Part shown: positions 1-64,000 of the stretch, piece after piece
How positions within the stretch are numbered: position 1 is the first letter of the stretch
Layout of the letters: each line of letters begins with the position of its first letter
Assembly: GCF_016026235.1 (NCBI RefSeq)
Contig: NZ_CP065613.1
DNA: 64,000 nt
Strand: one strand, 5' to 3'
DNA from: Escherichia coli
GTDB lineage: Bacteria; Pseudomonadota; Gammaproteobacteria; Enterobacterales; Enterobacteriaceae
The notes under the pieces: model-generated
What the model saw: only the letters and a program-made list of their open reading frames with translations
Database searches by the model: none
What the model was told of the DNA's origin: nothing
Translations under genes and position numbers: made by a program

Positions 1-10755: not shown

Positions 10756-13700
10756 TCAGCTGATACTGATACCTGCTGTGGATTTCTTCATCACAACAAC
10801 CAGCAAATCGCTGATACTTGCTGTGGGATACCAGCCATTTACCAGCCATGCCGATACAGAAAACTCCAGCGTCATGTGACCGTGACCGGCAGGCATATCA
10901 ATAACACCCGTATATATCAGCGTATTATCCAGGGTCGTTCGGTTATAAATTTCAGCACCGTTTTTCTTCACTATCAGGCGGCATGACGAATAAATATTGT
11001 TATTCTTCCGCTCATGTTTAGCACCGCGAAACGCCACCGCGGGAATAACAATTTGCCGATCAAACGGCTGATCGTCATAAACCCTGACGGTAATGGTCCC
11101 TGATGGCCACCTCTCCGGTGCACGGGAGTCCCGTGGGAAAGGTTTGCCCACTGTTTTAACGAGATCGCCTTCAATCTGGTTCGCGGACAATTTTCCCAGA
11201 ACCCGACAGTTCTTATTAATCGTGACGTTGTTGAGCGTCCCGGAGTTCACGTTACCGCTGATATCGGCATTTTTCGCCGTCAGCCGTCCGCCAGGTGTCA
11301 GGGAAAATGCCGGAGGATTACCGCCGCTGGTAATGGTCGGAGCCGTCAGGCGTTTCAGGAACACGTCGTTCATGAATATCTGATCGCCCTGACCAACAAA
11401 CATCGGCTTTGTGTTGCCATTCGCAGGATTAATCATCGCAATCCTGTCTGCCGCCAGCAGCACCTGACTCTGCATTCCTGCTGGCGTATTCTCAATACCG
11501 GCACCGATACCCGCAATATAAAGGCGTCCGTCCTTCATCTGTTGCAGCTTCACAGCCCACATGCTGTTCAGGTTATTATTTGTATCAACCTGAACTTTCT
11601 GTATCTGCTGGATTGCAGCACTCTGATTTTCCAGTTTTTTATTGACGGTTTGCGTGATTTCATTGCTGACATTCGTAATGGACGTCCTGATTTCAGTCAG
11701 GTCCGGCGCAAGCTGACCGTTATCAATCTGCGTCCACAACTCCTTGCCGAGATGCGTTTTATTGATCAACCCTTTATAAAAACTCAGATAACCTTCCGCA
11801 TCATCGCTCGCCCGACCGACGGCCTCCACAAATGCCGATTTGCCAACGGTGTTCACACTGCGAACGTAAAAATAATAATCATGGCCCGGCCTGATATTGA
11901 TACTGGCGGCTATCCAGTACAGCGCCGTGCCAAGATAGCGGGCGCTGGTTTCAACCTGCCTGATATCCGCAATCCGCTTTTCCGAAAACCAGAACTCAAA
12001 CTGCACCGTCGGGTCATATACAGCCAGTTTCGGGACCGCCGTTATCTGAAAATACCCCGGTATCAGTTCAATAGTGACAGGCGCTGCCGGTGCCGCAATC
12101 CGGAACGATACCGACGCCGGATCGCCCTGCTGCCCCCGGGCATTTACCACCCGGACTGTCAGACTGTAATTCCCCAGCGCCAGCTGCCTGAAGCGGTATG
12201 TGGTTTCCGTCGTCCGGGCTGTGCTGACCAGCCGCTCACTGCCGTCGTCCGCTGCCACGGTCAGGCGAAGCAGGAAGCTCACTCCCTTCACCACCTTCGG
12301 CGTGTCCCATCGCGCCAGCACCTGATATTCCCCGCTGTCTGCGGTGACTTCGGCGGTCAGATGCTGCACCGCTGGCGGCGTGACACCATTCACCGTGCCG
12401 CGCCGGTCACCGTCAAAGTGTGCCCCGTTATCCACGATGGCCTCTTTTTCCGGCACATGCTGCACGGCGGTGATGGCATACGTGCCGTCGTCGTTCTCAC
12501 GGATACTCACGCAGCGGAACAGGCGCTGGCGCAGCGTCGGCAGCTTCAGCCCCCACACGCTGTATTCTGCAACGCCGTCAGGAACCCGGCTCACTTTCAC
12601 CTTCACGCCGTCGGTGACGGACTGAACCTCCACGCTGACCGGACTCCCCTGCCCGTCAACCAGGCTTATCAGCGTGGTGCCGGAAGATGGCAGCGTGATT
12701 TCACGGTCGAGCGTCAGCGTCCGGGTCTGGCTGTTTACCGCCAGCACGCGCCCGCCGGTGCTGATACCGGCATAGTCATCATCGCAGATTTCAATGACAT
12801 CGCCCGGTACATGGCGAAGCCCTTCAGCACCCACGCTGAAGTCCACGGTCTGCGTTTCCAGCAGCTCCGTTTTAATCAGCCACAGCCCGGCGCGGTGTGC
12901 CTGCCCCCGACTGGTACAGCCAAAGGCATCCATCTTCGTGACATTACGACCGTAACGGGCAATGGCCTGCGTATCTTCAACAAGCTCTGTCGCCGTCTCC
13001 CAGCCGTTATCCGGGTCAATCCAGTTCACCTCAACGGCATTATGGCGGTCCTTCAGGGCGCTGAAGCTGTAGCGGAACGGCGCGCCATCATCCGGCATCA
13101 CCACATTACTGCGGTTATAGGTCCACACCTTATCCGACGGTCGGTCCTGCACGAACGTCAGCGTCTGCCCGTTCCATACCGGCATACAGCGCATCGCCGA
13201 GCAGAAATCACTGAGCACATCCCACGCCTTGCGCTGTGTGGTCAGGTACGCATTACAGGTGATGCGCGGCTCCGTGCCGCCAAAGCCGTCCGGCACCGAC
13301 TGATCGCAATTCTGGCCGATGACATACAGCGCCCATTTATCCACATCCGCCGCACCAAGACGTTTCCCCATGCCGTAGCGCGGGTGGGTCAGCATATCCC
13401 ACAGACACCAGGCCATATTGTTGCTGTATGCTGGCTTAAACGTTCCGTCCCAGATACCGCTGTATTGCCGCGTCTGCGGGTTATAGTTCGACGGCACCTG
13501 CAGAATGCGCCCGCGAAGATGATAATTGCGACTCACCTGCTGGTTACCGAACTGCTCTGAATCCACCTGCACGCCGACCAGCGCCGTGTTCGGGTAGCAC
13601 TGTTTCACATCGATGATTTCGGTGTACGACGACCAGAGCGTTTTGTTCTGCAGCTGGTCTGTGGTGCTGTCCGGTGTCATCCTGCGCATCCGGATATTAA

Positions 13701-14229
13701 ACGGGCGCGGCGGCAGGTTACCCACCACCACCGAGGCCAGATACTGCGAAGTGGTTTTGCCCTTAATGGTGATGTCTTTTTCCGTCACCCAGCCACCGTT
13801 ACGCTGTATCTGAACCAGCAGGCGGACTTCCGACGGATTCCGGTCCCCCTTTGAGGTGGTTTCCACCAGTGCCTGCACACCGAAGGTCAGGCGCAGACGA
13901 TCAATGTTTGCCGACGTGATGGTCCGGGTGATCGGCGTGTCGTATTTCACTTCCGTACCCAGCACCGCCTCGGAGCCGGAGGATTCAAATCCCTCCGGCG
14001 GTGTCTGCTCCTGCTCACCGGCCCGGAACACCACCGTGACGCCGGAGATGTTGGTATTCCCCTCAGTGTCCAGCACTGGCGTACTGTTCAGCAGCACGCT
14101 TTTTAATCCATCCACCGGACCGTCAACCGGCCCTTCGCTGATGGCATCGATCACACTCAGCAACTGCGTGGACTTCAGGTTGTCCTTCGCTTCGCGCGGA
14201 GTATGCCCCTTACTGCTGCCTTTACCCAT
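10756..14229 (-). CDS. tail tip/host specificity protein J
   Basis: 1157 aa, lambda J-like. Confidence 0.95.
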
Positions 14230-14289
14230 TCCTCACGCTCCATAAACGACAAAACCGCCCGGAGGCGGTTTCACATAAAACGTTTTTCA

Positions 14290-14937
14290 TCAGCGACCAA
14301 TCACCACAACCTGACCACCATCCCCTTCGTCTGCCGTGCGGATCTCCTGAGAGACCACCCGCGACCCCACGCGCATTTCACCGTACAGAACGGGCAGAAC
14401 ATTGCCCTGGGCAACCATGTTATCCAGTGAGGAGAAATAGGTGTTCTGTTTGCCGTTATCTGTACTTGCTGCCGTGGGCGTCCTGGCTTTCGGTGCCAGC
14501 ATCTGCGCCACTCCGCCCAGGATCATACTGGCCCCTGCCGCATACATGCCCGATACAGCCGCGGCACCCAGCCAGCCCACAGGGTTCCACCATGCCACCG
14601 CAATCAGCGCCACCCCCAGCACCACCTGAAACACACTGCCACTTTTAGCTCCCGCCAGACGCGGCACGATGTGGATCACGGCACCATTTGCCAGCGGCTC
14701 ATTAAGACGGGCAGACAATTCGGTTTCACCTGCATCACGCCCGGCAATGCGTACCTGGTACCAGCCGTCGCTCAGTTTCTGACGAAACGCCGGGATCTGC
14801 ATGGCCAGCGCCCGGATGGCTTCGGACCCCGTTTTCACTCGAAGGTCGATGCGGCGGCCAAATCGTTGTAAATCCCCGTAAAGGCAGATGCGTGCCATGC
14901 CCGGTGACGCCAGAGGGAGTGTGTGCGTCGCTGCCAT
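14290..14937 (-). CDS. tail assembly protein I
   Basis: MAATHTLPLASPGMARICLYGDLQRFGRRIDLRV as lambda I. Confidence 0.9.
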   Translation of the reverse strand: MAATHTLPLASPGMARICLYGDLQRFGRRIDLRVKTGSEAIRALAMQIPAFRQKLSDGWYQVRIAGRDAGETELSARLNEPLANGAVIHIVPRLAGAKSGSVFQVVLGVALIAVAWWNPVGWLGAAAVSGMYAAGASMILGGVAQMLAPKARTPTAASTDNGKQNTYFSSLDNMVAQGNVLPVLYGEMRVGSRVVSQEIRTADEGDGGQVVVIGR

Positions 14938-15578
14938 TTGTCGGTGTACCTCTCTCGTTTGCTCAGTTGTTCAGGAATATGGTGCAGCAGCTCGCCGTCA
15001 CCACAGTAAATGGCGGCATGATTCGGCACCGATGAACCAAAACAGCACAGCAGCACATCGCCCGGCTGCGCCGCTGACAACGGCACCTGATACAGCCCTG
15101 TGGCCTCCAGATTATCCAGATAGAGATTCTGACCGTTACGCCACCAGTCATCCTCGCGATGAAAATCCGGCATCTCAATCCCCGCCAGATGGTAAGCATC
15201 CCGGAACAGCGTGTAACAGTCCGTCACCCCGTGCTCAAAGCGCCGCCCGGAAAGATGTGGCACACAGCGGAACTTGTGAATCGCCCCCCGGCAAACCAGC
15301 CACCACGGCAAATCACTCTGCACCTGCAGCCGCCGGTCGGTCTCACTCAGCCAGGGCAGACCACCGGGGTGGCTGTGGACCAGCGCCACAATCTCACCCT
15401 GCATCTCTGCCCGCAGCCAGTCCTCCGGCGACATCCGGAAATACTCCTCCGGCTCACCGGAGATATTCACGCAGGGAAAATATCTTTCCCCCTCCGGTGT
15501 TCTCACCACGAAGCCGCACGACTCCGCTGGCGCACATCGCCGGGCGTGCGCCAGAATCGCTGATTCTGTCTCTGTCAT
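14835..15578 (-). CDS. tail assembly protein K (MPN/JAMM plus NlpC/P60)
   Basis: HSHP motif and Cys-His hydrolase region; overlaps I as in lambda; start uncertain. Confidence 0.8.
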   Translation of the reverse strand: MTETESAILAHARRCAPAESCGFVVRTPEGERYFPCVNISGEPEEYFRMSPEDWLRAEMQGEIVALVHSHPGGLPWLSETDRRLQVQSDLPWWLVCRGAIHKFRCVPHLSGRRFEHGVTDCYTLFRDAYHLAGIEMPDFHREDDWWRNGQNLYLDNLEATGLYQVPLSAAQPGDVLLCCFGSSVPNHAAIYCGDGELLHHIPEQLSKRERYTDKWQRRTHSLWRHRAWHASAFTGIYNDLAAASTFE

Positions 15579-15583
15579 GGGAT

Positions 15584-16282
15584 TCACTGCGAAAGTTTGT
15601 TAATGGAAAGGAAGCCGCCAAAGTTGCCGACGTTATTGCGAAACTTACAGCCGCTCAGGCATTTGCTGCATTTATCCTTCGTGATATCGGAGGTCGGCTG
15701 GTCATATTCATCCGCGACCGCCGGACCGTGATAACCGCACTCATCACCGCGATAGGTCCAGGTGCAGGTATTAGCCAGCATGATGCGCCCCGGAAAAACA
15801 GCGCCGTCCGTTTCCGTCGGCGTGGACAGTACAAAAGAGGCACTCACCGCGCTCAGTTCGCTGCACTGCTCGATGCGCCAGCGGCTGATCACCTCCTGCT
15901 CCGGATCGGCGTCACTGTTTCCGTTGACGAAGTTCACCGCATCCAGAAAACGGGCGTAAACCTTACGCCGGACCACCGTTCCTCCGACCAGACTCTGCAG
16001 GTCTTCCGCCATCCCGGTGACCATGCCGTGCAGGTTAGAAACCGTCAGTGTCGGACGGGCAGCACTGCCTTTGCCGTTCAGTTCAAATCCCGTCCCCTGA
16101 ATGGGATACGCCTGATACTGTCGCCTCTGCCAGGTGACCGGCTCACCTTTATCGTTCTGCTCATTACAGAAAAAATAACGTTCTCCACCGACCACTGTCA
16201 GATCGATTTCCCAGAGCACCACCTGGGCTGACTGAGTGAGGCGTGTCGTCTCATGATGTGTTTCCTGTGGAATATCCTGCAT
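15584..16282 (-). CDS. minor tail protein L
   Basis: 232 aa, lambda L-like. Confidence 0.9.
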   Translation of the reverse strand: MQDIPQETHHETTRLTQSAQVVLWEIDLTVVGGERYFFCNEQNDKGEPVTWQRRQYQAYPIQGTGFELNGKGSAARPTLTVSNLHGMVTGMAEDLQSLVGGTVVRRKVYARFLDAVNFVNGNSDADPEQEVISRWRIEQCSELSAVSASFVLSTPTETDGAVFPGRIMLANTCTWTYRGDECGYHGPAVADEYDQPTSDITKDKCSKCLSGCKFRNNVGNFGGFLSINKLSQ

Positions 16283-16291
16283 CAGAGACTC

Positions 16292-16621
16292 CTATGCCAC
16301 GACCTGTTCAAAATCTGCCGTTATGGTTACCCACAACGCCCCCACGCTTGCCGACCATTTACGACAAACCACCCTGATCGGCTTCCAGTCATAAGGTGGC
16401 GTCCACTGAAATGCGCGGACGCCACCGTGCCGTTCCAGAAAGGCTTTTAAAGATGGGTGTTCACCTTTACGAACACGTATCGTCACGCTGTAAGTCGACA
16501 ACTGGTTATTCAGTCCCGCCGCACGACGCTGTTCATAACCATCGCCCAGCTTCACTGTCACCACTTTCGGCTCTGATACCACATTCATATCCGGGCGCAC
16601 TTTCCAGTGAAACGTCTCCAT
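16292..16621 (-). CDS. minor tail protein M
   Basis: 109 aa, same length as lambda M. Confidence 0.9.
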   Translation of the reverse strand: METFHWKVRPDMNVVSEPKVVTVKLGDGYEQRRAAGLNNQLSTYSVTIRVRKGEHPSLKAFLERHGGVRAFQWTPPYDWKPIRVVCRKWSASVGALWVTITADFEQVVA

Positions 16622-19600
16622 TACCGGTATGCTCCACTTAACCGGCCACCATCACGGGCCTGCTGTTGCATAAAGTCCGCGGCCGCTTTTTTCCCGAGGT
16701 CATAAACCACCTTCAGGGCAGCCGGACCTATCTGCCCGTTCGTGCCATCGTTATTGATCTCAATGTTGTACTGCGGGGCAAACATCACCATGCCTGAACC
16801 ACCAGTATCCGCCACAACCCCAGCTTACCATCAGCACCGCGACGCAGTGGCAGAATGGCTTCAGGTCCCGCTTCCCCCATCACACCCGCGCCTTTTGCAA
16901 AAGCAAAAAACGTCGGACGGTTAACCACCGTGCCACTGTAGCGACTCAAATCAGCAGACTGGTAAACACCGCCATCAGCATTAGTCGTGAAGCCGAATAA
17001 AGAACCGACGCCCTTTACCGCCTGCATCATGGCCATCTGTGCCATAATTCTGGCCATATCTGACAACAGGGAAGAGGTAAAGGATTTAAAATTCAGCTTA
17101 CCGGTGGTACAGAATGTCGCCAGTGCATTACCGGCACTGCTGAATGCCACTGTAAACATCTGTTCTACCGTTCCCGCCGCATTATCCGCATCCGCCGTAA
17201 AATTCTGAAACGCCCGCATGGCACCGTTTTTCCAGTCGCCCTGCGCCACTTCCAGTTCCTGCCAGTAGCGTTTGTTTTCATTCAGTTGTCGCTTCAGGCT
17301 CCCCTTCAGCACCTCCTCAGCCCTCCGGTAGTCCTCCGTCCCGTAAGTGCCTTTCTGGCGACTGTCATTCTCAAGCTGTTGCAACTGTTGCCGGTATTCC
17401 TGCCGGATGCGCAACTGTGCCTGGTAGCGCTGCCGCTGCTTATCCCCCATACCTGCAGTGGCAATATCCAGATTGTGCTGCTCACGCAGTGCACGTTCTT
17501 TGTCTGCCAGCTGGCTGGTCAGCTGAACCGTTTTTTTTCTCAGGTCGTTAAGCGCTGTCTGTTTCTGCAGCTCCTGCTGTTTCACATCCAGCAGCGTCAG
17601 CGCCTGAATCAGCTCATTCTTACGGGCCAGCACACTCTTTTCATCTGCCGTCAGCTTTTTCCCGCCCAGGTCGCTGATGCGCTGCTGCAGGGCCAGAAGC
17701 TGTTTATGCGCTTCAGTCATCCTTTCAGTGGCAATGCCTGCTGACTGTCTGGCAGCAGCAATCTGCCCTTCCACCTGTGCCTGCTGCTGACTGTACTGCA
17801 GCAATAACCGGGTGGCCTCATCATTACGGGTTGCCCGTGTATTTTTCTTAATGGCTTTTTCGTAACGTTCATTTTCACGCTGTATCGCCGCATCCCTGAC
17901 AGCCTGGTCGGCGTACTGCATGGCATTAATACGCGCAATTTCCCGCTGATGTCGTGCAGCTTCCGTTTCATTCATCCGGTTCAGCGCGGCATTTTCAGCA
18001 TTCCGGCGTTTCTGTTGCTCCTGGTAATTCCGTTCTGCCTGCGCTTTTGCATCCTGCAAATCCTTCCGGCGTTTTTTCTCCTGAAGATCGTTAAGACGCT
18101 GCTGATCGTACTCCACCTGTGTGGAGGCGTTTGTCCACGGATATTTTTTCGCGCGCTGAATTTTTTCCTGTAACGCATCAATCTGCGCATCCAGCGAGTC
18201 TTCACGACCAATATTCATGGCCGCATCCCAGAACTGCTTCCACCAGTCAGACAAGGTTTGCAGCGTACTACCCAGCGCATTGAGATTATTATCAATATCA
18301 GATGTGCGTTTACCGGTTTCCTCTGCCAGCGCAGACATGGCGATCCGGGCCGCATCACTGGACCGCCCCTGCTCCCCAAGGACGCGTATCTGCTCAAGCT
18401 GAGTGGCAGTCAAAAAATGCAGCGCATTGTCCAGCGCCTTCGCGGCATTTACAGGATCATCCTTCAGCCGCTTAAACTGATTTATGGTATCGCTGACCGA
18501 CTGGCCAACCGATCGCTCCATCTGTGCGGCAGCTTTCGCCACCATACCAATATCGTTTCCATGAAATGCCCCACTGCCCACCACCTGTGCCAGCGCACCG
18601 GCTGCCGCATGTTGCGTGATACCATTCCCGGATATGGCCCGGCTGAGTTTCCACAACTGCCCGACAGTGACACCGGCATAATGTCCCGTCAGCGCCAGCT
18701 GACGGTTAAATTCCTCGCCCTCCTTCCGGCCGTCATGCCAGGCTTTACCCAGACCCAGGACCGCCGCGACAAGTCCGCCAATAACGCCGCCAGTCATCAT
18801 GCCTTTCGGCGACATCAGTGCGCCTGTCCATCCGGCACGGTTAGCCAGCGTTATCCCGGATCCCCTCAGCGCACCAAAATTGCCGCGCGCCATCTGACTG
18901 ATTAACACCCCCAGCTCCCGCCGGGCTGCCGCACTTTTCAGCCCCAGCGAATGTGTGGCTTTTCCTGCCCGCTCCATTTTGCGGATATACACTTCTGCAG
19001 CACTGCTTACCCCCAGCTGAGCCGCCCTGGCGCGAAGCAACTCAGAAGACGACAGATTCTGGCGGGTTGCCTGCTCTTTAAGCTGGCGGATAAACGCCGC
19101 TTTCTGCCGGGTGGCCTGTTCCTCTGCCTGCGTCAGGGCACGGGTTTTCGCCGTGATCTCCGAAATCAGCGCCAGATAATCCTGCTGACCAACCCCGCCA
19201 CTGTTTCTGGCCTGTCGGATCTGCTGCTGAATACGCTGTAATTCCTGAAGCCCCGCACCGGCCTGTTTCACACTGTCAATCTGGCGATAAAAGGCGGCAG
19301 CCGCTTTATCCTGCGCCTCCGCCAGTGCCCTGGCCTGCGCCTGTTCCTCGCGCATTTTCTGGCTCAGCGCCTCCATGCGCTGGCGGGTTTTCTCCACCTC
19401 GCGGGCCATGCGTTCATGAGCCTGTGCGTTCTTCTCCACCGTCTGCGCATGGACGGATGCGGCTGTTGCAGCCGAAGAAGCCGCCTGCGTTGTCTGCCGG
19501 GCGGCCTGAGTCTGACGCTCCATAAAACGCTGCATACGGGCAGAAGACCGTTCTGCATCGCTGGCTGCACCATTCAGAAGGTTTTTGATACGGGGAATTT

Positions 19601-19661
19601 CATTTTTAAACTCTGCCGCATCAATCCCCAAATCAATGACCAGGTTGGCTATCTGGTCCAT
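16621..19661 (-). pseudogene. tail tape measure protein H, apparent frameshift near 3' end
   Basis: 968-aa ORF stops at 16785; conserved lambda H C-terminus (NNDGTNGQIGPAALK..DGG) is in a different frame in ORF 16621..16815. Confidence 0.75.
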
Positions 19662-19962
19662 AACGCACACCTCCGGAAATACCTTCCCCAAGATGCATCA
19701 GTTCTTCGTCCGTTCGCTCCGGTATCCCGTTCTCTTCCGGTAAAAGGCTGAAATCAGCCACCGCAGCATCGCTGCTGCCGGACACCATTCTCACGATCAA
19801 TGCCTTCAGCGAGGCAAACTGCGCATCCATCCACACATCACTGAAGCTCTGCATCCGGAAATAATCGCCCCACTCACCAAGCTCAGTGGCCGACATTTCC
19901 GACAGCATCCGCCGCCAGTCTGCCCGCCGGAACTCCCGGGCAAGCCGCATGACAAACTGCAT
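19633..19962 (-). CDS. T segment of G-T tail chaperone (made by -1 frameshift from G)
   Basis: Open frame with no own start directly after G, as in lambda G/GT. Confidence 0.65.
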   Translation of the reverse strand: MQFVMRLAREFRRADWRRMLSEMSATELGEWGDYFRMQSFSDVWMDAQFASLKALIVRMVSGSSDAAVADFSLLPEENGIPERTDEELMHLGEGISGGVRYGPDSQPGH

Positions 19963-20038
19963 TTCCCGCGTCAGGACTTTTCCGGCGTCAGCGCCTCATG
20001 ATCATCATCCCCGGCATTCTCAATGGTCCCCATACCGC

Positions 20039-20356
20039 TCAGCGACAGAACCCTCTCCGCCCCGCGCCCAGCGCATCATACGACCATGTTGTCATAATGG
20101 ATGCGCAAAGCGTCTCAACATCCTGAGACTGCTCAGCATTCCACAGTGAGCGGGAAACCAGCCAGGCATTGATATCCATTCCCATACGCAGAAAAGCAAT
20201 CTGTCGTTCAGCCTCCGGCAGTTCTCCCTCCTGTGCATCAAACTTTGCCGTTCGCTGCTGAACAAACGTCAGATATTCAATTCTCTGCAGCCCGGACAGC
20301 TCACTGAGCACCACGGACTGTTTTTCATAATTAAACGTATCCTGTTTCAGAAACAT
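20039..20356 (-). CDS. tail assembly chaperone G
   Basis: MFLKQDTF...VVLSELSGLQRIEYL resembles lambda G. Confidence 0.8.
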   Translation of the reverse strand: MFLKQDTFNYEKQSVVLSELSGLQRIEYLTFVQQRTAKFDAQEGELPEAERQIAFLRMGMDINAWLVSRSLWNAEQSQDVETLCASIMTTWSYDALGAGRRGFCR

Positions 20357-20414
20357 CATGTTCTCCGGATGCAAAAAGCCCCGGATAACCGGGGCAATGA
20401 TGAGTATCGTCCTG

Positions 20415-21155
20415 TTATGGTGCGCTGACGGTCACCGCAGCCACTGCCACAAACTCTCCGTCAGAGGTCATGCCCACGATGCTGACACTGCCCTGCTTCA
20501 CGCCTTTCACCGTGGCCACAAGCCCGCTCAGGGTCACCGAAGCAGTCTGAGGATCTGACGAATGCACACTGATCGCTTTGTCACTGGCCCCGTCAGGTTT
20601 TACTGTAAAGGTCAGTGTGGTGGTTGCTCCCGCTTTGACACTGACAGATGCCGGTGCCACCGTCAGTCCGGTAACACCCACGGTTTCAGCGCCCTCCTCT
20701 GCCAGATACGGACGCCCCACACCGCTGATTTTTACAGTACGGGTCATCACCTCTTTTGAGGTAATGGTTTTACCCAGTGAACTCAGCCAGCCACGGAAAA
20801 CATCAACCGTACCGTTGGGGTATTTGATACGAAACGCGCAGACTTCACCGGAATCGAACAACTGAACCAGTTTTTTCTGCCCGCTGTCACCCGGACGCCA
20901 GGCCAGCGTCGCCAAAGTATCACCGACGGATTTCTGCCCCTGGGTTGTCGTTTTCCAGTCTGCATCTTCATCATCGAGATAAGTGTCATCTTCTGCATCA
21001 GCGGTCATTTCGCCAGGTTGCAGATCCTTCACCATCGCAAGACGCAGCCAGTCAGTGTCCGACAAAGGGTTCGCAAACGCATCGCCCTTGCCGGTGTACA
21101 TCCAGAACGTCGTTCCCGCACCTTTCGTTTTTGCCAGTGGATTTGGTGTGGTCAT
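20415..21155 (-). CDS. major tail protein V with C-terminal Ig-like domain
   Basis: 246 aa from MTTPNPLAKTKGAG; lambda V length. Confidence 0.9.
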   Translation of the reverse strand: MTTPNPLAKTKGAGTTFWMYTGKGDAFANPLSDTDWLRLAMVKDLQPGEMTADAEDDTYLDDEDADWKTTTQGQKSVGDTLATLAWRPGDSGQKKLVQLFDSGEVCAFRIKYPNGTVDVFRGWLSSLGKTITSKEVMTRTVKISGVGRPYLAEEGAETVGVTGLTVAPASVSVKAGATTTLTFTVKPDGASDKAISVHSSDPQTASVTLSGLVATVKGVKQGSVSIVGMTSDGEFVAVAAVTVSAP

Positions 21156-21165
21156 TGCCACCTCC

Positions 21166-21579
21166 TTAATTCGTGTACGTGATCTGGTACGTGATTTCCG
21201 CCATCGCCCAGGTGGCCATCTCATTATCACGTTGATAGTTAAAACCGAGTGGGTTCATGGTGTCGATGAGTCCGGAAAGTGCCGGTACATCATTCAGGGC
21301 CGGGAAAATGGTGCTCTCCATCCACATATCCAGCTCTGAATCCGGTGCCTGTGCCCGGATGAAGACAGCAATATGCAGAACAGCCTGCCAGTCATCTTCA
21401 TCCGTCATTTTTCCGGTGTACTGAGCATCACTCAGCCACACCGCCACGGCAGGCAGTTCCTGCGCATCAACAAATGCCGGAAGCCCGTCAAAAAACGTGG
21501 CGCTGTCTCCACACTGTTCCCGAAGGCGTGCCAGTACGACCTGGCGGATCTGTGTATGTCGGTTCATCGGGTCAGCCAT
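21166..21579 (-). CDS. minor tail protein U (tail terminator)
   Basis: ATFFDGLPA...ELPAVAVWL...DSELDMWMES as lambda U. Confidence 0.85.
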   Translation of the reverse strand: MADPMNRHTQIRQVVLARLREQCGDSATFFDGLPAFVDAQELPAVAVWLSDAQYTGKMTDEDDWQAVLHIAVFIRAQAPDSELDMWMESTIFPALNDVPALSGLIDTMNPLGFNYQRDNEMATWAMAEITYQITYTN

Positions 21580-22148
21580 AACCTCAGTTGTTGTTTCAGT
21601 GCATACCCCAGCTGTTTCGGCATTTCCGCAGCAATGATGCGGTCGCGGGCATCTTCAAATGCCTGTGTCAGCGGTCCGGACAGCGGGATTTTCACCACAT
21701 CAATGGGGTAACGATTTTTGCCGTCAATACGCCGCATCACATGCCAGCGACCATTCGCCAGTTGCTGAATAAACGCATCCCGGAAAAGGTATTTCCCCAC
21801 TTTCAGTACGCTGCCACGATGACGTGAGTTGCTGCCATGCCGGGAGCGGGCCAGTCTGACCTGTGCGGTACCCAGCTTAATGGCGGGCAGGTTACCCCGG
21901 TTAACACGCATGCGGGCATACATTTTTCCTGAGGGGCTGGCTTTAAGCAGCCTGACACGCTCCCTGACCGTTTTCAGGGGAATACCTTTCACCTGGTTAT
22001 CCCCGGCAACGGTATTCTGCGCAACCTGCCGTGTGGCGACAGAAATAATCTTTGCCGCCACACGGTTTACCGCCCATGCGCTGGCCTGTGGCACCATGCG
22101 GGTATCGAGGCTGTTCAGATTACGGATGGCATTCTCAAGCCCCTTCAT
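21564..22148 (-). CDS. tail completion protein Z
   Basis: 194 aa, lambda Z position and length. Confidence 0.8.
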   Translation of the reverse strand: MKGLENAIRNLNSLDTRMVPQASAWAVNRVAAKIISVATRQVAQNTVAGDNQVKGIPLKTVRERVRLLKASPSGKMYARMRVNRGNLPAIKLGTAQVRLARSRHGSNSRHRGSVLKVGKYLFRDAFIQQLANGRWHVMRRIDGKNRYPIDVVKIPLSGPLTQAFEDARDRIIAAEMPKQLGYALKQQLRLWLTR

Positions 22149-22159
22149 CCCACACCTCT

Positions 22160-22435
22160 TTACTCAATAAAGATCATTGGTTTACCGTTAAAGCGTTCAT
22201 GCCGTGTGACCGTCCATTGTTGTCCGTCATAAACAACGCGGTCCCCGCGCCGTGGGCGGTATCCCGAAGAAAACACCACCAGAGAGACCGCCGGTCCGGA
22301 CAGAGCGTTCAGCTCTGCCAGAGTTTCTCCCGGGAGCACAGGCATATAAACATCATTAATCGAGGCCATCTTTCCCATCTTTCTGACCGTGATCGCATCC
22401 ATACGCGCTGCCAGCCGGGAAAAGGGATCAGACAT
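22160..22435 (-). CDS. head-tail joining protein (FII-like)
   Basis: Position between head and tail modules. Confidence 0.55.
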   Translation of the reverse strand: MSDPFSRLAARMDAITVRKMGKMASINDVYMPVLPGETLAELNALSGPAVSLVVFSSGYRPRRGDRVVYDGQQWTVTRHERFNGKPMIFIE

Positions 22436-22752
22436 TGAGTTTTACCGGCACTTCTTCTGCACCAGCTCCGGCATCTGCCCAGACAACCCCGACCAGCGGA
22501 TCAGAGCCGCTGTTAGTCAGCTGAACTTTTCCGGACTTCAGAAAAACCTTCTTACCCGTTTTCATGTCATCCGTTTTCAGCTTAGGCAGCATAAACACAC
22601 CTTCGGTCAGGCCGTCGCCTGTTTCACCCTGTGGAATATCGGTCAGCGCCACCGCAAAAACATCACCCACCTGCACCAGATCTCCGCTGCTGATGGCTGC
22701 ACTGGCAACAATCGCCACCGTTTTCCCTTCTTCTACAAAATTCTTTGCCATA
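22428..22752 (-). CDS. head-proximal structural protein, family unassigned
   Basis: 108 aa from MAKNFVEEGKTVAIV; directly downstream of capsid gene. Confidence 0.5.
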
Positions 22753-22837
22753 ACTGTCTCCGCACAGCCCCGTTCAGGGGCTGATTTCAGGTACAAAAAA
22801 AGCCCTTACGGGCCATCAGAGTTGTTATCTGCGACGT

Positions 22838-24072
22838 TTACGCCGTACATTTCACCAGACCGCGGTGATCAACTGGCGCGACACCAGCGTCAATACGCAC
22901 TTTCGTTGTCACGCCATCCACACTGAAGCCCTCCATCTGATCAATATATGGCGTATCCACACCGTTGAGATAAGCCACTTCAATCGTATCGGAGCCTTTG
23001 GACGCAGCCAGGTAGAAGGTGGTCTGGCTGTTATCATCAAGACGAGGCTCTGCAATAACGGTCGCAAAATCTTTCACCGGGTTAATAATACCGGCGTTAA
23101 TGTCAGCCCCCTTGACACTTGAGGAGCGAATGACCTGGTTAGCAACAGACTCCATCGCCGTCGGTACCAGTACGAACGCAGGACGAATATTCAGATGACG
23201 CTCACCCTCTTTCTGAACACGCATCAACTGGCGGGCTTTATCCAGCGATGCCACGTCCATTGCAGCGCTCTCCAGTACGTTTGCATGTTTCGCTTTATCG
23301 AACAGACTTACATTATCTGTGGAGATTTTCGGGTTAGACGTCAGAATGGCATAAACCAGATCGGCAATAGTGGATTTTGCCGCACGGCCCAGTTTCATCG
23401 GGACATCGGTCAGCATATTCAGATCATCGTTGATAATGGCCTGACGGGTGATACTGAACAGTTCACCATAGGTCGCCAGTGCAATCGTGGCCTGTTTATC
23501 TCCGGTAGTAACGTATTTATATTCCGCTCCTTCACGCACCTGACGCAGAGCACTGAAGCCCCCATACCCACACGATGGGCAATTTTAAAATCAGACAGCT
23601 GACCTTTCCGCGTCCACTGTTCATAGGTTTCAGGGGCATCTTCCCAGCCCTGCAGAATGGCTTTGTTCGCAACATCCAGCAGAATATTACCGAAGTCAGA
23701 CGTACTGTGTGTGAACGCTGCCCCGACCATCTGCATCGGGTTATAACCGGAAACCCCAATACCCCGTTCAGTCAGTGACATACGGGCATATTCACGCAGG
23801 GTCATCCCGTTGTAGACATTATCACGTTCAGTTTTTTCAAACCCGGCACGCGCCATCAGCGCCTGGCGGATCCCGTCCCCCACAAAATTACCGTTTCCGG
23901 CATAAATATGGGCCGGGGTATTTTTATTTGATGGTGAAAATTCCTTACCCATTTCGTTAAGTAATTTCTCACGGGCCTGCTCAAGCGAGCACTCCGGATC
24001 GGAAAGACAACTGGCCTGCAATGTCTGATAACGCCCGCCAAACATACCAAACAGTTCATTAATACCACTCAC
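22838..24072 (-). pseudogene. major capsid protein, frameshifted
   Basis: N-part ORF 23419..24072 and C-part ORF 22838..23539 overlap in different frames; junction at a G5 run near 23540-23560. Confidence 0.7.
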
Positions 24073-24827
24073 ACGTGCTTTTTGCTCTGCCAGTACCTGC
24101 GCACGGATACTGCTTTCATCTGCGGAAGGTGCATTTGTGGTGGTCGCGGTTGTGGCAACCTGAGCCGTAGTCTGCTCCTGTGTCTGAGATGCAGTATTTT
24201 GTTTTCAGGTTCACGCGTTGCACTGTTGCGTGGCGGAGTAATCATGTTTCGAATGGATTCCGGCATCTTTTTAAATTCCTCTGTACGTTTTGACTGAATA
24301 CATGCCATTGCCTTAACGGCTGGCGTCACCTGATCAGCAAATCCATGTGCCAGACATTCGGCACCGGACATCCAGGTCTCATCCGCCAGCATGGCAGCAA
24401 CTTCATCGGTGGTTTTCCCGGTTTTCTGTGCATAAGCGGGTAACAGAACCGCCTCAACTTTATCGAGCAGGTCGGCATAGGTGCGCATGTCCTCCGCATC
24501 ACCGCCCGTAAAGCCAAATGGTTTATGAATCATCATGAAGGTGTTTTCCGGCATAATGACCGGGTTTCCCACCATCGCAATGACCGACGCCATTGATGCC
24601 GCCACACCGTCGACATAAACGGTAATGGACGCACCATGTGTTTTCAGTGCATTAAAAATGGCGATGCCTTCAAAGACATCGCCACCCGGTGAATTGATAT
24701 GGAGATTAATGTGGGTGATATCGCCCAGTGCATTCAGATCGCTGATAAACTGCTTCGCCGTAACACCCCAGAAACCAATCTCGTCATAAATATAAATATC
24801 CGCGTCACTCTGGTGACCTGCCTGCAT
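24069..24827 (-). CDS. ClpP-like head maturation protease/scaffold
   Basis: IYIYDEIGFWGV...INSPGGDVFEG...MASVIAM motif; start uncertain; low-complexity C-terminus. Confidence 0.7.
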   Translation of the reverse strand: MQAGHQSDADIYIYDEIGFWGVTAKQFISDLNALGDITHINLHINSPGGDVFEGIAIFNALKTHGASITVYVDGVAASMASVIAMVGNPVIMPENTFMMIHKPFGFTGGDAEDMRTYADLLDKVEAVLLPAYAQKTGKTTDEVAAMLADETWMSGAECLAHGFADQVTPAVKAMACIQSKRTEEFKKMPESIRNMITPPRNSATREPENKILHLRHRSRLRLRLPQPRPPQMHLPQMKAVSVRRYWQSKKHV

Positions 24828-24840
24828 CCTGAACCAGGAA

Positions 24841-26346
24841 TTATTCTTCGGACTGGCCGTCGGTGTGCTGCGGCTCCTGTCGTTTCGTTGCGACACTGCT
24901 GCCTCCTTTATCACTGGCCGGATCGGTATCAAATATCAGACCCAGCTTGCGGTTTTCATCAATTTCAGCCTTGCGCCGACGTTTGACATCATCCGGATTA
25001 CGCCCACCTGCTCGCACCCAGTCTGATTCTGTCGCCGCTCCACCGCGAATCTGGATTTTCCAGGCCTCAGCCTCCTTAACCGGATCAATCCACGGCATGA
25101 CCGGACCGGAATATGTTGCGTTACACAACGTTTTCATATCCACATCCGACGGGATTTTCAGCAGACCTGCTGCTACCACCATGTTCAGCCACGTCCGGTA
25201 CACGGGACGGGTTACAGCACCAATAAAGCAGTCCTGCAGGATCAGATACCCGTCAGTGGACTCGACCAGCTCCTGTCGCTGAGCGCTGTAGGTACCGTTG
25301 TAATTGCGCGCCGCACTGGAAAAACTCATACGACTGCCTGCGGCCACCGCACGCAGCTGCCCGTTACGAAAAGTTTCAAGGTTAGGATTGGGCCGATCAG
25401 ATTTGACCATGCCAATATCTTCCCCCTTGCGCAAATCGTCATAAATAATGCCAGGGGTGATATGCAGTTCCCGGTCATTATCTTTATTTATCGTGGCGTC
25501 TTCATAATCCTGCCCATCTCCTTTACGGATATACAGCCCCAGAGCCGCAGCAACACGCGCCGCTGTCAGCTCAGCATCTTCATATTCCTTAAGCGCACTG
25601 ATCCGCATCAGCACACCTGACAACATGGATGTACCACGCGTCTGATGCAGACGACGGGTAAATTTCAGATGCACCATATTTTCGGCAACGATCTCTTTGG
25701 TATCACTCAGCCGCCCGGTAGTCGGATGATTTTTATAAACCAGGTATTTTTTCGGTCTGCCCCAGTCATCCAGAAAAACACCCTGATTCAACCCCACAGA
25801 TTCATCACTGAGCATGGGCACAAAATCCGGCTCCATTGCCTCGATCCAGAAAGGCACGCCAGCAGTCCGCACCAGCCCGCCGCCGGCACCACGAACCAGC
25901 TGGGCAAACACTTCACCATCACGTAACCAGGTACGCAGCAGCAGACGCTCGAGCATGGGGCGCGTATACTGCCCGGTCACATCCGGACTGACAGACCATT
26001 CCACCCACAAGCGACGGATAATCATTGCCAGCTCTGTGGCTATATCACCGTTCTTCAGTAATGGCTGGGGTTCGACAACGATCCCTTTTGCACCAATCAC
26101 CCGTTCCTCAAGTTTGTCGAAAACACCGATTACCAGATCATGATTGATGTCCAGAAAACGAGCCTGCTCCCGCAGGGAAACTGCACCGTACTTACTGAGC
26201 TGGTCGGCAGAACGATTTTCCCGCCGGGCTTTATGTGTACGAGTAGGCTTCACTGCCTCATAGGCACGAATTAATGCCCTTGAGCGCAATCTCGCAGCTT
26301 TCCAGCCAGGTGAAAAAACACCAATCACATCATCAAGAATTGCCAT
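24841..26346 (-). CDS. portal protein (lambda B family)
   Basis: 501 aa, between W-like gene and protease. Confidence 0.9.
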   Translation of the reverse strand: MAILDDVIGVFSPGWKAARLRSRALIRAYEAVKPTRTHKARRENRSADQLSKYGAVSLREQARFLDINHDLVIGVFDKLEERVIGAKGIVVEPQPLLKNGDIATELAMIIRRLWVEWSVSPDVTGQYTRPMLERLLLRTWLRDGEVFAQLVRGAGGGLVRTAGVPFWIEAMEPDFVPMLSDESVGLNQGVFLDDWGRPKKYLVYKNHPTTGRLSDTKEIVAENMVHLKFTRRLHQTRGTSMLSGVLMRISALKEYEDAELTAARVAAALGLYIRKGDGQDYEDATINKDNDRELHITPGIIYDDLRKGEDIGMVKSDRPNPNLETFRNGQLRAVAAGSRMSFSSAARNYNGTYSAQRQELVESTDGYLILQDCFIGAVTRPVYRTWLNMVVAAGLLKIPSDVDMKTLCNATYSGPVMPWIDPVKEAEAWKIQIRGGAATESDWVRAGGRNPDDVKRRRKAEIDENRKLGLIFDTDPASDKGGSSVATKRQEPQHTDGQSEE

Positions 26347-26564
26347 CAGAACCTCGCCAGTTTATAGCCCGGCGTCCCCCGTCGCCGCGCAGCCAGAGTC
26401 GCAAGGCGACGTTCCCACTCCTGCCGCCCCTGTCGGATCTCGGATAAGTTTTCCATGGTCATCTGCTGACCATTAAAAGTAATGGACTTTCCGTCCAGCA
26501 CTGCCATTTCCGCATTGATATAACGATGGATCATGGCTTCAATATCATTCTGGTTCACAACCAT
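26346..26564 (-). CDS. head-tail joining protein W-like
   Basis: Small ORF after terminase; C-terminus RRRGTPGYKL like lambda W. Confidence 0.65.
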   Translation of the reverse strand: MVVNQNDIEAMIHRYINAEMAVLDGKSITFNGQQMTMENLSEIRQGRQEWERRLATLAARRRGTPGYKLARF

Positions 26565-28657
26565 CCTCCGGAAGTCACCCATGGGTTTTCTTCATCAGGC
26601 ACCACTTTTTTTCGTTTCTTTTTTTTAACGGACACGGATACCGGCTCCGGCGAGGCTGACAGTCCGGCATCGTCCCTGACACGCTCCAGCCAGGTTTCCC
26701 TGCATGCCCATTCCGGCGCATCCGGCCACTGAATTTTCTCGTAACCATGCAGAATGACCAGAGCCTCGGCATACACCATCAGGTCAAAAGCTTCGTTGGC
26801 ACCTCGACCCGGCTTACTCCATTTCCCGTCACTGCTCCGCTCTTCATACGTCAGTTCGTCGTAAAACCAGCTCCCCAGCCAGTCAGGGAAATGCACATAG
26901 CCGGGACCTGGCGAGTCACGCCATAACGCGTTATTCACCCGGTCTTTCAGGGCATCCGTCTGAAGAAGCCAGAGCGGCACATCACCTGCGGCCTGCGCCC
27001 GTCGGCCCGTTCGTCCGGTGTTATCAGGGAATGTACGGGTGATCAGTTTTGCGCGCCGGATGCTGTCGCCCTTAAACAGGTAAATACGTTTACCAAGGCC
27101 ATCACGACGGCAACGACGCCAGAATTTATAGGCATTATCAGTGACCCCGTCTTCACCGCCGGAGTCCACCGCCATTGCCATCAGTCGCATTTGTTGAGAA
27201 GGATCGGAGGCCAACGGCCAGCTTTTATGAAAAACATCCGTCAGCAGGACATCCCAGTCCTCAGGATAACCAGCAGGATCAATTCGCAGGCTTTCTCCGT
27301 TGTTGTCACAACGCAATGACTGCGTGATGTTGTAACGATCAATAATCCAGCGTTCGCCACGGCAACCATAACCCGTTACCTGAACCACAAAACGGCGATG
27401 ACGTCCCGCCTGCACATCCACTGTCGCCGCCAGGAAATTAACACCATCCGGCACGCAGCGGGGAGGAACAGGCTCTGCCCGCTGCTCAAGCAGTTCACTT
27501 TTTCGTTGCTCCATGCTGGCGCGGGGAAGATAAGGTAATCCCCAGTCGGTGTTGATAACCGCCCTGAGTGTTTCTTCACTTCCGGTTGTCTCGTATTCCT
27601 GTTCTGCAGTAAGCAGTTTGTAAACGAGTTGCGAGAGTGTCTGGTAAGCAGCTGCCGGACCCTCCATCCAGAATGACGCAATACGTGAACGCCTGGGATC
27701 ACCATAACGACTGCCATCCGCATTGATGGATTCACCATCCCGCAACCAGACCCCACGTCCGTTCAGCTCACGTTTTTGTTCAGGCATAATCCGTCCTGAA
27801 CAGGAAGGACACTGAATATAAGCCGCCTCACTTGCCAGCACGGGATCGGCAATATCACGGAAACCAGCAACCACATCGCCGCAGGGCTGAAAATACTCAC
27901 CACAGTGTGGACAGGGCCAGTACCAGCGACGGCGATCGCCACGGTTATAGAGCGACAGTATCCCCGTGGTTGGTGGAGCCTCATGCGGTGAAGTCCGTCG
28001 CCATTTCACATCCTTCACATCCCTGCCGGGGGAACTCTCCACCAGCGTCATACCACTGGACATAAATGTTGTGGTACGTTTTGAGGCAAGAGAGAAAGCA
28101 TCCCCCTCACCATCAATATCTTCCGGAAAACGGTCATAATCCGTCAGCGCGACGCATTTATAATCTGATGAGGACATGATATTGACTGACGGCCAGCCGA
28201 TTTTCAGGTAGTTGCCAGCAAGGAATGTTCTGTCATAAACGTTGTTGTCATTTTTGTTCGGACTCAGGCGACTGACCACTTCCGGGCTGACGCGAAACGT
28301 TCTGGCGAGTCGTTTTTTGGAGTGTTCGCGGGCTTTTTCCTCCGTCATCTGAATGATCAGCATATCAGCAGGATCGCAAATCACGTTGTAAATCACCCAG
28401 CCGTCAATCAGGCCGATAGTCTTGCCGGTTCGTGCCGGGCCAACAAATATCACTGCGTCGTATTCACGCGAGGCCAGGCAGTTCATCGGCTCAATAACAT
28501 ACGGTGCCACCAGCGGATCCCACGGGACTGAGTTCCCTGCCCCCATGGGCACCCGCATATACTGAGCAACGGCATCAGCAACCCGCATTCGTCTTGGTGC
28601 GCGAAGGATATAACCTGAATCGGTTCGTGCTGCCTTTGCGGTTTCCTGATTCAGCAT
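26555..28657 (-). CDS. terminase large subunit (lambda A-like)
   Basis: 700 aa with Walker A FVGPARTGKT. Confidence 0.95.
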   Translation of the reverse strand: MLNQETAKAARTDSGYILRAPRRMRVADAVAQYMRVPMGAGNSVPWDPLVAPYVIEPMNCLASREYDAVIFVGPARTGKTIGLIDGWVIYNVICDPADMLIIQMTEEKAREHSKKRLARTFRVSPEVVSRLSPNKNDNNVYDRTFLAGNYLKIGWPSVNIMSSSDYKCVALTDYDRFPEDIDGEGDAFSLASKRTTTFMSSGMTLVESSPGRDVKDVKWRRTSPHEAPPTTGILSLYNRGDRRRWYWPCPHCGEYFQPCGDVVAGFRDIADPVLASEAAYIQCPSCSGRIMPEQKRELNGRGVWLRDGESINADGSRYGDPRRSRIASFWMEGPAAAYQTLSQLVYKLLTAEQEYETTGSEETLRAVINTDWGLPYLPRASMEQRKSELLEQRAEPVPPRCVPDGVNFLAATVDVQAGRHRRFVVQVTGYGCRGERWIIDRYNITQSLRCDNNGESLRIDPAGYPEDWDVLLTDVFHKSWPLASDPSQQMRLMAMAVDSGGEDGVTDNAYKFWRRCRRDGLGKRIYLFKGDSIRRAKLITRTFPDNTGRTGRRAQAAGDVPLWLLQTDALKDRVNNALWRDSPGPGYVHFPDWLGSWFYDELTYEERSSDGKWSKPGRGANEAFDLMVYAEALVILHGYEKIQWPDAPEWACRETWLERVRDDAGLSASPEPVSVSVKKKKRKKVVPDEENPWVTSGGWL

Positions 28658-29150
28658 TACTCCTCCTGCTGTAATTCCTCCTCATCATCCGCACCTGCTT
28701 CAGTCACCCGCAGGGCTATCTGATCGCGCAGATCATCAATAATGGACTGAACACGGCTCACAGCGGCAGGCTGCAGACCGCAGTCACGTTCAAGAATATC
28801 CGGTAATGTCTCCAGCACCTGCACGACCGCTTTTGCCCAGATGGCAAACTCCCGTCTGACATCACTGGCCGGAATGAGTTGTGCCGTTTCCTGTTCGAAC
28901 TTAAGACGCTCACGTTCAGACTGATACCAGGCTTTGCGCTCATGCGCGTCCATTTCGCCTTCTGCAACCGGCGGTGGTAATGCCAGAAATGCCGACACAA
29001 TATCAACCACCCGATAAAGCTTGAGGTTGCTTTCATGCCCCCTGCAACGGGTAGATTTTGCAGCCTTGCCGCAGCAGTCTGGCGATGTACACCTGACAGT
29101 GCCGCCAGTTGACTGATATTCAGCGTCAGATTTTTTAACTCTCGATCCAT
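28657..29150 (-). pseudogene. terminase small subunit Nu1-like, apparent frameshift
   Basis: Nu1-like HTH N-terminus is in ORF 28758..29150; C-terminal part ending at terminase start is in another frame (28657..29268 ORF). Confidence 0.65.
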
Positions 29151-29320
29151 ACCCGCTCCAGAATGTTTTAAACATGCATCTTGCGAACAACTTTAGGCAA
29201 ACGGTGTTAGTGATGAACAAAAAACAATCAAAACCGACAGCACAAAAATAAAACCACTGTAATATCAATACATTACAGTAGTGGTGATGACGAATGAAAT
29301 TTCAAAAACTAGCCTTTTTC

Positions 29321-29337
29321 CGCGCCGCTCCCGCCCC
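29321..29337. other. candidate cos site
   Basis: Minus-strand GGGGCGGGAGCGGCGCGG resembles lambda cosN GGGCGGCGACCT; upstream of Nu1. Confidence 0.35.
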
Positions 29338-29823
29338 GTGGCAGGCCACCCCACCGGGAGGACCCGTCAGCCTGACAGCCATGACGAACGTCTGATACAG
29401 CGCCCTGCATGAATGACATCGGGATAATCCAGAAAGGAATAGCATCGTACCCACAAGAATCAGTGTAAGTGTCCTGTTTCTTCCACCCCCGCACAGGACT
29501 GGCGAGCATGAGGGACAAACCCGCGAACCATAAACGCGGTAAAAACCCGGTGTGCATCGTTTTTGATTATTCCCGCACACTCGCGCAGAAGGAGTTCCCC
29601 GTCGGGCTACGGTCATGGTTAATGCGGGAATACAGCGACGATACAGCGCATGATGTGTCAGGCCTGAATACCTTTATCCGTTAAAAGGGATATCAGTTAA
29701 GTTATCCCGTGTAGGGTATAAGCCATTATCAAGCCCACCCGTAGATGGACTTTGTAATGGATAGCTGTTGCTCAGTTCTCGTAATGCTTTGATTTTTCCG
29801 ATAACGCAGTTTTGCGTTTGCCA

Positions 29824-30345
29824 TCAGCACGCGATATCGAGAGTCAACTGCAGTTGCTCGCGCCAGTACTCGACATTTGCTTCAATAACCGGCTTATCCC
29901 ATCGCCAGCGAGCCATCTCTCTTGCCCCATTGCTGGCTTTTGATTTCCGGTCATCGCGAATGCGACATGCTTGCTCATATTTCTGCTGCTCAGTCAGTTC
30001 ACCGCGAAGCAGACTATCAATGTGCAGGTCGCACCATACGGAGAATTTCGGATCGCACCATCTTGCAAAGGCAACTGATAACTTTGGATGCTGCCATGTT
30101 CCGCCGCCCCTGTCCTTTCGTGCCTTGCTTGTTTTTACATACCCGGAATCACGGGTATGTAGAATTTTCGATGGTTCACCTGAATAAACCTCATCCAGAG
30201 CTCTAACGTATTCGAGAGTTTCAGCGTTGGACAACCAGTGATCCAGACGCTTCCCGAAACGTTTTGCAATATCAGTGGCATTAATCCAGCCATCAGTATT
30301 GAAGCGGATAGGTTCGCCTTTGTAATTCAGTGGAACGATATTCAT
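29824..30345 (-). CDS. KilA-N domain DNA-binding protein
   Basis: 173 aa, MNIVPLNYKGEPIRFNTDGWINATDIAKRFGKR. Confidence 0.6.
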   Translation of the reverse strand: MNIVPLNYKGEPIRFNTDGWINATDIAKRFGKRLDHWLSNAETLEYVRALDEVYSGEPSKILHTRDSGYVKTSKARKDRGGGTWQHPKLSVAFARWCDPKFSVWCDLHIDSLLRGELTEQQKYEQACRIRDDRKSKASNGAREMARWRWDKPVIEANVEYWREQLQLTLDIAC

Positions 30346-30547
30346 AGCGTCTTACCTTTTAGAAAGATGAGCCTGTTCGCACAGAAAAGCCGCCCCGAGA
30401 TGGTCGCCACCATATACGGCAGTTCTCAGGCTCAGCTTTCTGAAAGACTCGGGATTGTTACGCGCTGCGATGCGCGGTTTACTGCGGACATATAAAAGCC
30501 CCGCAAGTGCGAGGCTCATTAAATTGACTTTGTGATTTGCAAAAAAA

Positions 30548-30985
30548 TTATTTCAGGCATTGCGTCCTGATGTATTCCTGCAGGTAGTTAACCTGCGCGG
30601 TTATCCTGTCGATTCCACTTCGGAGACGGTAATAATTGAGTTCAGCATCTGCTGTAAGTCCTGGGCTTTCTCCATAGCCCATGCTGCTGGCTCCGGTCGT
30701 TGACTTTGCACAGGTGGCGGCGACTTGCAGGCGCTTACGACCAGCAGAAACATCAGCACGGAGACTTTCGATAGTCGCGTTAGCATCAGCAAGCTCCTTT
30801 GTGTATCTGGCGTCGAGTTCTGCTACATCACGTTGACGCTTCTGCATATCAGAGATGATGGATGTGGCCTTATCGCGCTGCTCTTTGTAGGTAATGGCGT
30901 TATCACGGTAATGATTAACAGCCCATGACAGGCAGACGATGATGCAGATAACCAGAGCGGAGATAATCGCGGTGACTCTGCTCAT
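30548..30985 (-). CDS. i-spanin Rz
   Basis: N-terminal TM segment then coiled coil; ATGA overlap with endolysin stop. Confidence 0.8.
30601..30792 (-). CDS. o-spanin Rz1, embedded in Rz in another frame
   Basis: Lipobox LVVSAC followed by proline-rich [16 protein letters not shown]. Confidence 0.6.
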
Positions 30986-31515
30986 TGATCTATCCCCCAA
31001 CAGGCTAATGCGCTTTCCTGGTCACGACGAATAACCTGTCCATAGCAGTTATTTGAACGTATGCGGCAATCGCGCCCAACATCTTTTATCCACCAGCGAA
31101 TCGCCTCGCATGCGCCCTTACGATCACCGGCATTCAGCCGCTTATAAAACGTCGACGGGAAACACTTACCGGGGCCAATGTTATAGGGGCAAAATGACGC
31201 TATACCCGCTTTTTGTGGTTCGGTCAGTGGTACTTTAATATTGCGCTCCACCCATGCCAGCGCCTTATCACGTTCAATGGCGTTAACCTGGTCGCATTTT
31301 TCCTTCGACAGTTTCATACCGGGAAAAACGGGTTTACCATCCACCATCGTGGCACCCCGACAGATGGTCCAGATGCCGGAACCATCGCGGTATGCCGTAG
31401 TGTGGTTACCTTCTTTTTCATCCAGAAACTGGTCGAGAATATCAGGCGCAGGCGCACCGATAGCAATCAGTGCCAGAACGGCAGCCGACAGGCCATATCT
31501 GATTTTTACGTTCAT
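30982..31515 (-). CDS. SAR endolysin (lysozyme)
   Basis: 177 aa; hydrophobic N-terminal signal-anchor then T4-lysozyme-like core. Confidence 0.85.
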
Positions 31516-31836
31516 GGATATTTATCAGGATTTATCGGCTTCAAATCCCCGGATATGTTAAATCTTACCTCGCCAGTGATGGGCACTGGCGGGAGGAGGA
31601 TGTCAATCTGATAAACACAGAGGTGACTACGGATTACACAAATCTACCAAAACAAACTTTTGCTGATTTAATCGCACTCAGGCAAGCAGTCGTAGCTCTA
31701 ATCAACTTGTTGCCGGAGAAGGAAAAGGAATTAGTTAAAGCGCTTCTTAACAGAACTGCCGCCGATTTTTCATCATATCCACTGACAGATGACCTTGCGG
31801 ACCTTCCTGAATTAATTGCAGCGTCCGCCATTAAGC

Positions 31837-32367
31837 TTACTGAAGAGATTTACCCTCCTCAAAAATCTTCACAAAATTCCTGCGAGTAACTTCAATGCAA
31901 TAATCGTAAAACGCCGCAAACTGCTCATCGCGGCGTTTTTTTTCATCTTCAGAAGGAATCAGCACCGACAATTTTTTCTCCAGTTTTTCAATGGGCGATT
32001 CAATATCATCTTTTTCTGACCGCAATGCCGTCGGTGGCGTCTTCAGAGAACCAGTAATTCTTCCCGGTAGCTTTCCTTTGTAGGTTATCCACACATTCTG
32101 CGCCTCTAAAATTATGGGGCGCTTTTCCGGCGACTGCTCATCCCCTTCACATAACCCGGCAGCAACATCCAGGAATACCTGTCTGATTCTCATTCTGGCC
32201 GCTGCCTCATAAAACTCCAGCGCGGCACCTTCAACACGGTCCAGCGAGATGTCCAGGTCAAAAATTTCACCGTCAAAGCGTTTTTTGTCCCGTAACGCTA
32301 AAGTTACCGCAACTTTATTCTCAAAATTGCGGATCCCTTTCACAATCAGTTCATAGTTTTGTGTCAT
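31837..32367 (-). CDS. hypothetical protein inserted between holin and endolysin
   Basis: 176 aa; GGGGAG RBS about 9 nt upstream; starts 5 nt after holin stop. Confidence 0.6.
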   Translation of the reverse strand: MTQNYELIVKGIRNFENKVAVTLALRDKKRFDGEIFDLDISLDRVEGAALEFYEAAARMRIRQVFLDVAAGLCEGDEQSPEKRPIILEAQNVWITYKGKLPGRITGSLKTPPTALRSEKDDIESPIEKLEKKLSVLIPSEDEKKRRDEQFAAFYDYCIEVTRRNFVKIFEEGKSLQ

Positions 32368-32371
32368 TGAA

Positions 32372-32587
32372 TTACTCTCCCCGCGCAGCCTTACGCTTGT
32401 CTTCTCTTATTTTGAAATACAGGTTAGTCAGATATGTCAGCAGCCCAAACAGCAGACTCCCCAGCACGCCTATTGCCGCCCACTGAGACGGGGAAACCCT
32501 GTCCAGCAACTGCAGGAACCAGTAGCCCGTTCCCACCGCTGACGTGGTGTATGACACACCTGTTGTGATTTTTTCCATCTGGTCCAT
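32372..32587 (-). CDS. class II holin (phage 21 S-like pinholin), dual start MDQM
   Basis: [63 protein letters not shown] matches recalled S21. Confidence 0.85.
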
Positions 32588-32894
32588 ACCCCGTCTCCCG
32601 TTATCCGGAAGCTGACAACAATAAAAAAGCCACCAGTTAACTACTGATGGCTCTGATAACTCATGCAAGCGTCTCAGACGATCCACTGACACTACCGGTG
32701 AGTTTAACGATACCTTCCATTTGACTGGCTCACTTTTTATGATGATGCCGGTGCATTTATCTCCAGCACCAGACTTTCTATCTCAACGCCATACGTTGCA
32801 TTTTTGGTAATATCCGTCAGCGTCAGTGCATTTAGTCCCACTGCCAGACTGTCTTTTATGGCCTGGAATGCCGGGCCAGTACGATGACGTAGTA

Positions 32895-33083
32895 TCACTC
32901 CGGCTCAGTTGCACCACTGACCACCACATCACCTTCTGCTGCAATCGCCTGCATCAGGGTATAAGGGGTTATGGCCACCGGACTACCAAACGGCTGCCAG
33001 CCCTCTTTCAGTTTATGTGTCAGCTTTTCCGCAAGATCTGACGGCGGCGCCGCCCTGACAACATCATAGTGTTTAAATGCCAT
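32895..33083 (-). CDS. small phage protein (DUF1737-like)
   Basis: 62 aa from MAFKHYDVV; upstream of holin. Confidence 0.5.
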   Translation of the reverse strand: MAFKHYDVVRAAPPSDLAEKLTHKLKEGWQPFGSPVAITPYTLMQAIAAEGDVVVSGATEPE

Positions 33084-33343
33084 GGTTCTTTCCACCATCT
33101 AAAAAATAATTCTTTAAAATACCTGACATGTAATACAGAAAAAGCACAAAACCATACATTAAATAAAAACCTGATTATCAAGCAGATATGCATGGATAAA
33201 CTACAAGACGAGATATAAACCACCCTGCATTTAAATAAACAATAAACAACATCAGAAAAATAATTCTGCTCTATGGTTTACATTCAAAAATATCATTTAT
33301 ACTTTTCAGAACATCACCAGCAAGACATAAACAAGGAAACTAA

Positions 33344-33679
33344 ATGAAGTGGATTGTGATTGATACAGTTATCCAGCCATCATGCGGAATATCTTTTTCA
33401 GTCATATGGAGTAAAATAAAATTAATAATCTGGTATCAATCGGATGCTTTCTTACCTCCTGAAAGTATATTTACACTGACTCACACAGGCATCATGCTCA
33501 ATAACAAAGTGCTACCTGTAACCATTTACAACGTAGTACCATTCAATAAAACATTCTGGAATTTAATCAAAAACAGCCAGGAATGCCCTACAAATACAGA
33601 TAACGTATTGAATGAATGCTTTAATAACCGTTGCACTCTGCAAATATGTCCTTATGGACTAAAACAACAAAGTCCATAA
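33344..33679 (+). CDS. hypothetical Cys-rich protein in AT-rich island
   Basis: 111 aa; AAGGAAA RBS; opposite strand to late operon; 3' end inside a hairpin. Confidence 0.4.
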
Positions 33680-34054
33680 GGAGTTTACTCACATCTGACA
33701 AAATCAATATAAACAGCCCCTCCGGAGAGGGGCTGGAGAGTGGCGCTATGTGCCATTGCATGGTGCCGGGTGCCTCCCGGTGAATTCAGTACCAGCACCT
33801 GAATCCGCGATTATCCCATATACCTACTCGCTGATTGCCCCTCCGCACAGGGGGATTCACCATGCCAGTTTCTTTTAACAAACTCCCCGCAAACCAGACA
33901 ACAGTCAACCGCCTGAATTGTGAAGTATTTAAAAATTTCTCCCGCTAACTGATACCCGGCTAACAGTCTGGCGTTTTCTTTTTCAGCAACGGGAAAGCAA
34001 CAACCCTGTTATCGTGTCGTCTGCTCTTCCTGATAAGCTAATGGCGGTTTGTGA

Positions 34055-34130
34055 TGGTGGCCCTTGCTGGATTTGAACCAGCGACCTGGCGATTATGAGT
34101 CGCTCGCTCTCACCACTGAGCTAAAGGGCC
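34055..34130 (-). tRNA. tRNA with CAU anticodon (Ile2-type or Met)
   Basis: 76-nt cloverleaf: acceptor GGCCCTT/AAGGGCC, T-loop TTCAAAT, encoded CCA; close to recalled E. coli ileX. Confidence 0.85.
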
Positions 34131-34273
34131 GGGAGCAGAATAATAACGGTCCGTAATTAATTCCGCAATAAAAAACCCGCTCGGCGGCGGGTTGTAGAAA
34201 CTCTTCTAACGTCAGGCATAAAACGCCCATAGTTATGACGAATTTACCACAGATTCCGGAAAAATCAACCTTG

Positions 34274-35095
34274 TTACCTAGTTACCTTTTTTAACTGCCG
34301 CTCAGCCCATGCTTCTTCAATATCAAACCGGGTCACCAGCGCATCATAGAATTTCTTAACTGTTTTTTCCCATGACGCGCGTGTTATCTGGTTTGTCACC
34401 TCGCATATAGCATTAAATGCCTCCGTTGATGGTAGTCTTTCATAGCCACGACCACCACAACGCTGGCAGTCTCTGATAACAGGCATACCACGTTTTACCG
34501 ACTCTTCACGATGAATGGCGACACCACGCCCACGGCAATCCTTACAGGCGGTGGAAACCTCACCCTTTCCGCCACACTCCGGACAGGCAACTTTTACCAC
34601 CTCCCTGACTTTTTTCCATTCTTCCCAGTAAGACGGATACACACCTTTCGTACACTTTGCCCATACCGGCGGCTTACCATCCGGATACTGGACCTTGTTT
34701 GTAAAAACTACGCTTTCAATAAATTTTTCCCCATAGCAACAAGGGCACTGCTTTTTACTCGCTGCGCTGCGGGCATAATCCTCAAAAGCGTACGAAGCCA
34801 TAATGCGCATCACTACCGGTTTTATTTCTGCCGGAAGTTTTCTCAACGCCGCCACACGATCGCACCGACTGAGTGCATAATCAGCCAGTAATTCTGTTGC
34901 CCGCGCCCTGTCATTCATACTGATGCCCATTTTCCCCAGGAACGCAGAAAACCCCATCTCAGCCCGATTCTGTGTCATGCCCTGCGCGGCCATCACATCA
35001 GTGATACTCAGCGCATCTTTTGACGTTGAGGCCGATGCATCGGTCAGGCAAGGGGATTTTGGGGAGTAGTATTTCGGTAAATCTTCCAGTTTCAT
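34274..35095 (-). CDS. late antiterminator Q-like protein
   Basis: 273 aa with Cys clusters CPCCYG and CPECGGKG; followed by tRNA and lysis genes. Confidence 0.8.
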   Translation of the reverse strand: MKLEDLPKYYSPKSPCLTDASASTSKDALSITDVMAAQGMTQNRAEMGFSAFLGKMGISMNDRARATELLADYALSRCDRVAALRKLPAEIKPVVMRIMASYAFEDYARSAASKKQCPCCYGEKFIESVVFTNKVQYPDGKPPVWAKCTKGVYPSYWEEWKKVREVVKVACPECGGKGEVSTACKDCRGRGVAIHREESVKRGMPVIRDCQRCGGRGYERLPSTEAFNAICEVTNQITRASWEKTVKKFYDALVTRFDIEEAWAERQLKKVTR

Positions 35096-35466
35096 TTTTT
35101 GACCTGCTCTTCATGCATTATGGGGTAAATCTTCACCCCCAGACGTCCTCCAGATACTGGCTGACCACGAACGATATTGATTTCATCAAACTGCTCATCG
35201 TCCATTAACACTCCCGCATGTGTCAGTGCATCCAGTGGTGCTTTCAGGATATTGTCCAGGTCACGACGGCGCTTATCCGGTGGCTCTGCAATAATCTTTA
35301 TCGCCAGTCTTCCGGACAGGCTTAATTTCAGTCGCTGCTGACGGACAATAAGCGCCACATCCCGGCGATAACGCTCACCGGCTTTTGATACAAAATATGT
35401 GTTGTCACGACGTCGCCAGTAAGTATTCACCGTCGGCGGATAAGGTAAAATAAACTCATGGCGCAT
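35092..35466 (-). CDS. rusA: RusA-family Holliday junction resolvase
   Basis: 124 aa, MRHEFILPYPPTVNTYWRR...RRDLDNILKAPLDAL. Confidence 0.9.
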   Translation of the reverse strand: MRHEFILPYPPTVNTYWRRRDNTYFVSKAGERYRRDVALIVRQQRLKLSLSGRLAIKIIAEPPDKRRRDLDNILKAPLDALTHAGVLMDDEQFDEINIVRGQPVSGGRLGVKIYPIMHEEQVKK

Positions 35467-35723
35467 CAGCGCAGCACCTCCTGCACCAGTTTTTCAAACT
35501 TTCCGACTCTGGTTTCCAGCTCTGCCACACAGTCCACCAGCTCATCTACTGCTTTCTGTGCGCGATGCTTCGCCTGCATCAGTTCCCGAAGCGCGGGTAC
35601 CATATCTTTACGGATAGCATCTTTTGTTATGCCCGTTTTTTCGAGTTGTTCAGCATGACGCAGCATTTCCTGCGCGTGTTTACGCAATTGTTCAGGGGTA
35701 AAAGTCATTGTCTGGTTGTTCAA
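35466..35723 (-). CDS. hypothetical coiled-coil protein
   Basis: 85 aa between helicase and rusA. Confidence 0.5.
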   Translation of the reverse strand: MNNQTMTFTPEQLRKHAQEMLRHAEQLEKTGITKDAIRKDMVPALRELMQAKHRAQKAVDELVDCVAELETRVGKFEKLVQEVLR

Positions 35724-36753
35724 AAGAAACGCTCCATCTTACTGCTGTCAGTTCGTTTATTACTGTATCTGCGCGGATTGCCGGGCTTCATGGGAGTGGA
35801 AAGCACCCGTGCACTTTCCTGGTCCACAGGCAGAAAATGTCCGTTATAAAAACGCCGGTAAATCGTTCCCAGAGAACCGTTACGTTGTTTCGTGATATTG
35901 ATTTCTGCGATGCCCCTGGCCTGCGTATCCGGGTTGTACACTTCATCCCTGTAAAGCATCAGAATGATGTCTGCATCCGCCTCTATTTCTCCGGAATTTT
36001 TCAGGTCTGAGTTCATGGGACGTTTATTGGGTCTGGACTCCACACCGCGGGAGAGCTGGCTCAGCGCAATCAACGGAAAACCACCGGATTTTGCCAGGCC
36101 TTTAAGCCCCTTTGAGATTTCACCCACGGCAAGGTCATGACGCCCCGTGGTTCGGGTTTTTATCAGCCCGAGATAATCAACCACCACCAGCGCCGTTTCC
36201 GGATGTTTAATCAGATGGTGTTTCGTTGTTGCGCATATCTCATCAATGGTCAGGTTCGCCTGGTCCACCATCCAGATATTGCGCCCGGTCATCCGCCCCA
36301 CCCCTTGTGAGAAACGCGCCCAGTCTTCATCTTCAAAGTGAGCCACAGATTTCAGGCGTGATACTGGCATCCCTCCAGCCGCAGACACCATACGTTCACC
36401 AATCTGGATGTTCGCCATCTCCATGGTGAACAGAAGCACACCATGCCCCTGCTCAGTCACCTTGTCGATGATGTCCAGCGCAAGTTCGGTTTTCCCCATC
36501 GAAGGACGAGCCGCAATAAATACCAGGTCGCCGGGCTCCATGCCGCCTGTTTTTGCGTCCAGTTCATCAATACCGGTCATCAACGTCCTGGATTTCTCCA
36601 GTCCCTGATTCCGGCATTCAACACGCTCAACCACCTCCGGAAGCACATCATCAATATGTACCGACTGAATAACGCCCTTTTCCGTCGACAATGAGGCCAT
36701 CATGTTCTGTGCATCCTTAAGAGCATCTTCAGCTGCTTCACAGGTATGCGCAT
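35720..36753 (-). pseudogene. DnaB-like replicative helicase, C-terminal part (split by IS600)
   Basis: Walker A AARPSMGKTELAL; first 16 residues of ORF come from the IS600 end. Confidence 0.8.
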
Positions 36754-36817
36754 TGAGGTAGCCTGAGTTTAACGGACACTCCTTCCTGAAATAGAATGGC
36801 ATCAGAAGGAGCTAATA

Positions 36818-37120
36818 ATGAGCAGAAAAAACCAACGTTACTCTAAAGAGTTCAAAGCCGAAGCTGTCAGAACGGTTCTTGAAAATCAACTTTCGATCAG
36901 TGAAGGCGCTTCCCGATTATCCCTTCCTGAAGGCACTTTAGGACAATGGGTTACCGCCGCCAGAAAAGGGCTCGGTACTCCTGGTTCCCGCACGGTGGCT
37001 GAACTGGAATCTGAAATTCTGCAACTGCGTAAGGCGTTAAATGAAGCTCGCCTTGAGCGAGATATATTAAAAAAAGCAACAGCGTATTTTGCACAGGAGT
37101 CGCTGAAAAATACGCGTTAA
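36818..37120 (+). CDS. IS600 OrfA
   Basis: 100 aa HTH protein MSRKNQRYSKEFKAEAV. Confidence 0.9.
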   Translation: MSRKNQRYSKEFKAEAVRTVLENQLSISEGASRLSLPEGTLGQWVTAARKGLGTPGSRTVAELESEILQLRKALNEARLERDILKKATAYFAQESLKNTR

Positions 37121-37155
37121 TCGAACAATGGCGACAACAATTTCCCATTGAAGCG

Positions 37156-37974
37156 ATGTGTCAGGTATTTGGTGTATCCAGGAGCGGTTATTACAACTGG
37201 GTACAGCATGAACCCTCAGACAGAAAACAAAGTGATGAGCGGCTAAAACTGGAGATTAAGGTGGCACATATCCGCACTCGCGAAACATATGGAACCCGGC
37301 GGCTCCAGACGGAGCTGGCAGAGAATGGCATCATCGTTGGTCGTGACCGACTGGCACGTCTTCGTAAGGAGCTAAGGCTACGCTGTAAGCAGAAACGCAA
37401 GTTCAGAGCGACTACGAACCCGAACCACAATCTGCCAGTTGCGCCAAATCTGCTGAACCAGACGTTCGCTCCTACAGCACCAAATCAGGTCTGGGTGGCG
37501 GACCTGACGTATGTTGCCACACAGGAGGGATGGTTGTACCTCGCTGGCATCAAAGATGTTTATACGTGCGAAATTGTCGGCTACGCCATGGGAGAGCGCA
37601 TGACAAAAGAGCTGACAGGTAAAGCCCTGTTTATGGCGCTCAGGAGCCAGCGCCCACCTGCCGGGCTAATCCACCACTCTGATCGAGGTTCACAGTACTG
37701 CGCATACGATTACCGGGTCATACAGGAGCAGTCTGGTCTGAAAACATCAATGTCGCGTAAAGGTAACTGTTACGACAACGCTCCGATGGAAAGCTTCTGG
37801 GGAACGCTGAAAAATGAGAGCCTGAGCCACTATCGTTTTAATAACCGGGATGAAGCCATCTCAGTAATACGGGAATACATTGAGATTTTCTACAATCGTC
37901 AGCGTCGTCACTCTCGTCTGGGGAATATCTCCCCGGCAGCCTTCAGGGAAAAATATCATCAGATGGCTGCTTAA
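37156..37974 (+). CDS. IS600 OrfB (DDE transposase; made as OrfAB by -1 frameshift)
   Basis: 272-aa ORF; A-run AAAAAAAG near orfA 3' end. Confidence 0.9.
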   Translation: MCQVFGVSRSGYYNWVQHEPSDRKQSDERLKLEIKVAHIRTRETYGTRRLQTELAENGIIVGRDRLARLRKELRLRCKQKRKFRATTNPNHNLPVAPNLLNQTFAPTAPNQVWVADLTYVATQEGWLYLAGIKDVYTCEIVGYAMGERMTKELTGKALFMALRSQRPPAGLIHHSDRGSQYCAYDYRVIQEQSGLKTSMSRKGNCYDNAPMESFWGTLKNESLSHYRFNNRDEAISVIREYIEIFYNRQRRHSRLGNISPAAFREKYHQMAA

Positions 37975-38017
37975 AAAAAGAACAAATGGTAGTGTCCGCT
38001 ATTGCCAGTACACCTCA

Positions 38018-38378
38018 CATCGCGTAATTTCTGTAATGCCTCGTTCAGTGTTTTTTCTGCATCGCGCAGTGCGGCATTGCGCCGCAACGCTGCAACATAG
38101 TGCTCCAGTGAAGACTTCACCCAGGTTTTACGCCCGGTATCAGTAATCACCGGGGCAAGTTCTGGCATCTCATTGCACAACAGCACAGGATCAATCACGC
38201 CGGACACACGGGCCTGTCTGCAGATGCCTGTGTAGATATCCCGGTACGGTCGTACAGAAAAAACGTCCGCCGGTAGTGTGGCCAGAATATCCATCACTTC
38301 AGGATCTGCTCCGCGCAGAAAGAACGCGCCGATGACAGCGCCTTCAAGGTCATCGTTACGCCATACTGGAGTTGTCAT
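38018..38378 (-). pseudogene. DnaB-like helicase, N-terminal part
   Basis: ORF 37971..38378 minus IS-derived tail. Confidence 0.7.
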
Positions 38379-39262
38379 GCAGCCACACCTCTGATACGAG
38401 AACGGTAACTGGGCCAGTTAAACGACAACCAGTTGCGTCCCCCGTCTGTGATCCTGTCGGCAATTCGGGGACTGATGAACGCCCACAACTCTTCCGGTGA
38501 GAGGTTACTGATCAGAATGGTGGGCAAGATACTTTCGTACCTGGCGTTGATAATTTCCTGCAAAATAGCCATTTCAGCCGCGCTGCCAAACTGAACGCCA
38601 ACTTCGTCGATGATCAGCAAATCCATTGACGCATAACGCTCAATAACTTCATCCGCTGTTTTTTCGCTGTCATTCCGCCAGCAATTTTTCACAGCACGGG
38701 TAAGGCGCATCACGTCGGTGATCTCCACACTGGCCAGATAGTTACGGATGATGTGTTTTGCCATAGCCACAGCCAGATGATTTTTTCCGGTACCACAACT
38801 GCCGGTCATAACAAGACTGGTACCGTTCTCCAGCATATCTGGCCAGTTCTCCGCATAGCGGCGACAGGCCGCAAGATTTCTGGCTGCGTCAGGATTAACC
38901 TCCAGATAATTATCAAACTCGCAGTCCCGAAAACGCAGGGCAATTCCGGCGTTATCAGTCAGCTCTTCCGCCTTGATGGACGACAGCTCCATGGTCAAAT
39001 CGTTGGCCTCAGCGATTAAGCAGTCAGGGCAGCATGAAATTTTTTCTCTGTCCTCGCCATTACGATCGCTCCACACCAGTATATGCGTGTGATATTCGCC
39101 ATGTTTTTCGCAATATCCGCGACCTTCACGCATCAGGCAGGAACGATAAGGCCATGGCTTTTCGCCCTTCTGAGCAAATGCAATCTCTGCCCGTAACTCA
39201 TCCATTCGCGCCTGTAGTCTTTTTTGTTGTTCACGCAGGTTAAACGTCATCATCGCTGTCAC
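38375..39262 (-). CDS. DnaC-like helicase loader ATPase
   Basis: Walker A GSCGTGKNHLAVAMA, Walker B LLIIDEVG. Confidence 0.85.
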   Translation of the reverse strand: MTAMMTFNLREQQKRLQARMDELRAEIAFAQKGEKPWPYRSCLMREGRGYCEKHGEYHTHILVWSDRNGEDREKISCCPDCLIAEANDLTMELSSIKAEELTDNAGIALRFRDCEFDNYLEVNPDAARNLAACRRYAENWPDMLENGTSLVMTGSCGTGKNHLAVAMAKHIIRNYLASVEITDVMRLTRAVKNCWRNDSEKTADEVIERYASMDLLIIDEVGVQFGSAAEMAILQEIINARYESILPTILISNLSPEELWAFISPRIADRITDGGRNWLSFNWPSYRSRIRGVAA

Positions 39263-39263
39263 C

Positions 39264-40178
39264 TCAGAATGTCAGTTTGTCACTGGATTTACCGAATTTG
39301 TCAGACATGGCTCCCAGGCCAGCCAGGACATCGACCTGTCGCTGTCGCCCACCTCCGGGAGCGGCTGGCTGTTGCCAGAAGTCTTCGAAGTGACGATCGG
39401 GTCCAAAGAACGTCGCTGCCTGCTTCACGAACTGTGTGCCGTTATTTCCTGTGGCACGTATCCAGGCGGCATACCGCTTCACGCCATCAAGCATGGTCTC
39501 CGGTTTTATTCCCTCCCTGATACGGGCTTTCCAGGCTTTGAAGGCTGCGGATTTTGAGTTACCACCAGCACGTTTTGGATATTCCTGCCAGGCCTGTTCA
39601 AATTCCGGTGAATATTCCTGTCGGGCAGAACGCGCTGGTGCAGACGCGTCAGCGGATGCGCCAATAGTGTTTTTACTCTCTGTAGTATTCTCTGAAGTAA
39701 TCTCTGTTGTATTCTCTGTAAGATCGAAATTGGTTTTCCCTTCTCCGCGGCGAGGGGTTTCCCGTGTCCGCGGTGAAGGCTTTCCCTCCTCCGCGAAATT
39801 GGGTTTTACAGTTTCCCGAAAACGGGTTTCCCCATTTCGGGAAAACTGATTGTTTTCATTGATAATTTCATTAAGGCGCTCACAATCTATACGGTAGAAC
39901 ATTTTGTGCTCAAGACGCTTGTTGGTTTCAACCAAAATGCCTCTGGACACAAGATGCTTACGCGCTACAGCCTGTTGTTCAAATGTAAGTCCGGTTTCGT
40001 GTTGTATCTCTTCACGCGTTTTATGTACGCCTTCCGCTGCATGTGCTTTATCCTGCCAGTAAAAAATCTGACCAAAGAAAATAACAGCGTGCGGACTTCC
40101 CATGTATTTAACGAGCCCAGGGTAATAAGCAACCGGATGTCCAAAATCGAGCAGAAGATCAGACGGACGCATAGCCAC
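39264..40178 (-). CDS. replication initiation protein (lambda O-like role)
   Basis: Contains iteron array in its middle; precedes DnaC/DnaB-like genes. Confidence 0.7.
   Translation of the reverse strand: MAMRPSDLLLDFGHPVAYYPGLVKYMGSPHAVIFFGQIFYWQDKAHAAEGVHKTREEIQHETGLTFEQQAVARKHLVSRGILVETNKRLEHKMFYRIDCERLNEIINENNQFSRNGETRFRETVKPNFAEEGKPSPRTRETPRRGEGKTNFDLTENTTEITSENTTESKNTIGASADASAPARSARQEYSPEFEQAWQEYPKRAGGNSKSAAFKAWKARIREGIKPETMLDGVKRYAAWIRATGNNGTQFVKQAATFFGPDRHFEDFWQQPAAPGGGRQRQVDVLAGLGAMSDKFGKSSDKLTF
39676..39845. repeat. origin-like iterons inside replication gene
   Basis: Three ~12-bp CTCTG(T/A)(A/T)GTA(T/A)T units, then GGTTTTCCCTTCTCCGCGG / GGGTTTCCCGTGTCCGCGG / GGCTTTCCCTCCTCCGCG, then inverted TTTCCCGAAAAC units. 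Confidence 0.6.
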
Positions 40179-40392
40179 CTCCCAGGCGTTTAAACATTTT
40201 TCCGGACTGAAACGCCACCAGCGGATAACTCAGGGTATGAGTACGTCCCTGAACCTGGCAGACAACCTTCTGGCTTTCTGTATTGACCAGGCAAACCCGC
40301 AGAACGTGGCCGTTGCTGGTGGTGAACCACTGCCCCACTCGGGGGCAACGGTTGTATCGGTGATACAGGGAATTAACGATGCGGCGAATCAT
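40159..40392 (-). CDS. hypothetical small protein
   Basis: 77 aa; ATGA-coupled to Rha stop. Confidence 0.35.
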   Translation of the reverse strand: MIRRIVNSLYHRYNRCPRVGQWFTTSNGHVLRVCLVNTESQKVVCQVQGRTHTLSYPLVAFQSGKMFKRLGGGYASV

Positions 40393-40952
40393 GGACGCAC
40401 CTCCTTGTCAGAACCATTCAGCCTGGAATCAACAAGTGCAGCACCAAAAACAGCATCACCTACACGGTCGTACAGTTTGCTGGCCAGCGGAGATTCAACA
40501 GCCTTAAGCATTGGGTAAAGCTGGCTTGTCCAGATTTGATGGATTTCACGCAAATGCAGGTATACGCCTCTGGCGTTTTGTGCGACAGATGACATGTCAG
40601 CCGCACCAGCTCCTGATAAGCTCCTCTCCATCTGGTTAAAGGCATTGATGTATGCCTCTTTGAACCGGGCGGCACGTTTACCAGTGAAGCCCATAGCAAG
40701 GAAGGCGAAGCCGTCGCGGGTGATTTGGTAGCAGGGAAGTTTGCGAGTACCGCCGTTGGGCTGGCGTACCAAAATTGATGTCTCCGCAAAATTGCGGGCA
40801 CAAAACTCTGGAGAACAATCCAAAATGCGGATCTTTTTCAGAACATCGTCATGACGTTTAGAGAAGAAGTTGGCAACAGCCAGGGATGAAGTAACAGCCT
40901 GACCATCAACGATGGCAATTTCAGGTTGAGTGAGGGTTGGGATCGTAGCCAT
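40389..40952 (-). CDS. Rha-family phage regulatory protein
   Basis: 187 aa from MATIPTLTQPEIAIVDGQ; C-terminus DGFAFLAMGFTGKRAARFKEAYINAFNQME. Confidence 0.7.
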   Translation of the reverse strand: MATIPTLTQPEIAIVDGQAVTSSLAVANFFSKRHDDVLKKIRILDCSPEFCARNFAETSILVRQPNGGTRKLPCYQITRDGFAFLAMGFTGKRAARFKEAYINAFNQMERSLSGAGAADMSSVAQNARGVYLHLREIHQIWTSQLYPMLKAVESPLASKLYDRVGDAVFGAALVDSRLNGSDKEVRP

Positions 40953-41264
40953 GATGGCAGCCTCTTTGGTGATTTTTAATAACTCACCACCAAAGCTTCT
41001 CACGGCAATAGGTGGTGAGACGTACAGGGGTGAGAAACCGGTCACCAAAGAACCCGGCCCAACCGAAGTTGGCCCTGCACGCCCCACCATAATTTGGGCG
41101 TAATGCTGCTCATGACACAAAAAAACCGCAAGAGCGCGGTTGTGCGCTTTGGTGAATTCCGGGTTCTCACGCCCGGCACCCGCTTTATAAGGTGCGGAGA
41201 CAGTGTAACGTCCCGAAATTGCAGAATCAATATCAAAATGTTGTAGCTGTGGACAACGCGAAGC

Positions 41265-41288
41265 CTTGTTGTTATTGTTTACAACAAG
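41265..41288. promoter_or_regulatory. palindrome CTTGTTGT-N8-ACAACAAG upstream of the 41307 operon
   Basis: Perfect 8-bp inverted repeat about 20 bp before GAGGAAG RBS. Confidence 0.4.
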
Positions 41289-41306
41289 AACCAGAGGAAG
41301 CTTTAA

Positions 41307-41594
41307 ATGCCATCCAGACTGTATAAACAGTTCATCCGTCATCTCGGTGAATCTGAATACATACGAATCCGCATATGGGAAGTGGAGCCTGCTGTATTGG
41401 GTAGCCAGCACAACTACAAATACAGCATGGCTTATGTCGTTGATGGCATGTGTGTGATGCGTTACGACAACGAACGGGGTAAAGGCGATCACAAACACAT
41501 TGGTAGTCAGGAAGTCAGCACCAGCTTTGTCACCATTGAACAACTGCTCGCTGATTTTCTGGCTGACGTTGAATCCATCCGCAGAGGTATCTGA
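41307..41594 (+). CDS. hypothetical protein, first gene of TA-like pair
   Basis: 95 aa; RBS GAGGAAG; stop 1 nt before next ATG. Confidence 0.6.
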   Translation: MPSRLYKQFIRHLGESEYIRIRIWEVEPAVLGSQHNYKYSMAYVVDGMCVMRYDNERGKGDHKHIGSQEVSTSFVTIEQLLADFLADVESIRRGI

Positions 41595-41595
41595 C

Positions 41596-41955
41596 ATGAG
41601 AACCGTAACAATCCGAATCGAGTCAATGGATAATTTCACGGCTGATGTGCTGTCTGCGTTCCAGGAAGCAGCTACCGGAGCAAAAGCAACCAGAGAAAAC
41701 GTTATTTCATTTCCTGACTGGCAAATGATGCATAAGGTACTGACACCAAAACGCATGGACATTCTGATGGCAATGACTGGTGCCGGAGAAATGTCCATCC
41801 GAAAAATTGCAGCCCTGGTTGGACGTGATGTAAAAAGCGTGCATACTGACGTGACCGCACTCATCAGCAACGGTTTACTGGAAAAAAGCGAGCGCGGAAC
41901 GTCATTCCCGTATGACGACATCCACTTTGATTTTACGCTGGGCAAGGCGGCGTAA
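41596..41955 (+). CDS. winged-helix DNA-binding protein, second gene of pair
   Basis: 120 aa; HTH-like MSIRKIAALVGRDVKSVHTDVTALISNGLL. Confidence 0.6.
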   Translation: MRTVTIRIESMDNFTADVLSAFQEAATGAKATRENVISFPDWQMMHKVLTPKRMDILMAMTGAGEMSIRKIAALVGRDVKSVHTDVTALISNGLLEKSERGTSFPYDDIHFDFTLGKAA

Positions 41956-42172
41956 TTTTTCGTATATACCGTGCCGTCATTCCGGCGGCGCTTCACACTC
42001 CACAAAATCACGCCTGAACAACCACAACGGGCTGAAACATTCGTACGGATAGCCGTCACGCAGGTAAATGACTCGCTGCGTTTCAGACTCCCAGCGTATA
42101 ACGTGGACACGACGCCCCCTTCCGTCACGGAACCAGCGATTGAGGACTTGCATAAATTACCCGTAAACATTG

Positions 42173-42886
42173 TCACACCTTCCAGCCAGTAGCCTGAAAC
42201 AGGCCCATTCTCGGGTGATACCAGCGGGTACCACGCTGAACGGCACCACACATCATGTGATGAAACGCCTTCAGAAACGGTTCCACAGCAACAATTTCAC
42301 GACGTGCCAGTAATCCATCTGGCGTCAAAAATTCATGAGTGTCTGTCGGGATGTTGTATGCATTTACAAGCGTGCGACATTTCGCATCTGACATACCGGT
42401 TTTTGCTTTCAGCTGGCGATATCCGGCATAGCCCTCTCGAATGGTACCCTTTTTGATTTGCTCAACTGTTTCGGCTACGTGGCTGATTTTTTCTTCCACC
42501 TGAGTGATCCGTTTCTGCTGACGAACAGCCTCGAGCGCCATTGCGGCCACCATTTCGATTTCGCTCATTGGTTTGCGGATCTGTTCTTCCAGTTCGCGCC
42601 AGCGATCTACCAGGCGAGCAGTGAATTCAGGACAGAGCTGTGCGACGACAATGATGCTGTCGCGCTTACCTTGTTCTCCTTCAAACAGGTAATGCTCATA
42701 TTGAACTTTAAAACCTAAGTTATTGATTCTTTCGGAAACCTCAATTTGAGGAGACCGGACAACGCCACCTTTGGCTAATGTTTCAATAGTGCGTTTCACA
42801 TTGTCATGACGCTTACCCACCAGTTCTGCGATCTCAACGCTGGTCATGGATGCTTTGTCGTTAAAAATTGCGGTGTTCACTGCCAT
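42173..42886 (-). CDS. phage antirepressor/Rha-like regulatory protein
   Basis: 237 aa from MAVNTAIFNDKASMTSVEIAELVGKRHDNVKR; GGAG RBS. Confidence 0.65.
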   Translation of the reverse strand: MAVNTAIFNDKASMTSVEIAELVGKRHDNVKRTIETLAKGGVVRSPQIEVSERINNLGFKVQYEHYLFEGEQGKRDSIIVVAQLCPEFTARLVDRWRELEEQIRKPMSEIEMVAAMALEAVRQQKRITQVEEKISHVAETVEQIKKGTIREGYAGYRQLKAKTGMSDAKCRTLVNAYNIPTDTHEFLTPDGLLARREIVAVEPFLKAFHHMMCGAVQRGTRWYHPRMGLFQATGWKV

Positions 42887-42999
42887 CTCCTTACGGATAA
42901 ATTCTTTTAAGATTCCGCACATTCGTACTTGTTGGTGCCGAACCTTCCTTCAGTTATCCTTTTGATCCCTATAAACAAAAGAACCAAAGGAGGTTCGAC

Positions 43000-43293
43000 A
43001 TGAAAGTTCAGGCCGTTGGTTTATTCTGGTTTCGCGATGCGATTCAGTATCATGAGCTCAAAAATATTTTTACTGATGCTGATGTGCTCTCCGACAGTTA
43101 CACCGAGTGGAAACACGACGCTGAAAAATTGATTAAGCGTGTCGAAAGAAGCGGGCAACGAGTTATTAAAGTTGAAGCGGATACAGCCGAGTTCATCACC
43201 TGGTGTACAAGCGAAGGCATTGGACTCAATGCCGAAGGTAGAATGCAGTTCGCATCCTTTAAGGCTTACCAACAACTTCTCAGCGAACGCTAA
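43000..43293 (+). CDS. hypothetical protein
   Basis: 97 aa; strong AAAGGAGGT RBS; competes with antisense ORF 43021..43374. Confidence 0.45.
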   Translation: MKVQAVGLFWFRDAIQYHELKNIFTDADVLSDSYTEWKHDAEKLIKRVERSGQRVIKVEADTAEFITWCTSEGIGLNAEGRMQFASFKAYQQLLSER

Positions 43294-43363
43294 TGTGATT
43301 GGGGCAATCGAAATTGTTGCCCCATCGTATTTAATAGTTATTTTTTCGCTCATATCACCACCA

Positions 43364-43573
43364 TCACTTCTCATCCTCTGTGTGCGCTAAGCTTGGATGT
43401 GTATATGGAATGTTCGGATCCAGATGGCAGAGAATGGCAACATCCTCCGGAACGCCCCGCGTTTTCCACTTTCCAACTCCCTGACTACCACGAGGCTTTC
43501 CTTTCTTTGGGAACCTGCGGCCAATAGCGGCATTGGTTTTAAATTGAGTTTTTAATATTTCATAAAGGGTCAT
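43364..43573 (-). CDS. Cro-like early regulator
   Basis: 69 aa, divergent from cI. Confidence 0.55.
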   Translation of the reverse strand: MTLYEILKTQFKTNAAIGRRFPKKGKPRGSQGVGKWKTRGVPEDVAILCHLDPNIPYTHPSLAHTEDEK

Positions 43574-43684
43574 TCTTTAGCCTCACACCGGATACTCTGT
43601 TATCCAAGAATGTTAAACATGAGAATCCAAAGTATCAAGATATTCTGTTACTTTAGTATCAGCAGCCATGAAAGGAGAAGAAAA
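43574..43684. promoter_or_regulatory. divergent cro/cI promoter-operator region
   Basis: 111-bp intergenic with repeated GTATCA and CTGTTA motifs. Confidence 0.5.
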
Positions 43685-44341
43685 ATGAAATCTTTAGGTG
43701 AACGGCTAATCAACGCACGACAAAAAGCTGGGTTAACGCAAGATGCGTTGGCTAAAAAAGCAGGGGTCACCAGAGTTGCAATCAGTAAAGCCGAGCAAGG
43801 CCTTACAAAAAGTTTCAACGGTGACACCCTTTTTAAAGTCGCAGCTGCACTGCAGTGTTCACCGCAGTGGCTTCAGAACGGAGATGAGAAAGGTAAGCAT
43901 TGGGAAAATAATGTTAAGAGTTGCCCCCAGAGGGACACAGCACACTCTTACCCTGTAATTAACTGGGTTCAGGCAGGATTATTCACAACTGCAGGTGATG
44001 ACTACAACATGTATGATCAGGATAACTGGAGGCATTCTGTAAAATACGCTGGTGAGAGGGGGTTCTGGCTGGAAGTGCACGGAGACTCAATGACTTCGCC
44101 TATAGGAATAACATTTCCTGAAGGAATGTCGATCCTTGTCAACCCAGATAAAGAAGTTTTTTCAGGGTGTTACGTCATTGCCAGAAAAAAATCCACCAAT
44201 GAAGCAACATTCAAAAAATATATTTCTGAAATGGGAAAGGCGTTTCTAAAGCCCCTTAATCCACAATACCCAATCATAGAAATGGACAATGATTGCGAAA
44301 TAGTAGGCGTTGTGGTTGATGCCAGATGGGATATTTTCTGA
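43685..44341 (+). CDS. CI-like repressor (HTH plus S24 LexA-like peptidase domain)
   Basis: 218 aa; AGLTQDALAKKAGVTRVAISKAEQG HTH; HGDSM and K of catalytic dyad. Confidence 0.9.
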   Translation: MKSLGERLINARQKAGLTQDALAKKAGVTRVAISKAEQGLTKSFNGDTLFKVAAALQCSPQWLQNGDEKGKHWENNVKSCPQRDTAHSYPVINWVQAGLFTTAGDDYNMYDQDNWRHSVKYAGERGFWLEVHGDSMTSPIGITFPEGMSILVNPDKEVFSGCYVIARKKSTNEATFKKYISEMGKAFLKPLNPQYPIIEMDNDCEIVGVVVDARWDIF

Positions 44342-44443
44342 CCAGATACAAAATACAAAAAGAAACCTAAGTATCAAAAACACTTGCAACACCTTGATAC
44401 CTTAGTTACCATAAAACAAAGTTCGTAACTGAGGTATCATCTC

Positions 44444-44893
44444 ATGATCAATAAAGCTACAACTCTTGACTGTCTCGAAGAACTGAAAAACCTCGGCAGC
44501 CTCATTACACTAATAGCAAAAGCAACGGCAGATGCTACGCTCTCTAGCGATATAGAGTCATGCGCAGGACTGGCATGGGATATGACAAATAGCATATCCA
44601 GAAAGCTATCGTCAGCAATGCTTTTACAGAACAAAAATTCTGCAATCAACAACCGCCTTCGCACCCAACGCGAAGCCTGCGGCTTAACAACAGCCGAACT
44701 CGCCAGGCTGCTCGATCTCGATGAAGAAATTATCATCCAGTGGGAGAGCGGAGAGTATGAACCAACTATCAGTATGCTTATCCCACTGGCAAATATTCTT
44801 GGCTGCGATCCGATGTGGCTGTTAACTGGTGAGGTTACTCCTCCGGAGCAACCAAAAAGTGAGGAGCAGCAACACCATGACGCATCTCAATAA
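44444..44893 (+). CDS. HTH (XRE-type) protein with unknown N-terminal domain
   Basis: 149 aa; C-terminal CGLTTAELARLLDLDEEIIIQWESGEYEP; GTATCA motifs upstream. Confidence 0.65.
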   Translation: MINKATTLDCLEELKNLGSLITLIAKATADATLSSDIESCAGLAWDMTNSISRKLSSAMLLQNKNSAINNRLRTQREACGLTTAELARLLDLDEEIIIQWESGEYEPTISMLIPLANILGCDPMWLLTGEVTPPEQPKSEEQQHHDASQ

Positions 44894-45075
44894 GTTTGCC
44901 CCTTATCTCGCGAAGCTCTTCTACGGAAGAACCAATACCAATGGTGACATAATCGCCGCTTCGCCCCTCAAGGTACATGCGAACATTTTTATCAATCATT
45001 GCGGAAACAGTCTCAATATGAAAACACTTCTGAGACTCGCTATATAGCAGAACATATAAGTCAGCTGAGGAAGCC

Positions 45076-45288
45076 ATGAAAAAGTTCGAAAACATAACTG
45101 TTCTCCATGTTGATGACTTTGATTATACAAACCCGGAACTTCTCCCGGAGGTTGTAAAGGCAATAGATGTTGCCGATATAGTGATTAGAGGAAAGAGAAT
45201 TGTCAAAAACAGGCTCGCATGTACTTCAGGAGCAATGACAGAAACAACCTCACAGCAAGATGATTGGAGCCTGATTCATTTGCGGTAA
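45076..45288 (+). CDS. hypothetical small protein
   Basis: 70 aa with GAGGAAG RBS; competing antisense ORF 44835..45095 also has GGAG. Confidence 0.35.
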   Translation: MKKFENITVLHVDDFDYTNPELLPEVVKAIDVADIVIRGKRIVKNRLACTSGAMTETTSQQDDWSLIHLR

Positions 45289-45417
45289 ATGTTTATCATT
45301 TATTGCATGCAACACAGGTGTTACATACGTCCAGTAATAACGAAACAAAAACACTTGGCAGTGAAATTCTGAATTTTGCATGTGAATATGCAAAAACCGC
45401 TGTTGAAAAAGAATTAG

Positions 45418-45462
45418 CGCAATAACAACAAATATGCCCTGAACGTTTATTGCGGTTTTATC
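45418..45462 (+). terminator. hairpin CGCAATAA/TTATTGCG followed by GTTTTATC
   Basis: 8-bp stem, 21-nt loop, T-rich tail. Confidence 0.35.
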
Positions 45463-45503
45463 GCCGGGGATTGTTACAACCTTAATCCACAGGAGGCTTT
45501 ATT

Positions 45504-45617
45504 ATGACTTTTATAAAGAATATGGCATCACACAAGACCGCCAGCCTTATTGCACAATACGGTGAAAATTACATGCATATTGCCTGCTTATTTCTGCGTA
45601 AAGCATACGGGAAATAA
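45504..45617 (+). CDS. 37-aa small ORF
   Basis: Strong CAGGAGG RBS; stop 3 nt before next ATG. Confidence 0.35.
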   Translation: MTFIKNMASHKTASLIAQYGENYMHIACLFLRKAYGK

Positions 45618-45620
45618 CAA

Positions 45621-45980
45621 ATGACACATGAACCCATTAATACATATCGTCGCCGTATAGCTGTTGCGGCACTCCATCGAATAAAACGTAAAACAGGTAG
45701 TGATCTGCTTATTGTTGACCTTCTGGATGGGAACATTACGACCATAGAAATAACAGAACAGTTTATAAACCAGTTGCTGTTGCGCTTTGAAGGTATTACC
45801 CGTGGTGAATTGGGTCGAGTGGAGGGTGAAACAGAAATCCGAACTGCATACCAGAATGCTATCGGGATTAATCAACATACTGAATACCAGGCTGAAACCG
45901 GAAAGTTAATTATAGACAACCTTTTACAAGAGGTTATTGATTACGCGAAAGAAAAATATATCAGCGGAGGAATTAACTGA
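45621..45980 (+). CDS. hypothetical protein
   Basis: 119 aa; TGATG overlap with next gene. Confidence 0.55.
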   Translation: MTHEPINTYRRRIAVAALHRIKRKTGSDLLIVDLLDGNITTIEITEQFINQLLLRFEGITRGELGRVEGETEIRTAYQNAIGINQHTEYQAETGKLIIDNLLQEVIDYAKEKYISGGIN

Positions 45981-46195
45981 TGGCTAATTTATCCCCTGTA
46001 TCTGTTGTGCACGAAAAAGTGCAGATCGTTATGACAATTGAAAATGGCCAGGTAACAGATGTCTGCAAAGTCCGCGATGGAGAGCTGATTGCCAGCATGG
46101 ATACATTCATACGGCTGGCAGAAAGAGCGGGGTATCAGATAACAGCACCTGCTCAGGAGGAAACCAGTGACATTAACAGCAACACGAATTCCTGA
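45980..46195 (+). CDS. hypothetical protein
   Basis: 71 aa, translationally coupled. Confidence 0.5.
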   Translation: MANLSPVSVVHEKVQIVMTIENGQVTDVCKVRDGELIASMDTFIRLAERAGYQITAPAQEETSDINSNTNS

Positions 46196-46385
46196 GTGGG
46201 TCCACCAGCAGGCGTTGCTGGTCCTGCGGCGGTACAGATGCCGACGTATATTCCCGCATCGGATACAGCGCAACGGATATCTCAGTCTGAAGGTTAACCG
46301 TCGCTGGCGGCTGTTATCGAAAGACGACGGCCGGAACTGGGAAGTAATGAGTCATGAACGTTATTCGGGGGAAATAAAGAAATGA
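46167..46385 (+). CDS. hypothetical basic protein, GTG start
   Basis: AGGAGG RBS before GTG; C-terminus RNWEVMSHERY loosely recalls HigB/RelE toxin tails. Confidence 0.5.
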   Translation: MTLTATRIPEWVHQQALLVLRRYRCRRIFPHRIQRNGYLSLKVNRRWRLLSKDDGRNWEVMSHERYSGEIKK

Positions 46386-46532
46386 TCGACAACCGCACCG
46401 CCAGCGCCATTGACCAGGCATTACAGAAACATGATACACCCGTCGGCCCGTTATTTTTTGTAACACGCCACGAAAGAACAAAAAATGCCTCACCCGAAAA
46501 ACGGCAATTCGTTACCTGGCATTCTTTATGAC
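46383..46532 (+). CDS. hypothetical small protein
   Basis: 49 aa, ATGA overlaps on both sides. Confidence 0.4.
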
Positions 46533-46773
46533 CACCCGCGCTTTTGAACGTTCAGGATTCCGACAACGCCATCCTGACAAGCGTTTTATCTTCAACGGGA
46601 ATGAGATATGGAAACGTGGAGAATCAACCACAGAGTATACCCGCGCACACCAGCGAACAATCAGACGACTGCGCAGACTCATCGCCAGGAAACAGTATAC
46701 AGAAAAATGGTTCAGAAAATATGACACATGGAGCGCCGGATATTACGAACTGATGGCAACAAAACCATTCTGA
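46528..46773 (+). CDS. hypothetical basic protein
   Basis: 81 aa, ATGA-coupled. Confidence 0.45.
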   Translation: MTTRAFERSGFRQRHPDKRFIFNGNEIWKRGESTTEYTRAHQRTIRRLRRLIARKQYTEKWFRKYDTWSAGYYELMATKPF

Positions 46774-46833
46774 CGTAAACGAAATTAACCATGACGCAAT
46801 TAAATAAGGCAAGCCGAATACATCAGGAGGACC

Positions 46834-47022
46834 ATGAACATTTATTTCAGAATAGTTATATCACTGGCAATTATCGCATGTATTTACGGATTAATCGTTC
46901 CGGCCCTCATATCAATGAAGGATACGGTAGCAGTGATTTCTGGCTTTGCTCTGGCGTGTCTGACCCCGCCCTGCATTTATGCCATTTATAAGGGTCTTTC
47001 TTTCCCCAGGAGGGAAAAATGA
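46834..47022 (+). CDS. small membrane protein (two predicted TM segments)
   Basis: 62 aa; CAGGAGG RBS; stop overlaps SPFH ATG. Confidence 0.55.
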   Translation: MNIYFRIVISLAIIACIYGLIVPALISMKDTVAVISGFALACLTPPCIYAIYKGLSFPRREK

Positions 47023-47828
47023 AAAAAACAATTGCGCTTGTTTTCGCGGTCAGTCTGGCTGTCTTCGGACTTGTAGGTTGCGATCGCGTTGAACCAGGTA
47101 ATGTGGGTATCAAAGTCAACAAACTGGGCGACGACAAAGGTGTCGGTGAAGTGGTCGGTGTTGGTCGCTACTGGACTGGCTGGAATACTGAAGTTTACAT
47201 TTTCCCGACCTTCAAGCAAATGAAGACCTACGATGAACCGTTCAGTTTCCAGATGAGTGACGGCACAACCATCGGCTATCACATCGGCGTGGCCTACAAA
47301 GTTGATCCATCCAAAGTTACCACGGTGTTTCAGACTTACCGCAAAGGCGTGGATGACATTACCAACACCGACCTGCGCCAGAAGATCGCCGACGCACTCA
47401 ATCGGCTGGCCAGCAAAATGACCACCGACAAATTTATTGACGGCGGCAAGTCTGAACTACTGGATGCCGCACTTAAAGACATTCAGGAAGAGATGACACC
47501 CATCGGCATTCAGGTAATGAGCCTCTCTTATGTAGGTAAACCGGAATACCCTCCAACCGTTATCGACAGCATTAACGCCAAAGTCACGGCAAACCAGAAA
47601 ACCCTGCAGCGCGAACAGGAAGTCAAGCAACGTGAAGCGGAGGCCAACATGCTACGTGCGGAAGCTGCCGGACAGGCTGATGCCATTCGAACAAAAGCCC
47701 AGGCAGAAGCCGATGCCATTCGTTTACGCGGCGAAGCTCTACGCCAGAACCCAGGCGTCATGGAGCTGGAAGCCATCAACAAGTGGAACGGTACACTGCC
47801 GCAATACATGACCAGTGGTGTGAGGTAG
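47019..47828 (+). CDS. SPFH/band-7 family lipoprotein, last codons replaced by IS600
   Basis: Lipobox LVGC; SPFH core; Ala/Glu/Arg-rich coiled coil; final residues VR encoded by IS600 left end. Confidence 0.8.
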   Translation: MKKTIALVFAVSLAVFGLVGCDRVEPGNVGIKVNKLGDDKGVGEVVGVGRYWTGWNTEVYIFPTFKQMKTYDEPFSFQMSDGTTIGYHIGVAYKVDPSKVTTVFQTYRKGVDDITNTDLRQKIADALNRLASKMTTDKFIDGGKSELLDAALKDIQEEMTPIGIQVMSLSYVGKPEYPPTVIDSINAKVTANQKTLQREQEVKQREAEANMLRAEAAGQADAIRTKAQAEADAIRLRGEALRQNPGVMELEAINKWNGTLPQYMTSGVR

Positions 47829-47884
47829 CCTGAGTTTAACGGACACTCCTTCCTGAAATAGAATGGCATCAGAAGGAGCTAATA

Positions 47885-48187
47885 ATGAGCAGAAAAACCC
47901 AACGTTACTCTAAAGAGTTCAAAGCCGAAGCTGTCAGAACGGTTCTTGAAAATCAACTTTCGATCAGTGAAGGCGCTTCCCGATTATCTCTTCCTGAAGG
48001 CACTTTAGGACAATGGGTTACCGCCGCCAGAAAAGGGCTCGGTACTCCTGGTTCCCGCACGGTGGCTGAACTGGAATCTGAAATTCTGCAACTGCGTAAG
48101 GCGTTAAATGAAGCTCGCCTTGAGCGAGATATATTAAAAAAAGCAACAGCGTATTTTGCACAGGAGTCGCTGAAAAATACGCGTTAA
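47885..48187 (+). CDS. IS600 OrfA
   Basis: Near-identical to copy 1. Confidence 0.9.
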   Translation: MSRKTQRYSKEFKAEAVRTVLENQLSISEGASRLSLPEGTLGQWVTAARKGLGTPGSRTVAELESEILQLRKALNEARLERDILKKATAYFAQESLKNTR

Positions 48188-48222
48188 TCGAACAATGGCG
48201 ACAACAATTTCCCATTGAAGCG

Positions 48223-49041
48223 ATGTGTCAGGTATTTGGTGTATCCAGGAGCGGTTATTACAACTGGGTACAGCATGAACCCTCAGACAGAAAACAAAGT
48301 GATGAGCGGCTAAAACTGGAGATTAAGGTGGCACATATCCGCACTCGCGAAACATATGGAACCCGGCGGCTCCAGACGGAGCTGGCAGAGAATGGCATCA
48401 TCGTTGGTCGTGACCGACTGGCACGTCTTCGTAAGGAGCTAAGGCTACGCTGTAAGCAGAAACGCAAGTTCAGAGCGACTACGAACCCGAACCACAATCT
48501 GCCAGTTGCGCCAAATCTGCTGAACCAGACGTTCGCTCCTACAGCACCAAATCAGGTCTGGGTGGCGGACCTGACGTATGTTGCCACACAGGAGGGATGG
48601 TTGTACCTCGCTGGCATCAAAGATGTTTATACGTGCGAAATTGTCGGCTACGCCATGGGAGAGCGCATGACAAAAGAGCTGACAGGTAAAGCCCTGTTTA
48701 TGGCGCTCAGGAGCCAGCGCCCACCTGCCGGGCTAATCCACCACTCTGATCGAGGTTCACAGTACTGCGCATACGATTACCGGGTCATACAGGAGCAGTC
48801 TGGTCTGAAAACATCAATGTCGCGTAAAGGTAACTGTTACGACAACGCTCCGATGGAAAGCTTCTGGGGAACGCTGAAAAATGAGAGCCTGAGCCACTAT
48901 CGTTTTAATAACCGGGATGAAGCCATCTCAGTAATACGGGAATACATTGAGATTTTCTACAATCGTCAGCGTCGTCACTCTCGTCTGGGGAATATCTCCC
49001 CGGCAGCCTTCAGGGAAAAATATCATCAGATGGCTGCTTAA
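48223..49041 (+). CDS. IS600 OrfB
   Basis: Identical to copy 1. Confidence 0.9.
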   Translation: MCQVFGVSRSGYYNWVQHEPSDRKQSDERLKLEIKVAHIRTRETYGTRRLQTELAENGIIVGRDRLARLRKELRLRCKQKRKFRATTNPNHNLPVAPNLLNQTFAPTAPNQVWVADLTYVATQEGWLYLAGIKDVYTCEIVGYAMGERMTKELTGKALFMALRSQRPPAGLIHHSDRGSQYCAYDYRVIQEQSGLKTSMSRKGNCYDNAPMESFWGTLKNESLSHYRFNNRDEAISVIREYIEIFYNRQRRHSRLGNISPAAFREKYHQMAA

Positions 49042-49150
49042 AAAAAGAACAAATGGTAGTGTCCGCTATTGCCAGTACACCTCAGTGCCAATACACCATT
49101 TATCCAGATTAAATAACTTATATGCCCGGCAGGCCGCCGGGCTAAGGGAA

Positions 49151-49528
49151 ATGCAGATGAACACCCAGAATACTCAACCGCAAATAATGAACTATGACCC
49201 GAATCTGACGTCATGCGGACGCATGGCAAAACAAACCGTTCGATTAACTTTCGGACTATGGGAATACCGCGAAACATTCGAAGTTACTGTCGGCGGCAAT
49301 CTGACCGGACTGGATGTTATCAGTTGCGCTATTGAAAGCCTGTACGCAACGCTGCCTTATGAAGAAGTCGAGGATGAGCGAACAGGGGAAACAGATATCA
49401 TGGCCACCATTAATATTGGCGAACTGATATGTCAGGATGAAGACCTGTCCGGAGAGCTCTGGCTTGCCGGGATGCTTATCTCAGCAGAAATTATCAGTAT
49501 TGAACCCGCTACAAACATACGGCTCTGA
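49151..49528 (+). CDS. hypothetical acidic protein
   Basis: 125 aa; AAGGGAA RBS; hairpin GCCCGGC/GCCGGGC just upstream. Confidence 0.5.
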   Translation: MQMNTQNTQPQIMNYDPNLTSCGRMAKQTVRLTFGLWEYRETFEVTVGGNLTGLDVISCAIESLYATLPYEEVEDERTGETDIMATINIGELICQDEDLSGELWLAGMLISAEIISIEPATNIRL

Positions 49529-49559
49529 AGTTCTCACTATTCAGAGAGCAGGAGAAAAA

Positions 49560-49802
49560 ATGTTCGCTTTGATTAATCAGGGACAACTGTATACCGACAG
49601 TGCCGGTTACCCGGTAAAAATTATTCGCTGCATAAACAACACTGTGTTGTACAGAAGAATGGATGGGCGAACACAGTCAGTAAAAATAAACGATTTCAAT
49701 GAACTGTTTGAACGGATCGATCACCAGGAATACCGACAAATTCTGGCAGAAACAGAGCAGGAAGCTCATCTGAAAAAATTACGGGCCATGAAAAGGAAGT
49801 AA
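49560..49802 (+). CDS. hypothetical protein
   Basis: 80 aa; CAGGAGA RBS. Confidence 0.5.
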   Translation: MFALINQGQLYTDSAGYPVKIIRCINNTVLYRRMDGRTQSVKINDFNELFERIDHQEYRQILAETEQEAHLKKLRAMKRK

Positions 49803-49805
49803 AGA

Positions 49806-49952
49806 ATGAATAAAGCGTTTGAGCTATGGGTACGCCAGCGTTACGGCAATCGCTATGACCTGACGCGAGATGTTGACGGTTTCTACTGTCGTGAAATTGT
49901 GAAACGAATGTTTGAAGTGTGGTGCCACTGCCGTGGGCTGAGTGTTGTGTGA
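49806..49952 (+). CDS. hypothetical small protein
   Basis: 48 aa directly after previous gene. Confidence 0.4.
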   Translation: MNKAFELWVRQRYGNRYDLTRDVDGFYCREIVKRMFEVWCHCRGLSVV

Positions 49953-49960
49953 GGTAATGC

Positions 49961-50197
49961 ATGGGCAATGTGATTCAACTGGCTCCCAATGAATGGGTTT
50001 GTGAAAGCGTTCTTATCGCAATTACCGGGCTCAAACCAGGCACAATTCTCCGAGCCCGGAAAGAATGCTGGATGGTAGGAAGAGAGTATATTCACGTATC
50101 ACCAGACGGTAATCCAAAGCCATCCAGCGAATGTATGTATAACAGAAAAGCAATAGATGCCTGGGTCTCTTCAATGAAAAACAAACAACCTGGGTGA
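49961..50197 (+). CDS. excisionase-like protein
   Basis: 78 aa directly upstream of integrase. Confidence 0.6.
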   Translation: MGNVIQLAPNEWVCESVLIAITGLKPGTILRARKECWMVGREYIHVSPDGNPKPSSECMYNRKAIDAWVSSMKNKQPG

Positions 50198-50252
50198 TTT
50201 AATGCCATGAAGTATGTAAGCTCGTATCGCTCTTGGGCGTCTGGAGGTATCA

Positions 50253-51425
50253 ATGGATAAAGTCAAATATCCAACAGGCGTCGAAAACCACGGTGGCACA
50301 TTACGCATCTGGTTTAATTTTAAAGGTAAACGTGTCAGGGAAAATCTTGGTGTCCCTGACACTGCCAAGAACAGGAAGATCGCCGGAGAGCTGCGGACAT
50401 CTGTATGTTTTGCCATTCGTACAGGAAATTTTGATTATGCTGCGCAGTTCCCTGACTCTCCTAACCTCAAGGCTTTTGGGGTAAATAAAAAAGAAATTAC
50501 GGTGAAAGAACTTGAAGAAAAATGGCTGGATCTGAAACGAATGGAAATCTCTGCAAATGCATTCAATCGCTATGAATCCATTGCAAGGATGATGGTTCCG
50601 AAGATTGGTGGCAACCGACTGGTATCAGCAGTGACCAAAGAGGAATTGCTGTATATCAGGAAAGATTTGCTGACCGGATACCAAAATCCAACAAAAGGTA
50701 AAGCTCCAGTAAAAGGACGAAGCGTTGTCACAGTAAATTATTACATGACAACAATCGCTGGAATGTTTCAGTTTGCTGCAGATCACGGTTACATAGAAGC
50801 AAATCCCTTCGAGGGAATTAAGCCTCTTAAAAGAGCCAGGGCAGAACCAGATCCGCTAACTCGTGACGAATTTATTCGCCTGATAGATGCTTGCCGGCAT
50901 CAGCAGACAAAAAACCTGTGGTCATTGGCTGTGTACACAGGAATGCGTCATGGTGAACTGGTCTCCCTGGCCTGGGAAGATATCGATCTGAAAGCAGGAA
51001 CAATTACTATCAGGCGCAATTATACGAAACTCGGTGAGTTCACTCTACCTAAAACTGAAGCAAGTACAAACAGGGTTGTGCATCTTATCCAGCCCGCTAT
51101 CAGTGTCCTGAAAAATCAGGCTGAAATGACAAGACTGGGTAAGCAGCACAACATCAAGGTTCAACTACGTGAATATGGACGTTCAGTAAATCATGAATGT
51201 ACTTTCGTATTTAACCCCCAGGTGGTTAGAAAAAGCAAACAGGTAGGTTTTATCTACAAGGTAGATTCCATTGGCGACTCATGGGAAACAGCCATTAAAC
51301 GTGCAGGCATCAGGCATCGAAAGGCATACCAGTCACGACACACTTATGCGTGCTGGTCATTATCTGCCGGAGCAAATCCAAGCTTCATTGCCAGCCAGAT
51401 GGGGCATGCAAGTGAGGTAGCCTGA
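50253..51425 (+). pseudogene. int: tyrosine integrase, 3' end interrupted by IS600
   Basis: GGAGG RBS; catalytic region through HTYACWSLSAGANPSFIASQMGH then IS600 from 51413. Confidence 0.85.
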
Positions 51426-51476
51426 GTTTAACGGACACTCCTTCCTGAAATAGAATGGCATCAGAAGGAGCTAATA

Positions 51477-51779
51477 ATGAGCAGAAAAACCCAACGTTAC
51501 TCTAAAGAGTTCAAAGCCGAAGCTGTCAGAACGGTTCTTGAAAATCAACTTTCGATCAGTGAAGGCGCTTCCCGATTATCCCTTCCTGAAGGCACTTTAG
51601 GACAATGGGTTACCGCCGCCAGAAAAGGGCTCGGTACTCCTGGCTCCCGCACGGTGGCTGAACTGGAATCTGAAATTCTGCAACTGCGTAAGGCGTTAAA
51701 TGAAGCTCGCCTTGAGCGAGATATATTAAAAAAAGCAACAGCGTATTTTGCACAGGAGTCGCTGAAAAATACGCGTTAA
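51477..51779 (+). CDS. IS600 OrfA
   Basis: As copy 2. Confidence 0.9.
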   Translation: MSRKTQRYSKEFKAEAVRTVLENQLSISEGASRLSLPEGTLGQWVTAARKGLGTPGSRTVAELESEILQLRKALNEARLERDILKKATAYFAQESLKNTR

Positions 51780-51814
51780 TCGAACAATGGCGACAACAAT
51801 TTCCCATTGAAGCG

Positions 51815-52633
51815 ATGTGTCAGGTATTTGGTGTATCCAGGAGCGGTTATTACAACTGGGTACAGCATGAACCCTCAGACAGAAAACAAAGTGATGAGCG
51901 GCTAAAACTGGAGATTAAGGTGGCACATATCCGCACTCGCGAAACATATGGAACCCGGCGGCTCCAGACGGAGCTGGCAGAGAATGGCATCATCGTTGGT
52001 CGTGACCGACTGGCACGTCTTCGTAAGGAGCTAAGGCTACGCTGTAAGCAGAAACGCAAGTTCAGAGCGACTACGAACCCGAACCACAATCTGCCAGTTG
52101 CGCCAAATCTGCTGAACCAGACGTTCGCTCCTACAGCACCAAATCAGGTCTGGGTGGCGGACCTGACGTATGTTGCCACACAGGAGGGATGGTTGTACCT
52201 CGCTGGCATCAAAGATGTTTATACGTGCGAAATTGTCGGCTACGCCATGGGAGAGCGCATGACAAAAGAGCTGACAGGTAAAGCCCTGTTTATGGCGCTC
52301 AGGAGCCAGCGCCCACCTGCCGGGCTAATCCACCACTCTGATCGAGGTTCACAGTACTGCGCATACGATTACCGGGTCATACAGGAGCAGTTTGGTCTGA
52401 AAACATCAATGTCGCGTAAAGGTAACTGTTACGACAACGCTCCGATGGAAAGCTTCTGGGGAACGCTGAAAAATGAGAGCCTGAGCCACTATCGTTTTAA
52501 TAACCGGGATGAAGCCATCTCAGTAATACGGGAATACATTGAGATTTTCTACAATCGTCAGCGTCGTCACTCTCGTCTGGGGAATATCTCCCCGGCAGCC
52601 TTCAGGGAAAAATATCATCAGATGGCTGCTTAA
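51815..52633 (+). CDS. IS600 OrfB
   Basis: One substitution (F for S) versus other copies. Confidence 0.9.
   Translation: MCQVFGVSRSGYYNWVQHEPSDRKQSDERLKLEIKVAHIRTRETYGTRRLQTELAENGIIVGRDRLARLRKELRLRCKQKRKFRATTNPNHNLPVAPNLLNQTFAPTAPNQVWVADLTYVATQEGWLYLAGIKDVYTCEIVGYAMGERMTKELTGKALFMALRSQRPPAGLIHHSDRGSQYCAYDYRVIQEQFGLKTSMSRKGNCYDNAPMESFWGTLKNESLSHYRFNNRDEAISVIREYIEIFYNRQRRHSRLGNISPAAFREKYHQMAA

Positions 52634-64000: not shown

Follow-up and report, generated by a model that had tools for sequence, protein, structure and literature searches.

The window analyzed here, a stretch of 64,000 nucleotides from an Escherichia coli genome (contig NZ_CP065613.1), contains a prophage early-right operon on the minus strand, with a cro-position gene, Ant, DUF4222, Rha, O-like, DnaC-like and DnaB genes, and a cI-like repressor gene on the plus strand. 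Within this operon lie two plus-strand genes, tumE and a tumA-like partner, separated by a single base (position 41595); together they are a self-contained, probable toxin-antitoxin (TA) cassette of the known TumE family, reversed with respect to the phage genes around it (Table 1). The preliminary description of this DNA had recognized a two-gene plus-strand unit with 1-nt spacing, which reading the sequence confirms, and had placed it antisense in the early-right operon between two Rha/antirepressor-like genes, which agrees with the surrounding phage gene order and with the Ant-type and Rha-type neighbors. Its length for the first protein stands at 95 aa, but the second, given as 120 aa, counts 119. 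It also missed both RNA genes, isrK and C4, which lie in the 285-bp interval that separates the Rha start from the cassette.

Table 1. Features of the cassette and its surroundings, with positions in the window.
Feature	Position	Strand	Evidence or detail
Mobile cassette (two operators, promoter, tumE, tumA, terminator)	41238..41972	+	blastn boundaries
Operator O1	41239..41258	+	TGTTG-N10-CAACG, overlaps -35; site at -68 from ATG
Sigma-70-like promoter	41250..41278	+	TGGACA-17-TATTGT, TG before -10; 9/12 matches
Operator O2	41267..41286	+	TGTTG-N10-CAACA, overlaps -10; core of the 41265-41288 palindrome
Shine-Dalgarno GAGGA	41294..41298	+	8 nt 5' of tumE ATG; sequence reading
tumE, putative toxin (TumE/DUF6516), 95 aa	41307..41594	+	ATG 41307, TGA 41592-41594
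tumA-like partner, putative antitoxin/autorepressor, 119 aa	41596..41955	+	ATG 41596, TAA 41953-41955
Terminator-like hairpin	41933..41965	+	tumA stop codon within, T run after; inside the L003-shared segment
Rha-type regulator/anti-repressor, 187 aa	40389..40952	-	ATG 40952; phrog_821, E 2.5e-104
C4 antisense RNA, counterpart of orf45 in the Gifsy-1 isrK locus	41008..41094	-	Rfam RF01695, 83.4 bits (gathering score 45)
isrK Hfq-binding RNA	41119..41195	-	Rfam RF01394, 63.6 bits (gathering score 50); terminator 41141-41124
DUF4222 gene, 58 aa	41977..42153	-	phrog_1343, E 1.7e-32
Ant-type anti-repressor	42173-42883	-	
Long frame, 620-aa ORF	40389-42251	-	stop-free 40392-42296; candidate start ATG 42170

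Profile searches, proposed in the preliminary description as a check on both proteins, place the first in Pfam TumE (PF20126; E 2.4e-15, model positions 6-81 of 81) and phrog_16135 (E 2e-58), and the second in Pfam HVO_A0114 (PF25212; E 9.3e-25, residues 34-109) and phrog_11214. PF20126 is present in 114/114 database relatives of the first protein. In RefSeq, proteins identical to these bear the names 'toxin-antitoxin system TumE family protein' (for the first) and 'HVO_A0114 family putative DNA-binding protein' (for the second). NCBIfam HMMs gave no match to the toxin and only sub-threshold wHTH matches to the partner, and a PDB sequence search gave none for the toxin and an ArsR-type protein at E 0.1 for the partner; a literature search on 'HVO_A0114' returned no paper. 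The toxin carries all of the family's invariant residues (H35, K38, Y39, G60, D61, H62 and H64). Its AF2 model, at a pLDDT of 94.6, shows six strands plus a single helix at the C-terminus. The partner combines an N-terminal beta-alpha-beta module with a C-terminal winged helix, and its recognition helix spans residues 79-91 in the AF2 model. When the two proteins are modeled as a TumE-linker-partner fusion from 48 paired rows, the linker is disordered and the pTM of 0.83, on its own, would imply a confidently placed complex.

Comparison with other prophages delimits the cassette from both sides. An Stx1c prophage (L003) carrying it in a different slot has only 41238-41996 in common with the window by blastn. 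Prophages in which this slot carries a RelE/HTH cassette, or lacks a TA cassette altogether, match the window over 40383-41233 and 41973/41984-42898. Because the slot is taken by an unrelated RelE/ParE-HTH cassette elsewhere (in prophages L004 and L164), we regard it as a hot spot for accessory cassettes. The cassette is rare, occurring in 20/5426 complete E. coli genomes, and PGAP leaves out the toxin CDS in three genomes, as might be expected if it were an inactive remnant. That the locus is a relic is nevertheless very improbable: neither ORF is disrupted and no invariant residue is missing, the operators, Shine-Dalgarno sequence and terminator are intact, and the missing toxin calls trace to over-extended annotation of the Rha ORF.

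Homologs of the two genes, far from never being found together, are a strongly conserved pair across several phyla: the partner lies directly downstream on the same strand in 160/163 toxin occurrences, and the three exceptions are toxin loci cut by contig ends. The sources were 80 species genomes, 73 viral contigs and 9 further loci, and pairing was scored by stop-to-stop distance, as the gap between longest ORFs wrongly unpairs 33 toxins. At least 513 genome stretches encode relatives in a genome scan. Carriers include prophages and P4-like satellites, and homologs also occur in non-phage chromosomal contexts, such as a Rhizobium copy between dnaB and alr. A deposited-phage collection holds a single match, with both genes labeled 'hypothetical'. 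The toxin-first form with a winged-helix partner appears to be a widespread branch of the TumE superfamily.

The region upstream of tumE suggests how the cassette may be controlled. The preliminary description had noted a single perfect inverted repeat here, CTTGTTGT-N8-ACAACAAG (41265-41272 and 41281-41288, 100% complementary), and had taken it for an autoregulated operator just upstream of the RBS; this palindrome exists and corresponds to O2, but a second, weaker operator, O1, had escaped notice. By themselves, a repeat of 8+8 and a single promoter-like match could arise by chance (two promoter-like sites were found, versus 1.7 in shuffles). The palindrome gains significance because its core recurs across loci above shuffle level: TGNTG-N10-CANCA, with a spacer of 10 only, lies 5' of the toxin gene in 59/140 distinct loci, against a mean of 7.8 and a maximum of 13 of 140 in dinucleotide shuffles. 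With upstream regions better anchored, on the toxin's GKGDH motif, the count rises to 101/135 distinct loci, 69/135 of them with two copies; anchoring on HMM position 1 undercounts, at 32 loci. Among aligned two-site loci, 49/54 have the second site 28-29 bp upstream of O2 (28 bp in 33, 29 bp in 16). Both operators are kept in the L003 cassette, which is 77% identical in DNA and has unrelated flanks, and there, as in most other loci, the -35 element is a perfect TTGACA embedded in O1. The predicted transcription start lies near 41285.

Co-variation between these operators and the partner protein supports autoregulation, as far as such patterns can predict it. TGTTG operators pair with V/I at partner residue 79 in 70/70 loci and TGATG operators pair with F/M in 16/16, and the mutual information at residue 79 equals the full label entropy of 0.693 bit, the next column reaching 0.358. 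An NJ tree, noisy and indicative only, from which the residue 83 column was left out with residue 79 kept in, shows several operator-class changes, nominally six; in one clear case, two M79 proteins are 76-79% identical to one V79 protein. Operator conservation and recognition-helix co-variation thus uphold the autoregulatory operator proposed earlier. The generic type II trait of a DNA-binding antitoxin that represses its own promoter at palindromes is likewise found here, computationally.

Combining these observations, we consider it probable that the locus encodes a type II TA cassette of the TumE-TumA superfamily, toxin first, whose partner both represses the operon and neutralizes the toxin. 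In this model, the sigma-70 promoter would drive tumE and then the partner gene one base on. The partner, presumably as a dimer, would bind the two 20-bp inverted repeats, whose centers lie 28 bp apart, covering the -35 element from O1 and the -10 element from O2 and so repressing its own operon, with residue 79, at the start of the recognition helix, reading the third base of each half-site. The toxin may act as a co-repressor, and direct binding by the partner would keep it inactive. By analogy with tested TumE toxins, free TumE would stop growth by blocking protein synthesis, through the invariant cluster of H35, K38-Y39, D54-N55-E56 and G60-D61-H62-x-H64; toxicity of the 95-aa protein and its neutralization by the partner are inferences here, as the tested TumE pairs differ in both partner and gene order.

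The step of this model with the best support is that the partner binds DNA, and the toxicity of this TumE subfamily is putative. A rival reading is that the pair is a non-toxic regulator, with the winged-helix protein serving as a transcription factor that perhaps acts on the isrK promoter too, and the 95-aa protein as its cofactor or sensor. The position of O1 would suit such a role, as it lies 44 bp from the isrK 5' end in the window and about 34-48 bp from it in every phage-borne lineage. We nonetheless hold this improbable: the six tested members of the family to which the 95-aa protein belongs all stopped growth, the catalytic-looking His/Asp/Glu/Lys cluster is invariant across phyla, and pairs in Rhizobium and Burkholderiales keep the same operators with no isrK nearby.

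Possessing its own promoter and terminator within a repressed lambdoid early-right operon, beside the isrK/C4 promoter, the TA cassette would be expressed in the lysogen in the manner of a moron, and its biological role may be prophage retention, abortive defense, or both. A stricter proposal is that the pair serves mainly as an anti-phage abortive-infection module rather than for addiction or stability: upon infection or prophage induction PtumE would be shut off or overrun, the labile partner would decay and TumE would stop translation. The cassette travels in prophages and P4-like satellites as a moron equipped with promoter and terminator of its own, which fits this, as does the use of the slot by a RelE/ParE-HTH cassette elsewhere, and on induction convergent early transcription would probably run head-on through the cassette. 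We judge a mainly defensive role unlikely, though, given the many copies in ordinary chromosomal contexts and a search of PADLOC-DB 2.0 defense models that found no convincing match to the toxin (best E 0.045) and matched the partner only to generic wHTH parts of CasR, Csa3 and CARF models. This proposal concerns role, not mechanism, and is compatible with the TA cassette as best explanation.

The minus strand opposite the cassette raises a separate question. The long frame has a candidate start, ATG 42170, 2 nt past the Ant stop, and reads antisense over the full length of the cassette, continuing across isrK and C4 to join Rha in frame; compared with the 383-aa ORF of an empty-slot prophage, the cassette is a clean in-frame insertion at residues ~94-310. 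A start coupled to the DUF4222 stop was also considered and set aside, as it offers only GTG 41996 with a too-close GGAG. Could the long frame be the real protein gene, and the plus-strand ORFs incidental? It is open for 620 aa, PGAP annotates 317-383-aa 'Rha/ash' proteins running into the region, and the phrog_821 profile has 143 extra N-terminal positions. Against this, the plus-strand proteins are strong Pfam matches, and their relatives number in the hundreds in genomes with no antisense ORF. Over the cassette the 620-aa ORF has no protein-family match; its 'Ash' match coincides with the isrK/C4 RNA genes, and Pfam Phage_pRha matches only residues 454-543, the Rha gene having AAGAGG 8 nt 5' of its own ATG. 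Where the long frame overlaps DUF4222, its identity between prophages is 71-76%, against 97-98% for the DUF4222 frame, which rules out the long frame as a conserved protein there. Taken together, these findings make a real protein gene on the minus strand scarcely credible. As a side observation, 'Rha/ash' CDSs are systematically annotated too long, reaching across the RNA genes isrK and C4, and this keeps the toxin from being called.

Yet the frame may be more than the antisense shadow of the TA genes plus Rha that it was first taken for. The absence of a family match over the cassette agrees with that account, and Rha is present, but the middle of the ORF is the isrK/C4 RNA region, and the stop-free state of the opposite strand recurs in nine diverged lineages, as well as opposite the unrelated RelE/HTH cassette in the same slot. 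This recurrence across diverged lineages is too frequent for chance, with resampling values that leave out the four loci in which the opposite frame is closed (L015, by an in-frame stop, L016, L104 and L109), and the stop-free antisense state looks selected. We therefore offer, as a tentative and somewhat doubtful proposal, that TA cassettes of both kinds (TumE-TumA and RelE/ParE-HTH) are nested antisense in a translated leader frame that passes from the Ant stop through the isrK promoter, isrK and C4/orf45 to Rha. Selection would keep the opposite strand stop-free and in frame, with amino acids not conserved, so that ribosomes cross the ~730-bp insert. If so, ~650 bp would be read by ribosomes on both strands, possibly as a means of escaping polarity or of bringing translating ribosomes into the RNA-controlled anti-repressor leader.

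The gene family itself is ordinary and of little added value: it was defined in 2023, and the exact proteins are already labeled in RefSeq. What is worth following is the operator code and the in-frame, stop-free nesting. The former provides a falsifiable rule of DNA recognition, in which V/I at residue 79 reads TGTTG and F/M reads TGATG, and the operator analysis further predicts that the ancestral mRNA was leaderless, its start codon lying inside the operator. The latter, if the stop-free strand is truly selected, would mean that opposite-strand translation constrains the insertion of accessory cassettes into phage operons, and would bear on both moron tolerance and the debate over antisense overlapping frames. 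The E. coli prophage copy offers an easy experimental entry to the toxin-first TumE branch.

The closest described relatives are in the TumE-TumA superfamily of Durairaj et al. (Nature 2023, PMC10584680), in which TumE toxins from six gammaproteobacterial pairs of subcluster 1a are toxic, partner-neutralized and translation-targeting, with translation inhibition itself reported within the TumE family for the A. tepidum toxin only. Our cassette shares with them a TumE/DUF6516 toxin, a bicistronic arrangement, a partner predicted to bind DNA and a predicted toxin fold in which a helix packs on an antiparallel sheet. It differs in order: the tested pairs have the antitoxin first, and the antitoxin gene lies 'predominantly' upstream in clusters 1, 2, 4 and 6 (PMC10584680), making an upstream partner typical rather than defining, while in the present clade the partner is always downstream. 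Their partners are small and RelB-like, in contrast to the 119-aa HVO_A0114 winged-helix protein here, and their toxins are longer (from synthetic genes of 398-461 bp) than our 95 aa. The published fold is alpha+beta, an antiparallel seven-strand sheet with two helices (PMC10584680), of which the six strands and one helix modeled here are a shorter version. Literature searches on TumE/DUF6516 turned up, besides passing mentions, only the founding paper and its preprint, and no tested TumE member with an HVO_A0114 partner.

In gene order, the cassette resembles other type II systems. HigBA, MqsRA and HicAB are toxin-first, with an HTH antitoxin that represses the operon at promoter palindromes, and share with our cassette the toxin-then-antitoxin order, the DNA-binding antitoxin and palindromes over the promoter. 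The RelE/ParE-HTH cassette is built from two proteins of unrelated families, yet is similarly inserted between DUF4222 and the isrK promoter, antisense and toxin first, with an opposite strand that is stop-free and in frame with its flanks. As for the surroundings, c4-icd-ant of P1/P7 is an immunity module of the isrK/C4 kind. In Gifsy-1, the locus order is isrK-orf45-anrP and translation of the leader ORF is coupled to the anti-repressor (PMC4825925). No TA cassette upstream of the isrK promoter is described in that paper, and no open frame that reaches upstream of isrK; the likeness lies in the cassette's left neighbor, where isrK and C4 are followed, as in Gifsy-1, by an anti-repressor, here of Rha type.

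The two plus-strand genes antisense within the early-right operon form, judging from their proteins, a toxin-antitoxin system of a known family, with products that already bear names and an architecture that lies outside the assayed pairs. Profile searches place the product of ORF1 (tumE) in the Pfam TumE toxin family (PF20126, formerly DUF6516; E 2.4e-15, nearly the full model covered) and in phrog_16135, and that of ORF2, the partner gene, in the winged-helix family HVO_A0114 (PF25212; E 9.3e-25) and in phrog_11214, with weaker Pfam similarity to MarR/ArsR-type winged helices; this agrees with the preliminary description of a toxin-like gene and a winged-helix partner. Identical proteins in complete E. 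coli genomes are named 'toxin-antitoxin system TumE family protein' (WP_001141116.1) and 'HVO_A0114 family putative DNA-binding protein' (WP_001300492.1) in RefSeq. The gene boundaries, 1-nt gap and 95-aa first protein of that description hold, as do its perfect inverted repeat upstream of ORF1 and the antisense placement within the early-right operon; the second gene, given as 120 aa, has 119 codons. The minus strand carries a cro-position gene and the Ant, DUF4222, Rha, O-like, DnaC-like and DnaB genes, the plus strand the cI-type repressor. Taken alone, such sequence patterns do not exceed chance (2 promoter-like sites observed versus 1.7 in shuffles). It is other genomes, by comparison, that carry the argument.

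Coordinates of the cassette, its surroundings and comparison loci (window positions unless a locus is named)
Feature	Position	Strand	Remarks
ORF1 / tumE	ATG 41307, end 41594	+	95 codons, read from sequence
ORF2 / partner	ATG 41596, end 41955	+	119 codons; 1 base after ORF1
Shine-Dalgarno GAGGA	8 nt before ORF1 ATG	+	
Perfect inverted repeat CTTGTTGT-N8-ACAACAAG	41265-41288		upstream of ORF1
Promoter-like TGGACA-17-TATTGT	41250-41278	+	-10 in loop of inverted repeat
Terminator-like hairpin and T run	over ORF2 stop codon	+	
Predicted operator O1	41239-41258		contains -35 (perfect TTGACA in Stx1c relative)
Predicted operator O2	41267-41286		contains -10; corresponds to the palindrome of the preliminary description
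Candidate isrK promoter	TTGATT 41230-41225, 17 nt, TACACT 41207-41202	-	8 of 12 consensus matches
isrK Hfq-binding RNA	41195-41119	-	Rfam 63.6 bits, gathering score 50
isrK terminator (terminator-like match)	41141-41124	-	
C4 antisense RNA	41094-41008	-	Rfam 83.4 bits, gathering score 45
Rha-type regulator	40389-40952	-	
DUF4222	41977-42153	-	
Ant-type anti-repressor	42173-42883	-	
cI-type repressor	43610-44341	+	
cro-position gene; O-like, DnaC-like, DnaB genes			early-right operon
Stop-free frame	40392-42296	-	in phase with flanking minus-strand frames, as in the next four
Stop-free frame, L004	2487-4268		RelE/HTH cassette prophage
Stop-free frame, L164	2149-3744		RelE/HTH cassette prophage
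Stop-free frame, L005	3110-4909		Serratia
Stop-free frame, L007	3032-4759		Salmonella satellite
RefSeq Rha family phage regulatory protein / ash family protein CDSs	L001 5490-6443; L002 2213-3334; L166 1308-2459		run through isrK/C4
Other Rfam matches	MicL sRNA 59811-60118; STnc100 33705-33894; tRNA 34058-34130; ES036 55832-55874		

Homologues are conserved as a pair. A database search returned 114 clusters of relatives 93-95 aa long, mostly from Enterobacterales and each carrying PF20126. An alignment of these was used to scan IMG/VR and 100,044 species genomes, and at least 513 genome stretches were confirmed as encoding relatives; 80 genome and 73 viral loci were retained. An HVO_A0114-type ORF lies directly downstream on the same strand, at a stop-to-stop distance of 304-479 nt, in 160 of 163 toxin ORFs, and the other three are all cut by contig ends. 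Hosts span Alpha-, Beta- and Gammaproteobacteria, a cyanobacterium, Acidobacteria, Planctomycetes and Eremiobacterota; the settings range from lambdoid prophages and P4-like satellites to ordinary chromosome, as in Rhizobium, where the pair lies between dnaB and alr. Throughout, toxin residues H35, K38, Y39, G60, D61, H62 and H64 are invariant, within a nearly invariant YDNERGKGDHKH motif, and the window's TumE keeps every one.

Comparison with the Stx1c prophage cassette (77% DNA identity, unrelated flanks) reveals two conserved inverted repeats, TGTTG-N10-CAAC(A/G), and the palindrome previously proposed as an autoregulatory operator is one of these two; conservation and co-variation with the partner support its operator role computationally. 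Upstream of the toxin, 59 of 140 distinct regions contain TGNTG-N10-CANCA with no more than one mismatch (shuffles: mean 7.8, maximum 13), an excess confined to the 10-nt spacer; once loci are anchored on the GKGDH motif, the repeat is present in 101 of 135, twice in 69. In 49 of 54 aligned loci the spacing between the two sites is 28 or 29 bp. Outside the enteric lineage, O2 in most loci runs up to the A of the start codon (...CAACATG), roughly 7 nt downstream of the -10, a layout that predicts a leaderless mRNA. The enteric lineage, the window included, has acquired a 21-nt leader with a Shine-Dalgarno sequence.

Half-sites take two main forms, TGTTG and TGATG, with the same form in both arms of both sites within a locus. 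When 86 loci were classed by form and each column of the partner protein was scored as a predictor, a single column, V79 in GRDVKSVHTDV, predicted the class perfectly: TGTTG loci carry V79 (66) or I79 (4), and TGATG loci F79 (14) or M79 (2). Its mutual information, 0.693 bit, equals the class entropy (runner-up column, 0.358), and in the AlphaFold model it is the first residue of the winged-helix recognition helix (79-91). The TGATG class is scattered over Edwardsiella, Erwinia, Rhizobium, Bradyrhizobium, Sphingobium, a planctomycete and viral contigs, requiring about 6 class changes on a noisy NJ tree, and two M79 partners share 76-79% identity with a V79 protein. Computationally, these results are good evidence that the partner, rather than another factor, reads both operator sites, and thus that the operon is autoregulated. 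The TumE model (pLDDT 94.6) is a six-stranded antiparallel sheet with a C-terminal helix; a fusion to the partner through a (G4S)5 linker, modelled with 48 paired rows, reached pLDDT 87.5 and pTM 0.83 with the linker disordered, and a pTM this high for two domains on a floppy linker suggests a defined complex with a putative interface. We propose, with considerable confidence, that TumE is a toxin held by a co-transcribed winged-helix antitoxin, which would repress its own promoter at O1 and O2.

The window is E. coli chromosome with a lambdoid prophage; the MicL match marks its right end as host chromosome. By blastn, only 41238-41996 is common to the window and the Stx1c prophage, prophages with a different insert match 40383-41233 and 41973-42898, and the left flank is shared by about 700 E. 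coli genomes as far as 41231-41233; these boundaries define a mobile unit of about 41238-41972. Carriers of the cassette are rare: 20 of 5426 complete E. coli genomes have it, as does one deposited phage, with both genes labelled 'hypothetical'. In other E. coli prophages an antisense RelE/ParE toxin and HTH antitoxin, toxin first, occupy this slot between DUF4222 and the isrK promoter (L004 3453-3981; L164 2896-3457); the slot is a hot spot for toxin-antitoxin cassettes. A further plus-strand ORF of 97 aa at 43000-43293 (phrog_4753; 'hypothetical protein' in RefSeq) is likewise antisense to the early-right operon, between the cro-position and Ant genes. In the near-identical prophage of L001, RefSeq has a 'ParE family toxin-like protein' at 11491-11709, within the early-left region. 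The Stx1c prophage shows an sRNA-Xcc1 match in its nin region (L003 3826-3916), and the TumE-bearing P4-like satellite of Salmonella has an int-alpA RNA (L007 6960-7027).

The 285 bp separating the Rha start from O1, for which the preliminary description had no account, hold isrK and C4. Together with a weak a1/b1 target match at 41208-41156, they make up a module of the P1 c4-ant / Gifsy-1 isrK-orf45-anrP type, an RNA-controlled anti-repressor arrangement (PMC4825925), here controlling the Rha gene. One or both RNAs lie directly beside O1 in every checked enterobacterial phage or satellite copy of the cassette, at an O1-to-isrK distance of 34-48 bp in all phage-borne lineages. In the window the candidate isrK -35 is about 9 bp from O1, so that the isrK and cassette promoters stand back to back; isrK transcription might be affected by the antitoxin. 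Head-to-tail arrays of two to four isrK-C4-(Rha/Ash) modules, about 850 bp each, occur in a Serratia prophage (L005 1145-3902) and in L002, L004, L110 and L112. A Pfam 'Phage_ASH' match at residues 349-444 of the 620-aa minus-strand ORF maps exactly onto the isrK/C4 RNA genes, and this family may largely reflect translated RNA genes. PGAP 'Rha' or 'ash' CDSs of 317, 373 and 383 aa extend through isrK/C4, those of L001 and L002 also reaching into tumE antisense; in three genomes such an extension overlaps the tumE start, and the intact tumE is left unannotated.

The 620-aa ORF had been regarded as a mere antisense shadow of the cassette plus the Rha gene. Pfam finds no domain over the cassette in this ORF, as a shadow would have it, but the absence of stops opposite the cassette is not random across lineages. 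The frame is open over the whole pair in nine diverged TumE lineages: the window group, the Stx1c prophage (L003), Serratia (L005/6; 67% toxin identity), the Salmonella satellite (L007; 57%), Edwardsiella (L012/L115; 52%), L103, L110, L111 and L112. In most it crosses isrK/C4 without losing phase and enters the next gene, spanning 535-724 codons. Resampling synonymous codons according to codon usage in the window gave these probabilities of an entirely stop-free frame: 0.007 (window), 0.026 (L003), 0.045 (L005), 0.007 (L007), 0.02 (L012), 0.06 (L103), 0.12 (L110), 0.009 (L111) and 0.03 (L112). Unrelated RelE/HTH cassettes occupying this slot likewise have an opposite strand that lacks stops and stays in phase (594 and 532 codons; probabilities 0.10 and 0.08). 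Close relatives away from isrK/C4 (L010, L011, L014) have 3-5 stops, as expected, and the frame is also closed in L015, L016, L104 and L109.

In each lineage the open stretch starts at the upstream gene's stop codon, and a purine-rich run precedes an in-frame start codon: examples are ATG 42170 in the window, after GGAAGGTG and 2 nt past the Ant stop, and ATG 4741 in L007, after GGAGG and overlapping the Bro-N stop. In strain NU14, where the slot is empty, a PGAP-called 383-aa ORF overlaps the ymfL stop, and both its ends align with the window's long ORF, the cassette being a clean in-frame insertion of about 217 residues. Where DUF4222 and the long frame overlap, the former is 97-98% conserved and the latter 71-76%; if there is selection at all, it acts on openness rather than on sequence. 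P1 c4 acts through Rho-dependent polarity, and an untranslated 730-nt antisense insert could be polar, or could uncouple translation, unless ribosomes cross it. We offer this reason for the openness only tentatively. Against it, early transcription has to get past the isrK terminator in any case; this suggests antitermination, which would resist Rho as well. In isrK-type modules the anti-repressor depends on leader-ORF translation (PMC4825925).

Beyond existing annotation, the comparison adds an operator-recognition rule, a predicted leaderless ancestral layout, a constant place beside isrK/C4 and a stop-free opposite strand. The definition of TumE-TumA comes from Durairaj et al. (Nature 2023; PMC10584680). 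In that study the toxins of six gammaproteobacterial pairs were toxic in E. coli, their partners neutralised them, and 35S-methionine incorporation fell with one toxin. Our literature searches found no paper on a toxin-first TumE with a winged-helix partner, and this arrangement is not among the pairs assayed (PMC10584680). All six of those belong to subcluster 1a, in which a small RelB-like antitoxin is placed upstream (PMC10584680), whereas in the window the toxin comes first and is followed by a 119-aa winged-helix partner.

What the first reader, a model, noticed from the sequence alone, without database searches (positions are those of the whole stretch)
43000..43293. Plus-strand gene with very strong RBS between antirepressor-like gene and cro
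A 97-aa ORF with AAAGGAGGT 6 nt before the ATG lies on the strand opposite to cro and the early-right operon, overlapping an alternative 110-aa antisense ORF. One of the two is likely a real immunity-region gene (cII-position analogue or moron); the strand cannot be decided from sequence alone.
Basis: inference. Interest (0 to 1): 0.4.

Follow-up and report, generated by a model that had tools for sequence, protein, structure and literature searches.

The report
Prophage cargo gene with portable leader
The plus-strand 97-codon ORF is a real, conserved gene of unknown function, carried in an E. coli lambdoid prophage on a small cassette whose 70-base leader (promoter, strong ribosome site and a conserved hairpin) is shared by at least ten unrelated cargo genes.

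Summary
ORF 43000-43293 (+), its Shine-Dalgarno sequence (AAAGGAGGT) and the overlapping antisense ORF all exist. The strand can be decided. Divergent homologues give dN/dS of 0.07-0.19 in the plus frame and 1.0-1.5 in the antisense frame, so the antisense ORF is a shadow.

The protein matches PHROG 4753 and RefSeq hypothetical WP_000867913. It belongs to a family of about 100-residue proteins (over 1,100 clusters) with no Pfam model or name. Its confident model resembles only the non-HTH part of SO3848, an Aca2-like regulator.

The gene sits on a 475-bp insertion between cro and rha, pointing the same way as cI. A related Stx2 phage has this slot empty, and phiP27 carries a different gene there.

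The unexpected result is the 70 nt upstream (42931-43002). It is a conserved portable leader found in front of at least ten unrelated cargo genes, including BssS and ECs1072 family genes, all starting at the same ATG. It contains -35/-10-like boxes. As minus-strand RNA it folds into a 17-bp hairpin with covariation, and it matches no Rfam family.

The protein's function and the hairpin's role are inferred, not shown.

The parts
42892..43366 (.). Inserted cassette, 475 bp, relative to Stx2a phage LC567842, where cro overlaps rha directly
   Evidence: blastn homology to the empty-slot phage stops at 42891 and resumes at 43367. Homology to phiP27 stops at 42906 and resumes at 43374, with a different 223-aa plus-strand gene between.
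42931..43002 (+). Conserved portable leader element, TTGGTGCCGAACCTTCC...AACCAAAGGAGGTTCGACATG
   Evidence: 98.6% identical in front of a BssS-family gene in the same slot. 78-80% identical in phages EKP1 and pPE4 in front of a 34%-identical homologue and an unrelated 151-aa ORF. 111 hits, 35 unique variants and 12 cargo clusters among the fetched loci. One copy in the window against 0.01 expected.
42931..42936 (+). Candidate -35 box, TTGGTG
   Evidence: (T/C)TGGTG is nearly invariant at the 5' edge of the conserved element, 17 nt upstream of the -10-like box. The consensus scan did not call it.
42954..42959 (+). Candidate -10 box, TATCCT
   Evidence: The aligned hexamer is TATAAT in the commonest leader variant and GATATT, GATACT or TATATC in others. 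This is inference; no transcription start data exist.
42936..43000 (-). Hairpin formed by the minus-strand (PR-direction) transcript. Arms are 42984-43000 and 42936-42953 (17 bp, one bulge). Apical 3-bp stem is 42974-42976 with 42965-42967.
   Evidence: dG -29.3 kcal/mol, z=-5.1 in the window; z -3.2 to -5.9 in 7 of 8 lineages. Across 29 unique leaders, 97.1% of cells are paired, 23 cells are compensatory and 0/500 shuffles reach the observed values. 33 of 35 leaders are more stable as minus-strand than as plus-strand RNA.
42986..42994 (+). Shine-Dalgarno sequence AAAGGAGGT, 5 nt before the ATG
   Evidence: Direct reading. GGAGG is invariant across leader variants, partly because the search pattern required it.
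43000..43293 (+). orf97: real protein-coding gene, 97 aa, PHROG 4753, RefSeq WP_000867913.1 hypothetical protein
   Evidence: Full-length PHROG match, E=4e-49. PGAP CDS. dN/dS 0.07-0.19. 1,133 family clusters. AF2 pLDDT 93.9.
43300..43324 (+). Conserved stem-loop after the stop codon: plus-strand terminator or 3' stabiliser with a weak U tail
   Evidence: Terminator-like call. 89% of cells paired and 3 pairs with compensatory changes. Its wobble pairs are G.U on the plus strand and would be A.C on the minus strand.
43021..43374 (-). Antisense shadow ORF (117 or 110 aa): not a gene
   Evidence: dN/dS 1.0-1.5 and 47-53% amino-acid identity where the sense frame keeps 76-81%. No family match. It stays open only because the sense gene uses almost no TTA, CTA or TCA codons.
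43364..43573 (-). cro-position gene, 69 aa, tail-to-tail with orf97
   Evidence: PHROG 4749. Lies just downstream of a PR-like promoter. Homologous positions in relatives hold small HTH Cro-like genes.
43610..43638 (-). PR-like promoter, TTGATA-17-TAACAT, driving cro and the early-right operon
   Evidence: Consensus scan. Flanked by the repeat GATAyTCTGTTA.
43685..44341 (+). cI-type repressor (HTH_3 plus Peptidase_S24), same strand as orf97
   Evidence: Pfam E=1e-22 and 1e-14.
42173..42880 (-). Rha-family regulator, the first early gene after the cassette
   Evidence: Pfam Phage_pRha E=2e-10, PHROG 63. PGAP start is the GTG at 42880.

Best explanation
Shown. orf97 (43000-43293, +) is a genuine protein-coding gene, and the antisense ORF is a by-product of its codon usage. 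orf97 is the cargo of a 475-bp cassette inserted into the early-right (PR) operon of a phiP27-like E. coli prophage. The cassette lies between cro and rha and points towards cI. The leader is portable: unrelated cargo genes in other lambdoid prophages start at the same ATG, in the same kind of slot and the same orientation.

Inferred. The cassette is a self-contained expression unit. It has a roughly 70-nt leader (-35 TTGGTG, 17-nt spacer, -10-like TATCCT, about 35 nt of 5' UTR and a near-perfect Shine-Dalgarno), then the ORF, then a plus-strand stem-loop terminator. The cargo is made from its own sigma-70 promoter when PR is silent, that is, in the lysogen. On induction, convergent PR transcription and the resulting antisense RNA shut it down. 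Because the leader is an imperfect palindrome, the PR transcript that reads through it folds into a 17-bp hairpin. This hairpin most likely insulates the early mRNA, for example by masking the CCUCC anti-SD-like sequence or by serving as a processing or stability site, so that the insertion does not harm downstream early genes.

The protein is a small cytoplasmic alpha/beta domain (b-a-a-b-a-a). It resembles the non-DNA-binding C-terminal part of SO3848, an Aca2-like regulator, and so probably acts by protein-protein contact. Its target is unknown.
For: Coding strand:
- Position-3 substitutions dominate, about 17/7/52.
- dN/dS is 0.07-0.19 in the sense frame and 1.0-1.5 in the antisense frame.
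- Full-length PHROG 4753 hit and the PGAP CDS.

Family and fold:
- 1,133 clusters in the exhaustive profile search, with no Pfam match or name.
- AF2 pLDDT 93.9.

Cassette:
- Empty slot in LC567842 and alternative cargo in phiP27 and ETEC1749.
- Same tail-to-tail position with at least 9 different cro/cI types. The position also holds in Salmonella, Xenorhabdus and more distant homologues.

Leader:
- Shared by 12 cargo clusters, all starting at its ATG. Independent annotations pick that ATG.
- The commonest variant has a perfect TATAAT 17 nt after CTGGTG.
- The upstream neighbour is on the opposite strand in 92 of 96 loci.

Hairpins:
- Minus-strand leader hairpin: z about -5, 97.1% paired, 23 compensatory cells, 0/500 shuffles. 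More stable than the plus-strand fold in 33 of 35 variants.
- The plus-strand terminator hairpin uses G.U pairs.

Indirect expression evidence: ECs1072, the namesake of one cargo family, was detected and growth-phase regulated in an uninduced O157 culture (PMC2241611).
Against: - There are no transcript or protein data for this locus.
- The consensus promoter scan calls nothing on the plus strand. The window's own -35 (3/6) and -10 (4/6) boxes are weak.
- The terminator's U tail is poor and is not conserved.
- The outer 9 bp of the leader hairpin were fixed by my search pattern. Only the inner pairs and the apical stem are unbiased evidence. One lineage (L035) lacks the minus-strand hairpin.
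- Distant family members also occur in ordinary chromosomal contexts, so the protein need not have a phage-specific role.
- Two of 37 loci carry nonsense alleles.
- I did not verify that the Sakai ECs1072 copy carries the leader.
Confidence: 0.7

Rival explanations
1. The minus-strand 117/110-aa ORF is the real gene. It would be translated from the PR transcript, coupled to cro, and the plus-strand ORF would be the shadow.
For: Its ATG at 43374 overlaps the end of cro, so it would fit the operon. The frame stays open in most homologues. GenBank record OM284015 annotates that strand, and a gene caller did so in L065.
Against: dN/dS is 1.0-1.5, and amino-acid identity is only 47-53% at DNA divergence where the plus frame keeps 76-81%. 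It matches no family. The open frame is explained by the absence of TTA, CTA and TCA codons in the sense gene. The plus ORF of EKP1 is intact.
Confidence: 0.02
2. The cassette is an establishment-phase unit, analogous to lambda P_RE. Its promoter would depend on a CII-like activator. Its transcript would run through orf97 and antisense cro into cI, so orf97 would be made only while lysogeny is being set up.
For: orf97 has the position and orientation of P_RE. It lies downstream of cro, points at cI, and in L031/L034 sits 81 nt from the start of a CII (CP76) gene. The window's -35 box is poor, as in CII-dependent promoters. The hairpin has a weak U tail, so read-through towards cI is possible. 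In Bcep176 the homologue gp17 lies in a plus-strand block that runs from next to the CII-like gene to an HTH gene.
Against: The same leader works next to very different neighbours (Rha, O-like, primosomal), and most of these loci have no CII next to it. The commonest variants have a perfect TATAAT and should not need an activator. The empty-slot phage keeps cI and cro without this element.
Confidence: 0.15
3. The main product is RNA, as with lambda oop or P22 sar. Plus-strand transcription from the leader would act chiefly as antisense and convergent interference against PR, damping cro and early-gene expression. The cargo ORFs would then be interchangeable passengers.
For: The leader is far more conserved than the cargo: 78% nucleotide identity against 34% amino-acid identity in EKP1. 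Cargo genes are unrelated. The position and orientation match lambda oop, between cII/ydaT and the replication genes, in pPE4 and L194. Nonsense alleles of orf97 persist.
Against: orf97 is under strong purifying selection. A near-perfect Shine-Dalgarno sequence is conserved, so translation matters. The covariation favours the minus-strand hairpin, not a plus-strand RNA structure.
Confidence: 0.1
4. The palindromic leader is a recombination site used as folded single-stranded DNA, as an integron attC is. On this view site-specific recombination, not homologous exchange, swaps cargo exactly at the ATG.
For: The cargo junction is exact at ...GTTCGAC|ATG in all cargo classes. The folded strand is the bottom strand relative to the cargo ORF, and G.T-tolerant pairing is conserved. 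The arms GCCGAAC/GTTCGAC resemble RYYYAAC/GTTRRRY; that comparison rests on my own recollection of the attC consensus.
Against: Each arm departs from the attC core at one position. There is no second site at the 3' end of the cassette: the ends are cargo-specific terminators. Only one copy is present in the window. No integron-type integrase was seen nearby. An exact junction is equally expected if selection keeps the Shine-Dalgarno-to-ATG spacing after homologous exchange.
Confidence: 0.04

Closest known systems
Morons of lambdoid phages (independently expressed genes inserted into a phage operon; definition as quoted in PMC2629481)
   Same: Present or absent between related phages at one position. 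Likely has its own promoter and a terminator-like hairpin. Oriented against the surrounding operon. Different cargo occupies the same slot in different phages.
   Different: Many unrelated cargo genes share one conserved, structured 70-nt leader and the same start codon. The leader also encodes a conserved hairpin in the opposite-strand transcript. I found no description of such a shared leader in the searchable literature.
Lambda oop/Po and P_RE (leftward transcription units downstream of cro/cII); from textbook knowledge of lambda
   Same: A promoter downstream of cro (or of cII/ydaT) that fires against PR, towards cI. Convergent and antisense interaction with the early-right transcript is therefore unavoidable.
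   Different: It encodes a translated, selected protein. The hairpin ends about 40 nt before the cro stop, so there is no built-in overlap. No CII-type repeats were identified, and there is no sequence similarity.
SO3848 (PDB 2OX6), an Aca2/YdiL-like HTH regulator (PMC8434428)
   Different: orf97 has no HTH and only 11% identity. Neither sequence nor profile search detects the relation. Foldseek is marginal (E=0.3, TM 0.56). Aca2 and YdiL themselves are not among the hits.
PHROG 4753 and RefSeq WP_000867913.1
   Same: Full-length member (E=4e-49), identical gene model.
   Different: Both are labelled 'unknown function' or 'hypothetical'. Nothing is known beyond the sequence.
Integron attC sites
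   Same: An imperfect palindrome of about 65 nt whose bottom strand folds. A cassette ORF follows the 3' arm.
   Different: The core motifs are not met, there is no second site and no IntI was seen. The leader carries the promoter and Shine-Dalgarno for the cargo, whereas integron cassettes rely on Pc.

Membership tests
Phage moron | Gene present or absent at the same position when related phages are compared | tested here: met
   The slot is empty in LC567842, where cro overlaps rha. phiP27 holds L13 there and ETEC1749 holds a BssS-family gene.
Phage moron | Own promoter | tested here: inconclusive
   The consensus scan finds none on the plus strand. The conserved leader does have (T/C)TGGTG-17 nt-TATAAT-like boxes, with a perfect TATAAT in the commonest variant. 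No TSS data.
Phage moron | Own terminator | tested here: inconclusive
   A conserved plus-strand hairpin lies at 43300-43324 and shows some covariation, but its U tail is weak and variable.
Phage moron | Expressed from the repressed prophage | not testable with these tools
   Only indirect evidence: the ECs1072 family namesake was detected in uninduced O157 (PMC2241611). The presence of the leader in that copy was not verified.
PHROG 4753 | Full-length match to the family HMM | tested here: met
   Residues 1-97 against profile 1-97, E=3.8e-49.
Aca2/YdiL/SO3848-type HTH regulators | [quoted passage not shown] | tested here: not met
Aca2/YdiL/SO3848-type HTH regulators | C-terminal b-a-a-b dimerisation domain | tested here: inconclusive
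   Opposite strand and no HTH. Genuine Phage_CP76 CII genes are separate neighbours in L031 (E=2e-11) and L037.
Known anti-phage defence proteins (PADLOC) | Match to a defence-system HMM | tested here: not met
   No hit for orf97, the antisense ORF, cro or phiP27 L13.
Rfam RNA families (for the leader and hairpins) | Covariance-model match | tested here: not met
   Only a chance miRNA hit, E=0.5, in 42700-43750 on both strands.
Integron attC | RYYYAAC ... GTTRRRY cores and a site at each cassette boundary | tested here: not met
   The arms are GCCGAAC and GTTCGAC, one deviation each. The 3' ends of cassettes are cargo-specific hairpins. One copy in the window.

The most novel reading that the evidence does not exclude
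The 70-nt leader would be an undescribed structured element that defines a cargo-exchange system in lambdoid prophages. One conserved palindrome would supply promoter, Shine-Dalgarno and start codon to interchangeable lysogen-expressed genes. Folded in the opposite-strand PR transcript (or as single-stranded DNA), it would also act as an insulator, processing signal or recombination signal that lets such antisense insertions sit inside the essential early operon. On this reading orf97 and its co-cargo families (ECs1072, BssS-like and others) would be a pool of uncharacterised lysogenic-conversion or immunity factors.
Probability: 0.3. Interest if true: 0.65.

Novelty: new variant of a known kind. 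Interest (0 to 1): 0.5.

Why it matters
The gene itself is a routine hypothetical prophage protein. What matters is its setting. A single conserved leader marks a hot spot in the immunity/early region of lambdoid prophages, where at least ten unrelated small genes are swapped in and out. About 2-3% of complete E. coli genomes carry one of the two variants I searched.

This gives a simple sequence handle for finding cargo that is probably expressed in the lysogen, such as candidate superinfection, defence or host-modulating factors. It also gives a testable case of how a phage tolerates a convergent gene inside an essential operon, through the conserved minus-strand hairpin.

Finally, the shadow ORF on the other strand is sometimes annotated in place of the real gene (GenBank OM284015), so the result settles a recurring annotation error.

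Tried and rejected
- Pfam, NCBIfam and PADLOC gave nothing for orf97.
- Pfam on 106 family members and on the longer 'fusion' members gave nothing. The N-terminal extensions look like mis-called starts, apart from genuine tandem duplications.
- PDB sequence searches with the single sequence and with the profile gave no significant hit.
- The first AF2 run, with 14 close homologues, was poor (pLDDT 62). Only the 106-sequence alignment gave a usable model.
- afdb50 was unavailable.
- The genome-contig scan returned a single locus.
- A plus-strand anti-SD helix that would sequester the RBS was tested. It is 87% paired but shows no significant covariation, and the plus-strand fold z-scores are mixed. 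The same palindrome is better supported on the minus strand.
- I considered whether the open antisense frame is maintained to keep ribosomes on the PR transcript. Its openness is explained by low Leu/Ser content and the absence of TTA, CTA and TCA codons.
- I considered specific binding of orf97 to its neighbour Cro or CI. This is unlikely, because 96-100% identical orf97 alleles sit next to at least 5 different cro/cI types in E. coli.
- Literature searches for the accession, the PHROG id, the leader sequence and the slot found nothing relevant.
- The attC-like reading was rejected (see rival explanations).

Full report
**1. Observation.**
The plus-strand ORF runs from the ATG at 43000 to the stop at 43291-43293 and encodes 97 aa. 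AAAGGAGGT lies at 42986-42994, 5 nt before the ATG. The antisense ORF runs 43374..43021.

The neighbours are:
- a Rha-family gene, 42173-42880 (-);
- a 69-aa gene in the cro position, 43364-43573 (-), behind a PR-like promoter at 43638..43610;
- a LexA/S24-type cI gene, 43685-44341 (+).

The region is a phiP27-like lambdoid prophage of E. coli. RefSeq annotates the plus-strand ORF as hypothetical protein WP_000867913.1.

**2. Which strand codes.**
I collected 36 homologous loci from IMG/VR and more from metagenomes. In the divergent homologues (59-81% amino-acid identity), substitutions at plus-frame codon positions 1/2/3 run about 17/7/52. The sense translation keeps 76-81% identity where the antisense translation keeps 47-53%. 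Nei-Gojobori dN/dS is 0.07-0.19 for the plus frame and 1.0-1.5 for the antisense frame.

The antisense frame stays open only because the sense gene has few Leu and Ser codons and almost no TTA, CTA or TCA codons. Those are the only sense codons that read as stops on the other strand in this register.

The plus ORF matches PHROG 4753 over its full length (E=4e-49). The antisense ORF matches nothing. The plus strand is therefore the coding strand. GenBank record OM284015 (phage EKP1) annotates the shadow ORF even though its plus ORF is intact.

**3. The protein.**
A word-indexed search found only close relatives in Enterobacterales, all labelled hypothetical. The exhaustive profile search found 1,133 clusters at E<=1e-3. 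Almost all are stand-alone proteins of about 100 aa. A few are tandem duplications. Conserved positions are W10, D26, W37, G52, W68, C69 and R81. None of 106 members hits Pfam, and no source gives a name.

SO3848 is an Aca2/YdiL-like regulator. Its HTH takes about 55-59 residues. Its enlarged C-terminal domain has exactly this order of elements (PMC8434428, PMC9410881, PMC9638941). No other HTH protein appears among the hits. I therefore infer that orf97 corresponds to the non-HTH domain. The aligned range itself was not shown to me.

Distant members also occur as solitary chromosomal genes, in Syntrophorhabdaceae for example. The biochemical function remains unknown.

**4. The cassette.**
In Stx2a phage LC567842, cro overlaps the rha homologue directly. 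Relative to that phage, window positions 42892-43366 (475 bp) are an insertion. phiP27 has a different 223-aa plus-strand gene in the slot. E. coli ETEC1749 has a BssS-family gene there.

Within E. coli, nearly identical orf97 alleles sit next to at least 5 different cro/cI types. Over all close homologues there are at least 9 types. In every case orf97 is tail-to-tail with a small Cro-like HTH gene and co-directional with the repressor gene.

The same arrangement holds for homologues in Salmonella (48% identity), Xenorhabdus (44%, two prophages) and more distant contigs (34-37%). In L031 and L034 the upstream neighbour is a CII (CP76) gene. In L037 the CII gene lies between cro and orf97. A few homologues sit elsewhere in prophages. 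This fits the published definition of a moron (PMC2629481).

**5. The leader.**
Conservation upstream of orf97 starts abruptly at TTGGTGCC (42931) in all contexts. In 13 of the 87 E. coli genomes that match the cassette, only these first 72 nt are present, and there they lead into another gene. The same element is 78-80% identical in phage EKP1, whose protein is only 34% identical, and in phage pPE4, where the gene that follows is an unrelated 151-aa ORF.

I scanned IMG/VR with a pattern for the two arms and filtered for the ATG. Together with loci already fetched, this gave 111 elements, 35 unique variants and 12 cargo clusters (11 once the frameshifted BssS allele is merged with the intact one). 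The cargo clusters are:
- the orf97 family;
- the ECs1072 family (NF033230);
- another family of about 151 aa;
- an 83-aa family;
- BssS;
- several singletons.

None except BssS matches Pfam. All cargo genes begin at the leader's ATG, and independent annotations pick that ATG. The gene upstream of the leader is on the opposite strand in 92 of 96 loci.

The commonest variant reads CTGGTG-17 nt-TATAAT. The window has TTGGTG-17 nt-TATCCT. Other variants have GATATT, GATACT or TATATC at the aligned position. The leader therefore very probably contains the cargo promoter, although the simple consensus scan misses it.

About 87 and 56 of 5,426 complete E. coli genomes carry the two variants I searched.

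**6. RNA structure.**
The leader is an imperfect palindrome. A plus-strand helix that would hide the Shine-Dalgarno sequence is 87% paired but shows no significant covariation.

The minus-strand RNA, which is the PR-direction transcript, folds much better:
- dG is -27 to -37 kcal/mol with z of -3.2 to -5.9 in 7 of 8 lineages.
- It is more stable than the plus-strand fold in 33 of 35 variants.
- Over 29 unique leaders the consensus is a 17-bp helix plus a 3-bp apical stem.
- 97.1% of cells are paired and 23 cells show compensatory changes. The covariation score is 0.236 against 0.157 in shuffles, with 0/500 shuffles reaching the observed values. Slid controls are 31-57% paired.
- By my count from the per-pair table, 74 cells are G.U pairs that would be A.C mismatches on the plus strand.

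Caveat: my search pattern fixed the outer 9 bp. The unbiased evidence comes from the inner pairs and the apical stem, which is where the covariation lies. One lineage (L035) lacks the hairpin. No Rfam family matches.

The hairpin after the stop codon (43300-43324) behaves the opposite way. Its wobble pairs are G.U on the plus strand, and it has three pairs with compensatory changes. That fits a plus-strand terminator or 3' stabiliser, although its U tail is weak.

**7. Mechanism.**
Shown: the gene, the cassette, the portability of the leader and the conserved minus-strand pairing.

Inferred:
- The cargo is transcribed from the leader promoter, starting downstream of the 5' arm, so the mRNA has a free, very strong Shine-Dalgarno sequence.
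- It is expressed while PR is repressed and silenced by convergent PR transcription on induction.
- The PR transcript, which contains the whole palindrome, folds into the hairpin. The hairpin may mask the CCUCC sequence that any strong Shine-Dalgarno places on the opposite strand. Alternatively it may act as a processing or stability signal. Either way the insertion would not disturb rha and the genes beyond it.

Only indirect expression evidence exists: ECs1072 was detected in uninduced O157 Sakai (PMC2241611).

I keep three alternatives open: a CII-dependent, P_RE-like establishment unit; a mainly antisense, oop-like role; and an attC-like recombination site. The first two cannot be excluded without transcript data.

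**8. Verdict.**
It is wrong that the strand cannot be decided, and wrong on the cII analogy.

The gene alone is ordinary and already annotated. The shared, structured leader with interchangeable cargo is a new variant of the moron theme. I could not find it described in the searchable literature.

Noticed in passing
window 41307-41952 (+): A TumE toxin gene (Pfam E=2e-15) followed by an HVO_A0114-type regulator gene forms a second opposite-strand cassette inside the minus-strand early operon. The RefSeq relative shows a truncated ash pseudogene beside it.
   Followed up: partly
L071 (GenBank OM284015, phage EKP1) 3001-3396: The deposited annotation calls the antisense shadow ORF (3064-3396, -) instead of the intact orf97 homologue (3001-3279, +).
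   Followed up: yes
L072 (E. coli ETEC1749) 2570-2822: The BssS-family cargo has an A8 run where IMG/VR copies have A7. This puts the leader's ATG out of frame. PGAP rescued the ORF with a GTG start inside the leader. It may be a homopolymer sequencing error or a real frameshift.
   Followed up: partly
L026 and L030, codons 37 and 36 of orf97; L014 4305-5150: Two of 37 loci carry nonsense alleles of orf97 (W37*, E36*). One locus has an IS element inserted between orf97 and cro.
   Followed up: no
window 43591-43602 and 43639-43650: The direct repeat GATAyTCTGTTA lies near the PR-like promoter (43638..43610). These are candidate operator half-sites for cI/Cro.
   Followed up: no
window 40389-42251 (-): A 620-aa ORF overlaps several better-supported genes on both strands (DUF4222, TumE pair, ash-like). 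It is probably a spurious long ORF.
   Followed up: no
L071 (Elizabethkingia phage EKP1) and L073 (Actinobacillus phage pPE4): Both records carry enterobacterial-type lambdoid immunity regions (DicA, YdaT, DUF4222). Their leaders are 78-80% identical to the E. coli one, which is unexpected for their stated hosts.
   Followed up: no
cargo ORFs in L123, L155, L159, L184 (IMG/VR): Several small cargo proteins of 70-83 aa end in a similar leucine-rich helix (for example ...QLLSQLQNLKKEMA), reminiscent of the BssS C-terminus. None matches Pfam BssS.
   Followed up: partly
L070 (Burkholderia phage Bcep176) 2940-5220: The family member gp17 lies in a plus-strand run of small genes (gp15-gp19) that ends in an HTH gene (gp20) and diverges from a CII-like gene. 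The layout resembles acr-aca operons.
   Followed up: no
window 34055-34130 (-): tRNA-Met gene, the only tRNA in the window.
   Followed up: no

What the first reader, a model, noticed from the sequence alone, without database searches (positions are those of the whole stretch)
44342..45288. Second HTH protein immediately downstream of cI under repeated GTATCA motifs, with an ambiguous overlapping small gene
The motif (A/G)GTATCA occurs twice in the cro-cI intergenic region and three times in the 100 bp after cI, including an inverted pair GTATCAA-N17-TTGATAC and a copy overlapping the RBS of the 149-aa HTH gene at 44444. This suggests that gene shares an operator with cI, in the position lambda uses for rexAB. 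Downstream, a 70-aa plus-strand ORF and an 86-aa minus-strand ORF overlap antisense; both have RBS-like sequences and I cannot decide which is real.
Basis: partly seen in the sequence, partly recalled or inferred. Interest (0 to 1): 0.55.

Follow-up and report, generated by a model that had tools for sequence, protein, structure and literature searches.

The report
Left operator, early gene, hidden antisense gene
The repeated GTATCA motifs are the repressor's left-hand operator set over an early promoter, so the helix-turn-helix gene sits where lambda has N (not rexAB), and both small overlapping ORFs are real genes, one of them broken here by a 16-bp deletion.

Summary
The window carries a phiP27-like lambdoid prophage, apparently degraded by IS insertions. 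GTATCA is the conserved half of a 14-bp pseudo-palindrome (GWWWC-N4-GTATC). It occurs three times between cro and cI and three times just after cI.

The sites after cI overlap a promoter, TTGCAA-17-TACCAT (TTGCCA in most relatives). Sister phages with other cI alleles have their own palindromes in both gaps. Two of them have a terminator after cI followed by a near-consensus promoter.

So the gap after cI is OL/PL. The HTH gene is the first gene of the CI-repressed early-left operon, the slot of lambda N, not of rexAB. I predict it is silent in the lysogen.

Its protein has an N-terminal helical hairpin that varies one-to-one with the cI type. Then comes a nearly invariant, unusually acidic repressor-like HTH domain and a disordered tail. 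Its target is unknown.

The 70-aa ORF is the 5' part of a 121-aa gene (phiP27 L08) cut by a 16-bp deletion. The 86-aa minus-strand ORF is a real, selected gene (dN/dS 0.08-0.22). It belongs to an uncharacterised family and lies convergent to the first PL gene, where lambda has sieB. Overall this is an ordinary architecture with two uncharacterised occupants.

The parts
43364..43573 (-). cro-like gene (69 aa), first gene of the rightward early operon
   Evidence: ORF. It matches phrog_4749 over its full length. PGAP annotates the homologue in the closest E. coli genome. It runs divergently from cI.
43590..43603 (.). OR-side operator, GATACTCTGTTATC (right half TTATC instead of GTATC)
   Evidence: Read directly. 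In the 83%-identical relative L003 the same position is GACACTTAAGTATC. The half-sites are nearly invariant across 43 sequence variants.
43623..43636 (.). OR-side operator GAATCCAAAGTATC, overlapping the -35 box of PR
   Evidence: The PR-like promoter on the minus strand is TTGATA (43638..43633) -17- TAACAT (43615..43610).
43647..43660 (.). OR-side operator GTTACTTTAGTATC, nearest to cI
   Evidence: Conserved among relatives.
43685..44341 (+). cI repressor (218 aa: HTH plus S24/LexA-type peptidase domain)
   Evidence: phrog_4 'transcriptional repressor', E = 4e-52. NCBIfam LexA/UmuD-type C-terminal domain. PGAP calls it 'LexA family protein'. dN/dS is 0.05 against L003.
44362..44375 (.). OL-side operator GAAACCTAAGTATC, upstream of the PL -35 box
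   Evidence: inverted repeat I4. The half-sites are invariant in relatives and variation falls in the N4 spacer.
44384..44412 (+). PL candidate promoter: TTGCAA (44384-44389), 17 bp, TACCAT (44407-44412)
   Evidence: Read; it scores 8/12 here, below the scanner's threshold. In the common relative L054 the scanner reports TTGCCA-17-TACCAT (9/12) at the homologous place. The -10 box is invariant in 43 variants. Function is inferred.
44396..44409 (.). OL-side operator GATACCTTAGTTAC, over the spacer and -10 box of PL
   Evidence: I2, I4.
44425..44438 (.). OL-side operator GTAACTGAGGTATC, just downstream of the predicted start site. On the DNA it overlaps the Shine-Dalgarno sequence of the HTH gene.
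   Evidence: Together with 44396-44409 it forms a 14-15-bp inverted repeat (I2).
44395..44439 (+). RNA hairpin (-20 kcal/mol). It exists only in transcripts that read through from cI, and it buries the SD GAGG at 44431-44434.
   Evidence: z = -5.6 here and -7.0 in L003. A transcript starting at about 44419 is unstructured (z = +1.1). The functional role is inferred.
44444..44893 (+). HTH gene (149 aa), first gene of the early-left operon. Residues 1-~66 form a helical hairpin linked to the immunity type. Residues ~70-129 form an acidic HTH domain. Residues 130-149 form a disordered tail.
   Evidence: Pfam HTH_3. phrog_4739, E = 5e-90. The mosaic junctions lie at about 44656 and about 44832. 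AF2 model. Best fold match is the P22 C2 DNA-binding domain. Net charge of the HTH domain is -6. The stop at 44891 is a CAA-to-TAA change relative to the 167-aa majority form, which would end at 44947.
44835..45095 (-). Real 86-aa gene on the opposite strand, convergent with the HTH gene. This is the sieB-like slot. RBS GGAG lies 7 nt before the ATG at 45095.
   Evidence: The ORF is intact in all 34 near variants. It is 86 aa in L063 at 70% nucleotide identity. Homologues at 58-85% identity occur in E. coli, Salmonella and Citrobacter (99% in E. albertii). dN/dS is 0.08-0.22, while the other frames carry stops or give at least 1. phrog_6104. The same arrangement is found in Salmonella.
45076..45288 (+). 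5' part of a 121-aa gene (phiP27 L08, phrog_5451), truncated here to 70 aa by a frameshift
   Evidence: It matches positions 1-68 of the 121-position phrog_5451 profile. 33 of 35 aligned variants read through to 121 aa. dN/dS is 0.36-0.46 between intact homologues.
45264..45265 (+). Site of the 16-bp deletion (TATGAAGGCATTTGTC in relatives) that breaks the L08 gene
   Evidence: Alignment. The deletion is shared only with the L037 group. The closest E. coli genome has the same 213-nt CDS.
45289..45425 (+). Out-of-frame 3' remainder of the L08 gene
   Evidence: Restoring the 16 bp joins 45076..45425 into 366 nt, which is 121 codons plus stop. phiP27 L08 is also 366 nt.
44877..45047 (+). 56-aa plus-strand ORF that is NOT a gene
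   Evidence: The start codon is lost in L037 and L039 and there is an internal stop in L071. No PHROG match. dN/dS is at least 1 in the plus frames without stops.

Best explanation
This is the left half of a classical lambdoid immunity region in which two slots hold uncharacterised genes.

(1) CI binds 14-bp pseudo-palindromic operators (about GWWWC-N4-GTATC), three in the cro-cI gap (OR) and three in the 102 bp after cI (OL). The OL sites bracket and overlap an early-left promoter, PL (TTGCAA-17-TACCAT). CI therefore represses PL in the lysogen. The HTH gene at 44444 is the first PL gene, in the slot of lambda N, and heads the operon that runs to xis/int.

(2) This immunity type has no terminator after cI. 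Transcripts reading through from the cI promoter would contain both OL2 and OL3. These fold into a -20 kcal/mol hairpin that hides the ribosome-binding site of the HTH gene. PL transcripts start between the two arms and are free to be translated.

(3) The HTH protein is probably a dimer held by its N-terminal helical hairpin. It is made immediately on derepression or infection and acts as an early regulator. Its target is unknown. Its HTH domain is repressor-like in fold but strongly acidic.

(4) The 86-aa minus-strand gene is a separate cassette inserted between the HTH gene and the L08 gene, convergent with PL. By position it is the counterpart of lambda sieB. It is most likely expressed when PL is silent, that is, in the lysogen.

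(5) The 70-aa plus-strand ORF is the remnant of the 121-aa L08 gene.

What is shown: the motif anatomy, its conservation, its covariation with cI type, the gene order, the coding status of the ORFs and the mutations. What is inferred: CI binding, promoter use, the hairpin effect, when each gene is expressed and what each protein does.
For: Operators. The 14-mer is essentially confined to the two gaps flanking cI. All six sites persist in the 83%-identical phage L003. Across 43 variants the half-sites and the -10 box are invariant, while the spacers and the region 5' of OL1 vary.

Covariation. Four other cI types (L067, L074, L071, L084) each show different sequence words, read by eye as palindromes, shared between their own cro-cI and cI-HTH gaps.

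Promoter logic. In L067 and L074 an intrinsic terminator follows cI, then TTGACA-17-TATTAT (11/12) or TTGACA-17-TAATAT (10/12), then the HTH gene. In L054 the scanner finds TTGCCA-17-TACCAT at the homologous position.

Gene order. It matches lambda without rexAB: cro, OR, cI, OL/PL, first gene, then a convergent gene. Downstream genes run on the same strand towards xis/int in phiP27, ASU11 and the Stx1 phage. A homologue of the 86-aa protein lies convergent to a true N gene next to cI and cro. Another lies one small gene beyond an S24 repressor gene.

Hairpin.

Protein.

Small genes.
Against: There is no experimental evidence for CI binding or for transcription start sites. PL in this window matches the consensus at only 8 of 12 positions and was not reported by the scanner. 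The 14-mer pattern was derived after the fact from the sites it describes.

The lack of a terminator after cI leaves room for some co-transcription of the HTH gene with cI. The OL2/OL3 hairpin could be a by-product of two similar operators lying in inverted orientation.

The recognition helix begins D-E-E and the HTH domain has net charge -6, so ordinary operator binding by this protein is doubtful and its role stays open.

For the 86-aa gene no convincing promoter was found. A perfect TATAAT at 45127..45122 lacks a -35 box, lies inside L08 coding sequence and is not conserved in Salmonella. No fold or family match gives a function.
Confidence: 0.75

Rival explanations
1. The HTH gene is a rexAB-like passenger, co-transcribed with cI from the maintenance promoter and expressed in the lysogen (for example for exclusion or immunity). 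The GTATCA sites would tune that joint transcript.
For: The gene is on the same strand as cI and only 102 bp downstream. No intrinsic terminator was detected between them in this immunity type. The PL candidate is weak in this window, at 8/12.
Against: Three operators plus a promoter lie between cI and the gene. Sister immunity types place a strong terminator and a near-consensus promoter there. In lambda, rexAB lies on the cI side of OL and N on the far side. The read-through RNA buries the ribosome-binding site. The gene heads the operon that leads to xis/int. There is no PADLOC match beyond generic HTH models.
Confidence: 0.1
2. The HTH protein is the phage's CII-type establishment activator, or a second Cro-like repressor, that binds DNA through its HTH. 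This fits the label of phrog_4836 and the ASU11 annotation 'putative CII repressor'.
For: phrog_4836 'CII-like regulator' matches residues 32-138 at E = 1e-40. ASU11 gp50 is annotated 'putative CII repressor'. No cII-like gene follows cro, and none was seen among the ORFs I scanned. The fold is closest to the P22 C2 and 434 repressor DNA-binding domains. The Salmonella orthologues have ordinary recognition helices.
Against: There is no match to Pfam Phage_CII, and the PHROG and GenBank names are untested labels. The recognition helix starts D-E-E-I and the domain has net charge -6, against +6 for the DNA-binding domain of this phage's own CI. No conserved palindrome that could serve as its site was found in the co-inherited DNA.
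Confidence: 0.3
3. The GTATCA repeats are chance or a composition effect, and the 86-aa minus-strand ORF is a spurious antisense shadow.
For: GTATCA is over-represented across the whole window: 55 copies against 24 expected. Near relatives are too similar for ORF integrity to be informative on its own.
Against: Local density is 5 against about 0.13 expected. The 14-mer is specific to these gaps. The sites are conserved while their surroundings vary and they change with the cI type. The minus-strand ORF keeps its length at 70% nucleotide identity. Its dN/dS is 0.08-0.22 while the other frames fail. It has protein homologues in other genera and 383 cluster representatives.
Confidence: 0.02

Closest known systems
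Phage lambda left immunity arm: OL1-3/PL, N, sieB (NC_001416)
   Same: There are three operators on each side of cI, and the left set lies over the early-left promoter. The first PL gene is followed at once by a gene on the opposite strand. The operon continues to xis/int.
   Different: There is no rexAB between cI and OL. The first gene encodes an HTH protein, not an arginine-rich N, and I saw no nutL. The operators are 14-bp GWWWC-N4-GTATC rather than 17-bp, with centre spacings of 33/24 and 34/29 bp. The convergent gene encodes a soluble 86-aa protein unrelated to the 192-aa SieB.
Stx2e phage phiP27 (AJ298298) genes L12-L08 and the yecE-integrating Stx1a/Stx2a phages
   Same: They share the cro, cI (L11), HTH gene (L10) and L08 at 84-94% nucleotide identity.
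   Different: phiP27 L10 is 138 aa with a different tail. Its slot between L10 and L08 holds an unrelated segment of about 580 bp plus a remnant of the 86-aa gene. Its L08 is intact at 121 aa. None of these genes has an assigned function.
P22 C2 / 434 repressor and Cro DNA-binding domains; DicA (NF007257)
   Same: The HTH domain superposes on the P22 C2 DNA-binding domain at 0.8 A over 63 residues with 32% identity. The best NCBIfam hit is DicA.
   Different: It scores below the DicA cut-off (48.8 against 101 bits). The HTH is C-terminal, behind a helical hairpin. There is no S24 domain. The surface and recognition helix are acidic.
Antitoxin-style XRE proteins with an N-terminal partner-binding domain and C-terminal HTH (MqsA, HigA2). 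This is recalled from memory.
   Same: The domain order and the overall acidity are the same. There are weak NCBIfam hits to MqsA- and HipB-type models.
   Different: No toxin gene lies in the operon. All scores are far below the cut-offs. The 86-aa neighbour is convergent and is absent in some relatives.

Membership tests
Lambdoid tripartite operator sets (OR and OL) of a CI-type repressor | The same (pseudo)palindromic site is repeated on both sides of cI | tested here: met
   Three plus three 14-bp sites. Five of the 6 window-wide hits of the 14-mer fall here.
Lambdoid tripartite operator sets (OR and OL) of a CI-type repressor | The sites overlap the -35/-10 boxes of the divergent and leftward early promoters | tested here: met
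   PR (TTGATA-17-TAACAT) overlaps the site at 43623-43636. PL (TTGC[AC]A-17-TACCAT) overlaps the site at 44396-44409. These are consensus matches only.
Lambdoid tripartite operator sets (OR and OL) of a CI-type repressor | The operator sequence changes with the cI allele (immunity specificity) | tested here: met
   The other cI types have different shared palindromes in both of their gaps. The sites are conserved within a type.
Lambdoid tripartite operator sets (OR and OL) of a CI-type repressor | Physical binding by CI (and Cro) | not testable with these tools
   Needs footprinting, EMSA or ChIP.
rexAB-like lysogen-expressed genes co-transcribed with cI | Located between cI and OL, with no promoter or operator between them and cI | tested here: not met
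   The operators and PL lie between cI and the gene.
rexAB-like lysogen-expressed genes co-transcribed with cI | Sequence relationship to RexA/RexB or another known exclusion or defence protein | tested here: not met
   PADLOC gives only generic HTH hits (RmrA, capH, control protein) on the HTH domain.
rexAB-like lysogen-expressed genes co-transcribed with cI | Transcribed and translated in the uninduced lysogen | not testable with these tools
   Needs RNA-seq or proteomics. The read-through hairpin argues against translation.
N-type antiterminators | Arginine-rich N peptide (Pfam N_peptide/N36) and a nut boxB in the leader | tested here: not met
   Pfam finds only HTH families. The predicted leader is about 25 nt and has no hairpin. 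For contrast, L088 has N36 plus GCCCTGAAAAAGGGC.
XRE / Cro-C1 HTH domain (PF01381) | Significant match to the domain model and the five-helix fold | tested here: met
   HTH_3 at E = 5e-11. Foldseek probability 1.00 to P22 C2 and 434 Cro.
XRE / Cro-C1 HTH domain (PF01381) | Basic DNA-contacting surface and a polar or basic start to the recognition helix | tested here: not met
   Net charge is -6 and pI is 4.2. Helix 3 starts D-E-E-I. The DNA-binding domain of this phage's own CI is +6.
Lambda CII family | Match to Phage_CII (PF05269) and position after cro | tested here: not met
   No such Pfam hit. The gene is on the PL side. Only the label of phrog_4836 says 'CII-like'.
SieB superinfection exclusion protein | Homology to SieB | tested here: not met
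   The only PHROG hit is phrog_6104, of unknown function. There are no PADLOC, Pfam or NCBIfam hits.
SieB superinfection exclusion protein | Position and orientation: convergent with, and abutting, the first PL gene | tested here: met
   Window layout compared with lambda. Homologues have the same layout in L085-87, L088 and L099.
phiP27 L08 family (phrog_5451) | Full-length 121-aa protein | tested here: not met
   Residues 1-68 match at E = 5e-41, but a 16-bp deletion truncates the product to 70 aa.

The most novel reading that the evidence does not exclude
The N-slot protein is an immunity-specific component of the switch rather than an ordinary DNA-binding regulator. Its N-terminal hairpin, which pairs one-to-one with the cI allele in 85 loci, would recognise the cognate CI or Cro. 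Its acidic, repressor-shaped HTH domain would act as a decoy or protein-contact module, giving feed-forward commitment once PL fires. In parallel, the 86-aa convergent gene would stand for a widespread, unnamed family of small proteins (at least 383 clusters at 50% identity). In lambdoid phages this family would occupy the sieB slot and act as a lysogen-expressed exclusion or regulatory factor.
Probability: 0.12. Interest if true: 0.65.

Novelty: new variant of a known kind. Interest (0 to 1): 0.35.

Why it matters
Related sequence is present in 370 of 5,426 complete E. coli genomes, and 153 of those carry most of the region. It is also present in Stx1a, Stx2a and Stx2e phages.

Three practical points follow. 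Knowing that the GTATCA sites are OL/PL gives the operator consensus for this immunity group. The annotation needs correcting: PGAP misses the 86-aa gene and calls the L08 remnant a gene. Two uncharacterised proteins sit at the most regulation-sensitive positions of the early-left operon.

If the N-slot protein proves to be immunity-specific, or the antisense family proves to be an exclusion factor, both would add to how N-less lambdoid phages, including Stx phages, control induction and superinfection. As it stands the architecture is conventional.

Tried and rejected
- Plus-strand 56-aa ORF (44877-45047) as the gene filling the gap. Rejected: the start codon is lost or an internal stop appears in relatives, and there is no family match.
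- Codon-position counts among near relatives (95-98% identical). There were too few substitutions to decide between the ORFs, so I moved to the divergent homologues L063, L084 and L085.
- Search with the N-terminal 72 residues alone. It returned only fragments of the same protein.
- Rfam scan of 42500-47000 at E up to 1. No hits.
- Binding site for the HTH protein. An inverted-repeat scan of 43300-46300 showed only the CI operators and coding-region repeats.
- Promoter for the 86-aa gene. TATAAT at 45127..45122 has no -35 box and is not conserved in Salmonella. The terminator-like hairpin at 45149..45132 lies upstream of the gene and inside L08 codons.
- Toxin-antitoxin reading of the HTH gene plus its neighbour. 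Rejected because the neighbour is convergent and is dispensable in L051, L056 and L057.
- The phiP27 genome paper (PMC127862) is not held. Literature searches found nothing on these genes.
Full report
**Context.** The region matches a prophage found in 370 of 5,426 complete E. coli genomes, with a best identity of 97.8%. It also matches Stx2e phage phiP27 and the yecE-integrating Stx1a/Stx2a phages.

Annotated relatives show the same order: a cro-like gene, a LexA-family cI, an HTH-domain protein, then small genes on the same strand leading to excisionase and integrase. In the window the rightward arm carries Rha/Ant-like, O-like, DnaC-like, DnaB-like, RusA and Q-like genes. Among the ORFs I scanned I found no N or CII.

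Three copies of a 1,264-bp IS3-family element are present, and one of them splits the DnaB-like gene. The prophage is therefore probably defective.

**Observation.** The hexamer is common throughout the window (55 copies against 24 expected), so the hexamer alone proves little. Its local density does: about 0.13 copies are expected in the 213 bp of the two gaps at the window-wide rate, and 5 are seen.

Two details need correcting. The inverted pair is separated by 16 bp here and by 17 bp in most relatives. The +70-aa and -86-aa ORFs overlap by only 20 nt, at their 5' ends.

**What the motif is.** Aligning the five copies by eye shows that each GTATC is preceded, four bases upstream, by GWWWC. 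This gives a 14-bp pseudo-palindrome whose ideal form is GATAC-N4-GTATC.

- GWWWC-N4-GTATC has 6 hits in the window against 0.56 expected, and five of them lie in the two gaps.
- The fully palindromic form GWWAC-N4-GTWWC has 4 hits, all in the two gaps.
- A sixth site, GATACTCTGTTATC at 43590-43603, completes a 3 + 3 arrangement.

The pattern was derived after the fact from these sites, so three independent checks matter more than the hit counts.

1. All six sites persist in the Stx1 phage L003, which is 83% identical in nucleotides. There the sixth site reads GACACTTAAGTATC.
2. Across 43 distinct sequence variants of this immunity type the half-sites are almost invariant. Variation falls in the N4 spacers and in a variable ACACAAA tract just after the cI stop.
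3. Phages that share the downstream genes but carry four other cI/cro pairs show different words, read by eye as palindromes, each shared between its own cro-cI gap and its own cI-HTH gap.

**Promoters.** On the minus strand, TTGATA-17-TAACAT overlaps the operator at 43623-43636 and points at cro. This is PR.

After cI, TTGCAA (44384-44389), 17 bp, TACCAT (44407-44412) is overlapped by the middle operator and flanked by the other two. It matches the consensus at 8 of 12 positions in this window. In most relatives it is TTGCCA-17-TACCAT, and the scanner reports it there. The -10 box is invariant.

Two sister immunity types settle the logic. In L067 and L074 the cI gene is followed by a clean intrinsic terminator, then TTGACA-17-TATTAT (11/12) or TTGACA-17-TAATAT (10/12), then the HTH gene.

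The lambda record shows the reference order: cro, OR1-3, cI, rexA, rexB, OL3-1, nutL, N, then sieB on the opposite strand abutting N. The window is this order without rexAB. The HTH gene is therefore in the N slot, not in the rexAB slot.

**Read-through.** This immunity type has no detectable terminator after cI. The middle and right OL operators are inverted copies of each other. In RNA they form a 14-15-bp stem of -20 kcal/mol that contains the Shine-Dalgarno GAGG of the HTH gene. The z-score against shuffles is -5.6 here and -7.0 in L003.

A transcript starting at the predicted PL start site (about 44419) lacks the 5' arm and is unstructured. I infer that cI read-through transcripts cannot translate the HTH gene, whereas PL transcripts can. 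That would be the functional equivalent of the terminators in the sister types. This step is inference.

**The HTH protein.** Pfam finds HTH_3 at residues 72-126. phrog_4739 (unknown function) covers the whole protein, and phrog_4836 ('CII-like regulator') covers residues 32-138. The best NCBIfam hit is DicA, well below its cut-off.

BLAST against 83 related loci shows sharp mosaic junctions at about 44656 and about 44832. These divide the protein into three parts.

- *N-terminal 70-92 residues.* This part exists in five unrelated-looking versions that pair one-to-one with five cI types in 85 loci.
- *HTH core* (RTQREACGL...MWLLTG). It is almost invariant.
- *Tail.* It depends on what lies downstream. 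Forms of 138, 149 and 167 aa exist, and so do forms of 216-237 aa with a second HTH.

The window's 149-aa form results from a CAA-to-TAA change at 44891 relative to the 167-aa majority.

The one-to-one link with cI is real, but it is also expected from adjacency alone, because no homology lies between them for recombination to act on. The N-domain is under purifying selection (dN/dS 0.20). Between the window and L003 it diverges faster than CI does: 76% against 93% amino-acid identity.

The AlphaFold model (pLDDT 79) gives a two-helix hairpin (residues 4-27 and 31-78) running into the HTH, and a disordered tail. Foldseek matches only the HTH part, best to the P22 C2 DNA-binding domain at 0.8 A and 32% identity.

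The HTH domain has net charge -6 (pI 4.2), and its recognition helix begins D-E-E-I. The DNA-binding domain of this phage's own CI is +6. The Salmonella orthologues have ordinary recognition helices.

I therefore call the protein an early, CI-repressed, probably dimeric regulator. I leave open whether it binds DNA.

**The small ORFs.** *Plus strand.* phrog_5451 is 121 positions long and the 70-aa ORF matches positions 1-68. In 33 of 35 aligned variants a 16-bp segment, TATGAAGGCATTTGTC, follows position 45264. With it the frame runs on to 45425, giving 121 aa, the length of phiP27 L08. The window and its closest relatives carry the deletion, and PGAP annotates the 213-nt stump. Intact homologues keep their length at 57% and 33% identity, with dN/dS 0.36-0.46.

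*Minus strand.* The 86-aa ORF is intact in all 34 near variants. It is exactly 86 aa in L063, where the DNA is only 70% identical. It has homologues of 82-88 aa at 58-85% identity in E. coli, Salmonella and Citrobacter (99% in E. albertii), with an invariant core and a variable tail.

Its dN/dS is 0.13-0.22 over the whole gene. It is 0.08-0.14 in the part that overlaps no other gene. Every other frame of that segment has stops or gives dN/dS of at least 1. The GGAG 7 nt before the ATG is conserved as far as Salmonella.

The plus-strand 56-aa ORF in the same gap is not conserved.

They diverge from overlapping starts, and the minus-strand gene converges on the HTH gene. The disordered tail of the HTH protein is simply read-through into the antisense strand of that cassette.

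**The cassette and its family.** The segment from 44832 to about 45075 behaves as an insert.

- In L051, L056 and L057 the HTH stop overlaps the L08 start and no minus-strand gene is present.
- phiP27 and L041-L050 carry a different, longer segment (517-580 bp, depending on how it is delimited) plus a remnant of the 86-aa gene.
- L021 lacks both the cassette and L08.

A profile search finds 383 representatives at 50% clustering. They are mostly 60-100 aa and share the motif VLLWSxxQxxFHIET...DYIxL. None matches a Pfam family.

The model is beta-beta-alpha-beta-alpha (pLDDT 78) and has no significant structural neighbour.

Three of the informative contexts repeat the placement.

- In Salmonella the gene lies between an HTH gene and an L08 homologue.
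- In L088 it is convergent to a true N gene. That gene follows what I read as a lambda-type boxB and P22-like operators, next to an S24 cI and cro.
- In L099 it lies one small gene beyond an S24 repressor gene.

The other members, on short metagenomic contigs, are uninformative. By position this is the sieB slot. By sequence the protein is unrelated to SieB.

**Verdict.** The architecture is a standard lambdoid OL/PL. What is not standard is the occupant of the N slot and the unnamed family in the sieB slot. Neither has a demonstrated function.

Noticed in passing
window 36754-38017, 47820-49084, 51412-52676: There are three 99.8-100% identical copies of a 1,264-bp IS3-family element; from memory it resembles IS600. 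One copy splits the DnaB-like helicase gene (halves at 37971-38378 and 35720-36802). The prophage is therefore probably defective, which fits the nonsense and frameshift changes in the early-left genes.
   Followed up: partly
window 43000-43324: A plus-strand 97-aa gene (phrog_4753, unknown function) with a clean terminator at 43300-43324 lies antisense inside the rightward operon, directly after cro. It mirrors the 86-aa gene after the first PL gene. It is conserved next to other immunity types (L067, L074).
   Followed up: partly
window 41307-41955 (+): Another opposite-strand pair lies inside the rightward early region. PGAP annotates the homologues in the closest E. coli genome as 'TumE family toxin-antitoxin' and 'HVO_A0114 family DNA-binding protein'.
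   Followed up: no
window 44377..44350 (-): A promoter-like site, TTGATA-16-TATTTT (9/12), sits on the minus strand inside the OL region and points back into the 3' end of cI. It could make an antisense cI RNA or it could be chance.
   Followed up: no
window 44346-44360 and relatives: A short ACACAAA-type tract just after the cI stop varies in copy number and length among otherwise very similar relatives.
   Followed up: no
L003 4071-4721, L063 3001-3669, L084 2362-3075: Some relatives carry a version of the N-slot protein with two tandem HTH domains (216-237 aa). The second domain is also acidic.
   Followed up: partly
window 1-40000, minus strand: GTATCA is about twice as frequent as shuffles predict across the whole window, and it lies mostly on the minus (coding) strand of the late genes. 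This is probably a codon or oligonucleotide usage effect unrelated to the operators.
   Followed up: no
window 45149..45132 (-), also L067 and L074: A conserved terminator-like hairpin, CCGGGAGAAGTTCCGGG followed by TTTGTATAAT, lies on the minus strand inside the 5' end of the L08 gene, just upstream of the 86-aa gene. It contains a perfect TATAAT. Its role as terminator, promoter or neither was not resolved.
   Followed up: partly
L088 1274-2140: A metagenomic lambdoid phage combines, by my reading of the sequence, P22-like operators and a lambda-type boxB (GCCCTGAAAAAGGGC). It also has an N gene (Pfam N36) and a 72-aa homologue of the antisense gene abutting the N stop codon.
   Followed up: partly

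Follow-up and report, generated by a model that had tools for sequence, protein, structure and literature searches.

The leftward (pL) operons of lambdoid phages carry small host-takeover genes, such as kil, cIII, ral, and gam in lambda and kil, arf, and abc in P22. A toxin-antitoxin (TA) system of the ParE superfamily, paaR2-paaA2-parE2, has been described in a lambdoid immunity region, namely in the cryptic prophage CP-933P of E. coli O157:H7 (PMC8630535). The gp49-type genes adjoin the gene of an HTH antitoxin in the order toxin then antitoxin, and the catalytic residues found in the RNase branch are missing from ParE gyrase poisons (Gerdes 2025, PMC11980606). The same survey covers 13 Pfam families, and PF24732, the family that concerns us here, is absent from it (Gerdes 2025, PMC11980606).

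We describe a prophage cassette with a member of PF24732 (ORF4) in the window, i.e., the whole stretch of 64,000 nucleotides of E. coli DNA that was analysed. Our preferred but tentative reading, to which we assign a probability of roughly 45%, is that of a lytic-cycle early-operon cassette in which the RelE-fold protein ORF4 would act on RNA or translation, with a 130-aa protein as its closest evolutionary partner, and which is decaying here. The features of the locus are collected in Table 1.

Table 1. Features of the cassette and its surroundings (positions in the window)
Feature	Coordinates	Strand	Description
CI-type repressor	43685..44341	+	HTH (DicA/RstR) and LexA/UmuD S24 peptidase domains (NCBIfam); RefSeq 'XRE family transcriptional regulator'
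Operator-like repeats	44369..44439	.	(A/G)GTATCA half-site three times, between repressor stop and first downstream gene; probable OL/pL
DicA/CII-like HTH gene	44444-44893		149 aa; after repressor
phrog_5451 gene	45076-45425		about 121 aa; just upstream of cassette; split at 45264 by a 16-nt deletion when compared with E. coli relatives
ORF1	45504..45617	+	conserved basic 37-aa micro-protein, C-terminal L(F/Y)LRKAYG(K/R)
ORF2	45621..45980	+	119 aa, phrog_1737, WP_000148628 family
ORF3	45980..46195	+	acidic 71 aa, pI 4.5, phrog_340; last 29 nt overlap ORF4
ORF4	46167..46385	+	basic 72 aa, pI 11.3, GTG start, PF24732 ParE_like; intact in window
130-aa gene (pseudogene)	46382..46773	+	very basic, phrog_1886, WP_000566773 family; ORF5 (46382-46531) and ORF6 (46528-46773)
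62-aa membrane protein (phrog_1130) and SPFH-domain protein	46834-47828		4-nt overlap
IS3-family element, three copies	36754-38017, 47820-49084, 51412-52676		1264 bp, 99.8% identical; orfA 100 aa, orfB 272 aa

A first-pass annotation had called six translationally coupled small ORFs of 37-119 aa. The ORF listing contains all of them with the claimed lengths, starting at 45504, 45621, 45980, 46167 (GTG), 46382/3, and 46528. The number of genes is five, one of which is a pseudogene, because ORF5 and ORF6 are the halves of one gene. The ORFs are co-directional and tightly packed, as proposed for a single operon. Overlaps of 0-4 nt had been claimed throughout and are found at ORF2/ORF3 (1 nt, TGATG) and at ORF4/ORF5 and ORF5/ORF6 (ATGA, 4 nt each), but ORF3 and ORF4 overlap by 29 nt and a gap of 3 nt separates ORF1 from ORF2. 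Similarly, the ribosome binding sites (RBS) assigned to every ORF differ in quality. Good Shine-Dalgarno sequences precede ORF1 (AGGAGG, 8 nt 5' of the start), ORF3 (GGAGG), and ORF4 (AGGAGG), those of ORF2 (GGGAA) and ORF5 (GGGGAA) are weak, and ORF6 has none in its upstream sequence (ttcgttacctggcattcttt).

The cassette segment is present in 287 of 5,426 complete E. coli genomes (megablast), with 98.7% identity for the best match. As a reference for the frameshift, we used L001, an E. coli prophage that is 98.7% identical to the window in the alignment. In L001, ORF5 (49 aa) and ORF6 (81 aa) together form one gene of 393 nt, which encodes 130 aa (WP_000566773), and a single 393-nt gene is also annotated by RefSeq at this position in relatives. 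A run of seven A in L001 is shortened by one A in the window (46480-46485), which splits the gene. The apparent ATGA coupling of ORF5 and ORF6 is an artefact because the ATG of ORF6 is the internal Met50 of the 130-aa gene. Relative to L001, the window copy also has the substitution G31E (at 46473); Gly31 is invariant in the family and part of an R29-H30-G31 motif. This substitution is consistent with relaxed selection after inactivation of the gene. An identical frameshift is present in the IMG/VR contig L005, and the gene is intact (127-146 aa) in nearly all relatives. The intact protein is extremely basic (pI 10-11), and the predicted model of its core reaches pLDDT 88-95 and has no specific counterpart among PDB folds. 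No Pfam domain or HTH was found when single sequences and every member of the alignment were scanned, and sequence and profile searches of the PDB with the family gave chance matches only.

The cassette lies between the SOS-type repressor and xis/int, all on one strand; in intact relatives, the same strand continues to xis and int. The first-pass annotation had spoken of an immunity-proximal accessory region. Early-left (pL-type) operon is the better term for a position between repressor and integrase and downstream of operator-like repeats. The half-site of these repeats, (A/G)GTATCA, occurs two more times in the repressor-cro intergenic region (43630-43662). Judged by such short repeats, 44369-44439 is probably the OL/pL region that controls the cassette. 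No terminator on the + strand was predicted from this region to 47800. The scan for promoters and terminators did not exceed chance (8 promoters found vs. 7.7 expected), and a search of 43000-48000 with Rfam, covering both strands, gave sub-threshold chance matches only. With an SOS-type repressor on one side, the integrase on the other, and operator-like repeats ahead of it, the cassette is probably part of an early-left operon of a lambda-like prophage and silent in lysogens.

Within the putative operator region, 44395-44439 holds an inverted repeat of 15 bp (93% complementary, 15-nt spacer) with GTATCA half-sites. Its end is 4 nt away from the downstream ATG of the 149-aa HTH gene, whose Shine-Dalgarno sequence falls within the repeat. 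The repeat could represent paired operators, or it could form an RNA hairpin and thereby block the RBS.

The prophage is decaying, as seen from the frameshift and G31E in the 130-aa gene, the 16-nt deletion upstream of the cassette, and the SPFH gene and integrase cut by IS elements. The SPFH gene has lost its 3' end to the second IS copy, and the tyrosine integrase of the prophage is truncated by the third. This IS3-family element is presumably IS600-like, which would point to a Shigella-type genome. In the window, the cassette has probably lost its function as a unit.

Further observations concern the surroundings. The phrog_5451 gene is a second pseudogene of the operon, and RefSeq marks only its 3' 68 codons even in intact relatives. 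The pair of the 62-aa membrane protein and the SPFH-domain protein is reminiscent of NfeD/SPFH and is confined to those loci that are most closely related to the cassette. Chromosomal genes (a PRK10302-family protein, cmoA, and cmoB at 52860-55782) flank the end of the prophage. This end corresponds to the yecE-region attachment site, which is used by 'PPyecE' and some Stx phages. A DNA search of phage databases gave only partial matches, to 'PPyecE' and some Stx phages.

For the comparison, we used 80 IMG/VR loci that encode relatives of ORF4. ORF1, ORF2, ORF3, ORF4, and the 130-aa gene follow each other in the same order in nearly all of these loci, with 30-100% protein identity, so that at least 80 prophage loci of enterobacteria share the cassette. 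The dN/dS values (Nei-Gojobori) are 0.16-0.29 across all five genes, which indicates purifying selection, and the recurrence of the gene set is far beyond chance. The first-pass annotation had named a lack of conservation of the ORFs as a set as evidence that would speak against it; they are conserved as a set.

Related loci contain 36 different intact versions of ORF1, which are 32-38 aa long, and its dN/dS is 0.18. It carries no annotation in either of the two RefSeq relatives examined. By its conservation, ORF1 is a real gene that was overlooked by RefSeq. No PHROG match was obtained for ORF1, including six divergent variants that were searched, and we rejected its identification as a known small phage peptide (Kil-like).

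ORF2 is present in about 79 of the 80 related loci (dN/dS 0.19). It matches its PHROG family phrog_1737 with E = 4e-51 and has no match in Pfam. The PHROG families of ORF2, ORF3, ORF4, and the 130-aa protein are all of unknown function. The first-pass annotation had seen no resemblance to lambda recombination or regulatory genes, in agreement with searches of NCBIfam, Pfam, and PADLOC, where only ORF4 gave a match (Pfam). PADLOC, which covers known anti-phage defence systems, had no significant match for any cassette protein. No publication turned up when the literature was searched for PF24732, the RefSeq accessions, or the PHROG ids, and broader searches brought up only the paaR2-paaA2-parE2 precedent and the Gerdes survey. 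Thus, the ORF4 family is already present in Pfam and RefSeq, and no experimental characterization was found in the searched literature.

ORF4 matches PF24732 (ParE_like, 'ParE-like toxin domain') over residues 10-66 with E = 8.3e-18, and the domain is present in 66 of 66 close homologues. RefSeq names the product 'ParE family toxin-like protein'. Structure prediction, which had been proposed as a check, was run with AlphaFold2 on an alignment of 35 homologues and gave a model with pLDDT 92.9 and the topology beta, alpha, beta, beta, beta, alpha. This agrees with the small alpha/beta fold of the RelE/ParE (BECR) superfamily, in which one or more N-terminal helices pack on a 3-4 stranded antiparallel sheet. 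The only consistent structural matches are RelE, HigB, YoeB, YafQ, and ParE toxins, and the top matches are mostly mRNA interferases. In its 72 aa, ORF4 has one N-terminal helix only; canonical toxins have another. On the basis of the model, ORF4 is a minimal member of the RelE/ParE (BECR) fold superfamily.

At the sequence level, ORF4 stands apart. The C-terminus RNWEVMSHERY had been noted as loosely recalling HigB/RelE. Indeed, when the ORF4 family is aligned by hhalign with E. coli HigB (sequence checked against 5IFG), WEVMSHERY and REVMTHKEY come out as the sole similar stretch, at a non-significant probability of 2.9%. Against YoeB, the expected motifs are aligned with a probability of 0.2%, which is not significant either. 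With these probabilities, the hhalign matches were not accepted as a sign of homology to HigB or YoeB. Profile comparison with the HigB family PF09907 (E. coli YgjN/HigB) gave no significant match, and phmmer and hmmsearch of the PDB with the ORF4 family gave nothing beyond chance.

Among 41 diverse members of PF24732, the conserved polar residues are R48 (41/41), H63 (38/41), and Y66 (39/41), with E64 in 27/41. R48, H63, and Y66 are paired with YoeB R65, H83, and Y84 or with the HigB motif by the non-significant hhalign matches only. Since these three residues are nearly invariant and ParE poisons have no such catalytic residues, an RNase-type function of ORF4 is favoured. ParE gyrase poisons are recognized by PF05016 together with the absence of RNase catalytic residues, and ORF4, which is not in PF05016, does not show this combination.

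ORF4 might also be an inert, non-toxic RelE-fold protein with another job in the phage, or a ParE-type gyrase poison. The other job could be to regulate by binding ribosomes or RNA, or to serve as a decoy for TA or defence systems of the host. ORF4 has no family-wide partner and is yet intact in many lysogens, it is small with one N-terminal helix fewer than canonical toxins, and E64 is only partly conserved. For a gyrase poison, the ParE-like names in Pfam and RefSeq can be added. However, the strict conservation of R48, H63, and Y66 resembles the active sites of the RNase branch, such residues are absent from ParE toxins, and mRNA interferases prevail among the top structural matches. Hence, we regard an inert protein or a gyrase poison as doubtful and prefer an ORF4 that acts on RNA or translation.

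The first-pass annotation had considered a toxin-containing module possible. The RelE/ParE toxin fold of ORF4 agrees with this, but a classical TA module is not supported. One such module would be a true type II pair of ORF3 and ORF4, in which an acidic antitoxin and a basic toxin are translationally linked and stabilize the prophage or serve in abortive-infection defence, comparable to paaA2-parE2. An ORF3-type acidic protein (pI 4.3-6) is encoded just upstream of ORF4 in nearly all of the about 80 related loci; these proteins are divergent but homologous, and the overlap of 29 nt is kept. This universal overlap and the acidic/basic pairing are still compatible with a TA-like pair, as are the toxin fold of ORF4 and the precedent for a ParE-superfamily TA system in a lambdoid immunity region (PMC8630535). 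However, ORF3 has no match in Pfam, NCBIfam, or PDB sequences and no recognizable DNA-binding or antitoxin domain, the promoter signal before the pair is not above chance, and PADLOC has no match for it. Identity of ORF4 correlates with identity of ORF3 with a rho of 0.31, and in 45% of the comparisons of near-identical ORF4 pairs, the ORF3 cores are <50% identical, which suggests that ORF3 is exchanged independently of ORF4. Furthermore, ORF3 is broken beside an intact ORF4 by a premature stop (L026, L027, L033) or an IS insertion (L005), and distant PF24732 members have no ORF3 homologue; some of them have an exonuclease directly upstream. We therefore judge a true ORF3/ORF4 pair to be unlikely and keep ORF3 as a candidate modulator of ORF4.

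In the ORF3 homologues of several relatives (L053, L058, L066, L068, L075), about 200 nt upstream of ORF4, the reading frame changes at a proline/C-rich tract, such that the N-terminal extension (M..QQ..IPPP) and the conserved core are in different frames. A sequencing error, real decay, or the use of a downstream start could account for this arrangement.

On the other side of ORF4, the downstream 130-aa protein could be the antitoxin or regulator of a HigBA-like pair with the toxin first. The ATGA overlap of 4 nt between the two genes is present in about 76 of 80 loci, identities of ORF4 and the 130-aa protein covary strongly (Spearman rho 0.76), and the C-terminal motif of ORF4 resembles that of PF09907 HigB, which is encoded in the order toxin then antitoxin. 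The high pI of the 130-aa protein and its lack of an HTH or Pfam domain nevertheless speak against an antitoxin. A fusion of ORF4, a linker, and the 130-aa protein modelled with AlphaFold2 on a paired alignment reached a pTM of 0.48 and gained no confidence, so no confident complex of the two is predicted. In addition, the 130-aa gene is frameshifted (window, L005) or absent or replaced (L070, L076) beside an intact ORF4, and homologues are missing at distant family members. A HigBA-like pair thus appears improbable, less likely still than a pair with ORF3.

Taken together, several usual marks of type II TA systems are not seen. Across the family, there is no adjacent conserved or co-evolving antitoxin, as the neighbours of distant PF24732 genes are not homologous to ORF3 or the 130-aa protein. 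Neither a DNA-binding antitoxin domain nor a dedicated promoter was detected among the cassette proteins and in the scan mentioned above. Either candidate antitoxin gene can be broken beside an intact ORF4, and such a partner loss would be tolerable if the operon is silent in lysogens.

PF24732 is limited to phages and prophages. An exhaustive HMM search of 1.84 billion representatives gave only about 132 clusters, almost all of them stand-alone proteins of 60-100 aa. PF24732 genes also lie in P2-like early operons (Cox, Rv2179c-like exonuclease, ParE_like, Toprim primase, Ogr) and near holin and lysozyme genes in Murrayvirus phages (about 42 kb), which we take to be virulent (L086-L088 and L093 for both settings). 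In the Murrayvirus phages, one record names the gene 'putative toxin antitoxin system protein'. HMMs of ORF1, ORF2, ORF3, and the 130-aa protein found nothing at distant PF24732 loci.

In the preferred reading of a lytic-cycle early-operon cassette, a repressor-controlled pL-type promoter just after the repressor gene would transcribe the genes. The cassette would stay silent in the lysogen and be switched on early once the prophage is induced or a cell is infected; alternatively, an internal or read-through promoter might be active in lysogens. ORF4 would target RNA or translation; its most likely activity is that of an endoribonuclease similar to RelE, HigB, and YoeB that uses R48, H63, and Y66, and its role would be host takeover or regulation in lytic growth rather than prophage addiction. 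The partners in the cassette would probably tune ORF4, with the basic 130-aa protein as the tighter evolutionary partner and the acidic ORF3 as a possible neutralizer.

A bolder proposal, which we rate as rather unlikely, extends this to the whole family. PF24732 might be a distinct class of antitoxin-less RelE-fold RNases in the early operons of lambdoid, P2-like, and Murrayvirus phages that act in lytic growth only and reprogram or shut off host translation, joined in the lambdoid cassette by a co-evolving 130-aa fold orphan and an unannotated 37-aa micro-protein. If ORF4-type proteins are lytic-only RNases, the RelE/ParE superfamily would extend from addiction and defence to phage offence (host takeover), with a fourteenth, phage-specific family beside the 13 surveyed. 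The cassette also holds three conserved proteins without recognizable fold or domain and one micro-protein missed by automated annotation, all of which should be readily accessible to functional studies in inducible relatives from E. coli or Klebsiella. The window itself should be annotated with five genes, one of them a pseudogene, in a decaying prophage.

Compared to RelE, YoeB, YafQ, HigB (PF09907, PF05015), and ParE (PF05016), ORF4 has no significant sequence similarity. It differs from the RelE/ParE type II toxins by its smaller size, its single N-terminal helix, and its separate Pfam family. Moreover, PF24732 lacks a family-wide cognate antitoxin, and its genes reside in early operons of phages instead of autoregulated bicistronic modules.

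As in paaR2-paaA2-parE2, a ParE-superfamily protein follows a small acidic protein without DNA-binding domain in a lambdoid prophage, and both are transcribed co-directionally with the CI-like repressor gene (PMC8630535). However, paaA2-parE2 lies directly behind the repressor gene, belongs to the operon that is expressed in lysogens, and is demonstrably addictive. The cassette, in contrast, is separated from the repressor gene by operator-like repeats and two further genes, ORF4 falls outside PF05016, and ORF4 can stay intact when a candidate partner is lost. A link to paaA2-parE2 was rejected because the Pfam family differs, as does the location with respect to the repressor.

The gp49/HigB-type toxins of phages (PF05973), like further RelE homologues that phages carry, share the RelE fold and the carriage by temperate phages with ORF4, but no adjacent HTH antitoxin is detectable beside ORF4. 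Finally, PHROGs and NCBIfam detect no sequence similarity to any of the lambdoid pL takeover genes. The likeness of the cassette to these genes is positional only: it occupies the same map position from immunity to xis/int, its genes are small and tightly packed, and they are probably expressed upon derepression only.

What the first reader, a model, noticed from the sequence alone, without database searches (positions are those of the whole stretch)
46834..49113. Prophage accessory pair: small membrane protein coupled to an SPFH/band-7 lipoprotein between cI and int
A 62-aa two-TM protein (46834-47022, strong RBS) has its stop overlapping the ATG of a 269-aa lipoprotein (lipobox LVGC) with an SPFH core and a long Ala/Glu/Arg coiled coil. 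The pair sits in the leftward accessory region between cI and xis/int, the slot where lambdoid phages carry exclusion and abortive-infection cargo such as rexAB or sieB. Membrane scaffold plus small membrane partner is the architecture of several known membrane-acting exclusion modules, but I cannot match this pair to a named system. IS600 copy 2 replaces only the last ~9 codons (original tail ...TSGANTPFIQIK recoverable after the IS), so the protein may still function.
Basis: partly seen in the sequence, partly recalled or inferred. Interest (0 to 1): 0.7.

Follow-up and report, generated by a model that had tools for sequence, protein, structure and literature searches.

The report
Phage SPFH membrane-cage gene pair, IS-broken
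The two genes are real and belong to a very common but functionally unstudied phage gene pair (a small membrane hairpin plus a prohibitin/HflK-like lipoprotein) found in killer and dormant phages alike, so it is probably not a special prophage defence cargo, and this copy is broken by an insertion element.

Summary
A 62-aa two-TM ORF (46834-47022) overlaps by ATGA a Band_7/SPFH lipoprotein ORF (47019-). IS600 (47821-49084, GTG duplication) cuts that ORF after codon 267. The restored 276-aa protein is identical to intact Shigella/E. coli proteins.

Neither protein matches a PADLOC defence model. Both belong to catalogued phage families (phrog_1130, phrog_200). Relatives occur in 385 of 50,697 phage records, including virulent N4-like, Vequintavirinae, Ounavirinae, Bruynoghevirus, crAss-like, Lak and phiCbK-like phages. 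There they sit among early or DNA-metabolism genes. In temperate phages the pair lies in operons I take to be repressor-controlled early operons (lambdoid early-left, P2-like early; P1 ban, whose C1 operator is annotated).

The hairpin partner accompanies the SPFH gene down to about 36% identity. In at least 16 of 150 cluster representatives the two are fused in frame.

The closest structures are prohibitin and HflK/C cages. I infer a periplasm-facing inner-membrane cage made early in lytic growth. Its client is unknown; FtsH is my first guess (about 0.3) and lytic-phase superinfection exclusion the second.

This copy lacks a conserved C-terminal motif and lies in a decaying prophage. No function has been published.

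The parts
46825..46830 (+). Shine-Dalgarno AGGAGG of the small ORF
   Evidence: Read directly from the sequence, 3 nt upstream of the ATG at 46834.
46834..47022 (+). 62-aa two-TM hairpin protein (phrog_1130 family). Predicted topology is N-in/C-in, with a short periplasmic loop P-A-L-I-S-M-K-D-T.
   Evidence: ORF list. phrog_1130 at 7e-24. No Pfam, NCBIfam or PADLOC hit. Hydropathy and conserved loop motif. dN/dS 0.14-0.6.
47008..47013 (+). Shine-Dalgarno AGGAGG of the SPFH gene, lying inside the end of the small ORF
   Evidence: Read directly from the sequence. The ATGA start/stop overlap is at 47019-47022.
47019..47820 (+). Native part (codons 1-267) of the SPFH/Band_7 lipoprotein gene (phrog_200). 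As it stands the ORF reads on into IS600 and ends at 47828 (269 aa, ...SGVR*).
47019..47081 (+). Lipoprotein signal peptide with lipobox LVGC (Cys21), followed by Asp at +2
   Evidence: Sequence. Cys is conserved in at least 90% of 47 diverse homologues. Inner-membrane retention by Asp+2 is established E. coli Lol-avoidance knowledge, not tested here.
47085..47645 (+). Band_7/SPFH domain (residues 23-209)
   Evidence: Pfam PF01145, E = 6.3e-31. AlphaFold model with pLDDT 89.6.
47553..47783 (+). Long CC1 helix (residues 179-243) and short CC2 helix (residues 245-255), including the invariant K-W-x-G motif
   Evidence: secondary structure. (W256 and G258 invariant). (full-length match to prohibitin, HflK/C, erlin and stomatin cage subunits).
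47818..47820 (.). Left copy of the 3-bp target-site duplication (GTG)
47821..49084 (+). IS600 (IS3 family), 1264 bp, with orfA 47885-48187 and orfB 48223-49041. Second of three copies in the window.
49085..49087 (.). Right copy of the target-site duplication (GTG)
49088..49116 (+). Displaced 3' end of the SPFH gene (codons for A-N-T-P-F-I-Q-I-K plus stop): the conserved C-terminal motif
   Evidence: restoration. (identical to intact P0001). (P271 conserved in at least 90%).
43610..44341 (+). Context: cI-type repressor of the prophage
   Evidence: phrog_4 transcriptional repressor, 4.6e-53.
46382..46773 (+). Context: the gene immediately upstream (phrog_1886 family), frameshifted here by a 1-bp deletion in an A-run
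49961..51412 (+). Context: xis (49961-50197) and int (50253-). The int gene is cut at 51413 by the third IS600 copy (51413-52676).
   Evidence: Synteny with L004, L005 and phiP27.

Best explanation
What it is. This part is shown by the tool results. It is a disrupted copy of an old and widespread two-gene module of tailed phages. The first gene encodes a small inner-membrane hairpin (two TM helices, phrog_1130). The second is translationally coupled to it and encodes an exported, lipid-anchored protein of the prohibitin/HflK branch of the SPFH superfamily (phrog_200).

How it most likely works. This part is inferred.
1. The SPFH protein is secreted and lipidated at Cys21. It stays on the periplasmic face of the inner membrane: Asp at +2 favours retention, some homologues carry an uncleaved TM anchor instead, and others are fused to the hairpin, so those must be in the inner membrane.
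2. Like every full-length SPFH protein solved so far, it oligomerises through its 65-residue CC1 helix, CC2 and C-terminal tail into a closed dome. The published regression of CC1 length against subunit number gives roughly 22 subunits.
3. The dome covers a patch of inner membrane that holds the hairpin partner. The partner's conserved periplasmic loop is the likely contact.
4. The module is made early in lytic development, after infection or induction. It acts for the phage by corralling an inner-membrane client.
5. My preferred client is the FtsH protease or inner-membrane quality control. HflK/C and prohibitin, the closest characterised relatives with the same out-facing topology, do exactly this, and FtsH is universal among the hosts concerned.

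Sub-probabilities: cage plus partner architecture about 0.8; early lytic, phage-serving role about 0.7; FtsH as client about 0.3.

In this window the module is very probably dead or crippled. IS600 removes the conserved C-terminal nine residues, and the prophage around it is decaying.
For: Identity
- Pfam Band_7, 6e-31.
- phrog_200 at 1e-114 and phrog_1130 at 7e-24.
- AlphaFold pLDDT 89.6: SPFH fold, helix 179-243, helix 245-255.
- The best Foldseek matches are full-length subunits of prohibitin, HflK/C, erlin and stomatin cages.
- A profile against PDB sequences ranks prohibitin-1 (7e-10) and HflK (1e-7) first.

Coupling of the two genes
- ATGA overlap.
- The 2-TM partner is found next to the SPFH gene in nearly all 103 loci held at that point, after manual checks of a few; the rest are fused or cut off by a contig end.
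- It is still within two genes of it in virulent phages at 36-47% identity.
- Distant partners still hit phrog_1130.
- At least 16 of 150 50%-identity cluster representatives are in-frame fusions: hairpin, basic linker, third hydrophobic segment, SPFH. Of these, 13 keep the lipobox Cys.

Inner-membrane, periplasmic placement
- Lipobox plus Asp+2.
- Sutterella homologues have no Cys, only an N-terminal TM.
- The topology of the fusions.

Early lytic, phage-serving role
- 385 phage records carry a relative, many of them virulent.
- In KpCHEMY26 (Schitoviridae), 4MG (Vequintavirinae), DL54 (Bruynoghevirus) and phiEa21-4 (Ounavirinae) it lies among RNA polymerase, dUTPase, ligase and DNA polymerase genes.
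- In temperate phages it lies in the early-left operon, the P2-like early operon and the C1-repressed ban operon of P1 variants. The Pban/Op72 region there is identical to canonical P1.
- Distant metagenomic homologues sit beside recombination and replication genes.
- No own promoter or terminator stands out above chance.
- Strong purifying selection on SPFH (omega 0.006-0.09).

Cage size: the regression in PMC12624060 applied to a 65-residue CC1 helix.

Inactivation here.
Against: - No experiment on any member was found. Two papers state explicitly that the role in phages is unclear.
- Oligomerisation, localisation and partner binding are inferred from homology, not shown.
- The FtsH idea rests only on the nearest characterised relatives, which are about 17% identical. 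The NCBIfam HflK and HflC models score far below their cut-offs.
- HflK/C and prohibitin are heteromers of two SPFH paralogues, whereas this module has one.
- The hairpin partner is swapped between phages as very divergent alleles (20-31% identity) while the mature SPFH stays 95-96% identical. That is easier to reconcile with a variable specificity element, as in phage-phage competition, than with binding an invariant host protease.
- Expression timing is inferred from gene position, not measured.
- CT mutations in prohibitin or erlin only mildly shifted complex migration. Loss of the tail may therefore weaken rather than abolish assembly.
Confidence: 0.4

Rival explanations
1. Superinfection exclusion during lytic growth, comparable in role to T4 Imm/Sp or T5 Llp. 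The early-made periplasmic cage with its hairpin blocks DNA entry across the inner membrane, or lysis from without, by later-arriving phages. It would protect the infected cell for the resident phage.
For: - Early-gene position in virulent and temperate phages.
- The location is at the periplasm/inner-membrane interface, which incoming DNA must cross.
- Known exclusion proteins are small inner-membrane proteins or lipoproteins (own knowledge; titles).
- The hairpin partner exists as highly divergent, recombining alleles on a nearly constant SPFH scaffold, as expected for a specificity determinant in phage-phage competition.
- PHROGs files the partner under 'moron/host takeover'.
Against: - No homology to any known exclusion protein or PADLOC model.
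- Exclusion genes are usually narrow in distribution and fast-evolving. Here the SPFH protein is deeply conserved, from Proteobacteria phages to crAss-like and Lak phages, under strong purifying selection.
- A 20-nm dome covers only a small part of the membrane, so a general block to entry needs an extra assumption, such as sequestering a specific entry factor.
Confidence: 0.2
2. One reading: lysogen-protecting accessory cargo (exclusion or abortive infection) expressed from the prophage, in the manner of rexAB or sieB.
For: - The pair lies between repressor and int in lambdoid prophages.
- It hops between lambdoid, P2-like, P1-like and SSU5-like backbones.
- In P1 variants it replaces the accessory tciABC genes.
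- It is sporadic among bacterial species: only 11 loci in 100,044 species representatives, though the search patterns were narrow.
Against: - About two thirds of an evenly spaced sample of 60 of the 385 phage records are, by my reckoning, virulent lineages with no lysogens to protect.
- In temperate phages it is embedded in operons I take to be repressor-controlled (the P1 ban operator is annotated) and shows no promoter- or terminator-like signals of its own.
- No PADLOC hit.
Confidence: 0.1
3. Membrane-integrity or lysis-timing factor. The cage stabilises the energised inner membrane, or restrains a membrane-damaging phage protein, possibly the holin-like hairpin itself, until the proper time of lysis.
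For: - SPFH proteins are tied to membrane stress responses and respiration in bacteria (titles and abstracts: PMC8581546, PMC12005517, PMC10434171).
- The partner has the size and N-in/C-in two-TM layout of class II holins (the holin comparison is my own knowledge).
- The module is useful to any phage regardless of lifestyle, which fits its breadth.
Against: - The pair is never seen here in a lysis cassette. It sits with early DNA-metabolism genes.
- The partner's PHROG is not a holin family.
- There is no direct evidence.
Confidence: 0.15
4. An ordinary host stomatin/NfeD-type housekeeping operon that happens to lie in a prophage.
For: SPFH gene with an adjacent small membrane-protein gene, as in qmcA-ybbJ (one search lists the QmcA-YbbJ structure 8z5g).
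Against: - The partner has no NfeD domain and no Pfam hit at all.
- The contexts inspected, close and distant, carry phage or phage-like early/replication genes; most of the viral-contig loci were scanned only for the partner.
- 380 viral contigs and 385 phage records carry it.
- The predicted orientation is periplasmic rather than cytoplasmic.
Confidence: 0.01

Closest known systems
HflK/HflC-FtsH complex of E. coli (PDB 7VHP, 7WI3, 9CZ2)
   Same: - SPFH1/2 domains, long CC1, CC2 and a C-terminal tail, giving a full-length structural match.
- Among the best sequence-profile hits.
- SPFH domains sit on the periplasmic face of the inner membrane.
- Historical link to phage biology through lambda CII stability.
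   Different: - One SPFH gene instead of two paralogues.
- Lipid anchor instead of an N-terminal TM helix in the window's protein.
- Only about 17% identity.
- NCBIfam HflK and HflC models score 23-26 bits against cut-offs of 134-159.
- A dedicated 2-TM partner.
- Phage-encoded.
- FtsH binding untested.
Mitochondrial prohibitin PHB1/PHB2 cage (PDB 8RRH, 9O9Z)
   Same: - Best sequence-profile hit (7e-10) and best Foldseek hit.
- Similar size (about 270 aa) and CC1 length.
- It faces the compartment that is topologically equivalent to the periplasm and partners an FtsH-type AAA protease (established knowledge).
   Different: Eukaryotic, heteromeric and TM-anchored, with no small hairpin partner.
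SPFH-NfeD operons (E. coli QmcA-YbbJ, PDB 8Z5G; Pyrococcus PH1511/PH1510)
   Same: An SPFH gene is co-transcribed with a small or medium membrane protein that sits with the cage. QmcA is a significant structural match.
   Different: - The partner here is 62 aa with no NfeD/OB-fold domain and no Pfam hit.
- QmcA faces the cytoplasm, whereas this protein is exported.
- The gene order and families differ.
Phage superinfection-exclusion membrane proteins and lipoproteins (T4 Imm and Sp, T5 Llp, TP-J34 Ltp, P22 SieA)
   Same: Envelope proteins encoded by phages; those of virulent phages (T4 Imm/Sp, T5 Llp) are made early. They include lipoproteins and small inner-membrane proteins. This could be the same biological role.
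   Different: No sequence or fold relationship. None of them is an SPFH protein. The resemblance is by analogy only (my own knowledge plus titles).

Membership tests
SPFH / Band 7 superfamily (Pfam PF01145) | Significant match to the Band_7 profile | tested here: met
   E = 6.3e-31, residues 23-209.
SPFH / Band 7 superfamily (cage-forming full-length members) | SPFH1/2 alpha-beta domain followed by a long CC1 helix, CC2 and a C-terminal tail | tested here: met
   AlphaFold model with pLDDT 89.6. Full-length Foldseek matches to prohibitin, HflK/C, erlin, stomatin and flotillin subunits.
SPFH / Band 7 superfamily (cage-forming full-length members) | Assembly into a closed multimeric dome on a membrane | not testable with these tools
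   Needs multimer modelling with interface scores, or cryo-EM or BN-PAGE. About 22 subunits is only an extrapolation from the CC1-length regression.
HflK / HflC (FtsH modulators) | Score above the curated NCBIfam equivalog cut-off | tested here: not met
   HflC 25.5 bits against 134.4; HflK 22.8 bits against 159.4.
HflK / HflC (FtsH modulators) | Two SPFH paralogues encoded together and forming a heteromer | tested here: not met
   There is only one SPFH gene per module in the loci examined in detail.
HflK / HflC (FtsH modulators) | Binding and regulation of FtsH | not testable with these tools
   Requires pull-down and substrate half-life assays.
SPFH-NfeD operon | Partner protein carries an NfeD domain (PF01957, C-terminal OB fold) | tested here: not met
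   The 62-aa partner has no Pfam match even at E <= 10 and no NCBIfam match.
PHROG phrog_200 + phrog_1130 phage module | Both proteins match the family profiles and are adjacent on one strand | tested here: met
   1.4e-114 and 7.4e-24. Adjacency is conserved across the loci examined.
Known anti-phage defence systems (PADLOC-DB v2.0.0) | Match to any defence-protein HMM | tested here: not met
   No family at E <= 0.1 for either protein. The database dates from 2023; later systems were not tested.
Moron (autonomous accessory transcription unit) | Own promoter upstream and terminator downstream | tested here: inconclusive
   No sigma-70-like site and no + strand terminator flank the pair in the intact relative L004 or in the window, and counts are at or below shuffled expectation. 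The consensus scans are crude.
Bacterial lipoprotein retained in the inner membrane | Lipobox [LVI][ASTVI][GAS]C after a signal peptide; Asp at +2 (E. coli Lol avoidance) | tested here: met
   L-V-G-C21-D22. Cys is conserved in at least 90% of sequences. Actual lipidation and localisation were not testable.
Class II (two-TM) holins | Located in a lysis cassette with endolysin and spanins; holin family match | tested here: not met
   Neighbours are early or DNA-metabolism genes. The only PHROG hit is 'membrane protein'.
IS600 (IS3 family) | Near-identity to annotated IS600, orfA/orfB arrangement, TG...CA ends, 3-bp target duplication | tested here: met
   99.8% identity to annotated IS600. 1264 bp with a GTG duplication. 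orfA and orfB.

The most novel reading that the evidence does not exclude
The module is a pan-Caudoviricetes early 'membrane cage' system. The phage builds its own prohibitin-like dome on the periplasmic face of the host inner membrane. A small, exchangeable two-TM adaptor decides which inner-membrane target is locked inside. That target could be FtsH, or a channel used by competing phages for DNA entry. This would be a previously undescribed mechanism of host takeover or phage-phage exclusion, shared by virulent and temperate phages of several bacterial phyla.
Probability: 0.2. Interest if true: 0.75.

Novelty: new variant of a known kind. Interest (0 to 1): 0.42.

Why it matters
phrog_200 has a low family number, which I take (without checking) to mean it is one of the larger PHROG families. 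It has no assigned function beyond 'lipoprotein'. The papers I could read say its role in phages is unclear (PMC8540360, PMC13239085). It has also been misannotated as 'serine protease' or 'transposase', and it has been used as a hint of lysogeny in therapeutic-phage safety assessments.

This analysis adds several points:
- The protein always travels with a conserved two-TM partner and is sometimes fused to it.
- It is predicted to face the periplasm.
- It sits in early operons.
- It is equally at home in virulent phages.

These points turn a vague annotation into a testable hypothesis: a phage-built HflKC/prohibitin-like cage.

For this particular window the message is modest. The locus is an IS600-damaged copy inside a decaying Shigella-type prophage at yecE. 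It should not be counted as a defence system.

Tried and rejected
- PADLOC and NCBIfam scans of both proteins gave nothing beyond weak HflK/C similarity.
- Pfam on the small protein gave nothing.
- Six full-text literature searches were run: SPFH with prophage/defence terms, SPFH with phage, a P1 plp search, band 7 with exclusion, HflK/prohibitin with N4-like phages, and SPFH with early-gene transcriptomics. None found an experimental study of a phage SPFH lipoprotein, only genome notes.
- I suspected that P1's plp was this protein. It is not. Canonical plp is a 125-aa gene on the other strand, and the SPFH pair in P1 variants replaces tciABC in the ban operon.
- A genome-collection scan with the diverse alignment A1 failed because no stretch was conserved enough. 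The narrower alignment A2 returned only 11 loci, so species-level prevalence is a lower bound.
- My first upstream-ORF script picked an overlapping alternative-frame ORF and missed partners whose stop lies more than 15 nt inside the SPFH gene. This was corrected.
- My first restoration of the gene was off by two bases and was corrected.
- I did not use the second structure job on a partner-SPFH fusion. The tool returns no inter-residue error map, so an interface could not have been judged.
Full report
1. THE OBSERVATION

- A 62-aa ORF (46834-47022, + strand) is preceded by AGGAGG. Its TGA overlaps the ATG of a second ORF (47019-), which has its own AGGAGG.
- The small protein has two hydrophobic segments separated by the loop P-A-L-I-S-M-K-D-T, and a basic C-terminal tail.
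- The second protein starts with a lipoprotein signal peptide (lipobox L-V-G-C21, then Asp). It has a Pfam Band_7/SPFH domain at residues 23-209 (E = 6e-31). A predicted helix runs from residue 179 to 243.
- An IS600 copy occupies 47821-49084. It is 1264 bp, has a GTG target duplication, and is 99.8% identical to annotated IS600.
- Removing the IS and one GTG restores a 276-aa protein ending ...YMTSGANTPFIQIK. This is 100% identical to a protein cluster of 1366 member sequences that NCBI names as a Shigella boydii SPFH protein.
- Both ORFs have homologues under purifying selection. For SPFH dN/dS is 0.006-0.09. For the small ORF it is 0.14-0.6. They are therefore real genes.

2. WHAT THE PAIR IS

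Both proteins belong to catalogued phage families. The small one is phrog_1130, 'membrane protein' in the category moron/host takeover (7e-24). The large one is phrog_200, 'lipoprotein' (1e-114). Neither matches any PADLOC defence model. NCBIfam gives only sub-threshold HflC/HflK similarity. The small protein has no Pfam match at all, so it is not an NfeD protein.

At the DNA level the pair occurs in the following:
- phiP27, where the lipoprotein is L05, originally annotated 'putative serine protease';
- eleven Stx2-converting phages (ten Stx2a, one Stx2d);
- the P2-like phage P88 (gp11 plus gp12);
- P1 variants;
- phage Fraca.

It is also present in 509 of 5426 complete E. coli genomes, and 172 of those places are on plasmids. 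380 IMG/VR viral contigs carry a relative.

The family is large. 3007 clusters at 50% identity reach E <= 1e-3, and 225 reach E <= 1e-30.

3. THE TWO GENES BELONG TOGETHER

- After correcting my first script, a two-TM ORF with the loop motif (L/V)-x-P-x-(L/M)-(I/V)-S was found next to the SPFH gene in nearly all 103 loci held at that point. Usually the two overlap by 4 nt. This covers homologues down to about 45% identity in Sutterella, Parasutterella, a Flavobacterium MAG and metagenomic contigs.
- Distant partners still hit phrog_1130.
- In virulent phages at 36-47% identity the partner is one or two small genes further upstream. Examples are 4MG gp235, DL54 ORF 2283-2495 of L106, and phiEa21-4 gp84.
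- At least 16 of the 150 best cluster representatives are in-frame fusions. Their order is hairpin, basic linker, third hydrophobic segment, SPFH. Thirteen of them keep the lipobox Cys.
- These fusions are Rosetta-stone evidence for a joint function. They also fix the topology: hairpin N-in/C-in, SPFH domain outside the cytoplasm.
- The Sutterella homologues lack the Cys and have a plain N-terminal TM anchor.
- Together with Asp at +2, the E. coli Lol-avoidance signal (established knowledge), this places the SPFH domain on the periplasmic face of the inner membrane.

4. DISTRIBUTION ARGUES AGAINST PROPHAGE-SPECIFIC DEFENCE CARGO

tblastn finds relatives in 385 of 50,697 phage records. In an evenly spaced sample of 60 rows, about two thirds are lineages that I know as virulent: N4-like Schitoviridae, roughly 145-kb Vequintavirinae-like myoviruses, Ounavirinae, Bruynoghevirus, crAss-like phages, Lak megaphages, phiCbK-like phages and jumbo phages.

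I checked four by their taxonomy lines and annotation.

| Phage | Lineage | Neighbouring genes |
|---|---|---|
| KpCHEMY26 (gp28 '2 TMDs N in C in' plus gp29 SPFH lipoprotein) | Schitoviridae | between RNA polymerase subunits and dUTPase |
| 4MG | Vequintavirinae | between ligase and exonuclease |
| DL54 | Bruynoghevirus | among small early-type ORFs |
| phiEa21-4 | Ounavirinae | next to DNA polymerase |

In temperate phages the pair is embedded in early operons that I take to be repressor-controlled.
- Lambdoid phages: the early-left operon between repressor and xis/int.
- P88: the early operon between cox and the replication gene.
- P1 variants: the ban operon. Its C1 operator/promoter region is base-for-base identical to that annotated in canonical P1, and the pair replaces tciABC.

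Distant homologues lie next to recombination and replication genes and integrases. Simple scans find no promoter or terminator of its own around the pair above shuffled expectation.

The module therefore looks like an early lytic gene pair that serves the phage. It does not look like a lysogen-expressed immunity-region gene of the rexAB type.

5. STRUCTURE AND LIKELY MECHANISM

The AlphaFold model (pLDDT 89.6) shows these parts in order:
- an SPFH alpha/beta domain directly after the lipidated Cys;
- a 65-residue CC1 helix;
- a short CC2 helix;
- a tail that is disordered in the monomer.

Foldseek matches full-length subunits of prohibitin, HflK/C, erlin, stomatin and flotillin cages. A sequence profile ranks prohibitin-1 and HflK first. 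In all these complexes the subunits form a closed dome on a membrane, and the C-terminal regions form the cap (PMC12624060). That paper's regression of subunit number on CC1 length gives about 22 subunits for a 65-residue helix. This is an extrapolation.

I infer a homo-oligomeric dome on the periplasmic face of the inner membrane. It would enclose the hairpin partner and possibly a host client.

The closest characterised relatives are HflK/C and prohibitin. They have the same out-facing topology and cage FtsH-type proteases, and FtsH is universal. FtsH or inner-membrane quality control is therefore my first guess for the client (about 0.3).

One finding speaks against an invariant host target. 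Between E. coli phages the mature SPFH is 95-96% identical, while the signal peptide and the hairpin are only 20-31% identical. The recombination breakpoint lies exactly at the lipobox. A constant scaffold with an exchangeable small partner fits a specificity element. This keeps lytic-phase superinfection exclusion alive as the main rival (about 0.2). A role in membrane integrity or lysis timing (about 0.15) and lysogen defence (about 0.1) follow.

6. STATE OF THIS COPY

IS600 removes residues 268-276. In a 47-sequence alignment spanning 32-61% identity, W256 and G258 are invariant and P261 and P271 are at least 90% conserved. The tail motif (T/I)-P-(F/L/M)-(I/V) is general. The lost piece therefore carries a conserved element of the cap-forming C-terminus.

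Mutating CT contacts in prohibitin and erlin only mildly shifted complex migration. Complete loss of function is thus likely but not certain.

The surroundings are decaying.
- The gene immediately upstream is frameshifted by a 1-bp deletion.
- int is cut by a third IS600 copy, and a first copy lies at 36754.
- The prophage abuts yecE-yecN-cmoA, the integration site used by related Stx2 and phiP27-type phages.

7. COMPARISON WITH WHAT IS KNOWN, AND NOVELTY

The protein is a member of the SPFH superfamily. It is not HflK or HflC: it scores below the cut-offs, it is a single paralogue, and it is lipid-anchored. It is not part of an SPFH-NfeD operon, because the partner has no NfeD domain. It matches no known defence or exclusion family.

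The family itself is catalogued and widely annotated, but the library I could search holds no functional study. Two genome papers say the role is unclear. One notes its presence in obligately lytic phages. The other guesses at adsorption or DNA entry.

I rate it a new variant of a known kind: a phage-borne, periplasm-facing SPFH lipoprotein with a dedicated two-TM partner. As a family it is of moderate interest. This particular locus is of low interest, because it is a damaged copy.

Noticed in passing
window 46382-46773: The gene directly upstream of the pair (phrog_1886 family, 130 aa in the E. coli relative) is split into two ORFs. The cause is a 1-bp deletion in an A-run near 46480. Apart from one further substitution, the rest of this stretch is identical to the relative.
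   Followed up: yes
window 36754-38017, 47821-49084, 51413-52676: There are three IS600 copies in direct orientation within about 16 kb of one prophage. The third cuts the integrase gene (50253-) roughly 50 codons before its expected end. Recombination between the copies could delete the intervening prophage DNA.
   Followed up: partly
window 52680-56500: To the right of the third IS600 copy the sequence is core E. coli/Shigella chromosome (yecE/DUF72, yecN, cmoA, cmoB, torZ). The prophage therefore sits at the yecE site used by phiP27-like and some Stx2 phages.
   Followed up: partly
window 47019-47081 compared with L002 (P88) and L003 (P1 variant): There is a sharp mosaic boundary at the lipobox. 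The mature SPFH is 95-96% identical between these phages, but the signal peptide (7-8 of 20 residues) and the two-TM partner (20-31%) are different alleles. In the closest E. coli relative the pattern is the reverse: the small ORF has no synonymous differences from the window (one amino-acid change) while the SPFH gene has dS = 0.26.
   Followed up: partly
proteins P0124, P0132, P0139, P0153, P0167 and others; locus L086 2643-3641: These are natural in-frame fusions of the hairpin partner to the SPFH protein, and 13 of 16 keep the internal lipobox Cys. The fusions may be cut by signal peptidase II into the two usual products, which would be an unusual internal lipoprotein processing event.
   Followed up: no
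L003 3100-6200 and L108 (canonical P1) 10600-13300: In P1 variants the pair replaces tciA-tciB-tciC (and plp/upl) inside the C1-repressed ban operon. The Pban/Op72 region is identical in both. Canonical plp ('putative lipoprotein') is an unrelated 125-aa gene on the opposite strand.
   Followed up: yes
L094 (Yersinia pestis NCTC5923 contig): The module also sits on what looks like an SSU5/pHCM2-type phage-plasmid (my reading of the neighbours: UvsX-like recombinase, replication helicase, SbcD-like nuclease). This is a fourth kind of temperate backbone carrying it.
   Followed up: partly
L103 (contig labelled 'MAG: archaeon'): Only the first 82 residues of the SPFH protein match (64% identity), with a hairpin ORF upstream. 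It is either a truncated copy or a mis-binned bacterial or phage contig.
   Followed up: no
window 46791-46991: A 66-aa ORF in another frame overlaps the small membrane-protein gene. It is conserved only because it overlaps the real gene, and it misled my first automated partner search.
   Followed up: yes
public annotations under: The same protein is variously annotated as 'serine protease', 'putative transposase', 'HflK family protein', 'prohibitin family protein' and 'lipoprotein'. The first two look like propagated errors.
   Followed up: no

Follow-up and report, generated by a model that had tools for sequence, protein, structure and literature searches.

Three conserved accessory genes beside xis and int in a phiP27-like prophage as probable counterparts of the lambda exo-xis region

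Results and Discussion

The DNA at 49157-49952 of a 64,000-nt stretch (the window throughout), part of a Shigella/EIEC-type chromosome, probably represents three conserved, independently mobile and non-essential accessory genes (ORF1, ORF2 and ORF3) that are the counterpart of the lambda exo-xis region and for which likely roles are proposed below. Judged by sequence and gene order, the three are known, ordinary accessory genes from the int-proximal end of a prophage that resembles phiP27 and lies between aspS and yecE. An earlier note on this DNA had described three small genes with ribosome-binding sites; all three were found to be intact ORFs, preceded by the Shine-Dalgarno-like (SD-like) motifs AAGGGA, AGGAG and AAGGAAG, respectively. 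The features of the region, numbered by position in the window, are as follows.

47821-49084, + strand: IS600 copy 2 (context), 1264 bp, located in the 3' end of the SPFH gene, with transposase genes co-directional with the ORFs
49085-49116, + strand: displaced 3' remnant of the SPFH gene, consisting of one copy of the target duplication, the last 9 codons and TAA, as assigned by the rejoining test
49124-49142, + strand: hairpin GCCCGGC-aggcc-GCCGGGC with a perfect 7-bp stem, 8 nt past the SPFH stop
49144-49149, + strand: SD-like AAGGGA, 7 nt ahead of the conserved ORF1 start
49157-49528, + strand: ORF1, DUF5406 family protein, 123 aa (Pfam, PHROG and RefSeq start)
49560-49802, + strand: ORF2, DUF4222 protein, 80 aa (Pfam and PHROG; SD-like AGGAG)
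49806-49952, + strand: ORF3, basic 48-aa phrog_3871 protein, labelled 'Bacteriophage protein' (SD-like AAGGAAG)
49961-50197, + strand: xis, DUF1233-type excisionase, 78 aa (context; Pfam, PHROG and RefSeq)
50253-51412, + strand: 5' part of int, tyrosine integrase gene (context), with its 3' remainder at 52680-52833

The three ORFs are catalogued genes of yecE prophages

The three genes had been considered unassigned, which does not agree with current catalogues: ORF1 belongs to DUF5406, ORF2 to DUF4222 and ORF3 to phrog_3871, and RefSeq annotates all three. In prophages at yecE the RefSeq labels are 'DUF5406 family protein' (123 aa), 'DUF4222 domain-containing protein' (80 aa) and 'hypothetical protein' (48 aa). 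The unassigned status can be traced to the original annotation of Stx2e phage phiP27 (NC_003356), in which longer overlapping ORFs were called (L04 of 444 nt and L03 of 366 nt) and the 48-aa gene was missed. The block at 49085-50260 shares 97.4% identity with phiP27, and its identity to yecE-integrated prophages in 96 complete E. coli genomes reaches 98%. The order common to these relatives is SPFH, DUF5406, DUF4222, the 48-aa gene, DUF1233 xis, int and yecE (a DUF72 gene). Compared to phiP27, the prophage analyzed here has one IS600 that parts SPFH from the block and another that splits int. The placement of the three genes in the slot between an IS600-clipped SPFH gene and xis/int was borne out, and the ORFs are co-directional with both.

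Homology searches, proposed earlier as a check, revealed the ORFs to be conserved, with homologues in other genera down to 45% identity. The exact ORF1 and ORF2 proteins are encoded on 329 and 109 public contigs, respectively, and the exact ORF3 protein on at least 1000. Substitutions between relatives were skewed to the third codon position, as for ORF2 compared to its ASU11 relative (5, 3 and 16 substitutions at codon positions 1, 2 and 3, respectively). Because the homologues reach other genera and the substitutions show this third-position bias, the three ORFs are far beyond what chance would produce. Structure searches, suggested alongside, were productive in part: the model of ORF2 found Tudor-domain matches, whereas PDB sequence and profile searches with all three proteins returned no genuine match and structure comparison found no solved analogue of ORF1.

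IS600 copy 2 clips the SPFH gene, and the hairpin belongs to the SPFH module

Three copies of IS600, which differ pairwise by 2-3 bases, were identified in the window (at 36754-38017, 47821-49084 and 51413-52676), and the label of IS600 copy 2 given earlier to the middle one was right. The inverted repeats of this copy are TGAGGTAGCC at its start and GTACACCTCA at its end, and the element is enclosed by a 3-bp GTG target duplication (47818-47820 and 49085-49087). Since IS600 copy 2 ends at 49084, the feature delimited by the earlier note opens on the first base past the element. The SPFH/Band-7 lipoprotein gene (PF01145 by Pfam match) loses only its last 9 codons to this insertion. When IS600 copy 2 and one copy of the duplication were removed in silico, the rejoined gene was found to end in TSGANTPFIQIK followed by the stop, identical to the intact gene of E. 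coli MEI7BO1-21, which places the original SPFH stop (TAA) at 49114-49116. Other IS600 insertions were observed in or near the block, at differing sites, in related genomes (two loci).

The hairpin described earlier ahead of the ORFs is present at 49124-49142, where it rules the regional centroid fold at -16.1 kcal/mol. Perfect all-G+C 7-bp hairpins occur four times in the window, compared to 0.37 expected from first-order Markov simulations. Its supposed role as a leader of the ORFs did not stand, as 55 of 56 related loci have a G+C hairpin after the SPFH stop, among them 3 that lack a DUF5406 gene downstream, and the hairpin is missing from ASU11 and from two loci with DUF5406 but without SPFH. 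The loop varies freely among relatives (AGGCC, AGGTC, AGACC, AAACC, AGGGC, AGAAC and TATTACAC), and the changes in the stem are solely C-to-T, each of which keeps a G.U pair in the + strand RNA. This combination of a free loop and a G.U-preserving stem is consistent with a role as 3' element of the SPFH module, either stabilising or weakly terminating. The hairpin is followed by TAAGGGAAAT rather than by a T run, and the terminator scan made no call at this site; with no U tract after the stem, it fails as a canonical intrinsic terminator. A function as leader or attenuator of ORF1 was considered and rejected, since the hairpin accompanies SPFH and not DUF5406 and does not overlap the SD of ORF1. 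By its distribution across genomes, the hairpin is thus best assigned as a 3' element of the SPFH module that travels with SPFH rather than with the three ORFs. An Rfam search of 47000-51000 gave no match.

ORF1 is an acidic DUF5406 protein

The lengths given earlier for ORF2 and ORF3 (80 and 48 aa) were confirmed, and that of ORF1 was corrected from 125 to 123 aa based on start conservation. The 125-aa reading (49151-49528) begins at an ATG only 1 nt past the SD, and this ATG is AAG or AAT in phiP27 and Stx2_14040. By contrast, the ATG at 49157 is conserved, has a spacing of 7 nt to the SD and was also chosen as the start by RefSeq, so that a protein of 123 aa is the preferred reading of ORF1.

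ORF1 matched Pfam PF17400 (DUF5406) over the full profile (1-116 of 116) at 79.1 bits and E = 3.9e-22, compared to a gathering threshold of 25 bits, and phrog_3409 at E = 1e-52. The residues that are invariant in DUF5406 (D14, G21, W35, G47, N48 and G51) are all found in ORF1, and homologues were detected down to 45% identity in Serratia, Citrobacter, Pseudomonas and Stutzerimonas. The protein is highly charged, with a pI of 4.05, a net charge of about -14 and 20 acidic versus 6 basic residues. Its structure model is of an alpha+beta fold that bears no likeness to known DNA mimics. The best-conserved stretch of the family, NYDPNLT.(S/C)GRMAKQ (residues 12-26), falls within an N-terminal segment predicted at a pLDDT of about 50. 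Conservation together with low model confidence typically marks a peptide that becomes folded upon binding a partner, and we infer from the model that the N-terminus of ORF1 may behave in this way. Most likely, ORF1 would bind and inhibit some conserved cellular protein in early phage development. Longer DUF5406 proteins (160-220 aa) were inspected as a Rosetta-stone clue and rejected, as their N-terminal extensions are unrelated. A literature search on DUF5406 found no paper.

ORF2 is a DUF4222 protein with a predicted Tudor-like barrel

ORF2 matched Pfam PF13973 (DUF4222) at 60.6 bits and E = 1.1e-16 over positions 2-53 of the 53-position profile, well above the gathering threshold of 27 bits, and phrog_285 at E = 9.1e-34; homologues of the family share about 20-60% identity. 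The protein is basic (pI 9.5). Its structure model, with a pLDDT of 89.1, comprises a five-stranded Tudor/SH3-like barrel at residues 10-53 and, at residues 55-79, a long basic C-terminal helix that terminates in the conserved HLKKLRAMKRK. The best fold matches of this model were the RNA-polymerase-binding Tudor domains of the UvrD/PcrA C-terminus and CarD, with which the RNAP-interacting domain of Mfd is grouped as Tudor-like kin of ORF2. Most likely, ORF2 would be a small regulator of transcription that binds nucleic acid or RNA polymerase. Big multi-stretch matches to the DUF4222 profile in proteins of 300-5900 aa were discarded as spurious, these being DUF346-type repeat proteins.

ORF3 is a conserved basic protein of 48 aa

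ORF3 begins 3 nt past the ORF2 stop, ends 8 nt short of the xis start and encodes a basic protein (pI 9.0) that matched phrog_3871 over its full length (1-48 of 48) at 123.6 bits and E = 5.7e-36; the Pfam scan assigned it to no family. Across Enterobacterales, 95 homologues were collected, in which F5, E6, Y17, D18, L19, D22, G25, Y27, R29 and E30 are invariant, and identities of 70-96% were found in Salmonella, Enterobacter, Klebsiella, Cronobacter, Pantoea and Hafnia. Matches of the ORF3 profile to TAL effectors (E of about 1e-7) were rejected as a summed-repeat artefact, as none of the stretches passed alone.

The three genes are separable modules

Among 80 IMG/VR loci found with ORF3, DUF4222 is directly upstream in 79, SPFH is present in 58 and DUF5406 in 53, leaving 27 loci that have DUF4222 and ORF3 without DUF5406. 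Identity of ORF3 among these loci is 83-100% (nearly all at or above 94%), and the counts are not independent because the loci are close relatives. In many Stx2a phages, deposited as complete genomes, a deletion joins nt 1-99 of ORF2 to nt 93-131 of ORF3, and thus ORF2 and ORF3 are probably dispensable.

More distant relatives were found in other settings. A relative of ORF3 precedes exc/int and follows a LexA-like gene in Pantoea and precedes a PyocinActivator-family gene in Klebsiella, and in Hafnia it belongs to the nin region, with NinB on one side and RusA or NinG on the other. A related prophage has DUF4222 but no ORF3 downstream of its recE-gam-recT-yqaJ genes, with DUF4222 immediately preceding xis/int; DUF4222 is also directly ahead of xis/int in JLK-2012 and PhiR12_1. 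For DUF5406, a copy was located in a Pseudomonas Mu-like prophage, in whose early region it is flanked by a MuB-like ATPase gene and DUF3164/GemA/Mor; further copies were found in Halomonas phage phiHAP-1, in an early-left string of a Serratia prophage and in an element that also has SSB and CsrA genes. An obligate pair of ORF2 and ORF3, which the 79/80 adjacency might suggest, was rejected, since distant ORF3 relatives have no DUF4222 neighbour and one DUF4222 prophage has no ORF3. Taken together, the gene arrangements identify ORF1, ORF2 and ORF3 as separable mosaic modules.

The genes are intact passengers of a decaying prophage

The ORFs are in the distal part of a series of co-directional genes: a cI-like XRE repressor gene comes first, several small genes and SPFH follow, and xis and int close the series. 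Each gene from ORF1 to int is preceded by an SD, and the gaps are 31 nt (ORF1-ORF2), 3 nt (ORF2-ORF3), 8 nt (ORF3-xis) and 55 nt (xis-int). By this arrangement, ORF1-3 would be distal genes of the early-left operon in this phiP27-like prophage at yecE. In an intact phage the three would be co-transcribed with xis and int upon infection or induction, as we infer from the shared direction and the spacings of 3-55 nt.

Among the other genes of the prophage are lambda-like tail genes and one for an ipaH effector. Within int, IS600 copy 3 is inserted after ...QMGHAS and cuts off the ...NVYGAW segment; when rejoined, the two parts encode a full 437-aa integrase. The catalytic tyrosine of the integrase is presumably in the detached C-terminal piece, and for this reason excision of the prophage is very probably no longer possible. 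Thus, the sequence points to a prophage that is very probably immobilised, with ORF1-3 as intact passengers in its decay. The locus itself matters little, as it consists of catalogued and widespread genes in a dead prophage; the corrections that it prompted are useful, namely the start of ORF1, the ownership of the hairpin and an analogy to exo-xis instead of to recombination/kil genes.

Alternative explanations

The position of the block directly upstream of xis would be accounted for if ORF2 and ORF3, with or without ORF1, were accessory factors of site-specific recombination that aid or regulate Xis/Int, an explanation that we regard as unlikely. The 8-nt spacing of ORF3 from xis and the retention of the DUF4222-ORF3 pair beside xis/int in 79 of the 80 IMG/VR loci speak for it, the latter tempered by the close relationship of these loci. 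It is also favoured by the occurrence of DUF4222 and ORF3 just before xis or int in phages whose recombination modules differ: these have a DUF1233 Xis (here and in phiP27), 84-aa excisionases (ASU11 and JLK-2012) or an HTH_17 Xis (the recE-gam-recT-yqaJ prophage), and PhiR12_1 has no annotated xis between ORF3 and int. Relatives outside this group tell against a recombination role, as those of ORF3 in the Hafnia nin region are far from int and DUF4222 genes of the RgdR type adjoin a primase gene in a PICI-like island; moreover, ORF2 and ORF3 are fused by the deletion in the Stx2a phages, which were deposited as complete genomes. The sole characterised DUF4222 member acts on host transcription (PMC3378721). 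A different proposal, to which we assign a low though somewhat less slight probability, is that ORF1 and possibly ORF3 are early-expressed inhibitors for anti-defence or host takeover, in the form of an acidic nucleic-acid mimic or a Kil-like toxin. The acidity of ORF1, its recurrence, within strings of small early genes, in temperate elements that are unrelated (lambdoid, Mu-like and phiHAP-1) and the presence of ORF3 relatives in non-essential early and nin regions are consistent with this proposal. Lambda Kil is of about the same size as the 48-aa ORF3, which also counts in its favour. Against these points, the Pfam Kil families, PADLOC and annotated anti-defence families were all without match (for the PADLOC-DB defence models, none of ORF1-3 matched at E <= 1), and the fold of ORF1 is unlike that of known DNA mimics. 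The proposal overlaps the role suggested above for ORF1 and differs from it mainly by naming a target class.

An influence of IS600 on the expression of ORF1-3 is plausible. That the insertion has rewired the block, such that ORF1-3 and xis are constitutively expressed by read-through or from a hybrid promoter and give the lysogen a new phenotype, is by comparison very improbable. The transposase genes of IS600 are co-directional with the ORFs, a promoter-like site is located in the left IS end (47836-47864), and no terminator-like site was predicted on the + strand between this site and int, in keeping with an intrinsic terminator scan of 47700-50400 (+ strand) that predicted none and with the lack of a U tract at the hairpin. 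By contrast, no promoter-like site was predicted at the right IS end or the junction, and transposase expression in the IS3 family is normally very low and frameshift-dependent. The 116 untranslated nt past the orfB stop would, in addition, permit Rho-dependent polarity. The variation of IS600 sites between related genomes fits random IS expansion in Shigella and not selection.

Comparison with known systems

RgdR (ECs1581) of EHEC O157:H7 bears a DUF4222 domain according to a review (PMC10877973), and this membership was confirmed by a profile scan in which ECs1581 matched PF13973 at 82 bits. RgdR activates LEE1/type III secretion and represses motility (Flockhart et al. 2012, PMC3378721); it binds DNA weakly and non-specifically, and an RGD tripeptide at residues 20-22 matters for activation of the T3SS (PMC3378721). 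It is the only characterised member of DUF4222 and acts on host transcription; a literature search found no mechanistic work on RgdR after 2012. RgdR and ORF2 are alike in that both score above the PF13973 gathering threshold (82 and 60.6 bits, respectively), both are small, basic and borne by a prophage or island, and in both a core that forms a barrel precedes a basic C-terminal tail. Their pairwise BLASTP match is marginal (33% over 27 aa, E = 0.11). The RGD of RgdR aligns with Q7-G8-Q9 of ORF2, and the 16-residue N-terminal extension of RgdR is absent from ORF2, which begins at the barrel. The RgdR subgroup is defined by a length of about 99 aa, the N-terminal extension and >77% similarity to ECs1581 among reported orthologues, compared to 80 aa and 18-19% identity to ECs1581 in alignments for ORF2. 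The setting differs as well, as the gene for RgdR adjoins a primase gene in a P4/PICI-like island (Sakai prophage Sp7) and ORF2 precedes xis/int. By these comparisons of sequence, ORF2 is a distant relative, a member of DUF4222 and not an orthologue of RgdR.

It is conceivable, though we give the idea little weight, that DUF4222 proteins such as ORF2 and RgdR constitute a class of small factors, carried by phages and islands, that bind RNA polymerase, as their modelled fold may suggest. In such a mechanism the Tudor-like barrel would dock on the beta subunit of RNAP in the manner of CarD and the C-terminal domain of UvrD, with the basic C-terminal helix in contact with DNA. If true, this would account for the pleiotropic, non-sequence-specific effects of RgdR on LEE1, motility and curli, and many lambdoid prophages, including the ipaH-carrying Shigella/EIEC one analyzed here, would encode a general transcription modulator beside xis. 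The lead touches a prophage-encoded virulence regulator as well as a gene found in thousands of E. coli and Shigella prophages.

For the block as a whole, the earlier note had drawn an analogy to the slot of the lambda recombination and kil genes, which we do not support: ORF1-3 had no match at E <= 0.1 to the Exo/YqaJ, Bet/RecT, Gam or Kil/KilR families of Pfam and NCBIfam, and recombination genes lie elsewhere. In a related prophage RecE, Gam, RecT and YqaJ are encoded by separate genes upstream of DUF4222, and a second locus is similar; unlike in lambda, no exo/bet/gam module is found beside the ORF1-3 block. The right lambda counterpart, by analogy of position, would instead be the non-essential exo-xis region (orf60a, orf61, orf63, orf73, ea22 and ea8.5). 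Its genes are short and conserved, can be dispensed with in the laboratory, and affect lysogenisation and induction in lambda and Stx phages (PMC3824215, PMC6213356). Although Pfam and PHROG scans revealed no sequence relationship between the exo-xis genes of lambda and ORF1-3, the two sets of genes are alike in occupying the distal part of the early-left operon, just upstream of xis.

IS600 copies and integrase disruption

Three copies of IS600 in one orientation were found inside 16 kb of a single prophage.

IS600 and the integrase gene in the window
36754-38017, IS600
47821-49084, IS600 (copy 2)
50253-52833, tyrosine integrase gene, interrupted by IS600 copy 3
51413-52676, IS600 (copy 3)

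The copies differ from one another by only 2-3 bases, and recombination between them could lead to the loss of 10-15 kb of the prophage. Copy 3 was found to be inserted in the integrase gene with an AAG target duplication, with the coding sequence broken between ...QMGHAS on the 5' side and ...NVYGAW on the 3' side, the latter a segment presumed to include the catalytic tyrosine. When the two parts were joined in silico, a full-length integrase of 437 aa was regained. The prophage is probably no longer able to excise. IS600 was also detected near the gene block of SPFH and the 48-aa gene in two IMG/VR relatives (L023, 1406-2669; L068, 196-1459), where the insertions represent independent events: one of this pair precedes the 48-aa gene by 332 nt, and the other is oppositely oriented and located within or beside the SPFH gene.

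DUF4222 and 48-aa genes in related phages

In the Stx2a phage Stx2_14040 (L008, 2976-3092), a deletion was found to fuse the DUF4222 gene (nt 1-99 retained) with the 48-aa gene (nt 93-131 retained), generating a 38-aa hybrid ORF annotated as "hypothetical protein"; the same deletion recurs in about 90 similar Stx2a phage records. The 90%-identity protein cluster of the 48-aa protein was also found to include 80-aa DUF4222 proteins, one of which is the representative. Read-through or fused ORF calls over the 3-nt gap between the two genes probably produced this mixed membership as a clustering artefact. In phage PhiR12_1 (L009, 2749-2922), the 48-aa gene is followed by a 173-bp gap and then directly by int, with no excisionase annotated between the two; either a small unannotated xis is present there or another directionality factor is used.

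Host type, membrane module and RNA genes

Positions 1-22150 of the window match E. coli/EIEC genomes and encode aspS, lambda-like tail genes (tape measure, gpJ and tail fibre) and an ipaH-type T3SS effector (ipaHd). Based on these matches and gene content, the host is Shigella/EIEC-like, and the prophage carries a virulence effector.

SPFH and Rfam-matched RNA features in the window
33705-33894, minus strand, STnc100 sRNA
34058-34130, minus strand, tRNA gene
41008-41094, minus strand, C4 antisense RNA (83 bits, above gathering score)
41119-41195, minus strand, isrK Hfq-binding RNA (64 bits, above gathering score)
46834-47828, SPFH/Band-7 gene (phrog_200 "lipoprotein")
55832-55874, plus strand, ES036/CssrF
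59811-60118, minus strand, MicL sRNA (cutC region, downstream of yecE-yecN-cmoAB)

A hydrophobic ORF of 62 aa was found upstream of the SPFH/Band-7 gene, overlapping its start. The two genes and the 3' hairpin look like a self-contained moron-type membrane module. The C4 and isrK matches are adjacent and inside the prophage, and the pair appears to be an immI-like antisense immunity element of the P1/P7 type.
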